Below, in pieces: positions 1-64,000 of a DNA stretch of 64,000 nucleotides. Source of the stretch: Cetorhinus maximus (Eukaryota); assembly GCF_964194155.1 (NCBI RefSeq), contig NC_135901.1:9114001-9178000 (forward strand), written 5' to 3'. Both the position numbers and the translations under genes were made by a program. The notes beneath the pieces are model-generated. The model saw only the letters and a program-made list of their open reading frames with translations. It was not told where the DNA came from and searched no databases. Numbering within the stretch: the first letter of the stretch is position 1; every line of letters begins with the position of its first letter.

Positions 1-636
1 TCCTGGATTTAATATTTACCTGCTTTGTGACCTCATTTTGAGATCAGATTCTCTTCAATCTCCAACATAAATTGAGTTGCAAACCTGTCGGACAAACAAT
101 GGAAAACAAGTCAGTCGGTAACACAAATCCCATGGTGCTCATTTACAGATTCACAACAGTCAATTTTTAAATAAAAGGAAGGAATTTTGCAGGGAAAATA
201 TTTAGAAAGTTGTTTTTATTTGTGACACACTCACTCGGGTATTTTGTAAATGCTGCTTGGAGGTTCAGTGACTGGGATATAATCTACCTGTATTTCCCTG
301 AGCCGGTGCTCGGTGTATTGGGAGGTTTGACCTAGGTTGGAGTATCTTGCGTCCCAGGGATGGGCACTAACCCACTGTTTGAAGCTGCAGTCGCCGCTTT
401 CTGCTGGCAGCGGGCGATTGGAGAGTGTGGGGCGGAATATTGCTGCTTTTCTGCTTTTCCCTGTCTCACTCACTGTGGAGCTGAGGAGGAGCGAATGGGT
501 TTGTTTGAATCCAATAACTTCATAGATTTCCAATGGGTTAGATATAGGTACAGGGTAGGTCTAATCATTTTCTCATTAAACTTGAAATAAATTAATCAAT
601 AATCCATTTGTGTGTGGCTTGGGGCAGGGAGGGGGA

Positions 637-945
637 TATGGTGGCATAGTAGGAATATCACCAAACTAGTGATCCAGAATCCCAAGCTAATGATCTGGGG
701 AACAAGGTTCAAATCCCAGTGGAATTTGAATTCAAGTAATAATCTGGAATTGAAAAGCTCATCTCAATAATGATGACTATGAAACCATTGTTGTAAAATC
801 CCATCTGGTTCACCAGTGCCCTTTAGGGAAGGAAACCTGCTGTCCTTACCTGATCTGGCCTACATGTGATTCCAGACCTACAGCAATGTGGTTGACTCTT
901 AACTTCTTATGAAATGGTGTGACAAGCGACTCAGTTCAAGGACAA
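637..945 (+). mobile_element. tRNA-derived SINE (CR1-tail-associated family)
   Basis: A-box-like TGGCATAGTAGG, B-box-like GGTTCAAATCCC, and a core CCCATCTGGTTCAC..TTTAGGGAAGGAAA..CAGCAATGTGGTTGACTCTTAA shared with copies at about 4.0, 5.2, 11.1 and 41.4 kb. Confidence 0.75.
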
Positions 946-949
946 CAAA

Positions 950-1050
950 ACCATAAAATGCTGGAAAAACTCAGCAGGTCTAACAACATGCGTGGAGAGT
1001 AAAAGAAACAGAGTTAACATTTTGAGTCTGTATGATTCTTCTTCAGAGTC
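950..1050 (-). mobile_element. Penelope-like element terminal (pLTR) fragment
   Basis: Minus strand reads CTGAAGAAGAATCATACAGACTCAAAATGTTAACTCTG...GACCTGCTGAGTTTTTCCAGCA, the same family as 8970-9137, 15545-15652 and 62140-62856. Confidence 0.6.
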
Positions 1051-1674
1051 ATCCCTTCAAGCCTTTCAGTGTCTTGTCTGTTACCAAGTATTCTGATTAT
1101 CCCAAAGTCGAAATTAGGTTGAAATCCCTGATGTGCTGTAACGAGAATCCTTTCAATGTCTCAGATCAGTTAATTTCACTGATAACATCAGAATCAATGT
1201 TCCAGCATCTTAAAGAAGGGAAAGGAGCCTTGACTGACACACACGAAGTCCAGATGTCAGTTTTTCTCCTCTTAACCCAGAGAAATTAAGACCACAGATG
1301 CTAAAACTGATTTTCTTGACATATTCTGATATATCCTGACCATTGACTAACTGTACATTTCTCCTGAACCTTGAGGTTGTGACTGCTTCCTGAAAGAAAG
1401 TGTCCAGCTGACTCTCCCCCTCCCTGACGGCCCTGATGTCTGCAGCTCAGACTGCAGCTCAATAATCCTGAGCCCAGGTTTCCTGAGCTACAGACACTCA
1501 CCGCAGATATGATGGTCCAGGATCGCAATATTCTCCAGAAACTCCTACTTGCTGCAGTCCCGACACAGTACCTGCCCAGCAAAGAACTTTAAACTCTGGC
1601 CCAGTGATAGGAGTTATTACCTTCAGCAGAAATAAATAAAGCATGTGATTAACAGCAGCATCCAATCCCTGCAG

Positions 1675-2442
1675 TCACACATGAACCCGCTGGTGTCTCA
1701 ACAAGTTGGATGGTCGATTGAATCCCTTCCCACATTCAGAGCAGGTGAACGGCTTCTCCCCACTGTGAGTGCGTTGGTGTGTCTGGAGATTGGATGACTG
1801 AGTGAATCGCTTCCCACACACGGAGCAGGTGAATATCCTTTCCCCAGTGTGAACTCGCTGATGTTGAATAAGGTGAGATGATTGTCTGAATCTCTTCTCA
1901 CAGTGAGAGCAACTGAATGGTCTCTTGTCAGTGTGAACAAGCTGGTGTTTAATTAGATCAGGAGAGGTTTTAAAGCAACCTCCACAGTAAAAGCATTTAA
2001 AAGGCCTCTCGTCACTGTGAACTCTCTGGTGTGACCCCAGGCTGGATGACTTAGTGAATTCCTTTCCACACACAGAGCAGGTGAACGGTCTCTCCCCAGT
2101 GTGACTGCGTCGGTGAGTTTCCAGCTGGGATGGGAAACTGAATCCCTTCCCACAATCCCCACATTTCCACGGTTTCTCAATGGTGTGGGTGTCCTTGTGT
2201 CTCTCCAGGTTGGAAGATCTGTTGCAAATTTGTCCACACACAGAACACATGGACAGTTTCTCCCCACTGTGAATGGTGTGATGTTTTTTCAGGCTGTGTA
2301 ACTGGTTAAAGCTCTTTCCACAGTAAGTGCACTGGAACACTCTCACTCGGGTGTGTGTGTGTGTCTCGGTGCTTTTCTGGTCACACTGATGTTTGTTATC
2401 TTTTCCCACAGACAGATCAGAGAAACATTTCTCCTTCCACAT
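1675..2442 (-). CDS. C2H2 zinc-finger protein, 8 fingers (ZNF-1)
   Basis: 255-aa ORF with 8 CxxC-x12-HxxxH units and TGE(R/K)PF linkers; acceptor ctttctgcag|GATATT gives an exon start near 2543; the true start codon is uncertain. Confidence 0.85.
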   Translation of the reverse strand: MWKEKCFSDLSVGKDNKHQCDQKSTETHTHTRVRVFQCTYCGKSFNQLHSLKKHHTIHSGEKLSMCSVCGQICNRSSNLERHKDTHTIEKPWKCGDCGKGFSFPSQLETHRRSHTGERPFTCSVCGKEFTKSSSLGSHQRVHSDERPFKCFYCGGCFKTSPDLIKHQLVHTDKRPFSCSHCEKRFRQSSHLIQHQRVHTGERIFTCSVCGKRFTQSSNLQTHQRTHSGEKPFTCSECGKGFNRPSNLLRHQRVHV

Positions 2443-3179
2443 TCAAAGGCTGATGATATTCAGGTCCTGATGAATCGACTGACTGAGAGGTCTTGATGTG
2501 ATGTTTGGTTAGTTTCCTGTGCAAATCATCTCCTTCTAATATCCTGCAGAAAGAGTTGACAGTGTCAGTATCGCAATCAGTCCATGTTAGAAATTCAAAA
2601 CAGACAATTCTAGTTTCTATTTTTTTCTCTCTCTCTTCTTCCAAACATGTGATCTAAATCAAACTAAAAGAAACCCCAAAAGGCAAAAAAAGCAAATGGA
2701 ATTTTCACAATTAAACCACAATGTTAATTGCAGTGACTATGAGACACTCTGCAATCTGAGGTGTCCACTATTTGTGGAAGGCATCAACCATACAGATGGA
2801 TACTGCATCCTCGCTGGCCCTGGCCACCAGGGTGCAGGCAAGACCACAGGTGACCCGCAGCCAGCGAGTCCCATCCACCCTAGATCTACAAGTTGTAACC
2901 ACGCTGAAGAGCAGCTCCAGGACAAGATTCTCAGATGTACCCAGTCCCCTCCACACTGGGCAGACAACGATTTGGAGCCTGTGTCTGAAGTGTGACCAGA
3001 CATTGAAGAGCAGACCTTCAGGTAATTATACAGGGGCTGCAACCTATCACAATGAATATATACATGGCCCATGGACTCCTGTAGGCTGCAAACATCACCT
3101 GCAGCCTGGGAGTGGGTGAAGCTGTTTAAAAATGTGTTGCCCAGTTAACAGCAAATCCCGGGCACTGGGACGCAGTTGG

Positions 3180-3600
3180 GAACAGTTCCCCCCAGCAGCC
3201 CCGCCCACTCCCTGTTGTGTCACCAGCACGTCCGCGCATGCGCTCTGCTCCCCTCTTAACCAAAATGGCGGCCGTTAACTTGAACTTGTTTGGAAAAAAG
3301 AACAGGGCTGCAAACAGGAGTATCTCAGGGTCTTATTCGAGGTTTGGTGCCTTTACGAGGTGTTTAGAAACCCTCCCCGTCCTCCCACCGCTTCCATCGC
3401 CCCCTCCGTGTTTTCATTTCCTTACCAGTTTGAAGACAAGACAGACAAAAGACTCCGCATCGCAATTATAGCGCATGCTCCAAACCCTGGGCGGTACTGC
3501 GCCTGCGCACTGCTCTTCTGTGGTGGGGATAGGGAACATTCCCCACCGCGGGGGATGCTGGGTAAAGTCCTCGCCATTGAGTGGCCTAATTGGTAAATCG
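3180..3600. promoter_or_regulatory. CpG-rich promoter, probably of ZNF-1
   Basis: NRF1-type GCGCATGCGC (~3235) and ACTGCGCCTGCGC (~3496), YY1-type AAAATGGCGGC (~3262), raised CpG density. Confidence 0.65.
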
Positions 3601-3759
3601 TGACTCCTTTTTTTGCAACGATGTGGAGATTGCGGCGAGTATTGGGCAGTCAATAAAATTAGCAACCAAATTATACAGAAGCCCAAGTGCACAGAACCTC
3701 CATTATCCACCAAAAAGAGAATTGATGGTGAATTGCAAATCCCCCAAACTTTTATGGAA

Positions 3760-3840
3760 ACAGCAACAATGACGCGGAATCCAATCCCTCCAGTCAAATG
3801 TGAAGTCAGCAGATGGGGTGACTGAGTGAATCCTTTCAGT
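3760..3840 (-). pseudogene. Relic 3' end of a ZNF gene
   Basis: Minus strand encodes KGFTQSPHLL followed by TGACTGGAGGGATTGGATTC, matching the stop and 3'UTR start of the paralogs. Confidence 0.55.
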
Positions 3841-3954
3841 GAGAAACTGTCAAGATTGTTGTCTCGTGGATATTCCTGGTTGTGTATTTTTAGTTCCGCT
3901 GTCACACACCAATAACACGGAGAAACCTGGAAACAGGCTGCAGCTCCTTTTTTT

Positions 3955-4330
3955 TCATTCATCACAGGATGTGGGTGTCACTGGCAATGCGGGCATTTAT
4001 TACCATCCCTAATTGCCCTTGAGAATGTGATGGTGACCTGCCTTCCCAAACCACTGCAATCCAATTGAATTTTACTTTCTCTGAGCGGTTTTGATATGAC
4101 CAAGTGGCTAATGCACCATTTCAAAGGGTCAAGCACATTGCTGTTGGTCTGGAGTCACCTGAAGACCAGATGAGGCTGGGATGGCAGATTTCCGCTCCTC
4201 GAGGATGTCAGGGGACCACTTTGACTTTTGTAACAATGCATTCATTTCATAATCACTGATAACAGCTTTTATAGTGGATTTTTATTCCAGATTTATTGAA
4301 TTAACTGAATTTAAAATCTCTAACTGTTGT
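3955..4330 (-). mobile_element. tRNA-derived SINE, diverged copy
   Basis: Reverse complement of the 637-945 family, including the GGGCAATTAGGGATGG..CCCACATCC tail. Confidence 0.65.
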
Positions 4331-4394
4331 GATGGGATTTGAACTCACATCTCCAGATCATTATTCCCTCTCAATTACTAATCCAGTAATGTAA

Positions 4395-4800
4395 CCACTA
4401 TGTCTGGGCATGTCATCAGAATCCTTGAATTCAGATTGACAAACAGGCGCTGTACTCAGAGCTACACCAGGGAGACCCTTCACATGGGGCCAAAGGAAAC
4501 TTTTCAAAGACAGTCTCAAGGCCTCCGTGACATTCTGCTCTATCAACATAAACACTTGGGAAGCAGATTCCCAATCACCTCCAAAATGGTGATTCATCAT
4601 CCAAAAACGTTTCAATCAACAAGAGCAGCCACTGAGAGAGACAAACAGAGAGGGCAGCTGCTCATGTCAACAATCCACCACCAACTCCACTGGCTGACAA
4701 CCCCCGTGTCCTCACTGTTGGCAGAGCCTGCAAGGCTAAAATAGGGCTCATTAGTCATTTCTGAACCCACAGCTAACACTGACATCTCACTTCCACCCAG
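4395..4800 (+). mobile_element. RTE-clade LINE 3' fragment
   Basis: Frame-broken KQALYSELHQG..GQRKLFKDSLKAS..TWEA..CRLKIGLISH, typical of the RTE ORF C-terminus. Confidence 0.65.
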
Positions 4801-5019
4801 TCATCGACAAGAAAGAATCATCCCTGACACGAGGGATTGTCAATGGATAACCACATTGTTATCTTCTTTATCTGCGGATCAAATGTTGGTTACACAATTG
4901 CAGCAGCAGTTAACAGCCTCCTGTGAACTCCTCCACGCGATAACTTAGTGCAGATTTTCAACAATTTATTTTGAGTGTGCTTATGTTAAATGAGTTAATA
5001 CTGATTTTATAAACCAATT

Positions 5020-5790
5020 GTTAGGCCTCAGTTAGAGTGCTATATTCATTTCTGGGCATCACATTTTAAACAGGATTTCAAAGCCTTAGAGAAGGCGATT
5101 TAGTAGAATGGTACCAAGGGTAAGAGGCTTCAGTTATATGGAGAGACTGGAGAAACTGGGATTGTTTTCCTTGGAGCAAAGGGTCAAAAATGGAGGTGGT
5201 GGCATCGTGGTATTATCACTGGACTAGTAATCCAAAGACCCAGGGAAATGCTGTGGAGACTGGGTTCGAAACCCACCAAATCTCATGATGACCATGAAGT
5301 CCTTATCAAATGTCACAGAAACCCATCTGGTTCACTAATGTCCTTTAGAGAAGAAAATCTGCCATCCTCACCTGGTCTGGCCTGCATATGACTCCAGACC
5401 CACAGCAATATGGTTGACTCTTAAAATGCCCAGAACTGACACCACATGGACTGCAGCAGTCTGAAAGAAAAAAGATGCAATAGCAGTTTTCAAAATCATG
5501 AACGGCTTTGACAAACTAAAGAAACAGGAAGGGCCTCCAGTAGCAGAAAAATAGCTAATCAGAGGACACAGATTTCAGAACATCTTTTTTAAGCAGTGTG
5601 TTTTTGTGATCTGGAATGCACTGTCTGAAATGGTGCTGCAAGCAGATTCAATAGCAACATTCTTGGGAGAATTGAATAAATACTTGAAGAGAAGAAATAT
5701 CCAAGTCTAGGAGTAAAGAGCAGGGGAGTGGGGCTAATTCGATAACTACACTAATGAGCTGATACAAACATGATGAGCTGAACACCTTCC
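5020..5790 (+). mobile_element. CR1 LINE 3' fragment interrupted by a SINE (~5190-5430)
   Basis: Degenerate VRPQLE..ERLEKLGLFSLEQR..WNALSE remnants flanking a SINE copy. Confidence 0.6.
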
Positions 5791-8700
5791 TTTAGCCCCT
5801 GTACCATCTGAAGAAAATGGCAGATGATGCTACCCAGAATGCTTCAGGTGGTAGAATATGGCCCATCAACAGGGATGCAACACTCAGATTTTTCTCCCTT
5901 TCTTTTGTGAAGGTGCTGTGTGATGGTGGGGTTCAATCCCAGTCACTGTTTACCCTCCTGTACCCTGCCAAGTGGTAATTCTGAGCTTATGATCCTATAC
6001 TGTGAGCTATAATAATGGTATTTTATTCAAGAAACAAGTTTTCAGACCAAAGGCTGAATTGCAGTGTGACTTACATGAAGAAATTCACATAGAGACTAAA
6101 TAATAAAGTTAAAAACATGGAAATGTGACAATCAAATACCAGAAACAGGTTCCAGTTGAAAACTGGCAGGAAAAATGATTCCAATGATAATAATAAAGTC
6201 GGACACCAGAACTGAAATAAAAGGCAGGTTATTTTCTAATAATAACAGTGGCAGAGTATAAGTGTAACAATGACACACACGGTCTGATACAGTAAGAGTG
6301 CAGATGGGGCCCAAAGGAAGAACAGCAAAGGTTTGGCTCACTTTGAGTGTAACAAATACAGTGTTTGTTCCAATAATAAGAGTCAGGTTGCAGTGTGTTA
6401 GTGAATTCATCATTGGATCCAATGTGATGATAATACAGTCAGTACCTAGTGCACCAAAACCAAAGATTGGGTCTCATATAGCAGTGCGAGCGAGTCATGG
6501 TCTATTGATATAATATGATATCACTGTGTTGCCTAATCCCTAATAACAGAGCCAAGGATCAATGCAATGTGAATGGGATGGGGTTGAGTGTAATAACACA
6601 GACACGGTCTATTGGAATATGAACTGACGTCAACATTGACTAATTGGTGGCACACTCACCCCGAATCAGAAGGATGTGGGTTCAAGCCCTCTCCAGAGAC
6701 CCAACCACATCATCTAAGCTGATGCACCTGGTGTCATTATAAATGGGAGTCTCTGTTCTTTTGCTGGCTATTTTCTTAGACTCAGAAGGAGTGAAGGGAA
6801 TGACAGACGGGACAATTCTGGGCAGTTGCTCCATCCAGCAAGGCAGGGATTTCTGGGACATGATTGCAGGTTTGAGGTGTCCGTCCACTTATTAAAAAAC
6901 AACCTCTTCCTCTTTGGGTTTGTGAAGGGAGTTATGACAGCAGCACGCGAGGCCGACTAGAGTCTGGTGTAAAAATAATCACAAAGGCCAATTCCAGTTC
7001 TTAATAACAGAGGTGGCTTTAACTACAGGTAATCTTACATTAAGGGAGACAAGAGGCCGAATAAAGATTCGATTGTAATAGGAGGACAAGGTGTAAGAAA
7101 GCAATGATATTTGGGTTTCTGTGTTATGGTGAGTGTCACAGGGAGGTGTGTGATAAAATAGGAGTGGAAATGTCATGACAGAGACACGTGTGACTGACTC
7201 CACCTGACTGAGAGCTGTTATACCCAAGGGGAGGGCAATGACGACATGGGGAACTCCAGACATTTCTGGTATCTGAGGTGACAATGGTGCATCTGTTAGA
7301 GGAACTGAAAAGAATCGGTTCCTTCTCACCCTTGCCTGTAGTTCCCGAGTTACACAGACACACAGGAAACAGATCTGACAGCTCGTAGAAACTAATGTTT
7401 TAAATCTTCTGTTTGAGACACATTATGATTGAAAAGATCAAATGTTAAAACCTCAGGAGAGGAAAATTCAGAATGTCACAAAGATGAGTGAACCGTCCAA
7501 TTAGTCCCATTCACTATAACTCTGCAAATTATTCCCTCTTCAAGTACTGATCCAATTCTCTTTGAAAGTTGCTCTTATATCTGCTTCCAACCCCCTGTCA
7601 GTATGTGCATTCCAGGTCACATCAAATCACTGCGTAAAAATGTTCTCCTCATCACTCCTTCCGGTTCTGTTGTCAAATATCTTAAATCTCTGAGTCCTCT
7701 GGTTACAAACCCTCCTGCTCCTGGAAACAGTTTCTCCCTTTCGACACTATTACAAATCCTTCCTCATTTTGAACACCTCCATTAAATTTCCCCCTAAACT
7801 TTTCTGATCTAAGAAGGACAGCCCCTGTTTTTCCCGCTCAAAAGAAGCGTCAGATTGGACTCGAAACCTTAAATCTGTTTCTCTGTCCACAGATGCTGCC
7901 AGACCTGCTGAGTTTTTGCAGCATTTTCTGCCTTTAGCCGTTTTCTCTTCTTTAATCTGTCAAAAACCCTTCATGATATTGAACATCTCAACTAAACAGG
8001 AACACAATGACATCAAGAGAGATATAGAGGAAAGGAGAGACAAAAACTGAGAGAAAAACTGAGACACTTAAAAAAACAGAAAGATGAGGTGGTGAAAGAT
8101 AAAGCTGGGAAATAGAGGAAGCAAGTAATATAGAATGATGTGAGAGAATGATATAAAATGGAAAGGAGCAAGCTATCAATTCCTGGCTATGGAGAGCAGA
8201 GGGAACTCAGTGACTGACCCACAGACACGGCCACATATGTCCGGGAATGGAGACTCTGAACAGAAACAACAGGCTTATTTGTAAGTGTCACCGCAATGTG
8301 ATCTGTGTGACTCTGCCCTGACTCTGTGGCCAGATATAGGCCGCCTTGACAGATGTTCTCACCCGACTGTAGCCCCTGGATTTATTTTCTGCTCAGAAGT
8401 GAGATGTGTGGTTAGGAACCAGCAGCAGAGAAACAGGAAGTTGTGTTTCCTGAGAATGAAACAGCAGGTGTCAGTTTCATGTTATCTCCGAGAACAGTCT
8501 TCCTGCCTGTGAGGGTGAACTCACTCTGACAGCATCAAAAAGAACCACACAGATTGCTGCCAGTCTCAGCATTACATTCACCTCCATTCCCAATTTAAAG
8601 ATTTAAACATATGAGCTTATTTGGGGTTTAAACATATTCACTGAAGGGGGAAATGAGCTGATGGTTATCCCTGGGAGAACTAAGGGGAAATTATATAAAA

Positions 8701-8969
8701 TAAATAATTTTGCCTGAAAACAGTTATCAGAAAATAGGAGAGTTAAAGTGAATCGAAGCCTGTCTGAGAGTGAGAGAGAGAAACAGAGAGGGGAATGACT
8801 CTCTGTACATTGAGCGTTGCCTCAGACATAGAAGAGAGGCTAAATGAGGTTAAGTGTGTTAGGTTCTTTCTCAGAGAGAGAGAAAAAAATTAAGTGAGTT
8901 TAGGCGCTCTCTGAAACAGAGAGATTAAGTGACTTAGTGTCTGAGAGAGAGAGGAGAGAGGTTAAATGA

Positions 8970-9137
8970 AATAAAAGCAAAATATTGTGGATGCTGAAAA
9001 TCTGAAATAAAAACAGAAAATGTTGGAAAAACTCAGCAGGTCTGACAGCATCTGTGGAGAGAGAAACAGAATTAACGTTTCGAGTCCGTATGACTGTACA
9101 CGACCATACACTCTGAAGAAGAATCATACGGACTCGA
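8970..9137. mobile_element. Penelope-like pLTR fragment with short inverted duplication
   Basis: GAAAAACTCAGCAGGTCTGACAGCATCTGTGGAGAG tail; CGAGTCCGTATGA (9081-9093) is the inverse of TCATACGGACTCG (9124-9136). Confidence 0.65.
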
Positions 9138-9389
9138 GAGGTGAAGTGAGTTTGGGGACAGATGTGCTCATATTGGTAATTGAATGCTCAGTGTGAGATT
9201 GTTTTCTAAACAGCAGCACCCCAGAGAATGGGTTCCAGATAATTGTCAGTGCTATGAAAAGATTTGCAAAGATATTACATTTGGAATAAATGGAAATAAA
9301 GGACTAAAATACTTGTTGGGGATAATTACTTCAGGAAATACATTGCCAACGTGAAGAATGATGCGTTCACAATCAGACACATAGACACA

Positions 9390-10444
9390 AGAACAAAGAA
9401 GAAAAGGACAGCACAGGAACAGGCCCTTCGGCCCTCCAAGCCTGCGCCAATCATATTGTCTGTCAACTAAAACATTTTGCACTTCCGGGGTCCGTATCCC
9501 TCTATTCCCATCCTATTCATGTATTTGTCAAGTTGCCTCTTAAAAACCACTATCATACCTGCTTCCACCACCTCCTCTGGCAGCGAATTCCAGACACTCA
9601 CTACCCTCTGCGTAAAAAACTTGCCCTGCACATCTCCTCTAAAGTTTTCTCCTCTCACCTTAAATCTATGTCCCCTAATAATTGACTCTTCCACCCTAGG
9701 AAAAAGCTTCTGACTATCTACTCTGTCCATGCCACTCATAATTTTGTAAACTTCTATCAAGTCGCCCCTCAATCTCCGTCGCTCTAGTGAAAACAATCCG
9801 AGTTTCTCCAACCTCTCCTCATAGCTAATAACCTCCAGACCAGGCAGCATCCTGGTAAACCTCCTCTGCATCCTCTCCAATGCCTCCATATCCTTCTAGT
9901 AATGTGGCGACCAGAATTGCACGCAATATTCCAAGTGTGGCCTAACCAAGGTTCTATACATTTGCAGCATGACTTCCCAGCTTTTATACTCAATACCCCT
10001 GCCAGTGAAGGCAAGCATGCCATATGCCTTCCTGACTACCTTATCCACCTGCGTTGCCACTTTCAGTGACCTGTGGACCTGTACACCCAGATCCCTCTGC
10101 CCGTCGATGCACTTAAGGGTTCTGCCATTTACTGTCTAATTCCTGCCTGTATTAGACCTTCCAAAATACATTACCTCGCATTTGTCCGGATTAAACTCCA
10201 TCTGCCATTTCTCCGCCCAAGTCTCCAACCGATCTATATCCCGTTGTATCCTTTGACAATCCTCTTCACTATCTGCAACTCCTCCAACCTTCGTGTCGTC
10301 TGTAAACTTACTAATTAGCCCAGTTACATTTTCCTCCAAATCATTTACGTATACTACAAACAGCAAAGGTCCCAACACTGATCCCTGCGGAACACCACTA
10401 GTCACAGCTCTCCATTCAGAAAAGCATCCTTCCACTGCTACCCT
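9390..10444 (-). mobile_element. CR1 LINE, 5'-truncated, RT C-terminal half plus 3' tail
   Basis: ORFs 10136-10465 ([31 protein letters not shown]) and 9467-9889 (LERMQRRFTRM..LRGDLIEVYK..VWNSLP). Confidence 0.9.
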
Positions 10445-10876
10445 CGAGTGTGTGCGCGCACACACTCACACACACCATTTTGTGTTGAGCTGGTTTCAGT
10501 TGTGCCTGTTAACCAGTTGATAGATTTTTAATTGGATACCATTAGGATTCTGCAGCAGTCCATTCGACTGAGGAGACAGTTCTAGATTCTGTCTGACACC
10601 ATCAGTGGGTCAGGTGGAAGCTTAATAGAAAATCCTGCAGGAAATATAATCCTTAACATTAAAAATCTATCTGAGCAATTGACTCAGTGCTACACCAGTG
10701 TGAATTAGTAAACTTTAACACAACAGGGTTTGTCACTAAGTAGTGTAAAGTACAGTGCACTAATGCTCACCTTTAGTCTTGCCCCTCAATCCCAGTTAAT
10801 CTCTGGAAGATTGTTACAAGATTCACCCCATCCTTTCGACACAAATATTACCCACATAACACTAGAGTCATTAGAA

Positions 10877-11887
10877 ATTGATGTGTGCTTCCCACACACT
10901 GTCCTTTTAAATACACTTCACTCCTACCAGCCTTTAACTATCAAAAACATAACAGAGTTATTAGCTGCTGATAGCTGTCAATGAGATTAAATTTATGCTT
11001 GAAATGATTAAATCTTCACATGCAAAATATATTTTGTTTTATTCTTTGATGGGATGTGGGTGTCACTGGCAAGGCCAACATTTGTTGCCCAACCTTAACT
11101 GCCCTTGAACAGAGTGGCTTCCTCGGTTATTTCAGAGGGCAATTAAGAGTTAACCACATTGCTGTGGGTCTGGCCTCACATGTGGGCCGGACCAGGTGAG
11201 GACAGCAAATTTCCTTCCATAAAGGACATTAGTGAAGCAGATGGGTTTTTACAACAAGCAATGATAATTTCATGGACACTATCACTGAGACCAGCTTTCA
11301 ATTGCAGATTTTGAATATGAGGTTAGAAGCCTGGTCAATATGCTCAGGTTCTGAAGGTGAAATCCACAATTTAGAGATCCTGAAATCAGTGTCGTCACTA
11401 TAAGCAAGCTGCTACTAAAACGTTTAAGGAGCTAAGGTGACATTTTACATCTATAGTTTGACCATAACATTGGTTAATACCATTACTGTTAAACTTCCAG
11501 ATAATAAAATCACAAACAGCAACTTCAAGCAGTAGGAGCAGAATAAACGAGATGGAGATAAACACGAGAACCCACAGGCGAGTACCACATAGAGTAGGTT
11601 CACACACCCGCGAACAGGGTGGGTTGGCACGCCCAGGGGTGGGGCGGGTTCATACACCCAAGGCTCACCGGGAATTATCAGAATAAGGAAACCATCCAGA
11701 AAACGACCAATAGGAATCTTCAGCTGAACACATCACTCATTCTTAAAGGGACAAAAGGGGTCCTGACACTGTGAAGTTAAAGGGGCAGACACAGCTTCAG
11801 CCTTCTCTCTGTTACCTTTCTGATAGTTAAAGGCTGGTAGGAGTGAGATATATTTAAAAGGACAGTGTGTGGGAAGCACACATCAAT
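10877..11887. repeat. ~67-bp inverted repeat pair (10877-10943 and 11821-11887)
   Basis: ATTGATGTGTGCTTCCCACACACTGTCCTTTTAAATA..CTCCTACCAGCCTTTAACTATCA matches the reverse complement of 11821-11887 with about 3 mismatches. Confidence 0.85.
11040..11310 (-). mobile_element. SINE 3' part
   Basis: Same core and tail as 637-945, reversed. Confidence 0.7.
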
Positions 11888-12577
11888 AAAACTGGGAATT
11901 CTTGGCCATACGCTGCAGGTCGTTCTTTATCTGGGAATCAAACTGTTGTATTATTGTCCCAGCAGTTAACAGTCTCCTGTGAATTCCTCCAGCTTCTAGT
12001 TTAATGCAAATTTTAACCCAATAAATTTCAGCATGTTTCGATTCAGTGACTCGGGACTGACACACAAACACGTTGAACCATTTTAGACTTATTAAGAACC
12101 ATTTTCCGTCTGGAAACTTAAACCTGCCGTTTCACTTTCAGTCAGGAACAGATCACAATTTTACACCAACCTTTCATTTGGCAGCATGTTTCCAGCATTC
12201 ACCGTTGTTCTTCCTGACTCTAAACCCAGTTGTAAAAGAGCCTTCTGTTCTGTGTCTAGGAGCTCTGAACCATGGAAGAGAGCAACTGAGACACATTTCT
12301 TACACACCTCAGGATTCACCCACATGGGGATTGTGCCGTCACTGAAGAAAGATGAGAAAGACCAAAGTGTTGTTTGGGGGTCCCTCAGTGTGACCCTAAT
12401 GGACTGTGTCCAGGCTGAAGTTCTGTTCCTACCGTAAGATCCTCCTCCAGATTGTCCTTTCTGACTCCAGCCAGGTGATGTTAAACACTCAGGTGAGGAA
12501 AAACAAAAATATATAAACAAAGCTGATTTATTTCACATTTATTCAGAATATTGAACCTCATCAACAGGTCAGGACAG

Positions 12578-13741
12578 TCAGAATGAACATGGTTCAGTCC
12601 TGGTATGATTAACAGCATCAACAGGAGTAGAATCCAAACCTTGCAATCGCTTGTGAATCCACTGGTGTGTTCGTAGGTGTGATGACTGAGTGAATGCCTT
12701 TCCGCAGGCATTACAGGTGAACGGCCTCTCCCCACTGTGAACTCGCTGGTGTTTCAGCAGATAGGATGAATGAGAAAATCTCTTCCCGCACACAGAGCAG
12801 GTAAATGGCCTCTCCCCACTGTGAATGCTCTGGTGTGTCAGCAGGTTGGATAACTGAGTGAATCCCTTCCCACACACAGAGCAGGTGAACGGCCTCTCTC
12901 CAGTGTGTACTCGCTGGTGATTCAATAGGTTAGGTGACCGAGTGAATCCCTTCCCACACACGGAGCAAATGAACGGTCTCTCCTCAGTGTGAACCTGTTG
13001 ATGTGTCAGAAGGTTAGATGAACGGGTGAATCCCTTCCCACAGTCAGAGCAGGTGAATGGTCTATCCCCTGTGTGAAGTTGCTGGTGTATCAGAAGGTTG
13101 GATGAATTAATGAATCCCTTCCCACAGTCAGAGCAGGTGAACGGCCTCTCCCCAGTGTGAATTCGCTGGTGATTCAGTAGGGCAGACGGACGGCTGAATC
13201 CTTTCCCACAGTTGGTACAGGTGAATGGCCTCTCTCCAGTGTGAGTATATTGATGTGTTAGCAGATCCTTTTTGCTTTTAAAGCTCTTGTCACAGTCAGA
13301 ACAATTAAAAAATTTGTTATCAGAGTGAACAAGTTGATGTGTCAGAAGGTGGGATGACTGAATGAATCCCTTCCCACACTCGGAGCAGGTGAACGGCCTC
13401 TCCCCAGTGTGAATACGTTGATGTATCAGCAGATCTTTTCTGCATTTAAAACTCTTCTCACAGTTAGAACATGTAAACGGTCTCTTATCAGTGTGCACAA
13501 GTTGGTGTGTCACAATGTGGGATGACCGAGTGAAGTCCTTCCCACACACAGGGCAGGTGAATGGCCTCTCCTCAGTGTGAACTCGCTGGTGTGTCCGAAG
13601 GTTGTACAAATGGGTGAATCCCTTCCCACAGATAGAGCAGGTGAACGGTCTCTCCCCAGTATGACTGCGCCGATGAACTTCCAGTTGGGATGGGAAATTG
13701 AATCCCTTCCCACAGTCCATACATTTCCATGGTTTCTCCAT
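12578..13741 (-). CDS. C2H2 zinc-finger protein, 13 fingers (ZNF-2)
   Basis: 387-aa ORF from MEKPW with 13 fingers; acceptor ttttacag|GGTATT near 14103; candidate exon-1 donor CGG|GTAAGA at 14434. Confidence 0.9.
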   Translation of the reverse strand: MEKPWKCMDCGKGFNFPSQLEVHRRSHTGERPFTCSICGKGFTHLYNLRTHQRVHTEERPFTCPVCGKDFTRSSHIVTHQLVHTDKRPFTCSNCEKSFKCRKDLLIHQRIHTGERPFTCSECGKGFIQSSHLLTHQLVHSDNKFFNCSDCDKSFKSKKDLLTHQYTHTGERPFTCTNCGKGFSRPSALLNHQRIHTGERPFTCSDCGKGFINSSNLLIHQQLHTGDRPFTCSDCGKGFTRSSNLLTHQQVHTEERPFICSVCGKGFTRSPNLLNHQRVHTGERPFTCSVCGKGFTQLSNLLTHQSIHSGERPFTCSVCGKRFSHSSYLLKHQRVHSGERPFTCNACGKAFTQSSHLRTHQWIHKRLQGLDSTPVDAVNHTRTEPCSF

Positions 13742-14369
13742 GGTGTGGGGGTCCTTGTCTCTTTCCAGGTTGGACGATTAGTTGAAGCCTTGTCCACACA
13801 CAACACACGTACAGTTTCTCCCCACTGTGAATGGTGCGATATTTTTGCAGACTGTGTAACTGCTTAAAGTTTTTTTCAAAGTCAATTCACTGGAACACTC
13901 TCACTCGGGTGTGTGTGTGTTGAGGCTTTTCCAGTCATACAGATGTTTGAAATCCTTTCCCAAAGACAGATTAGACAAACATTTCTCCTTCCACATTCAA
14001 AAGTTGATGATATTCAGGTCCTGATGAATTCAGTGCCTCTGACAGATCTTGATGTGATGTTTGCTTTGCGTTTTCTGTCTGCCAGTCACCTCCGTTTAAT
14101 ACCCTGTAAAACGAGTTTACAAAAGTCATCACTTTAAATCCAGGACTGAAATTCAGAACAGACAATTGTAGTTTCTATGGAACATTTCTTCCTCTCTTGT
14201 TCCCCCAAAGCTGTAAATCCCCGTCCCACACACTCTCCCTCCTCCCTGGGCTGAAATCCAAACCCATCTCACCATCTCCACCATTTCTTTCCTCCACTCC
14301 CAGTTTTCTCCCTCCCTCTCCTCTGCCTGGGTTCAGTTCTCCAGCTCCTGTGTCTCTGATTCAGGGTCT

Positions 14370-14820
14370 CAGGCGGGACCCCAGCTGCCGTTGGGCGGGA
14401 CACAGGAGGGGGGACCCTCCCGGGTGGGTCTTACCCGGACCCTGAGTCCGTCCCCCCAGTTTCTGAGCCCCCGGGCGGCCCGCGGTCTCCCCGCAGTTTC
14501 TGAATCTCCCGCTCCGGGGCCTCTTCCCCTGAACCCGGCTCTGTCACCGGGAAGAAGCCCCGGGGCTGCAAACACGGGTGATGGAGGCTGTGATCCGGGA
14601 TTGCGGCCTACACTGGGTGTTTCTGGATCCTCCCCACCCAGGCTCCTAGCTCCGCTCCTCTCTCCGCCTCAGCGACTCTCGCCCGCACTCCCAGGGCTCT
14701 GAGCAAACTGACACTGCGCATGCTCCAGGTATCATCATCAGCATTGCGCCTGCGCGTTGGGCTCCTGTACAGTGACTAGGGCACTTTCACACACGCAGGA
14801 GATTGTGGGTATCGGCGGTG
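14370..14820 (-). promoter_or_regulatory. CpG island, promoter and non-coding first exon of ZNF-2
   Basis: High CpG; ACTGCGCATG (~14713) and TGCGCCTGCGC (~14744) NRF1-type sites; minus-strand splice donor at 14434. Confidence 0.7.
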
Positions 14821-15544
14821 CCATTGAAACACAAAATAGAGAACGAAAACAATTTTCTGCTACCCAATTGTGAACAAATAAAAGGAAAAATCACACGTAA
14901 ATCCTAGTAAATGGGTGCTCTGCCATGTTCCATTTCTCGAAGTGATTTAAACATATCTCAAGCCAGCTCAAACGTGTTAAGGGCAAGTCATGTTCTACTA
15001 ACTTGCTGTGAATTCTTCAAAAATGCCCATTCCCCTTCCTTCTGCTGTATAATGGAAGTTCCGTGCATTGGTGTTTCTTTATCGTTTGGTTCTGATTTAT
15101 ATTGATTGGTGTATGGTCAAAGTTTCAATCCCATAACCACAAAGTAATCACAAAAAAAATATTTTTCACTCACAATTACCCAGCAGCCCAGCAGTTGGGA
15201 TTCTGCATTGCCACTGGAGGAGCTCCTGCTCACAGATTCTGCCTCCGACAAAGGTTGTCCCTGTGATTGATTTTTTGTGTGCTTTTCTGGGATGAAATTG
15301 CCCATTGCCCCCGTATAGTTGGAACCCTGGTTCTGAAATACTGTCCATCTGATTTTAAGGCTTCCTGGAATAATGCACTGATGGAAATCTGCAATAATCA
15401 ATGGTCCCATCTGAGTTGCAGATTTTTATGTGATTGTCCAATCTAGAAAAAAAATCATTTCACCCATTTAAACCTGATTCAGCTGATCCCCTCCACACAA
15501 GCAACAAAAGATTATCTTTGAGATCAGCTGTTCCTTTATAGTCT

Positions 15545-15652
15545 GTAAGAAAAACAAAAAATGCTGGAAAAATTCAGCAGGTCTGATAGCATCTGTGGAA
15601 AGAAAGACAGAGTTAACGTTTCGAGTCCGTATGACTCTTCTTCAGAGTCTGT
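15545..15652 (-). mobile_element. Penelope-like pLTR fragment with hammerhead core
   Basis: Minus strand ACAGACT-CTGAAGA-A-GAGTC-ATACG-GACTC-GAAA-CG-TTA-ACTCTGT followed by the family tail. Confidence 0.65.
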
Positions 15653-15764
15653 GTTATTCTGAATTATGACATTCTCCTGAACCTGAATCTCTTGGAAGAC
15701 TTTATTCTTTCGAGTTATCAACAGATCGCATGTAACTCTTTTCGAGTACATTCACAGTTCTTGG

Positions 15765-15842
15765 TTTCCAGGAATGGGACATGAACCCACAACCCTCTGA
15801 TTCAAAGGCGAGGGTGCTATGAACTGAGCCACAGCTGACACA
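15765..15842 (-). mobile_element. tRNA-like head of a DeuSINE/SacSINE1-like SINE
   Basis: TGTCAGCTGTGGCTCAGT..GAATCAGAGGGGTTGTGGGTTCA matches the heads of the copies at 55.9 and 59.9 kb. Confidence 0.55.
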
Positions 15843-16119
15843 TTCTCCTGAACCTGTCCTAACCCTTCTGCCAGTTCATTTATTCGAAACAGAGACTCTC
15901 CTTGTTTTAATGTTAACACTCCATGTCTCCCCAGTTATCCATTTAAGTCAGCCCATGAATTGTTTGAGCATTGTTTCATCATGTTCCCACATTTCATTAA
16001 CAAATGTTGAAACGTATGCTTCACACCCACAGGGTTTCATCTGTTTAAAGCCACAAACAGAAAGGTCCAGTTTTCTCCTGGAGGTTGAGACAAATCAGCT
16101 TTCAAAATGATGCAGAGTT

Positions 16120-16540
16120 TCAGCCAATGAGGGACATCCGGATTCAGCCCCGCCCCTCATTCACTCCGATTGGTTGGAGGATCACATGCGCACGATCGGA
16201 CCTCCAGCTCCGCCCCCTCTTCCTATTGGTCCGGAGTTTCCGTCAATCCAACGGGCACGGTGATCTGGAGCATGCGCAGTGTGTGTAATGACGGTGGATG
16301 GAGGCCTGTTTGTCGGATCCACAGGAGGTAAGATAAAGAGCGGAGTGGAGGGAAAAATAGAGCTGGTGGGTGGATGGGGAGGGTTCGTAAGCACTCGATG
16401 CGGCTCTGAACCCAAAATAAGAAACTATCTGTGGGGCGAAGGCTGCGGGATCACGTCTCCAGCAAAAGGCCCAGGTTAACGACCGCCATCTTGAGCGGGG
16501 TTAATGTGTAGCATGGCGCATGCGCAGTCATCCCTGTCAC
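16120..16540 (+). promoter_or_regulatory. CpG-rich promoter and first exon of ZNF-3
   Basis: CCAAT/ATTGG boxes (~16124, 16169, 16225), GC boxes, CATGCGCAGT, CCGCCATCTT (YY1), GCGCATGCGCAGT, candidate donor GAG|GTAAGA near 16328. Confidence 0.7.
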
Positions 16541-17382
16541 CAGGAGGAGAGAATGTTATGCATTTCTATCCTGGACTGACGGGGATGGGTTTTGGAAACT
16601 CCTTTTACAGGGGATTGGAAGGGGAGGATTTGCACACAGCAAACTCCAAGCAAAGATCACATTAAGATCTGACTCGAGTCACTCGATTCATCAGGACCTG
16701 GATATTATCAGTCTTTGAGTTCCAGGTCATTAACACTCAATGTGTGAAATTTCTTCCTCACATTCCCCCTGTAGATCTTACCCTAAATCTTAAATCTGTG
16801 TCTGTGATACTTTTATGATTAGCTAATACCTTATGTTTTTTTCATTCATTCATAGGATGTGGGCTTTGCTGGATGGGCCAGCATTTGTTGCCCATTCCTA
16901 GTTGCCTTTGAGAAGGTGGTGGTGAGCTGGCCCTTCTAGGTGGTGGAGGTTCAGGGTTTTGAGTTTCTGTCAAACTTCTGGTTGAGTTGTAATCCCTCTT
17001 TTTCAACCCTTCCCTCTCCCACCCCAACCCTTCTCTCTCTTCCTGTCTTCTCCCATCGAGGTGCCTTGTGTAGGCCCAGACTGGGTGGCAGATTCTCTTC
17101 CCTGAAGGACATCAGTGAACCAGTTGGGTTTTTATGACAATCCAGCAGTTTTCATGGTCACTTTTCCCTGGTGCCGGCCCCACAAATTACCAGATTCATT
17201 CAGCTCAATTTCACAACCTGTTTTTGTGGGTTCTCTCTCACTCCTTTTTCTTTGTTTTAAATCAATTTCACAGGGTATTAGAAGGGGAGGATTTGCAGCT
17301 GGGAAACTGAAACCAAACATCACATCAGGATCTGACAGAGTTGCCCAGCTTGTCGTCACCCAGATATCATCGGAAGTTGAAC

Positions 17383-18504
17383 ATGGAAGGAAAAAGCACC
17401 GTTCACAGTGGGGAGAAACCGTACACGTGTTCTGTCTGTGGACGAGGCTTCAACCGATCATCTAATCTGTTGAAACATAAATGCAGTCACAACAGGGAGA
17501 AACTGTGGAAATGTGGGGACTGTGGGAAGGGATTTAATTACCCATCAGAGCTGGAAAATCATCAACGAATTCACACTGGGGAGAGGCCATTCACCTGCCC
17601 TGAGTGTAGGAAGAGATTTACTTGTTCGTCCAGCCTGCTGAAACATCGGCGAGTTCACACTGGGGAGAGGCCGTTCACCTGCTCCGAGTGTGGGAAGGGA
17701 TTTGCTCGGTCATCCACCCTGCTGACACACCAGCGAGTTCACACTGACGAGAGACCTTTCAAATGCCCAGACTGCGGGAAGTGCTTTAAAAGTCCCCGGG
17801 AACTGACTGCCCATCAACGTGTTCACACTGATGAGAGGCCATTCAGGTGCTCGCACTGTGGGACTGGGTTCAAGACATTATTTCACCTCACTGTTCACCA
17901 GCGAATTCACACTGGGGAGAGCCCATTCACCTGCTCCAAGTGTGGGAAGGGATTTGCTAACGCATCCACCCTGCTGAATCACCAGAGTGTTCACACTGAC
18001 GAGAGACCTTTCAAATGTCCAGACTGTGGGAAGTGCTTTAAAAGTTCCGGGGACCTGATGATCCATCAACGTGTTCACACCGATGAGAGACCGTTCAGGT
18101 GCTCTCACTGCGGGACTGGGTTCAGACAATCATCTCAACTCATTGTACACCAGCGAATTCACAATGGGGAGAGACCATTCACCTGCTCAGAGTGTGGGAT
18201 GGGATTCACTCGCTTATCCATCCTGTTGACACACCAGCGCACGCACACTGGGGAGAGGCCATTCACCTGCTCTGAGTGTGGGAGGGGATTCACAACCACA
18301 TCCTCCCTGCTGAGACACCGGCGAGTTCACACTGGGGAGAGGCCATTCAGCTGCCCCGAGTGTGGGAGGGGATTCACAACCACATCCTCCCTGCTGAGAC
18401 ACCGGCGAGTTCACACTGGGGAGAGGCCATTCACCTGCCCCGAGTGTGGGAGGGGATTCATAACCTCATCCAAACTGCTGAAACATCAGCGAGTTCACAA
18501 GTGA
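17383..18504 (+). CDS. C2H2 zinc-finger protein, 13 fingers (ZNF-3)
   Basis: ATG at 17383 in AACATGG context (the ORF-track start at 17341 is TTG); 13 fingers ending HQRVHK*; acceptor tttcacag|GGTATT at 17274. Confidence 0.9.
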
Positions 18505-18744
18505 TTGGGTTTTTCTGTTAATCACATCCATGACTGAACTGTGTCCATTTGGTCTGTTTCTGCTGATGTTAATAAACTCCAGTCCAATTAATATTCTGGA
18601 TAAAGTCAAATAAATCAGCTTTGTGTTAAACTTGCACTGTGTTGAGTCTTTTTAATATCTCTAACACAAATTAGTTCCTTTTGAAGTGCTCTCCCTCTCC
18701 TCTGTCTCCTTCATCCACACCTCCAACAACAAGTGTGAGGAGCT

Positions 18745-19410
18745 CATGGAACTTCTTTGTCACTAAGATTGAGACAATCCGATCAGCTGCTTCCCTCCTT
18801 CCACTGGCCCACCGGGCCAAACTCTTTCTAAAGCTTCCCCCCTGCCCCTTGCCCTGAACCTGTTTTTCTCCCGTTTCGCCCCTCTCCCACTTCTTGCCCT
18901 CTCAGAGCTCATCTTGTCAATGAGACCTGCCTTCTGCTGCCTTGACCCTATTCTCACGAAACTGCTGACCATCCATTTTCTCTATGTTAGCTGATATTGT
19001 TAACGGTTCTTTCTCTTATCTGTCCCTCTTGCCTTAAAATCCACCACCATCACCCTCCTGAGAAGAAACAAACCTTTATCCCACCATCTTTACAAACTAC
19101 CACCCCATCTCCAAACTCCCTTTTCTCCACAAAGTCCTTGAACTTGGTGTCCCCCAAGGATCTATCCTTGGCCCCTCCTATTTCTCATCTACCCGCTGCC
19201 ACTAGGTGACATCACCCAAAAGCACCGTGTTAGTTTTCACATGTACACTGACAATGCCCAGCTCTACCTCACCACCATCCCTCTCCATTCCTCCACTGTT
19301 ACTAAATTATCAAACTGTTTATCTGACACCAAGTACTGAATGAGCAGGAATTATCTCCAATCAAAATTTGGGAAGACCAAAGCTATTGTCTTCAGTCACC
19401 ACTTTGAATT
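18745..19410 (+). mobile_element. L2 LINE fragment (continues at ~20400-20570)
   Basis: GVPQGSILGPLLF..FHMYTDNAQLYL..KTKAIVF remnants. Confidence 0.65.
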
Positions 19411-20398
19411 GTCAAGGAACTATCAGATTTTTTTCTGATATTATTGTGGGATATTGTGAAACAAGCTTATGGTTCTGTGTGTGTGTGGCTAATTTAATTA
19501 ACTAAAGACAATTAGACTGCAAGGTTTAAATTATCAAAGGAGTGAGGTGTAAAAGAAGCATTTGAAATGGGGATGAGTGAGCTAGAATGAGGTCTCAGTG
19601 GATAAGGTGTGAAGGTAATTTACATGTTTAGATAAAGAAGGAGTTGTTTGATTTTCAAAGGGATGGTGTAATGTCTACAACTGCCAAGATAAGTCAGGCA
19701 AAGTGATTGCATTTGTTTTTCCCAAAAGCGCTGGCCACAATAACAACGTGAAAGATTTTTGTATTCTGGGAAAAGTAACTTCGAAAGACAAAGAGAAACA
19801 ATGGGATTTACAAATCAAAAGGTATAAAATATATTTAAAGAAGGATGGAAGGTTGTGTGGGGTATGGCCATGTGAGACCTTGAAAGGTGCAACGTGTGAA
19901 ACAGACTTGGGGGGGGGGGGGGGGGGGGTGGGCGTGGAAAAGCCTCAAGCTACCCTCCAGAAGTTTGCTGTTCCAGTAACCAAGGTTGTGTTAAAAGCCT
20001 TTGGAATTTCACTGTCGAGTGGGTGCTAGTGGTAATAGTACTGAGTGTCTTTATAAATTGGGAATCTATTTGGGCTGTTGCCTTAAAGGAAGTGTGTAGT
20101 TGGTAGTCTGGTTAAGTATGAATTTTGCGAAATGCTATAAGATTAAGTAACTGTGTAACCGTGATTTTGTGTGTGCGTGTTTAAGTTTTTTCTTATTTTT
20201 ATTTTCTTAAGTTTTTATTAAAGTTAATAAATACTTTAAATTAATCTTTAAAATCTCTGAAGGTGGCTGTGGACTCATTACTTCTGACTTCAGTGCACAA
20301 GCCTCCTTGTAATAAATGCAAATAGAAAAATCATTGTGATAGTTTGGCCAAGTCTCCCTTGTGGATTTGATCAGCCTGGAAAATTCTGTTCCATAACG
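19411..20398. mobile_element. Probable solo LTR inserted in L2
   Basis: Begins TGTCAAGGAAC and ends GTTCCATAAC (short terminal inverted repeat); ~1 kb with AATAAA signals; splits a colinear L2 fragment. Confidence 0.5.
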
Positions 20399-20574
20399 GC
20401 CGTGTGCATCCCTCTCCCTGGGAACTGTCTGAGGCTCAACCACACTGTTCACAGTCCTGGTGTCAGATTTAACCCCAAGATAAGTTTCTGACCACATATC
20501 CACACCATCACTAACACCAGATATTTTAATCTCCATAATGTCGCCTGTCTCCACCCCACCCCAGCTCATATGGG

Positions 20575-20950
20575 ACACTTGCCTTTATTAATCGAGACAC
20601 AGAATATAAAAGCAGGGAGGTTATGTTGGAGTGTATACAATGTGAGTTAGGCCACAGCTGGAGTACTGTGTGCAATTCTGGTCACCAAACTATAGGAAGG
20701 ATGTGATTGCACTGCAGAGGGTGCAGAGGGGATTCACCAGGATGTTGCCTGGGCTGGAGCGTTTCAGCTATGAAGAGAAACTGGATAGGCGAGGGTTGTT
20801 TTCCTTCGAGCAGAGAAGGCTGAGGGGGGACCTGATAGAGGTGTACAAAATAATGAGGGGCATAGATCGGGTAGATAGGAAGAAACATTTCCCCTTAGAG
20901 GTGGTGTCAATAACCATGGGGCATAGATTGAAAATAAAGGGCAGGGGATT
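20575..20950 (+). mobile_element. CR1 LINE 3' fragment
   Basis: QFWSPNYRKDVIALQRVQR..LRGDLIEVYKIMRG. Confidence 0.8.
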
Positions 20951-21789
20951 TGAGGAACCAGCAAGATCCCACAACTAATCTGATAATGAGCAGATAATCT
21001 GTATTTGTGATGTTGATTTGAGTGTGGAAGGGGATGTGTAAAGAGCTGGTCATTGTATAGAGATGTGAACCAAGGAAATGGTACCTGTGTGTAATAGTGA
21101 CACAGCCTTGTGTTCACACTCAGAACAATACACAGATATCCTTGTGGTTATGGTTTGAACAGGGCCAGATGACGAATGTGGTGAACAAGTTAAATATAAA
21201 TATCTCCAGTGTAGCTGCAGCTTCTTAGATCAGAGCTGGGGTTAGAGAGCTCCGAATCCACTGCATTATCTTCCCATGGAGAGGTTGTGCAGTCAGTAGT
21301 TTAGTGGGAATAGTGTCAATGGAGCAGGAGGTGTGTCTCATGGACAAGATGAGCTCTGAGAGGGCATGAGGGGAGGTGGGAGAGAAACTAGAAGAAGATG
21401 TGAGTTCAGATCTCGGTATAAGGGGAACGTTAGGGGAGGTTTGGCCCAGTAGGTTAGGGGAAGGGAGGGAAACAACAGAGGCAGCTGGTTGGATTGTCTC
21501 AATTTTAGTGACAAAGAAGACCATGAGCTGCTCCTCCATGAGCACTTGTTGGGGGTGAGGATGGAGGAGACAGAGGAGAGGGAGAGCAATTCAAAAGGAG
21601 CTAACGTGTTAGAGATATTAAAATGACTCAACATATTGTGTATTTAAAACAAAGCTGATTTATTTAACTTTTATCCAGAATATTAATCCCTATAACTGGG
21701 CTGGAGTTCATTTACATCCGCAGAAATAAACTAGGAACGTAGTTCAGTTCTAAGTGTGATTAACAGCAAAATTCAAGCACTATAAGTTT

Positions 21790-22061
21790 TTTTACTTATT
21801 CGTTCATGGGATGTGGGTGTCGCTGGTGTCACTGGCCAGGCCAGCATTTATTGCCTATCCCTAATTGCCCTTGAGAAGGTGCTGGTGAGCTGCCTTCTTG
21901 AATCACTGCAGTCCGTGTGGGATAGGTACACCCACAGTGCTGTTAGGAAAGGGGTTCCTGGATTTTCTTCTAGTGACAGTGAAGGAACGGCGATATAGTT
22001 CCAAGTCAGGATGGCGTGGGGCTTGGTGGGAAACATGAAGATGGTGGCGTTCTCATGCATC
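21790..22061 (-). mobile_element. CR1-type LINE 3' fragment inserted at the ZNF-4 stop
   Basis: Same sequence as the 3' ends at 32475-32700 and 49437-49680 (CATCCTGACTTGGAACTATATCGCCGTTCCTTCACTGTC..GGGCAATTAGGGATAGGCAATAAATG). Confidence 0.75.
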
Positions 22062-22760
22062 TTTGTGAACTCGCTGGTGTCTCAGCAGGGTGGATGAGTG
22101 AGCAAATCCCTTCTGACATACGGTGCATGTGAATGGCCTCTCCCCAGTGTGAACTCGCTGGTGCTCCAGCTGGTTGGATAATGTAGTGAATCCCTTTCCA
22201 CACAAGGAGCAGGTGAACGGCCTCTCACCAGTATGAATGCGCTGGTGTGTCAGCAGGTTGGCTAACTGAGTGAATCCCTTCCCACACTCGGAGCAGGTGA
22301 ATGGCCTCTCTCCAGTGTGAACTCGCTGGTGTACAGTGAGGTCAGATAATTGCCTGAACCCAGTATGGCACCGAGAGCACCTGAATGGCCTCTCATCAGT
22401 GTGAATACGTTGATGGCGCATCAGTTCACCAGAACTTTTATAGCACTTCCCACAGTCTGGGCATTTAAAAGGTTTCTCGTCAGAGTGAACTCGCTGGTGA
22501 GCCAATAGGTTACATGACAGAGTGAATCCCTTCCCACACTCGGAACAGGTGAATGGCTTCTCCCCGGTGTGACTGCGCCGATGAGATTCCAGCTGAATTG
22601 GAAAATTGAATCCTTTCCCACAATCCCCACATTTACACGGTTTCTCCTCAGTGTGACTGCGCTTGTGTCTCGACAGGTCAGATGATCGGTTGAAGCCTCG
22701 TCCACACACAGAACACGTGTATGGTTTCTCCCAACTGTGAATGGTGTTTTTTCCTTCCAT
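22053..22760 (-). CDS. C2H2 zinc-finger protein, 8 fingers (ZNF-4)
   Basis: ATG at 22760 (AACATGG), [14 protein letters not shown] start, 8 fingers; acceptor tttcacag|GGTATT near 22869. Confidence 0.88.
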
Positions 22761-23309
22761 GTTCAAAATCCGACAATATTCAGGTTACGATAAATTCTGC
22801 AACTCTGTTAGATCCTGAAGTGATTTTGGGTTTGAATTTCCTGACTGTAAATTCTTCCCCTCCAATACCCTGTGAAATTGACTTAAAACAGAGAAAAGGG
22901 AGTGAGCAAGAGAACCCACAAAGACAGATTGTGAAATTGAGCTGAATGAATCTGGTAATTTGTGGGGCCGGCACTAGGGAAAAGTGACCATGAAAACTGC
23001 TGGATTGTCATAAAAACCCAACTGGTTCACTAATGTCCTTCAGGGAAAGGGATCCACCATCTCATCTGGATCTGGACTCTGGCTTCTAAGGGAGAACAGG
23101 CAGACTTTGAGATGTGGGAGCATTAGGGGGCAAAGGAGAGGGATTTTATATATCCACAACTCAACCTAAACTTTGACAGAAACTTCCAAACCCTCAACTT
23201 CTACCATCTGGAAGAACCAGAGAAGCAGGTGTATATGAAAACCATCACTTCCAAGTTCCCCTCCAAGTTGAAACTGTCCTGACTTGTCTGACTCCTAGTA
23301 CTGGATGAA

Positions 23310-24078
23310 CAGAAATTTCCTCCAGTTAAATATCGTGAAGACCAAAGACATTGTCTTCAGTCCCCGCTCTAAACTATTCCATAGCCACTGACTTCATTCC
23401 TCTCCCTGGAAACTGTCCCAGGCTGGACAAGACTGGGCACAATCTCAGTGTCATGTTTCCCCCCAGCTGATCGCCTGACCACAGAACACCGCCTATTTCC
23501 ACCTCAGCAATCTCACCTGCTTTTCCCCTGAGTCAGCTAATCTGCTTCTGCAACTCTCATCCATTCCACTCCCTAAATTTGAATATTCTAATTCATCCCA
23601 CATTCAACCTCTCTGTAAAGCTGAGATCATCCAAAACTCTGCTTCCCTTCACTACTCTACTCACTGAGCTACTTAGGCTTCAGGTTGAGCAGTGCTTCAA
23701 ATCTTAAAACTTTCATCTGTTTCCAAATCTCTCCAAAGCTTTGCCCACACCTGTTTCTGTCATCTCCTCCAGCCCCACAGCCCTCTGAGATCTCTGTGCT
23801 CATCTAATTCCGGTCTCTTAAGCAACCCCATTTTCAGTTCCTTCAGTGTTTGTGGCTGGGCCAAAGGCAAAAACTCACAATATCCCTCATGAAATCTCTC
23901 TACCTCTGTAACTTACTTTCCTCATTAAGACACTCCTTCAAACCTACCTCTTTGACCAAACTTTTGACTTTCTTCCCTGATATCGCTGTGTGTCTCGGTG
24001 TCAGATGTTGCTTTGTAAAACTCCCATAAAACACCCTGGAATGTTTGATTACATCAAAGGTGCTATATAAATGAAAGT
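23310..24078 (+). mobile_element. L2 LINE 3' fragment
   Basis: FLQLNIVKTKDIVF-like segment and L2-type tail AAAGGTGCTATATAAATG. Confidence 0.65.
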
Positions 24079-24770
24079 CAATGTTACAGACTTGGACACA
24101 TATCACCATTATAAATGTAAGTCAATGTTACAGACTAGGACACATATCACTGTTATAAATGTAAGTCAATGTTACAGACTGGGACATACATCACCATTAT
24201 AAATGTAAGTCAATGTTACAGACTGGGACACACATCACTGTTATAAATGTAAGTCAGTGTAACAGACTTGGACACATATCACCATTGTAAATGTAAGTCA
24301 GTGTTACAGACTAGGACACATATCACCGTTGTAAATGTAAGTCAATGTTACAGACTGGGACACACATCACCGTTATAAATGTAAGTCAATGTTACAGACT
24401 AGGACACACATCACCGTTATAAATGTAAGTCAGTGTTACAGACTTGGACACACATCACCGTTATAAATGTAAGTCAATGTTACCGACTTGGACACATATC
24501 ACCGTTATAAATGTAAGTCAGTGTTACAGACTTGGACACACATCACCGTTATAAATGTAAGTCAGTGTTACAGACTGGGACACACATCACCGTTATAAAT
24601 GTAAGGCAGTGTTACAGACTTGGACACACATCACCGTTATAAATGTAAGTCAATGTTACCGACTTGGACACACATCACCGTTATAAATGTAAGTCAGTGT
24701 TACAGACTGGGACACACATCACTGTTATAAATGTAAGTCAATGTTACAGACTGGGACACACGTCACTGTT
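24067..24770. repeat. 44-bp minisatellite, about 16 copies
   Basis: Unit ATAAATGTAAGTCA(A/G)TGTTACAGACT(T/A/G)GGACACA(C/T)ATCAC(C/T)GTT; starts at 24067, 24111, 24155 and so on. Confidence 0.95.
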
Positions 24771-24989
24771 GCTTCATCACTGGATGAAGATCCTCTCAGT
24801 CTTTACCTAACAGTTTTGTGGAAGCCCCTTCACCACACGGGCTGCAGCGGTTCAAGAACAAAACCCACCATCAATTTCTCAACAGGTAACTGGGGATTGG
24901 CAATATGAGCTGCCTTGCTACTGACTCCTATAAACCCATCATAAATTAAAAGTATCTGCCTGTGTGAAATGGATTAACAGCTCCTACAG

Positions 24990-25440
24990 GAATCCTTCTT
25001 CCTCCCGCTCCAGGCCGCTCCCATTCAGACTCCAGGAGCCGCGCTCACTCTCTCTGAGGCTGCGCTCAGCCTGGAGCCACACTGCGCATGCTCCGCTCAG
25101 ACAGGCGGCTTCCGGGGGCGGAGCCGTCCTGCGCCTGCGCGTTACAGCCCTTCTGGTGGAGATAGGGCGTATTCATTCGCGCGGAGCATTCTGGGTCTCC
25201 TTATCCGCCATCATTCAAAAAGCGTCCGGAGGGTGAGAAGTCTGTTCCAGTACTTTTGATACAATCCGTTATTTACACCGAGAGGCTCAACACTGTTGAT
25301 GTTTCTGCTAGTGACAGGTCCGAGTTAGCAGCCGCCATCTTTATAGGGATAATGTGCAGCCTGGCGCATGCGCAGCCGCCGTCTTTATAGCGACAGGGCG
25401 CAGGCGCAGGCGCGGCCATCCTCGGACCGGATGCAGGAAG
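24990..25440. promoter_or_regulatory. Bidirectional CpG-island promoter (ZNF-4 minus, ZNF-5 plus)
   Basis: ACTGCGCATG, GCTTCCGG (ETS), GGGGCGG, TGCGCCTGCGC, GCCGCCATCTT (YY1), GCGCATGCGCA; plus-strand donor AGG|GTGAGA near 25233; ZNF exons diverge on both sides. Confidence 0.7.
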
Positions 25441-25899
25441 AAAATATGTTGTGAATTTCGATCCTGGATTCACAGTGAAACTTCCCTGGAAACTCCTTTT
25501 ACAGGAGTTAGAACAGGAGGATTCCCAAGCGGGAACCTCAAACCAAATATCATGTCATGATCTGACAGTTACCTGATTCATCAGGACCTGAATATCATCG
25601 CCCTCTGAATGTGGAAGGTGAAATGTCTGTGGGCAAAGATTTCAGATATTAGAGAGACTGGGAAACTTTTAATGATCTTTTCATCTTTTAATGATTACAT
25701 CGATCTCATTGGGAATGTTGAAGAATTTGTTCTATGCAGGCAAATTACCTCGTGTGCTTATATAAACATACTTGGCAGTTAAAATGGGCAAACCATTGAG
25801 CTGTGTTATTAGTGAGAGTTACAGTCCCAGTTTTGGGTAAAGTTTGTTGTCCATGTTGCAATTCATTCAGTCCGCTGTGTCCGTAATGACCAACTAGTA

Positions 25900-27590
25900 G
25901 TCATCCAGCCAGATCCCAATTTCCAGTTCTTGGTCCGTAGCCTTGCAGGTTACATCACTTCAAGTGTACATCCAAATACCTAGAGCCGTAGAGCTATACA
26001 GCACAGAAACAGGCCCTTTGGCCTATCATGTCTGGCCCGGTCATCAAGCCCCTATCTGCTCTAATCTAATTTTCCAACACTTGACCTGTAGCCCTGTATG
26101 CTATGACATTTCAAATGTTCATCTAAATACTTCTTAAATGTTTTGAGGGTTCCCACCCTTTCAGGCAGTGAGCTCCATATACCCCCCACCCTCTGGATGA
26201 AAAGATTTTTCCTCAAATCCCTCTAAAGCTCCTGCCCCTTACCTTAAATCTATGCCCCCTGGTTATTGACCCTCCACTAAGGGGAAAAGTTTCTTCCTAT
26301 CTACCCTATCTATGGCCCACATAATTTTGTACACCCCAATCAGGTCCCTCCTCAGCCTTCTCTGTTCTAATAAAAATAACCCCAGCCTATCCAGTCTCTC
26401 TTCATAGCTGAAACATCCAGCCTAGGCAACATCCTGGTGAATTTCCTCTGCACCCTCTCCAGTGCAATCATATCCTTCCTACAGTGTGGCGACCAGAACT
26501 GCATACACTACTCCAGATGTGGCCTAACTAATGCTTCATACAGCTCCATCATAATGTCCCTGCTCTTGTATTCAATGCCTTGACTAATAAAGACAAATAT
26601 CCAATATGCCTTCTTAACCACGTTATACACCTGTCCTGCTGCCTTCAAAGATCTATGGACATGCACACAAAGGTCCCTCTGATCCTTTCTACTTCCTAAA
26701 GTCCTATCATTCTCATGTACTCCCTTGCCTTGTTAGTCCTCCCAAAATGCATCACCTCACATTTTCAGGATTAAATTCCACTTGCCACTGTTCTGCCCAT
26801 CTGACAGCCCATCTATATTGTCCTGTGGTCTAAAGCTTTCCTCCTTGCTATTTCCCACACCACAGATTTTCATTTCATCTGCGAACTTACTGATCATAGC
26901 TCCTAGATTCATGTCTAGATCATTAATGTACACTTTTTAAATGTTATGAGGGTTTCTGCATCTACCATCCTTTCAGGCAGCGGGTTACAGCTCCCCACCA
27001 CCTTCTGGGTGAAAAAGAATTCCCTCATATCCCCTCTATACCTCCTACTTCTTTCCCTCATCATGGACCCCTCAACCAAAGGGAATAGTGCCTTCCTATC
27101 CAATCTATCTAAACCCCTCATAATTTTATACATTTCCTTTAAGTCTCCCCTCAGCCTCCTCTGCTCCAAAGAAAACCACCCCAGCCTATCCAATCTTACC
27201 TCAGAGCTAAAATTCTCCATTCCTGGCACATCTTCTTATATCCCCCCTGTACTCTCTCTGGTGCGATCACATCCTTCCTGTACTGTACACAGTACTCTAG
27301 CTCTGGCCTAACTAGTGTTTTATGCAGTTCAAGTAGAACCTTACTGCTCTTATATTCTATGCCTTGGCTAATAGGGGTAAATATCCTGTAGGCTTTCTTA
27401 ATCACCACATCTACCTGTCCTGCTACCTTCAGGGATCCGTGGACATGAACTCCAAGATCTCTCTGTTCCTCTACAATTCTCAGTATCCTTCCATTTATCA
27501 TGTAATCCTTTGCCTTGTTTTCCCTACAGCTTTCTTCCTCATTATAAAACACACAACCATTTTTGTATCATCAGCAAACTTCCTGTTCAT
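25900..27590 (-). mobile_element. Two tandem CR1 LINE 3' fragments
   Basis: ORFs 26915-27229 and 27196-27552 are CR1 RT C-terminal sequence; a further copy lies at ~25990-26910. Confidence 0.8.
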
Positions 27591-27594
27591 GTCC

Positions 27595-29050
27595 ATTAGA
27601 TTGGAAAATAGCAAATATAACTCCTTTATTCAAAAAGGGAGGGAGACAGAAAGCAGGAGGCTATAGATCAGTTAGCCTAACATCTGTCATAGGGAAGATA
27701 TTAGACGCTATTATTAACAATGTTATAGCAGGGCACTTAGAATAATTCAAGGCAATCAGGAAGAGTCAACATGGTTTTGTGGAAAGGAAATCATGTTTAA
27801 CCAATTTATTGGAGTCCTTTGAAGGACTCACATGTGCTGCAGATAAAGGGGACGCAGTGGATGTACTGTACTTAGATTTCCAGATGGCATTTGGTAAAGT
27901 GCTACATTAAAGTTTATTACAGAAAATAAAAGATCTTGGTGTAGGGGGTAACATATTGGCATGGATAGAAGATTGGCTAGCTAACAAGAAGCAGAGAGTT
28001 GGCATAAATGGGTCTTTTTCTGGTTGGCAGAATGTAATGAGTGCTGTGCCATAGGGATCAGTGCTGGGGCCACGCCTATTTACAATTTATATAAATGACA
28101 TGGATGAAGGAACCAAAGCAATGGTTTCTAAATTTGCTGACAACACAAAGATAGGTAGGAAAGTAAATTGTGAAGTGGACATAAGTAGGCTACAAAGTGA
28201 AATAGATAGGTTAAGTGAGTGGGCAAAGATCTGGAAAATGGAGTATAATGTGGGTAAATGTGAAATTGTTCATTTTGACAGGAAGAATAAAAAAGAAGCT
28301 TATTATCTAAATGGTGAGAGATTGCAGAACTCTGAGATTCAGAGGGATCTGGGTGTCCAAGTGCATGAACCAGAAAAGGCTGGTGTGCAGGTACAACAGG
28401 TAATTAGGAAAGCTAATAGAATGTTAGAATTTATTGTGAGGGGAATTGATTACAAAAGTAGTGAGGTTATGCTTCAGTTGTACAGGGCATTGGTGAGACC
28501 ACATCTGTAGTATTGTGTACAGTACTGATCTCCTTATTTAAAGAAAGATGTAAAAGAAAGATGGAAGCAGTTCAGTGAAGGTTTACTAGACTAATACCAG
28601 GAATGTCTTATGAGGAAATGCTGGACAGGTTAGGCTTGTATCCACTGGAATTTAGAAGAGTAAGAGGTGACTTAATTGAAACGTTTATGATCCTGAGGTG
28701 TCTTGACAGGGTGAATGTGGAGAGGATGTTTCTTCTTGTTGGAGAATCTAGTCACCGTTTAAAAATAAGGGGTCGCTCATTTAAGACGGAGATGAGGAGA
28801 AATTTTTTCTCTCAGAGGGTTGTGAGTCTTTGGAGCTGTCTTCCTCAAAAGGCAGTGGAAGCACAGTCTTTGAATATTTTTAAGGCAGAGCTCGATAGGT
28901 CCTTGATTAACAAGGGTGTGAAAGGTTATCGGGGGTAGGCAGGAATATGGGGTTGAGGTTACAATCAGATCAGCCATGATCTTATTGAATGGCAGAGCAG
29001 GCTTGAGGGGCTGAGTGGCTTACTCCTGCTCCTAATTTGTATGTTCGTAT
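27595..29050 (+). mobile_element. CR1 LINE RT region and 3' tail
   Basis: DWKIANITPLFKKG..YRSVSLTS..SQHGF..YLDF..KFADNTK..WKMEYNVGKC..RGDLIETF. Confidence 0.9.
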
Positions 29051-29616
29051 TTAGGTCTGACTCAATTATATAAACCACGAATGAAGGAGCCAATACTGAG
29101 CCCTGTGAAACCCCACTGGAAACAGCCGTCCATTCACAAAATACCACCCATCGACCATCATAATCACTTCCTGCCATTGAGCCAATTTTGGATTCAACTT
29201 GTATTCAACTTGTAACTTTCTCTGGGATCCCATGAGTTTTTATTTTTCTGCCCAGTCTGCCATTTGGGACCTTGTAGATGTGGAGAGAATGTTTCCATTT
29301 GTCGGAGAATCCACAACTAGGAGCCAGAAATACAAGATAGTTACTGATAAATCCAAGAGGGAAATAAGGAGAAATATGTTTACTCAGAGTGGTTAGAAAG
29401 TGGAACTCACGACCACAGGAAGTGGTTATGGCAAAAAGCTAAGATAATTTCAAAAGGAAACTAGATGAGTACATGAGAGAAAAAGGAATAGAAAGATGAA
29501 CTGAAAGACTGAGCTGAGTTAGATGGAATGGAAGGGGAAGCGTGTGGAATGTAAACACCAGCACACACTAGTTGGTCCAATGGCCTCTTTCTATTCTATA
29601 TTTTCTCTTTTTACAG

Positions 29617-30460
<844 letters not shown>

Positions 30461-30804
30461 CTGCAGGGGTTGGATTCTGCTGTGATTGCAGCTGTTAATC
30501 ACATCCAGGACTGGACCATGTTCATTCTGAGAGTTGGTGTTCCTTTCTGCCGATAATAATTGCACTGAAGTTTAATATTCTGGTTATATATCAAATAAAT
30601 CAGCTGTGTTAAACTCATTGTTGTAGATTTTTGTTTTTCCCACCTGAGTGTTTAACATCACCTGGCTGGAGCTCAGAAAGAACAAACTGGGGGAGGATCA
30701 TACGGCCGGAACAGAACTTCAACCTGGACACAGTCCAGGAGCACGATGACCATCCACACGTTGTTCCTGTTGGATAAAATCAAACACTGCATTTATTCTC
30801 CGTC

Positions 30805-32470
30805 TAGTTATCTGACCTTTCCATTTTATACAGTTTACACTGATCTCCATGGTAACACAGATATTGCGTTTCCTTCTCTCGTTACTGAACACTCAATCTA
30901 AGACTTGTTTCTCCCAATTTATGTAGAACGCCGTATGGACCTTCCCAAGTAGCCCCCCCATTTAACAATATTTTTAACGTCACTTCATCTCCCATTGAAC
31001 AGTTTATGTAACAGGTGGGGTGTTTCTCCCTGGAGGTGTTGAGATGGGCAGCACCATCTTCTCCATTGCCTGTAGCAGGGAGAATGCTGAGGTTTGTTGG
31101 AGGTTCTGGAGAAACTGGTCCTGAGTCTGTTGAGTAGCCATGGGGTGTGGGACCCGGTGGGAAGCACGATCTGGATTGGACAATGAGCTGTGACCGGGGA
31201 GTGAACAGGAGTGGAGTGAATGGTCATTAAGACACCAGGTGGGGCAGTGACCCAGTCATTGGGCTTGATCAGATCATCAGCTCCGTTCATGACAGCTTTT
31301 TCAGTGTCGTTTCTCCAGAGTGATTAAACATCTTGACCATCCCACTAGAGTCTGGGCGGTAGGGGATGCAGAAATGTTGTTACACACCCACAAGATGACA
31401 CAGCTGCTGTATTGCCTCTGCTGTGAAATGAGAACCATTATCACTATCTTTTTCAGAAAGCTCCATCTGGTAAAGATCTGTTCCCACAAAGTTTTAGCTG
31501 TAGGTGACTGCATCATTTATACAGACAGGGAAAGCTTCAATCCACCATGTAAACATACCTATAACTACCAGGATATACCGGTCCCCTCCTTTTACTGTGT
31601 GTAATAGGCCTGTATAATCAAACTGCAATATTTTCCACGGAACATCATTCAGATGGGATATGTCCATTGGGACCTTTCACTTCACAGGTCTAGATTAATT
31701 TGGACACAGATGAGACACAGGTTCAGGTGGTGATGGATGTCCTGGTGCATTGAGAACTCAAGGAAAGAGAAACGTGCCCCAATTTGATCCATAAACAAAA
31801 TTAATTATTTTCTAAGACATTAAGGTGTGACCCAATTCAAATTAGAGCCATTCTTGTGATAGGAATGTTGAGGCCATGATCAGATCACCAATCATCTTAT
31901 TGAATGGCCGAGCTGGCTCGAGTGGCCTAACCCTAATTCATATGTTCGTATCATGTATAATGGGGGAGACCTTACTTGCTGTGAGTGATGAGGGAAAGTC
32001 TTTCCTATGGTGCCTAGCCTCTTTGGCCATAATCACAATGATTGTATTTTGGGTGGATCGCAAGGAATCCTCTCTGGAGCAGCTTTCCTAGTGAGTCAGT
32101 CTGTCTGGTTATTACCATCACCCTCTTCACTAACCCCTGCCGCTAATGCACCTTCACCCTACAAATAGCAACTTGTCCTGGTCACTTACCAGCAATATCT
32201 CAAATCATTCGGAGTTTGAAATGGTGGGTGAGAGTTTTCCTTTTTGCTGTGGAGAGGCTGTGTTTTTGTTGCCGGAGAAGTAGGTTTACACTAAGGGAGT
32301 TACAAATAAAGGAGCTTTCAGAATAGTTGGTGATTCTCTCAGTAAGAGCTTGAAGGGCTGTGATCATAATAACCTCAGCTTTCTGGGCTAAATATTGTGG
32401 TGGGTGTTTAATAGGATACTATGGCAGTCATGGGGAAGTAAAGACACAGCAGGAGTCTGATACGGTCCTT
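30805..32470 (-). mobile_element. Endogenous retrovirus-like pol remnant: RNase H and integrase
   Basis: Hand translation of the minus strand: LAQKAEVIMITAL..TNYSESSFIC and SEEGDGNNQTD (RNase H); MHQDIHHHLNLCLICVQIN (IN zinc site); PWKILQFDYTGL..RYILVVIGMFTWWIEAFP, DSDNGSHFTAE, IPYRPDSSG (IN core); WEGPYGV..YHGDQCKLY (GPY/F); many stops and frameshifts. Confidence 0.85.
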
Positions 32471-32472
32471 GT

Positions 32473-35400
32473 ATTTTTTTCTTCATTCATGGGATGTGGG
32501 CTTCGCTGGCTGGGTCAGCGTTTTTGCCAATCCCTAGTTGCCCTTGAGAAGGTGGTGGTGAGCTGCCTTCTTGAACCGCTGCAGTCCATGTGGTGTAGGT
32601 ACACTCACAGTGCTGTTAGGAAGTGAGTTCCAGGATTTTGACGCAGCGACAGTGAAGGAATGGTGATATATTTCCAAGTCAGTGACGTGGAGGGGAATTT
32701 CTAGGGGGAGGTGTTCCCATCTATCTGTTGCCCTTGTCCTTCTAGATGGTAGTTGTCGTGCGTTTGGAAGGTGCTGTCTAAGGAGCTTTGGTGAATTACT
32801 GCAGTGCATCTTGTAGATGGTACACACTGCTGCTACTGTGAGTCGATGGTGGAGGGAGTGAATGTTTGTGGATGGGATGCCAATCAAGCAGGCTGCTTTG
32901 TCCTGGATGGTGTAAAGCTTCTTGAGTGTTGTGGGACCTGCACATCCAGGCAAGTGGGGAATATTCCATCACACTCCTGATTTGTGCCTTGTAGATGCTG
33001 GACAGGTTTTGGGGAGTCAGGAAGTGAGTTGTTCATCACAGAGTTCCTAGCTGCTGACCTGCTCTTGTAGCCACAGTAGTTATATGGCTAGTCCAGTTCA
33101 GTTACTGGCCAATGGTAACCCACAGTATGTTGATAGCGGGAGATTCAGTGATGGTAATGCCATTGAACATCCAGGAGCGATGGTTGGGTTCATCCTTGTT
33201 GGAGATGGTCATTGCCTGGCACTTTTATGGTGCGAATGTTATTTGCCACTTGTCAGCCCAAGCCTAGATATTGTCCAGGTCTTGCTGCATTTGGACATGT
33301 ATTGCTTGAGTATCTGAAGAGTTGCAAATGGTGCTGAACATTGTGCAATCATCAGCAAATATCCTCAATTCTGACCTTATGATGGAAGGAAGGCCATTGA
33401 TGAAGCAGCTGAAAATAGTTGGGCCGAGGACAGTACCCTTAGGAATTCCCACAGTGAAGTCCTGGAACTGAGTTGATTGACCTCCAACCACCAAAACCAT
33501 CTTCCTTTGTGCTAGGTATGACTCCAACCATAAGACCATAAGACGTAGGAGAAAAAGTAGGCCGTTCGGCCCATCGAGTCTGCTCCGCCATTCAATGAGA
33601 TCATGGCTGATCTGACAATCCTCAATTCCACTTTCCTGCCTTTTCCCCATTACCCTTGTTCCCTTACTGCTAAAAATATGTCTACCACAGCCTTGAATAT
33701 ACTTAGTTATCCAGCCTCTACAGCTCTCTGCGGTAAAGAATTCCATAGATTCATTACCCTCTTATAGAAGATAATTCCTCCTCATCTTTGTCTTAAATAG
33801 GTGACCACTTGCTCTGAGATTATGCCCTCTGGTCCTAGCCTCCCCCACAAGGGGAAACAACCTCTCAGTATCTAACCTGTCAAGCCCCCTAAAAATCTTA
33901 TACGTTCCGATAAGTTCACCTCTCATTCTTCTAAACCCCAATGAATACAGGCCCACCTACTCAACCTCTCCTCATGAGAAAATCGCTCCATACCCGGGAT
34001 CAACCTTGTGAACCTTCTCTGGACTGCCTCCAATGCCAGTATATATTTCCTGAGATAAGGGGACCAAACTGTTCACAGTATTCTAGGAATGGTCTAACTC
34101 GTGCCTTGTATAATTTTAGCAAGCCTTCCCTATTCTTACTCTTCATTCCTTTTGAAATAAAGGCCAACATTCAATTTGCCTTCCCTATTACCTGCTGAAC
34201 TGATATGTTAGCTTTGTGGGACTCATGCATGAGCACTTCCAAATCCCTGTGTGTGGTAGCTTTCTGCAGTCTTTCTCCATCTAAATAATATTCAGCTCCT
34301 CTAATCTTCCTGCCAAAATGCATAATCTCACACTTTCCCACATTATATTCCACGTACCAAGTTTTTTTCCCACTCACTTAACCTGTCTATATCCCTCTGT
34401 GGACCCTTTGTATCATCCTCACCATTTGCTTTCCCACCTATTTTTCTGTCATTTGCAAAGTTGGCGATAGTACATTCACTTCCCACATCTAAGTCATTAA
34501 TATATATTGTAAAAAATTGTGACCCCAGCACTGAAAGGAAGTGGCTGCAGAGATAGTGGAGGCATTGGTCGAAATATTCCAGCACTCACTGGATTCTGGG
34601 AGGGTCCCAGCGGATTGGAAAATGTCTAACCTGATGCCCCTGTTCAAGAAGGGAGGGACTATAGGCTATAGGCCAGTCAGCCTAACATCTGTAGCTGGGA
34701 AAAAGGTAGATTCCATTATTAAGGAAGAAATAGCAGGACATTTAGAAAAGCTGAACGCAATCAAACAGAGTCAACATGGTTTTGTGACAGGGAAATCATG
34801 TTTGACAAATTTGCTAGAGTTCTTTGACGATATAATAAGCATAGTTGATAAAGGGTAACTTTAGTGTATTTAGATTTCCAGAAGGCATTCGACAAGGTGT
34901 CACATAAAAGATTATTGCTCATGATGGGAGCTCACGATATTTGGGGGTATTGATTGAGGATTGGTTAACACACAAAAGACAGGGAGTCATGATTAATGGG
35001 TCTTTTTTCAGGTTGGAAAGACGTAACTAGTGGAGTGCCACAAGGATCAGTCCGAGGACCTCAATTATTTATGATCTATATTAATGACTTGGTGGAGAGG
35101 GCAGAGTGTAATGTGTCCAAACTTGCTGAAGATACAAAAATAGGTGGGAGGGCACATTATGATGAGGACATGAGGAATCTTCAAGCGGATATAGATAGGC
35201 TGAGTGAGTAGGCAAAAGCTTGGCAGTTAGAGTTTAATGTAGGAAAGTGTGAGGTTATGCACTTTGGTAGCGAGAGTCAAAAGGCAAACTATTATTTAAA
35301 TGGAGACACTCCAAAAAAGTGCAGCACAGAAGGATTTGGGTGTTCTTGTGCATGAAACACAAAAAGTTAGCATGCAGGTGCAGCAAGCGATTAGGGAGGC

Positions 35401-36540
35401 AAATTGAATTTTGGCCTGTATTGCTAGGGTGTTGGAGTTTAAGAATAGGGAAGTCTTGTTTCAACTGTACAGGGTGTTGGTGAGGCTGCACCTGGAGTAC
35501 TGTGTACAGTTTTGGTCCCTGTATTTAAGAAAGGATATACTGGCATTGGAGGCAGTTCAGAAAGATTCACTCGGCTGATGCCTGACATGAAGGGGTTAAC
35601 TTATCAAGAACGGCCAAACAGGTTAGACCTTTATTCATTAGAGTTTAGAAGAATGAGGGGTGATCTGATTGAAACATAAAAAATTCTGAGGGGGCTTGAC
35701 AGGGTAGATGTTGAGAAGATGTTTCCACTAGAGAGGGAATCTTGAACTAGGGGACACAGTTACAGAATAAGGGGTCTTTAAAACCGAGATGTGTAGGAAT
35801 TTCTTCTCTCAGAGGGTAGTGAATGTCTGGAATTCTGTACCCCAGAAAGTTGTAGAGGGTAGATCACTGAAAGTATTTAAAGATTTTTGAAATACTGGGG
35901 AGTTGAGGGCTATGTGGAGCTGGCGTGAAAGAGGAGTTGGGGCCTGGAGCAGATCAGCTATGATCTTATTGAATGGCCTATTCCTGCTCGTATTTCTTAT
36001 GTTCTTAGGATCCATGTGTCACTCTACTAGTTGCAGGTCGCCATCCTGAAAATGCAGCCCTTATCCCAGCTCTCTGTCTTCTATTAGTTAGCCAATCCTC
36101 TATCTATGCTAAAATACTACCCCCAACACCATGGCCTCTTATCTTAATAAGTGGCCTTATGTGTGGTGCCTTATCAAACATCTTTTGGAAATCCAAATAT
36201 ATTACATCCATTGGTTCCCCTTTATCTATCGTGCTTGTTACCTCCTCAAAGAATTGTAATAAATTCGTCAGGCATGATTTCCCCTTCATGAAGCCTTTCT
36301 GACTCTGCTTGATTATATTATGCATTTTTAAATGCTCTACTATTACATCCTTTATAATATACTTTAACATTATCCCAGTGAGGGAGGTTAAGCTAACTGG
36401 CCTTTTTTTTGTCTCCTCCCTTTGTGAATACAGTGGAGAGTTTTCCCCCGATTCCCATTGACTCCAATGTTACTAGAGCTCCTTGATGCCACACTCGGTC
36501 AAATGCGGCCTTGATGTCAAGGGCAGTCACTCTCACCTCA
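32473..36540. mobile_element. Nested CR1 block: CR1-A (minus, 32473-33530 and 36431-36540), CR1-B (minus, 33531-34533 and 36009-36430), CR1-C (plus, 34534-36008)
   Basis: Junctions rejoin colinearly (GGKTLH|WLESYLAQRK for A; ..ACACATGGA|TCAGTGCTGGGG for B); each element has RT motifs and a 3' tail. Confidence 0.82.
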
Positions 36541-36880
36541 TACTGCAACATCACAGGCAACTGGTAGTTGTGAGGCTGCAATCTTTTAATGCCTTTGCTT
36601 TGTACTTCAATAATTCATCTACTCCATCCCACTCGGGATACTCCCTTAACTTGGGCTTTATTCATAATGTCACTGTGATATGTGGGGTGTGCAGAATTAT
36701 TGTAGTAAACTCTACCAGGTACTCTATGGGCTTAACTAACCAGTGAACGCTTGATATTGGCTCAGTACACTGGGCCAGTGACCTTTCCACGGAGGTGAAT
36801 GTGCCTGAGAAGCACCCAACTGAAAAATCTTTTCCATTCAGCTCCTGCATCACTGCAGCGGATATATATTGTTCTGACAG
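36541..36880 (-). mobile_element. Retroviral pol connection/tether domain (upstream part of the 30805-32470 element)
   Basis: SEQYISAAVMQELNGKDFSVGCFSGTFTSVERSLAQC..VHWLVKPIEYLVEFTTIILHTPH..GVSRVGWSR resembles the degenerate RNase-H-like tether of retroviral RT. Confidence 0.7.
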
Positions 36881-37289
36881 TGCCAGCAGAGCTGTGGAAT
36901 TAATTGGATAGATCTTCCGAAGAGCCAGCACAAGCATGATGGGCGAAGTGATTTTCATCTGTTCTTTTGGAACAGTGTATATTCCTCATCCCGTGATCGA
37001 GAGAGGAACCAGTGACTATGGGATTGAACGTAGCTAGAATCAGCACCTTCAGGGCAGGAGAGAGGCATGGGAACAAGTGGCAAAAGCTTTAAAATCTCAG
37101 TGTATTCCTACAAGAGAGAAGCGGTTTAAGTCACTTTGAGCAATTCGAGTATGGAAGAGCATTTATTCACGAGGATTCATGTGTGTCTTTTTATTAATTG
37201 ATCTCAATTATTTTCTTTCCCCTCTGGGGGGTTCAATGGTGCTGCTGTTACCCAACATTCCGTTCGGATGTGAATGTGATCTATTAACA

Positions 37290-37760
37290 CTCCAAGAGCC
37301 CAGTACGCAGGCGCAGTACTGGACTGTATCTGGAGCATGCGCAGTGTCACTTTGATCAGAGTCCTGCAAGTGCGGGAGAGGATTTTTTCAGCGGGTGAGA
37401 TTTGATGAGGCGGAGGGAGGAATGGAGCCGGGAGTCGGTGTCGGGAGGGAGTGGCGGCTTCACAAACACCTGAAGTAGGCCGCAAATCCAGAATAAGCCT
37501 CTGCAGGTCCCGCGTTTTCAGCTCTGGAACTTTTTCCCGGAAATAGGCCCAATTTAATGGTCGCCATCTTGGTTCAGTGGCCGTCTTGGTGACGGTACAG
37601 AGCATGGGCGGGGCTTCATGGCACCGGTGACCAGGAGAGAAAATCATTGGCTCATTGATTTTATTCTCGCGCTGCACACAGGAGATGGTGACTGTCCCGG
37701 GTTAATTACCGCCATCGTTTGAAGGGCAATGTGCTGCTGGGCGCACGCGCTGCCATCCTA
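37290..37760. promoter_or_regulatory. CpG-rich promoter, probably of ZNF-6
   Basis: GCAGGCGCAGT, CATGCGCAGT, CGCCATCTT and CCGCCATC (YY1), GGGCGGGG; plus-strand donor CGG|GTGAGA near 37395. Confidence 0.6.
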
Positions 37761-50953: not shown

Positions 50954-51700
50954 ATGGAGAAACCATGCAAATGTGGGGAATGTGGGAAGGGATTCCGGTT
51001 CCCATCTGCACTGGAATCTCATCGCCGCATTCACACTGGGGAGAGGCCGTTCACCTGCTCTGATTGTGGAAAGGGATTCACTCAGTTATCCCACCTGCAG
51101 ATACACCAGCGACTTCACACCGGGGAGAGGCCATTCACCTGCTCTGATTGTGGGAAGGGATTCACTAACTCTTCCAATCTGCGGACACACCAGCGAGTTC
51201 ACACGGGGGAGAGACCGTTCACCTGCTCCAAATGTGGGAAAGGTTTCAGTGATTCATCCAGCCTGCTGATACACCAGCGAGTTCATACTGGGGACAAATT
51301 ATTCAACTGCTCTGTATGTGGGAAGCAATTCAGTCGATTATGCAACCTTCTGCGACACCAGCGAGCTCACACTAGGGAGAGGCCGTTCACCTGCTCTGAG
51401 TGTGGGAAGGGATTTGCTGATCCATCCATCTTGCGGAAGCACCGGCGAGTTCACACTGGGGAGAGGCCTTTCAGCTGCTCCATGTGTGGGAAGGGTTTCA
51501 CTCAGTTAACCAACCTGCTGACACACCAGCGAGTTCACACTGGGGAGAGGCCTTTCATCTGCTGTGAGTGTGGGAAGGGATTCAGTGATTCATCCACCCT
51601 TCTGCGACACCAGGGTGTTCACACTGGGGAGAGGCCGTTCACCTGCTCCGTGTGTGGGAAACGATTCACTCGGTCATCTCACCTGCTGAGACACCAGTGA
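50954..51700 (+). CDS. C2H2 zinc-finger protein, 8 complete fingers plus 1 truncated (ZNF-7)
   Basis: 248-aa ORF from MEKP; last finger ends HLLRHQ*; acceptor catttacag|GATATT at 50600. Confidence 0.88.
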
Positions 51701-51914
51701 GTTCACCAGTGATTACAGGGGTTGGATTCTGCTGTGATTGCTGCTGTCAATCACATTCTAGACTGAACCATGTTCATTCTGACAGTTGGTGAAGTGGGAA
51801 GGTCAAAGGGTTTCTTTCTGCTGTACTGGCCAGTCTTACAACTTTGTTTCCAGTGGTCTGGGAGTGCACATTTCCACTGAAATGTTCCACAGAAGCTGAT
51901 GAAGGTCATTTATT

Positions 51915-52110
51915 GCTGCAAAAAGAGACATGCTCTCGAAGTTTTCATATTGCACTGATCAGGACAGACACAAGAACACCAAATTTCAAAGGGAGCAACT
52001 ATTTATACTGCGTGAGAAAAGGGTGCTCATCAGTTGGCAAGTCAGCTGTGATTGGTCAAGTTGTTGCCATGGAGAATTCACCAGAATTCCTCACGTGACC
52101 TCAGCATTTA
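51915..52110 (-). mobile_element. Penelope-like pLTR fragment
   Basis: Homologous to 37955-38160 and 58355-58640. Confidence 0.6.
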
Positions 52111-54354
52111 GATGAATTCAAAAATGTTGCAATGCCTGGACATGTCCATTTTGGCTTCAGAGTATCAGAGCTTTATGATGGTTCAATGTCACTTCCCTGC
52201 TTCTTTACTCAATAACCTGGATTTTCAGAGTCAGAAAGACTCACCTACCTTCAAAAATCGTGGGTGGGACCCGGATGCGGAAGTCCCACTCCCATTTTTC
52301 ACAGATCCAATTTTTGCCAGTAGGGGACAGGGGCAGGGCTTGATTCACACCCAAGTTGAACCTGAACTCAGCAGAGCCATCTGAACTCAGCACTGAGTTC
52401 AAACAGGCACCATTTTGCCTTCTGCAAGGGAGTTAATTCATAGTGTGAAAGTCACGACTTTATGGAGTAGACGTAAAGACTCTTGTTGGGTGGATAGGGT
52501 CTGTTTAACTGTCATGATCGAAAGTCTTTTTTAAATTCCTTGCTCTCCATGCCAGGGCAAGAATTGGCATGAGCTGGCATGGAGTGTATAAGGGCCTTGG
52601 GGTGGGATGGGGGCTTACAATTGGCTTACTTGCATTTAGTGAGGAGCAATTGTGTTGGACTGCTGCCCCTGGTGGGTGGGCAATTATTCCAAATAATCAT
52701 GTCTATTAATTTATTTTTAAAACATTCTCTTGGCATGTGGGTGCCACTGGCGAAGACCAGAGATTCCAAAAGGTTACAATACAACTGGGATCAAGTCCCA
52801 GAGAATGGAGGCGGGCCTTTTAACCAGCACACCTCAGTGCTCGGGCATCCTGTTACCCGCCTAAGCTCCGATTCCGGTGGCACAGCAACCAACTCGATCC
52901 ATAACCGCCCACCTCAAAGCACCACCCCCTCCCCCCGCCCCCGAGTGAAGATCACAACATTTGGGAACTTTTGAACCGAGGCAGGTCCGGCAATTGGAAA
53001 ATTTCCAGATCCAAGCTACCCACCTCGGTACCGAAGATCCAACCCAAGCTCTCTATTTCTGAAGCTCAAGATCCCACATGCTTTGCTAATTCCTCTCTCA
53101 CTGTGTCCTGCCACCTTCAAAGATCTCTGCACATGAACCCCCATGTCCCTCTGTCCCTGCTCACTCTTTGAAACTGTGCCATTACATCTGTGTTGCCTCT
53201 ACCTGTCCCTTCTGCCAAATTACATCACCTCAACTTTCCCTGTATTAAACTCCATCTGCCACTTCAGAGAATGTGAAGGGGAGATTTAAGTGTTAAACTA
53301 AACATACAGAGGAGAGGAGGCACTGATTGCTTTAATATGTCACCCACAATTGAAGATCCTTTAAATGCACATGAGGCTCATAGAGCACAGTAGGAGGCAA
53401 TTGGAGGCTCTTTGAAAGAGTTTTCCCATTAATCCCATTGCCCTGCAATTTTCTTTTTCTTTCAAGAATCTGTCCAGTTCCCTTTTGAACGATACAGTTG
53501 AATTTACTTCCAGTCGGTTTTGAGGCAGTGGATTCCAAATCGTAACAATTCGCTGTGTTTTTAAAACAAATAATTCCTCATCTTGTGTGTGGTGTATTTG
53601 GACTTTCAAAAAGCATTCGGAAAGGTGTCAACCAGGAGCTTCATACACAAAATGAGGTCTCAATCCTTATGAATGATCGAGATGAGGGACTGAGTGTAAT
53701 GCATCCAAATTTGCTGACAATTAAACAAGGATTTGCATTTCTATAGCGCCTTTCACAACCACAGGATGTTTCAAAGCGTTTTACAGCCACTTTTGAAATG
53801 TAGTCACTGTTGTAATTTTGGAAACTCGGCAGGCAATTTGCACACGGCAAGATCCCACAAACAGAAATGTGATAATGACCCAAATGATATGTTTGTGGTT
53901 ATGTTGATTGAAGGATAAATATTGTCCCAAGACACCAGCGATCAAGGCCCGGGAGAGTGGGGTTCAGACAGTGCCAAACAGCAGGCCCTGGGATGTTGTG
54001 GGTGGGGGAGGTGAGTAGGTGTGGGCTGGGCTCGTTGTTTCAAACAGTTTTGCATCATCCTCACTGAGCAGCCAGAGCTACAGACCTGACAGACCAGCTT
54101 AAAAAAAACAGATCTGTCAGGCTGAGAGTTCTGATATTTTCGAAGCCAGTCTGTCAGTGTCAGGTCAATTTCACGAGTCGCTGCTGCTGCCTCCGACCTT
54201 CAGGCAGCTTTGCAATTCCAATTTTTTTGAAAAGCCCGCCAGGAAACCACAAAGCTGCCCAAAGGTGAGAAGCAGCAGCAGCAGAAACTGAGAGTTTTCC
54301 TGCTTGAGAAATAGTCAGTCAAATCCCTGTAATTTTACAACCAATTGGATGCAG

Positions 54355-54790
54355 TTGTGGGTAGGGGGTGGGGGGGAGGTGTGGGGGGGGAGTTTGGGGG
54401 CATGTTTAGAGGCGGTTGGGGGAAGTTTGGAGGGGGTTGGGGGATGTGGGAGGGGGTTTGGGGGATGTGGGGGTAGGTTGGAGGGGTGGTTGGGGGTAGG
54501 TTTTGAGAGGGTTGTGGGGAAGTTAGGGGGTTGGCGAAAGTTTGGAGGGTTGGGGGAACTTTAGATGGGCTGTTGGGGAGAATTTAGCAGGAGGTTGGGG
54601 GAATTTGGAGGGGGTTGGGGAAAGCTTGGAGGGGGGTTGAGGGGTAGGTCAAGGTTTTGAGGGAAGTTGGAGGGATTTGGGGAAGTTTGGAAGGGTTTGG
54701 GGGAAATTTGGAGGGAGGTCGGGGAAGTTTGGTGGAGTAGGGGGGATGGTTGGAGGGACGTTCAGGGGAGCTAGAGGGGTTTTGGGGGTA
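54355..54790. repeat. G-rich low-complexity tract
   Basis: Degenerate GGGGAAGTTTGGAGGGG-like units. Confidence 0.85.
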
Positions 54791-55609
54791 GATTAGGTAC
54801 AGATTTGAATTGTTTTTGTAAATGTAGTGATTCCTTTGTAGCCACTTTGCTAACATCAGTTGATTGCTCGGTGATTAATTATCTTTAAATAATCAGCATT
54901 GGGCCTCCACTTTCACCATTGCTACTGTCACTCTTCCCACTGCATGCAGGTATAATGAAAGAAAGACAAAACCTACATTTATACAGCACCTTTCACAATG
55001 CCCCAAATCACTTTCCAGCCAATTCAGCACTTTTGAGTTGTAGCCATTGGTGAAATGTAGGGAATGTTATCTAATGGTGGAGCAGGCTCATGGGGGCGAA
55101 TGACCTATTCCTGCTCCTAATTCATATGTGTGTACGGAGACAGGTGAGATGAACAGGACTCGATGGCCTTTGTCATCTATAATTATCGTGCGAACAGAGG
55201 GTGGAATCCTGGCTGGAGTTCTGTTTATTTTGTTGCTGGTGAAAGTTTACTGTGAGCAGGATTTGTGCGATGAGATCACCAGGACAGGAGTGCAGATTGA
55301 GCTCAGTGTGAATCAGTAACCTGTTTTACTGCACATGATTCATAAGAGTCTTTTCCATATACTTCAATATTGTCCTTTTGTCCAGTTACCTGTTATCCCG
55401 CTTCATCTTGCTGTTTTTTGAGGTTAGAAATATCATGATAAAATTATGTTGCGTTGCAGATATTGAAAATATATTGTGGTGACAAGCAGCAATCAGCAGA
55501 GTCTTCAGACTTGCTGATGACCAAACAGATACAACTGTGAGCCATTCAGTCTTCGTTCTCTGGCCCCTTAAAAGTTCTGTTGCACGGAGAAGCCTGGAAA
55601 CAGGAAAAG

Positions 55610-55892
55610 CACCGGGGCCCAGGATTTCTCTCCCAGTCCCTGCTGGAGATAACTGTCCTGCTCTTCTTCGAAATAGTGGCTGTGGGTTCTTCTACGCCCA
55701 CCTGAGAGGGCAGACAGGGCCTTGGTGTATTGCTCGTCTGAAGGACAGCAGCTCTGACAGTGCAGCACTCTCTCAGTGCTGGCACCAGGAATGTCAATTT
55801 TGATTGTTGTTCTTGGGCCCCTGGATTGGGACTGGAACCAACAACCTTCTGACTCAGAAGTAAGAGTGAGATCCACTGAGCCACTGCTGACA
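55610..55892 (-). mobile_element. DeuSINE/SacSINE1-like SINE
   Basis: tRNA-like head plus Deu-domain-like GAGTGCTGCACTGTCAGAG..CTGCCCTCTCAGGTGGGCGTAGAAGA..ACTATTTCGAAGAAGAGCAGG. Confidence 0.7.
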
Positions 55893-56589
55893 CGATAGAC
55901 AATACAAACTTAGAAAGGGAAAGTTACCCTTTAAAAGCCCCCACCCTTTGCCTCCAGCACCTAAATCTAATAATAAAAACCCTAGTATAAAAAACACATA
56001 CAGGACTGACAAATGTTACAGTGTTGGTTTAGAGCCAAAGTTTTGAGTTCCCATTTGAGTTCCTACGCTTTTCTGTCTCTCTATTGTGCATGTGAATGAC
56101 AGCCAGGCGATGGAGCTGAAGGCTCAATGTAGCTGAGAATAACAGGGCTTGTGGCCCAGTTGGGAAACTGCCACGGACGTCGCACTAATAGAGAGAGACA
56201 GGAAGGTGCTGGAGGACTGACTGGGAAATGGGTCTCCAGCCAATCAGGGAGGGAGAGATGGTGATGTGACCTCCCCGGGGTTCAGTGCTCCTGTGTCCAA
56301 AGTGGGGAGTCATGAGGACAGGGTACAGAGGAGCCAAAAAGAAACCATTTGGATCCAGAACATTGTGCACATCCTTTTATTCTGGTTGTCTTTGATCCTC
56401 AAGTAATTTGCTGTTTTTTTTAAACCGTGTTCTGTTACATTAATAAATTTTATCAGTAAAAATATTTGATTTTGCTGGACTTTTGATTTGATTTATGCAC
56501 TTTAGGGAAAGTGGGTGAAAGGAATTGGCAGGCTGTTTAACAGAAAGTGAGTCCCTCTAAGATAATTGGCAAAGGATCCAGAGGGTGAG

Positions 56590-56905
56590 ATGATGGTGGG
56601 GGAGTCAAGAACCAGAGGTCACAGTCTGAGGATATGGGGTAGACCATTTAGGACTGAGATGAGGAGAAATTTGTTCACCCAAAGAGTGGTAAGCCTGTGG
56701 AATTCGTTACCACGGCAAGTAGTTGAGACCAAAGCATTGTATGTTTTCAAGGAGTTAGATACAGCTCTTGGGGCGAAAGGGATCAAAGGGTATGGGGAGA
56801 AAGTGGGAGCAGGCTATTGAGTTGGATGATCAGCCATGATCATAATGAATGGTGGAGCAGGCTCGAAGGGCCGAATGGCCTGCTCCTGCTCTTAGTTTCT
56901 ATGTA
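56590..56905 (+). mobile_element. CR1 LINE 3' tail
   Basis: ESRTRGHSLRI..EMRRNLFTQRVVSLWNSLP plus the 3'UTR tail. Confidence 0.8.
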
Positions 56906-57364
56906 AATTTTATTTTTTTCACATAGCGAGTAGTTCTGATCTGCCTGAAAGCAGATTCGATTATTTATTTCCAAGGTGTAAATATTTGAAAGGGAAGAAT
57001 TTGCAGGGCTGTAGGGAAAGAGGAGAGCAGTTGGATGAATCAGAAATTCCTTTCAAAGAGATGGTACGGGCATGATGGGCCAAATGAACTCCTGCAGCCT
57101 GTGAATCTGAGCTTCCTGTCTTTGTGCAGGTTAAAAGGGTCAAATTTCATTTCAGCCTCTTCCTGGCATATATATTTAAAGAGACAAGTTTCTCTTTAGT
57201 TCTGAGGGACCGACATAACAATGTCTCTAGTCCTCTGTATATTTAAACATTGAATATTCCATGGCCAATTGTAGTCAACAGCCTTCCTATAGCTCTCTCA
57301 GGAGGCAGCAACAAAGCATTTTGACTGCTTAACAATAGCAACCTCCGCTGAACATGATTAAACC

Positions 57365-57865
57365 ACAACAACAAAAACAACCTGCATTTGTATAGCACCT
57401 TTAATCATGTGCTTCACAGGTGCCATTACTAAACAAAATTTTACACCGAGCCACATAAAGAGATGACCAGTAGCTTGGTTTTAAGGAGTTTGCGAAAGAA
57501 GCACAAGAGATCAAGGGGCAGAGAGGTTTAAGGAGGGAATTCCAGAGCGTGGGACCCAGGCAGCTGAAGACAAAGCCCCCAGTTGTTGTGCAATTGAAAT
57601 TGGGGATATTGAAGAGGCCAGAATTAGTGGAGCACAGATATCTCAGAGGGTTTTAGGGATGGAGAAGATTACAGAGATGGCAAGAGGGGGACGTGAGACC
57701 ATGTGGTGATTTGAAAAAAAGGATGCTGGTGAGGGATTTGAAAAAAAAGAGAATTTTAAAATCGAGGCGTTGCTTGAGTGGGAGCCAGTGTTGGTCAGTG
57801 AGCACAGCGGGTGATAGGTGAACGGGACTGAGTGTGAGTTGGGAGACGGGCAGCAGAGTTTGTCG
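57365..57865 (-). mobile_element. L2 LINE 3' fragment
   Basis: HWLPLKQRLDFKIL motif and AGGTGCTATACAAATGCAGGTTG tail. Confidence 0.7.
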
Positions 57866-58354
57866 ACTGAAGAAAACTGGTCCAGTTCTGTACATTTCCC
57901 ATGACACTACTTATGTCTAAGATTGAGCTGAAATCAAACCTTTCCATTGGGATTGCATAATCTGCTGATGTCATCACATTCTATTGTGATGATGTCATAA
58001 GATTACATCAGCATTTTTCTGATTATATAATCAGCTGACACCAGACTATATACTTTATTGGGAGTGTGGGATTAGCTGATGCCTGTACAATCCTTTACCT
58101 TTGCGCAGTAAGCAGAAACGATCGTTTGTGTGATTTCATAAATAGAATTTTTAACTACATGTACATAACTTATTTTTGAATCCAGAAATGGTCCAGATCG
58201 TGAACATTTACCACTAAAATTAACCAATTTGCTAGCGCAAGCGTATGTGACTTTTCAGCCAATTTGTTGTTCTTGTTTACAATAAATTGTTGGGGAGAAA
58301 AAAATGTTATTTCAACCAATCTCCCAATGTTATCAAATCCTTTTAAACATTTGA

Positions 58355-58690
58355 ATATTGCTGAAAAAACAGACATGCTGTCAAAGCTTTTCGTCTTGCA
58401 CTCATCAGGATAGATGCAAGAATACCAAATGTCAAGGGGAACAACTGAGTTTAAACTGTCTGAGAAACAAGGTGCTAATTGGTTGTCAAGTGGACTCTGA
58501 CTGGTTGAGGCATTGCCATGGAGAATGCACCAGGGAACAGTTACCCCAAGCTTTTGCTCAAATTCAGAAATGGCAAGTCGATTCTGATTGGTTGAGATGT
58601 TGCCATGGGGAATGCATCAGGGAACAATTGTCCCCCAAGTGCCTGTTTAATTAAAAAGGCAAAATGCTTGGACAAATTCCTTTTGTGTGC
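58355..58690 (-). mobile_element. Penelope-like pLTR with intact hammerhead core
   Basis: Minus strand TATC-CTGATGA-GTGCAAGAC-GAAA-AGCTTT-GACA at 58379-58412; homologous to the GIY-YIG-bearing element at 38 kb. Confidence 0.7.
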
Positions 58691-59519
58691 AGAAAACAGG
58701 GCCCAGTATTTGAATATGAAAAATCCAGTGCCTGGATCCAGTCTGCATGTTCACTACATCTAATCATTTCTTCCTATGGCCATAGCCTATTTGTGTGCCA
58801 CGTTTTGTTCAAATCCATCCATTAGTTTTTAAGATATATTGTTACAGATAGACAAACAAATAGGGATGAAAACATTCTCTGTAAGGACAAAGCTGAAAAA
58901 AAAAATGTTTTTATTAAGACCAAGGAAGCCTTAGGATAATCCACAGCCAACAACCTGCTCTGAAAACTCTGCTGATATTTTGACAGCTGTGATAAATTCC
59001 ACCCCAGCAGCGGAGACAATCCACAACATTCCAGAAAGCAATCGCCATTCGAAATAAAACAAACCACAACAATTGAAAAGAAAAAGTCAATTCTCCTGAT
59101 CTCCCAATGTGAACGGATCCTTCAAAAAAATTCCAGGATCCGCAACTGCACCGGACATAGGACAGTTCTTGCATGGTCGGTGTACCAAGTTTCGGTAAAT
59201 CCATCCATTACTTTGTGAGATCAATTGTTTACAGACAAACATCTTCAATGGCAGAGGTACTCTCAGTACATTGACCAGCCCCAAAATCTATTCTCAGCCA
59301 GCATTTCACAGGGGGAAAGGGGTGGATTCTCAGACAAGCAAGATAAGGCAACCCCTTTAAATAGCCAGTTCCCACAATGTATTCAGTGGCCTTTGGACGG
59401 AAGCAGATTGGTCCACACTGGGAGTTCTTGCACTGCCTCTCCCCCCCACCCTCAGGTCAGCTGGCTCCTGCTCCTGCTGGACAATCTGCCGGTAAGAATA
59501 GGAGCGTGTTGATTTAAAA

Positions 59520-59975
59520 ATAAACTTGCATTTATAAAGCATCTTCCACCACCTCAGGGAGTCTCAAAGTGTTCCACTGCCAATGAAACACTTTCTGAAA
59601 TGTGGTCACACTGTAGGAAACGTGGCAACCAATTTGTGCATAGCAAGCTGCCACAGACGGCAATGGCCAGAGTGTCTGTTTTCACTGATGTTGACTGAGG
59701 GATAAATATCAGGCACCAGGACACCAGGGGAGATCTCCTCCCCCTCCTGCTCTCCTTCCAATTGTGGCCATTGAATCTTTTACATACACCTGAGAGGGCA
59801 GACGGGGCTCTCGGGTTAATGTCTCACTGGAAAGACGGTCCCTCCGTCAGGACTGCTCTCCCTCATAACTGGCACCGGAGGTGTCAGCCGTGGATTCTGG
59901 GGGCTTGAGTCTCTGGGTTGGGGATTTGAACGCAGCACCTCCTGACTCAGAGGTAAGAGTACTACCCACTGTCAT
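59520..59975 (-). mobile_element. DeuSINE/SacSINE1-like SINE, near full length
   Basis: tRNA-like head, Deu-domain-like CCCCGTCTGCCCTCTCAGGTG..AAAAGAT, and tail ending TATAAATGCAAGT. Confidence 0.72.
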
Positions 59976-60321
59976 GCTGTGTTGAATAAAATTATCTAGC
60001 TGGTGTTCTAGAATGATGGAATGGTTACAACACGGAAGGGAGGCCATTCAGCCCATCGTGTCTGAGCCAGCCCTCTGCAAGAGCAGCGAACATGATGTCA
60101 TTCCGCTACCTTTTCCACATAACCCTGTCAATTTTTCCCCTTCAGATAATGATCCAATTTTCTGTTCAAAACCATGACTGAATCTTCCTCTAAGCCCCTT
60201 CATCCCTGGCACCATTCTAGTACATCTCCAATCCTCCCACTTCACCAACTGTCAGAATGAACATGGTTCAGTCTTGGATATGATTAACAGCAGCAATAAC
60301 GGCAAAATCCAACCCCTGTAA

Positions 60322-61164
60322 TTACTTGTGAACTCGCCGGTGTCTCAGCAGACTGGATAACTGACTGAAACCCTTCCCACACATAGAGCAGGTGAATGGC
60401 CTCTCACCAGTATGAATTCGCTGGTGTCTCAGCAGGGTGGATGAATCTCTGAATCCCTTCCCACATTCAGAGCAGATGGACGGTCTCTCCCTGGTGTGAA
60501 CTCGCTGATGCATCACCAGGTTGCATAACTGAATGAATCCTTTCCCACATCCAGAGCAAGTGAATGGCCTCTTCCCATTGTGAACACGTTGGTGTGTCTG
60601 CAGGTGGGATAATTGAGTGAATCCTTTCCCACACTCGGAACAGATGAAAGGCCTCTCCCCGGTGTGAACTCGCTGGTGTGTCAGCAGGTTGGATGACTGA
60701 GGGAATCCCTTCCCACATGTAGAGCAGATGAAAGGCTTCTCCCCGGTGTGAACCCGCTGGTGTGTCAGGAGGGCAGATGAATCGCTGAATCCCTTCCCAC
60801 ACTCAGGGCAGGTGAATGGCCTCTCCCTGGTGTGAACTCGCTGGTGCATCAGCAGGTTGGATGACTGAGTGAATGCCTTCCCACACTCAGAGCAGATAAG
60901 TGGCCTCTCCCCAGTGTGAACTCGCTTGTGTGTCAGCAGGTGAGATGAATTACTGAATCCCTTCCCACATTCAGAGCAGACGAAAGGCCTCTCCCCGGAG
61001 TGAACTCGCTGGTGTTTCAGCAGGTTGGATGACTGAGCGAATGCTTTCCCACACTCAGAGCAGGTGAAAGGCCTCTCCCCAGTGTGAATGCGTTGATGAG
61101 TTTCCAGCGCAGATGGGGTGCAGAATCCCTTCCCACAGTCCCCACATTTGTACGGTTTCTCCAT
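60322..61164 (-). CDS. C2H2 zinc-finger protein, 10 fingers (ZNF-8)
   Basis: 280-aa ORF from MEKPY to HRRVHK*; acceptor ttttacag|GATATT near 61517; candidate upstream donor GTGAGT at 63264. Confidence 0.9.
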
Positions 61165-62139
61165 GGTGCAGGTGTCCTTGTGTCCCTCCAGGTTAACCGC
61201 TCAGTTGAAACCTCGTCTTCACACAGAACATGTGTACAATCTCTCCCCGCTGTGAATGGCGTAATGTTGTTTCGGACTGTGTAACTGTTTAAAGCTCTTT
61301 TCACAGTCAGTGCACTGGAGCACTGTCACTCAGTTGTCTGTGTCTCATTGCTTTTCCAGTCACACTGATGCTTGAAATGTTTTCCCACAGACAGAACAGG
61401 GGAACATTTCTCCTTCCACATTCAAAGGGCTGATGATATTCAGGTCCTGATGAATCCAATAAATCTTGATGCGATATTTGGTTTGAGTTTCCCAGATACA
61501 AGTCCTCTCCTAATATCCTGTAAAAGGAGTTTACAAAAGTCATCATTGTCAGTGCAGGATAAAAATTCACAACACATAATTCTAGTTTCTACGGAACATT
61601 CTTTCTCTCATATTCCCCAGAAGCAGTAACTCTCTGTCCCACACACTGTCCCTCCATTCTCACTCTGCTGTACCTCCCAAATCTCCTGAAGGTGCCATTT
61701 CATGCTGATCAGCAGATCCATGTGCACTGCTTCCTGTCCAGGGCACAGGGGCCTTTGAAATCATTATGCAGGCTATTTATATATATATATATATATATAT
61801 GGAAACATTACTGGATTTAAAATGTGCATAATATACACTGCATTACTTGATTAAAGGTACAGAGAGGATGCAAGGAAGAGCTTTATTTAGGAGCGAGTGT
61901 GCATGACCTGGAACTCACTGCCTACAAGGGTGGAGGAACTCGTGATGATCAGTGATTTCAAAATGAAATTGGTGGACACTTGAAGGAAATAAACTTGTAG
62001 GAGAACGGGGTATAGAGGGAGAATGGGATGGATAGCTCTACAGAGGGTTGGCATGGACTTGAGTTGCTGAATGCATTCCTGTGCTGTAATGACTCGATGA
62101 CTGGAAATATATAACGGTAGCTAGAGTACTATATTACAA

Positions 62140-62856
62140 ACAAAAACAGAATTACCTGGAAAAACTCAGCAGGTCTGGCAGCATCGGTGGAGAAGAAAAG
62201 AGTTGACGTTTTGAGTCCACATGACCCTTCAACAGAACTGAAGTATAGTTAGGAGAGGGGTGAAATATAAGCTGGTTTAAGGTGGGGGGCGGGGGGAGAG
62301 AAGTTGAGGGTGGGGTGGTTGTGGGGACAAGCAAGCAGTGATAGGAGCAGATAATCAAAAGATGTCACAGACAAAAGGATCAAAGAGGTGTTGAAGGTGG
62401 TGATATTATCTAAGAAAAGTGCTAATTAAGAATGGATGGCAGGACACTCAAGGTACAGCTCTAGTGGGGGTGGGGTGGAAAGACTGACAAGGTATTAGTT
62501 GTAGATTTAAAAATAATGTAAATAGGTGGGAAAAGAAGAATCTATATAAATTATTGAAAAAAAAACAAAAGGGAGGGGGAAGAAACGGGGTGGGGATGGG
62601 GGGAGGGGGAGTTTAAGATCTAAAGTTGTTGAATTCAATATTCAGCCCGGAAGGCTGTAAAGTGCCTAGTCGGAAGATGAGGTGCTGTTCCTCCAGTTTG
62701 CCCTAACTATACTTCAGTTCTGTTGAAGGGTCATGTTGGACTCGAAAGGTCAACTCTTTTCTTCTCCACCGATGCTGCCAGACCTGCTGAGTTTTTCCAG
62801 GTAATTCTGTTTTTGTTTTGGATTTCCAGCATCCGCAGTAACTTTTTGTTTTTATC
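62140..62856. mobile_element. Penelope-like insertion with ~115-bp inverted terminal arms and a 12-bp target-site duplication
   Basis: 62140-62252 is inverted at 62702-62818; ACTATATTACAA flanks both sides (62128-62139 and 62857-62868). Confidence 0.82.
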
Positions 62857-63379
62857 ACTATATTACAAGACTAGACATATTTATAAATGAAAGTTATTAT
62901 CGGTCAACAAAAAATATATCAAATATTTACCATATAAAAACATTGGACATATCTCTGCCCTATATTAGTTTACTGCCACCTTAAATGTCAGGCATCTCCT
63001 GGGGAATCCGACTATTTTATTGGAAATACTAGGAAAGAGGCTATCCTTTTAGCCAGACAAATAAATGTGTCAAGCTGAGGGAGTAAAGGATGTCAATGTC
63101 TTTAAGAGAGAGCGAGAGAGAAAGAGAGACCTGGGCCAACCTTTCCAGAGTCTGCACCCTCACTGGATTCACTTACTTTCCCTTCAGTACTTGCAGGTCA
63201 ACAATTTAAACCCAGAATTAGAAAAGAAATGGAAAGGGGGAGAAAAAGAAAGTGTTTTACTCACAGGTATTTGACACGAGACTGGGGAGAAAGTTTTCGT
63301 GTGTGTGAAGCTAAATCCTCATTCAGAGAGAGAAACAGCATCAGCAGCTTTGCTGGGCAGTAATGGACAGGTTTAAAAG

Positions 63380-63960
63380 CTCATTGTCCAACATCCGCAT
63401 TCAAACAATGGGGGAAGCTCCGTGTCGGCAATGCGACAGTGCCCGCGCTCTGATTGGTTGGAGGACCATCCACCTTCCGGTCGTCCAGCTCCTCCCATTG
63501 GCTAACCTCGGTCCGACCACAATGAGGGAGAGTAACCCGAGCGCGTGTTCGGTGGAGAGAGTTTGACCATCAAGTCCACTGCACTCAATGTGAACTGGGA
63601 ACGCTCCTCTGAATCATTGTGACGCCTGAATCAGCCAATAGGACTGACTGTGCTCCGCGGTGACGTCCTCGGGTTCCAGTTTGCAGACCAGGCGCGCGGA
63701 CACGGTAGCCCCACCCATTGTTCCCCATCCCCCTAACCTCCTCGAGCCAAAGTTTCCAGGCAACCGGCTGACGGCTCCGGCCAGAGCGAGAAGCCGCTCA
63801 GCGAATTCCCCCTCCCCGCTCTGTCTACGGCGACTGGCTGGTCCAAAAAGAGATCGAGAGCGACCGCTGACGACAGCCGCACTGCGCCTGCTCCGGACAG
63901 AAAGCGCTTTCTGCGCCTGCGTGCTGGGCTGCCAGCTATGGGAGTGTGGAGGGGACTGTG
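63380..63960 (-). promoter_or_regulatory. CpG-island promoter of ZNF-8
   Basis: ATTGG/CCAAT boxes, TGACGTC (CRE-like), ACTGCGCCTG, TGCGCCTGCG; shares the GATTGGTTGGAGGACC module with the ZNF-3 and ZNF-7 promoters. Confidence 0.65.
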
Positions 63961-64000
63961 TAAAATGTCTTCTCCTCATTTTCTTCCAATGCAATTTGAT

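What the first reader, a model, noticed from the sequence alone, without database searches (positions are those of the whole stretch)
30805..36880. Hidden retrovirus-type pol with two RNase H-like domains (tether plus RNase H) and a GPY integrase
Seen: after removing the 4-kb CR1 block, the minus strand reads tether (36880-36541), RNase H (32460-32080), IN zinc site with CLIC (~31720), IN core (QFDYTG, DSDNGSHF, IPYRPDSSG) and WEGPY..HGDQCKLY (~30940-30830). Known: the tether plus RNase H layout distinguishes vertebrate retroviruses, lokiretroviruses and Odin elements from ordinary Ty3/gypsy elements. Inference: the motif style suggests an old loki- or spuma-related endogenous lineage of cartilaginous fish. 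No LTR, gag, RT core or env is visible.
Basis: partly seen in the sequence, partly recalled or inferred. Interest (0 to 1): 0.7.

Follow-up and report, generated by a model that had tools for sequence, protein, structure and literature searches.

The report
Dead retrovirus fragment riding zinc-finger duplications
This is a broken piece of an old fish-type retrovirus gene, not a lokiretrovirus, that sits just behind a zinc-finger gene and occurs about a hundred times in this shark-like genome, likely because it was copied passively each time that gene was duplicated.

Summary
Tether, RNase H and integrase lie in order on the minus strand and align end to end with a sturgeon dual-RNase-H Pol (E 4e-71). 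In 25 of 40 sampled paralogous stretches the two halves sit 102-117 bp apart, so they are one element split by a later CR1 block. The lineage guess is half wrong. Integrase groups with sturgeon and coelacanth ERVs (100/98); loki and foamy membership are rejected. The RT of those relatives lies inside Retroviridae, in a frog/coelacanth/shark clade with snakehead-retrovirus-like motifs; its exact place is unstable. No sampled copy has RT, most share two frame breaks and the same zinc-finger flank, and they diverge neutrally (dN/dS 0.88; neighbouring finger exon 0.40). One dead fragment was therefore most likely multiplied by gene-cluster duplication, a process described in mouse. Its age is 40-390 My depending on the rate assumed. 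The scan noted related non-loki shark ERVs in other genomes, but not this locus. Verdict: new member of a known kind, useful as a neutral clock for the cluster.

The parts
36541..36958 (-). Tether (degenerate first RNase H) and linker of the retroviral pol; 5'-truncated, no RT upstream
   Evidence: Pfam RT_RNaseH E 7e-5; best blastp 60.5 bits to coelacanth P0006 against 28 or less for loki, SnRV, epsilon, gamma, gypsy rows
32473..36540 (.). Later nested CR1-type LINE block; about 110 bp of pol, with the first RNase H acidic motif, is missing here
   Evidence: CR1-like RT frames (family name from recall); A-rich tail at 32473; edge at 36540 in contigs; 102-117 bp gap in 25 of 40 paralogous stretches; same 4.35-4.70 kb spacing in 15 of 15 near-identical copies
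32066..32472 (-). Second (true) RNase H, broken; frame break between the KVH and GNNQ motifs
   Evidence: 47% identity to P0345 148-241; break shared by 36 of 37 copies scored
31866..31950 (.). Short SINE-like insert specific to the window's subgroup
   Evidence: flanks adjacent in divergent copies; high summed contig depth
31694..31852 (-). Integrase zinc-binding region, degraded (CLIC at 31717); frame break before the core
   Evidence: out of frame with the core in 35 of 38 copies scored
31230..31688 (-). Integrase catalytic core with stops and frameshifts
   Evidence: Pfam rve E 3.7e-6; IN tree 100/98 with sturgeon and coelacanth
30804..31229 (-). Integrase C-terminal region with WEGPY and HGDQC, ending at a stop; the element ends here
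   Evidence: host-type flank begins by 30737
29650..30740 (+). C2H2 zinc-finger exon, AATAAA at 30594 and 3' flank, duplicated together with the fragment
   Evidence: ORFs; finger-exon end 216-489 bp from the integrase end in 43 of 51 copies; dN/dS 0.40
37206..37580 (+). CpG-richer front end of the next zinc-finger gene, standing where RT would be
   Evidence: 66-72% like blocks upstream of two other finger genes in the window; CpG o/e 0.6-0.7; promoter role inferred

Best explanation
This is a dead, RT-less tether-RNase H-integrase fragment of a fish-type retrovirus related to sturgeon and coelacanth ERVs, lying antisense between two zinc-finger genes, and it was likely multiplied about a hundredfold by duplication of the zinc-finger cluster rather than by viral replication. 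Inferred order: a provirus integrated behind one finger gene; it lost everything outside about 2.3 kb of pol and took at least two frame breaks; the gene and the fragment were duplicated repeatedly; subgroups gained their own insertions (the 4-kb CR1 block was itself copied into at least 15 loci). It most likely has no protein function.
For: Shown: colinear match to dual-RNase-H Pol. Halves adjacent in 25 of 40 stretches; 6 more carry another 1.4-kb insert; 9 gave no pair. Motif counts 135 against 17 control and 113 against 6; 23 of 32 exact hits on C24, 9 on small contigs. No RT-region hit in 54 stretches with a Pol profile or in 58 with RT-bearing P0350. Shared frame breaks in 36 of 37 and 35 of 38 copies (not thinned for near-duplicates). 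Same finger-gene flank in 43 of 51, including copies on C2 and C36; the C22 copy has the flank with an insertion. Flat divergence over codon positions (0.149/0.163/0.159), dN/dS 0.88 against 0.79 in shifted frames, finger exon 0.40. Integrase distances track flank and finger-exon distances (rho 0.57, p 0.001 and 0.003), as well as they track RNase H (0.52). Trees.
Against: RT is absent, so lineage rests on integrase, short RNase H/tether pieces and proxy RTs. On integrase alone a union with gypsy is not rejected (AU p 0.091). A sister pairing with SnRV alone is rejected (p 0.006), and the proxy clade is not joined to SnRV in either RT tree, so 'SnRV-like' rests on motifs. Correlation with the upstream flank is weak (rho 0.23, p 0.077). 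About 50 of 100 or more copies were read, and unplaced contigs may duplicate C24 loci.
Confidence: 0.85

Rival explanations
1. It is a lokiretrovirus, the first in cartilaginous fish.
For: Dual RNase H; hosts of the top hits (sturgeon, coelacanth, frogs, turtle) overlap loki hosts; the integrase C-terminus scores 35 bits to a loki row against 40 to the best relative; young ERVs of the same broad clade have an F-like env by Atlas features.
Against: Loki rows form their own clade in IN (100/100) and RT (99/99) trees; union rejected, p 3.9e-5. Relatives have LPQGF-type RT where loki has CPFG. Loki rows scored 74-82 bits against 148 for coelacanth P0002.
Confidence: 0.04
2. The fragment is kept because it does something at DNA or RNA level: a spacer or recombination substrate, or an antisense/piRNA source fed by the flanking finger-gene promoters.
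For: Kept in about 100 copies at one position and orientation; integrase DNA (80-83% identity) is better kept than tether and front-end DNA (70-77%); one contig of a run guessed to be RNA covers 554 bases of it.
Against: Copies tolerate deletions and large insertions; integrase divergence (0.16) equals that of the flank (0.15); the other seven finger arrays of the window have no such fragment (own-genome hits).
Confidence: 0.08
3. The copies are independent integrations of a virus that preferred finger-gene ends, later made alike by gene conversion.
For: Partly star-like copy tree; earlier notes propose conversion among finger-gene front ends (not tested here).
Against: Same truncation, frame breaks and flank in most copies; no purifying signal among copies.
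Confidence: 0.03

Closest known systems
Sturgeon (Huso huso) and coelacanth ERV Pol entries annotated 'NYNRIN-like' or 'gypsy integrase-like 1' (P0001, P0345, P0002, P0003, P0006, P0350)
   Same: Domain order, 39-55% identity by piece, shared insertion after the integrase core, clade 100/98
   Different: Those have long open frames, some with RT; this one is dead, RT-less and tied to finger genes
CmiERV lineage I of elephant shark / clade Huo / class III, snakehead-retrovirus-related (PMC4422223 part 1 of 2 read; PMC6001957 passages)
   Same: Cartilaginous-fish host; RT and RNase H motifs of the relatives resemble SnRV
   Different: No CmiERV sequence was in my trees; monophyly with SnRV not recovered
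Lokiretroviruses (PMC7947760: main text parts 1-3 of 4, supplement passages) and Odin elements (PMC9040795, passages)
   Same: Tether plus RNase H; F-like env in related young shark ERVs
   Different: Separate IN and RT clades; loki was found in 0 of 3 chondrichthyan genomes screened; Odin not tested
ERVs multiplied by segmental duplication in mouse KRAB zinc-finger clusters (PMC12575710: abstract and section 12)
   Same: ERV copy number rises by duplication with finger genes, not by retrotransposition
   Different: There many young ERV families in a mammalian cluster; here one old dead fragment at a fixed position in a shark-like cluster

Membership tests
Retroviridae (vertebrate retrovirus) | Tether followed by a second RNase H | tested here: met
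Retroviridae (vertebrate retrovirus) | RT inside the retrovirus clade | tested here: inconclusive
   No RT in the fossil; proxy RTs P0003/P0006 fall inside, 99/93 and 100/99
Retroviridae (vertebrate retrovirus) | gag, env and LTRs | tested here: inconclusive
   Absent from the window and sampled copies; present in younger elements of the same broad clade
Lokiretrovirus | Integrase in the loki clade | tested here: not met
   AU p 3.9e-5; loki rows labelled by motifs from the PMC7947760 supplement
Lokiretrovirus | RT sister to all other retroviruses, in the loki clade | tested here: not met
   By proxy only:
Lokiretrovirus | Env like paramyxovirus F | tested here: inconclusive
   Fossil has no env; a homologue of a young relative's env scores 0.92 to PF00523 clusters; own fold failed
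Foamy viruses / clade Tu | Pol groups with foamy viruses | tested here: not met
   AU p 0.0016 with BFV; RT trees with BFV and marmoset SFV; fish FLERVs were not in the trees
Class III / clade Huo (SnRV-related) | Pol groups with snakehead retrovirus and ERV-L | tested here: inconclusive
   Polytomy; outside them (95/88); SnRV row P0182 identified by motifs
Single-RNase-H Ty3/gypsy | One RNase H directly before integrase | tested here: not met
   Two RNase H-like domains; integrase alone does not reject gypsy (p 0.091)
Odin retrotransposons | RT sister to loki, no env | not tested
Co-opted integrase gene (CGIN1/NYNRIN type) | Open frame under purifying selection | tested here: not met
   Shared frame breaks; dN/dS 0.88

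The most novel reading that the evidence does not exclude
The fragment is one of the oldest known retroviral insertions (over 200 My at slow shark rates, shared across sharks and perhaps rays) and belongs to an unnamed frog/coelacanth/sturgeon/shark lineage with F-like env that branches between lokiretroviruses and all other retroviruses; its hundred neutral copies record the whole expansion history of the shark zinc-finger chromosome.
Probability: 0.2. Interest if true: 0.72.

Novelty: new member of a known kind. Interest (0 to 1): 0.42.

Why it matters
A single dead insertion copied about 100 times is a selection-free marker for ordering and dating the duplications of a very large shark zinc-finger cluster, where the genes themselves are under selection. 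It shows ERV amplification by finger-gene duplication outside mammals. It also warns that tether plus RNase H, or an F-like env, does not identify a lokiretrovirus, and points to a poorly placed ERV clade of basal vertebrates that databases mislabel as NYNRIN-like.

Tried and rejected
PDB searches gave nothing for tether, RNase H or env, and generic lentiviral integrases for the core. The AlphaFold model of a young relative's env had pLDDT 29 and was not used. Expression: no RNA holder listed; the runs laid are contigs with guessed RNA status, so they say nothing on expression. An env signal-peptide remnant at 30760-30700 was considered and dropped, because that DNA matches the 3' flank of another finger gene up to 30737 and no env-like hit lies behind integrase in the copies. 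The search for fuller copies with P0006 and P0001 returned other, younger families with no DNA match to the fossil's integrase; one search used a stricter first look, so weak matches may be missing. Of seven off-cluster motif hits fetched, four were copies with finger-gene flanks (C22, C2, C36, C24:33.6 Mb) and three were not. Orthology with the sturgeon locus is untested; sturgeon has at least two such loci on different contigs. My label 'beta' for P0269 was wrong; no alpha, beta, delta or lenti rows were knowingly included. Rows dropped: one loki row without integrase; AU tests used 38 of 64 rows; codon tests thinned copies at 5% (22 of 42, 15 of 45, 14 of 24). Chen et al. 2022 on anamniote env is not held. 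No paper on an ERV co-amplified with a shark finger cluster turned up; the library lacks most subscription journals.

Full report
Observation. The minus strand carries, in order, a tether (36958-36541), an RNase H (32472-32066), a degraded integrase zinc region, the integrase core and a WEGPY/HGDQC tail ending at 30804. Pfam finds RT_RNaseH (E 7e-5) and rve (E 3.7e-6) in single frames but not RNase_H. The sturgeon protein P0345, which has Pfam tether, RNase_H, zinc and core domains, aligns over the whole series (E 4e-71 for the RNase H-integrase part, 2e-14 for the tether), against at most 22 bits on 30 shuffles. The window lies at G000:C24:9.11-9.18 Mb of a 4.0-Gb genome.

One element. Both halves match many places in the genome. 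In 40 divergent 10-kb stretches the tether end lies 102-117 bp from the RNase H part in 25, 1423-1450 bp away in 6 (CR1-like frames lie there), and no pair was found in 9; several stretches are near-duplicates. A paralogue shows the first acidic motif of RNase H, which the window lacks at the CR1 site. All 15 near-identical copies keep the 4.35-4.70 kb spacing, so the CR1 block was duplicated too.

Lineage. The best relatives of the integrase are sturgeon and coelacanth entries. In a 64-row integrase tree four natural fossil frames group with them at 100/98, while loki (100/100) and gypsy (100/100) rows form separate clades. AU tests on 38 rows reject union with loki (p 3.9e-5), BFV (0.0016) and SnRV alone (0.006), but not with gypsy (0.091). 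Tether and RNase H pieces score about twice as high to this clade as to loki, SnRV, epsilon, gamma or gypsy rows; the integrase tail is less clear (40 against 35 bits for loki). The fossil has no RT, so I used the coelacanth relatives. Their RT falls inside Retroviridae (99/93), in a clade of frog, coelacanth and shark elements (97/89), unresolved beside SnRV, ERV-L and foamy rows. With the tether added, that clade (99/98) falls outside foamy, ERV-L, SnRV and gamma/epsilon (95/88). These trees lack several genera and fish FLERVs, so the position is open. RT motifs match the SnRV rows and not the loki rows of the PMC7947760 supplement. SnRV-related ERVs are known from elephant shark (PMC4422223, part 1 of 2 read) and clade Huo spans all major vertebrate groups (PMC6001957, passages). 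Wang and Han found loki in 0 of 3 chondrichthyan genomes.

Mechanism of spread. Two 20-base patterns give 135 matches (control 17) and 113 (control 6); of 32 exact matches to the first, 23 are on C24 between 0.4 and 24.6 Mb and 9 on small contigs, some perhaps duplicates. No stretch of 54 hits the RT part of a Pol profile; hits begin in the tether at the earliest and end at the integrase tail at the latest, and RT-bearing P0350 agrees on 58 stretches. A frame break in RNase H is shared by 36 of 37 scored copies and one before the integrase core by 35 of 38. A finger-exon end lies 216-489 bp from the integrase end in 43 of 51 copies; the other 8 show the same flank. Divergence among 22 thinned copies is flat over codon positions, dN/dS 0.88 in frame against 0.79 in shifted frames, while the adjacent finger exon gives 0.40. 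Integrase distances correlate with the flank (rho 0.57, p 0.001) and finger exon (0.57, p 0.003), weakly with an upstream block (0.23, p 0.077). Upstream of the tether stands DNA like the front end of other finger genes. Inference: one truncated, already broken insertion was carried along by duplications of a finger-gene unit. The process is described for mouse KRAB clusters (PMC12575710, abstract and section 12), and dating ERVs by segmental duplicates is standard (PMC8922424, passages).

Age. Median K2P distance among copies is 0.17, maximum 0.33. That gives 39, 86 or 390 My at 2.2e-9, 1e-9 or 2.2e-10 per site per year; the last is the rate assumed in PMC4422223, and PMC10587355 (passages) measures 7e-10 per generation in a shark. 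Gene conversion would make these underestimates. Contigs of two other coded organisms carry pieces (554 bases with 57 differences; 495 with 22), so it is probably not confined to one species; their relatedness is unknown.

Related elements. The genome also has at least two younger dispersed families of the same broad RT clade, with dual RNase H, LTR pairs 92-97% alike in 6 of 10 loci examined, and env frames. A database homologue of one env resembles paramyxovirus/baculovirus F clusters by Atlas features (0.92); Pfam, PDB and my fold did not confirm it. They show no DNA match to the fossil's integrase and are not its source. Earlier scan notes on other genomes reach the same reading for such elements; they are unchecked notes, not support.

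Verdict. Real feature; a retrovirus-type pol fragment, not loki, not foamy; dead; amplified with finger genes (0.85). New member of known kinds, interest 0.42. The loki supplement was cut when stored, so part of its integrase alignments was not seen.

Noticed in passing
L111-L130 (for example G000:C9:52.87 Mb, C7:91.68 Mb, C14:65.04 Mb): At least two young dispersed ERV families with dual RNase H, LTR pairs 92-97% alike and env frames of predicted F-like type; weak Ig-domain hit ahead of env in L120 (E 0.011).
   Followed up: partly
window 1743-2331, 12715-13723, 17428-18436, 22127-22715, 29808-30392, 43225-44317, 50804-51560, 60390-61314: Eight C2H2 finger arrays on both strands; only one has the ERV fragment behind it.
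   Followed up: partly
L132 (C22:10.49 Mb), L139 (C2:4.77 Mb), L140 (C36:5.30 Mb), L138 (C24:33.66 Mb): Finger gene plus fragment units outside the main 0.4-26.6 Mb cluster; L139 and L140 form the deepest split of the copy tree.
   Followed up: partly
L054, L055, L064, L065, L068, L074 and window 32473-36540: Two apparently different CR1-type insertions sit in the same short tether-RNase H interval in separate subgroups.
   Followed up: no
L074:1988-2785: A Penelope-like (GIY-YIG-type, by recalled motif) frame inserted into the integrase tail of one copy.
   Followed up: no
G000 contigs C424, C564, C611, C789, C1077, C2760, C1643, C644, C2334: Nine equally scoring integrase hits on small contigs, possibly another ERV caught in a tandem or segmental array.
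   Followed up: no
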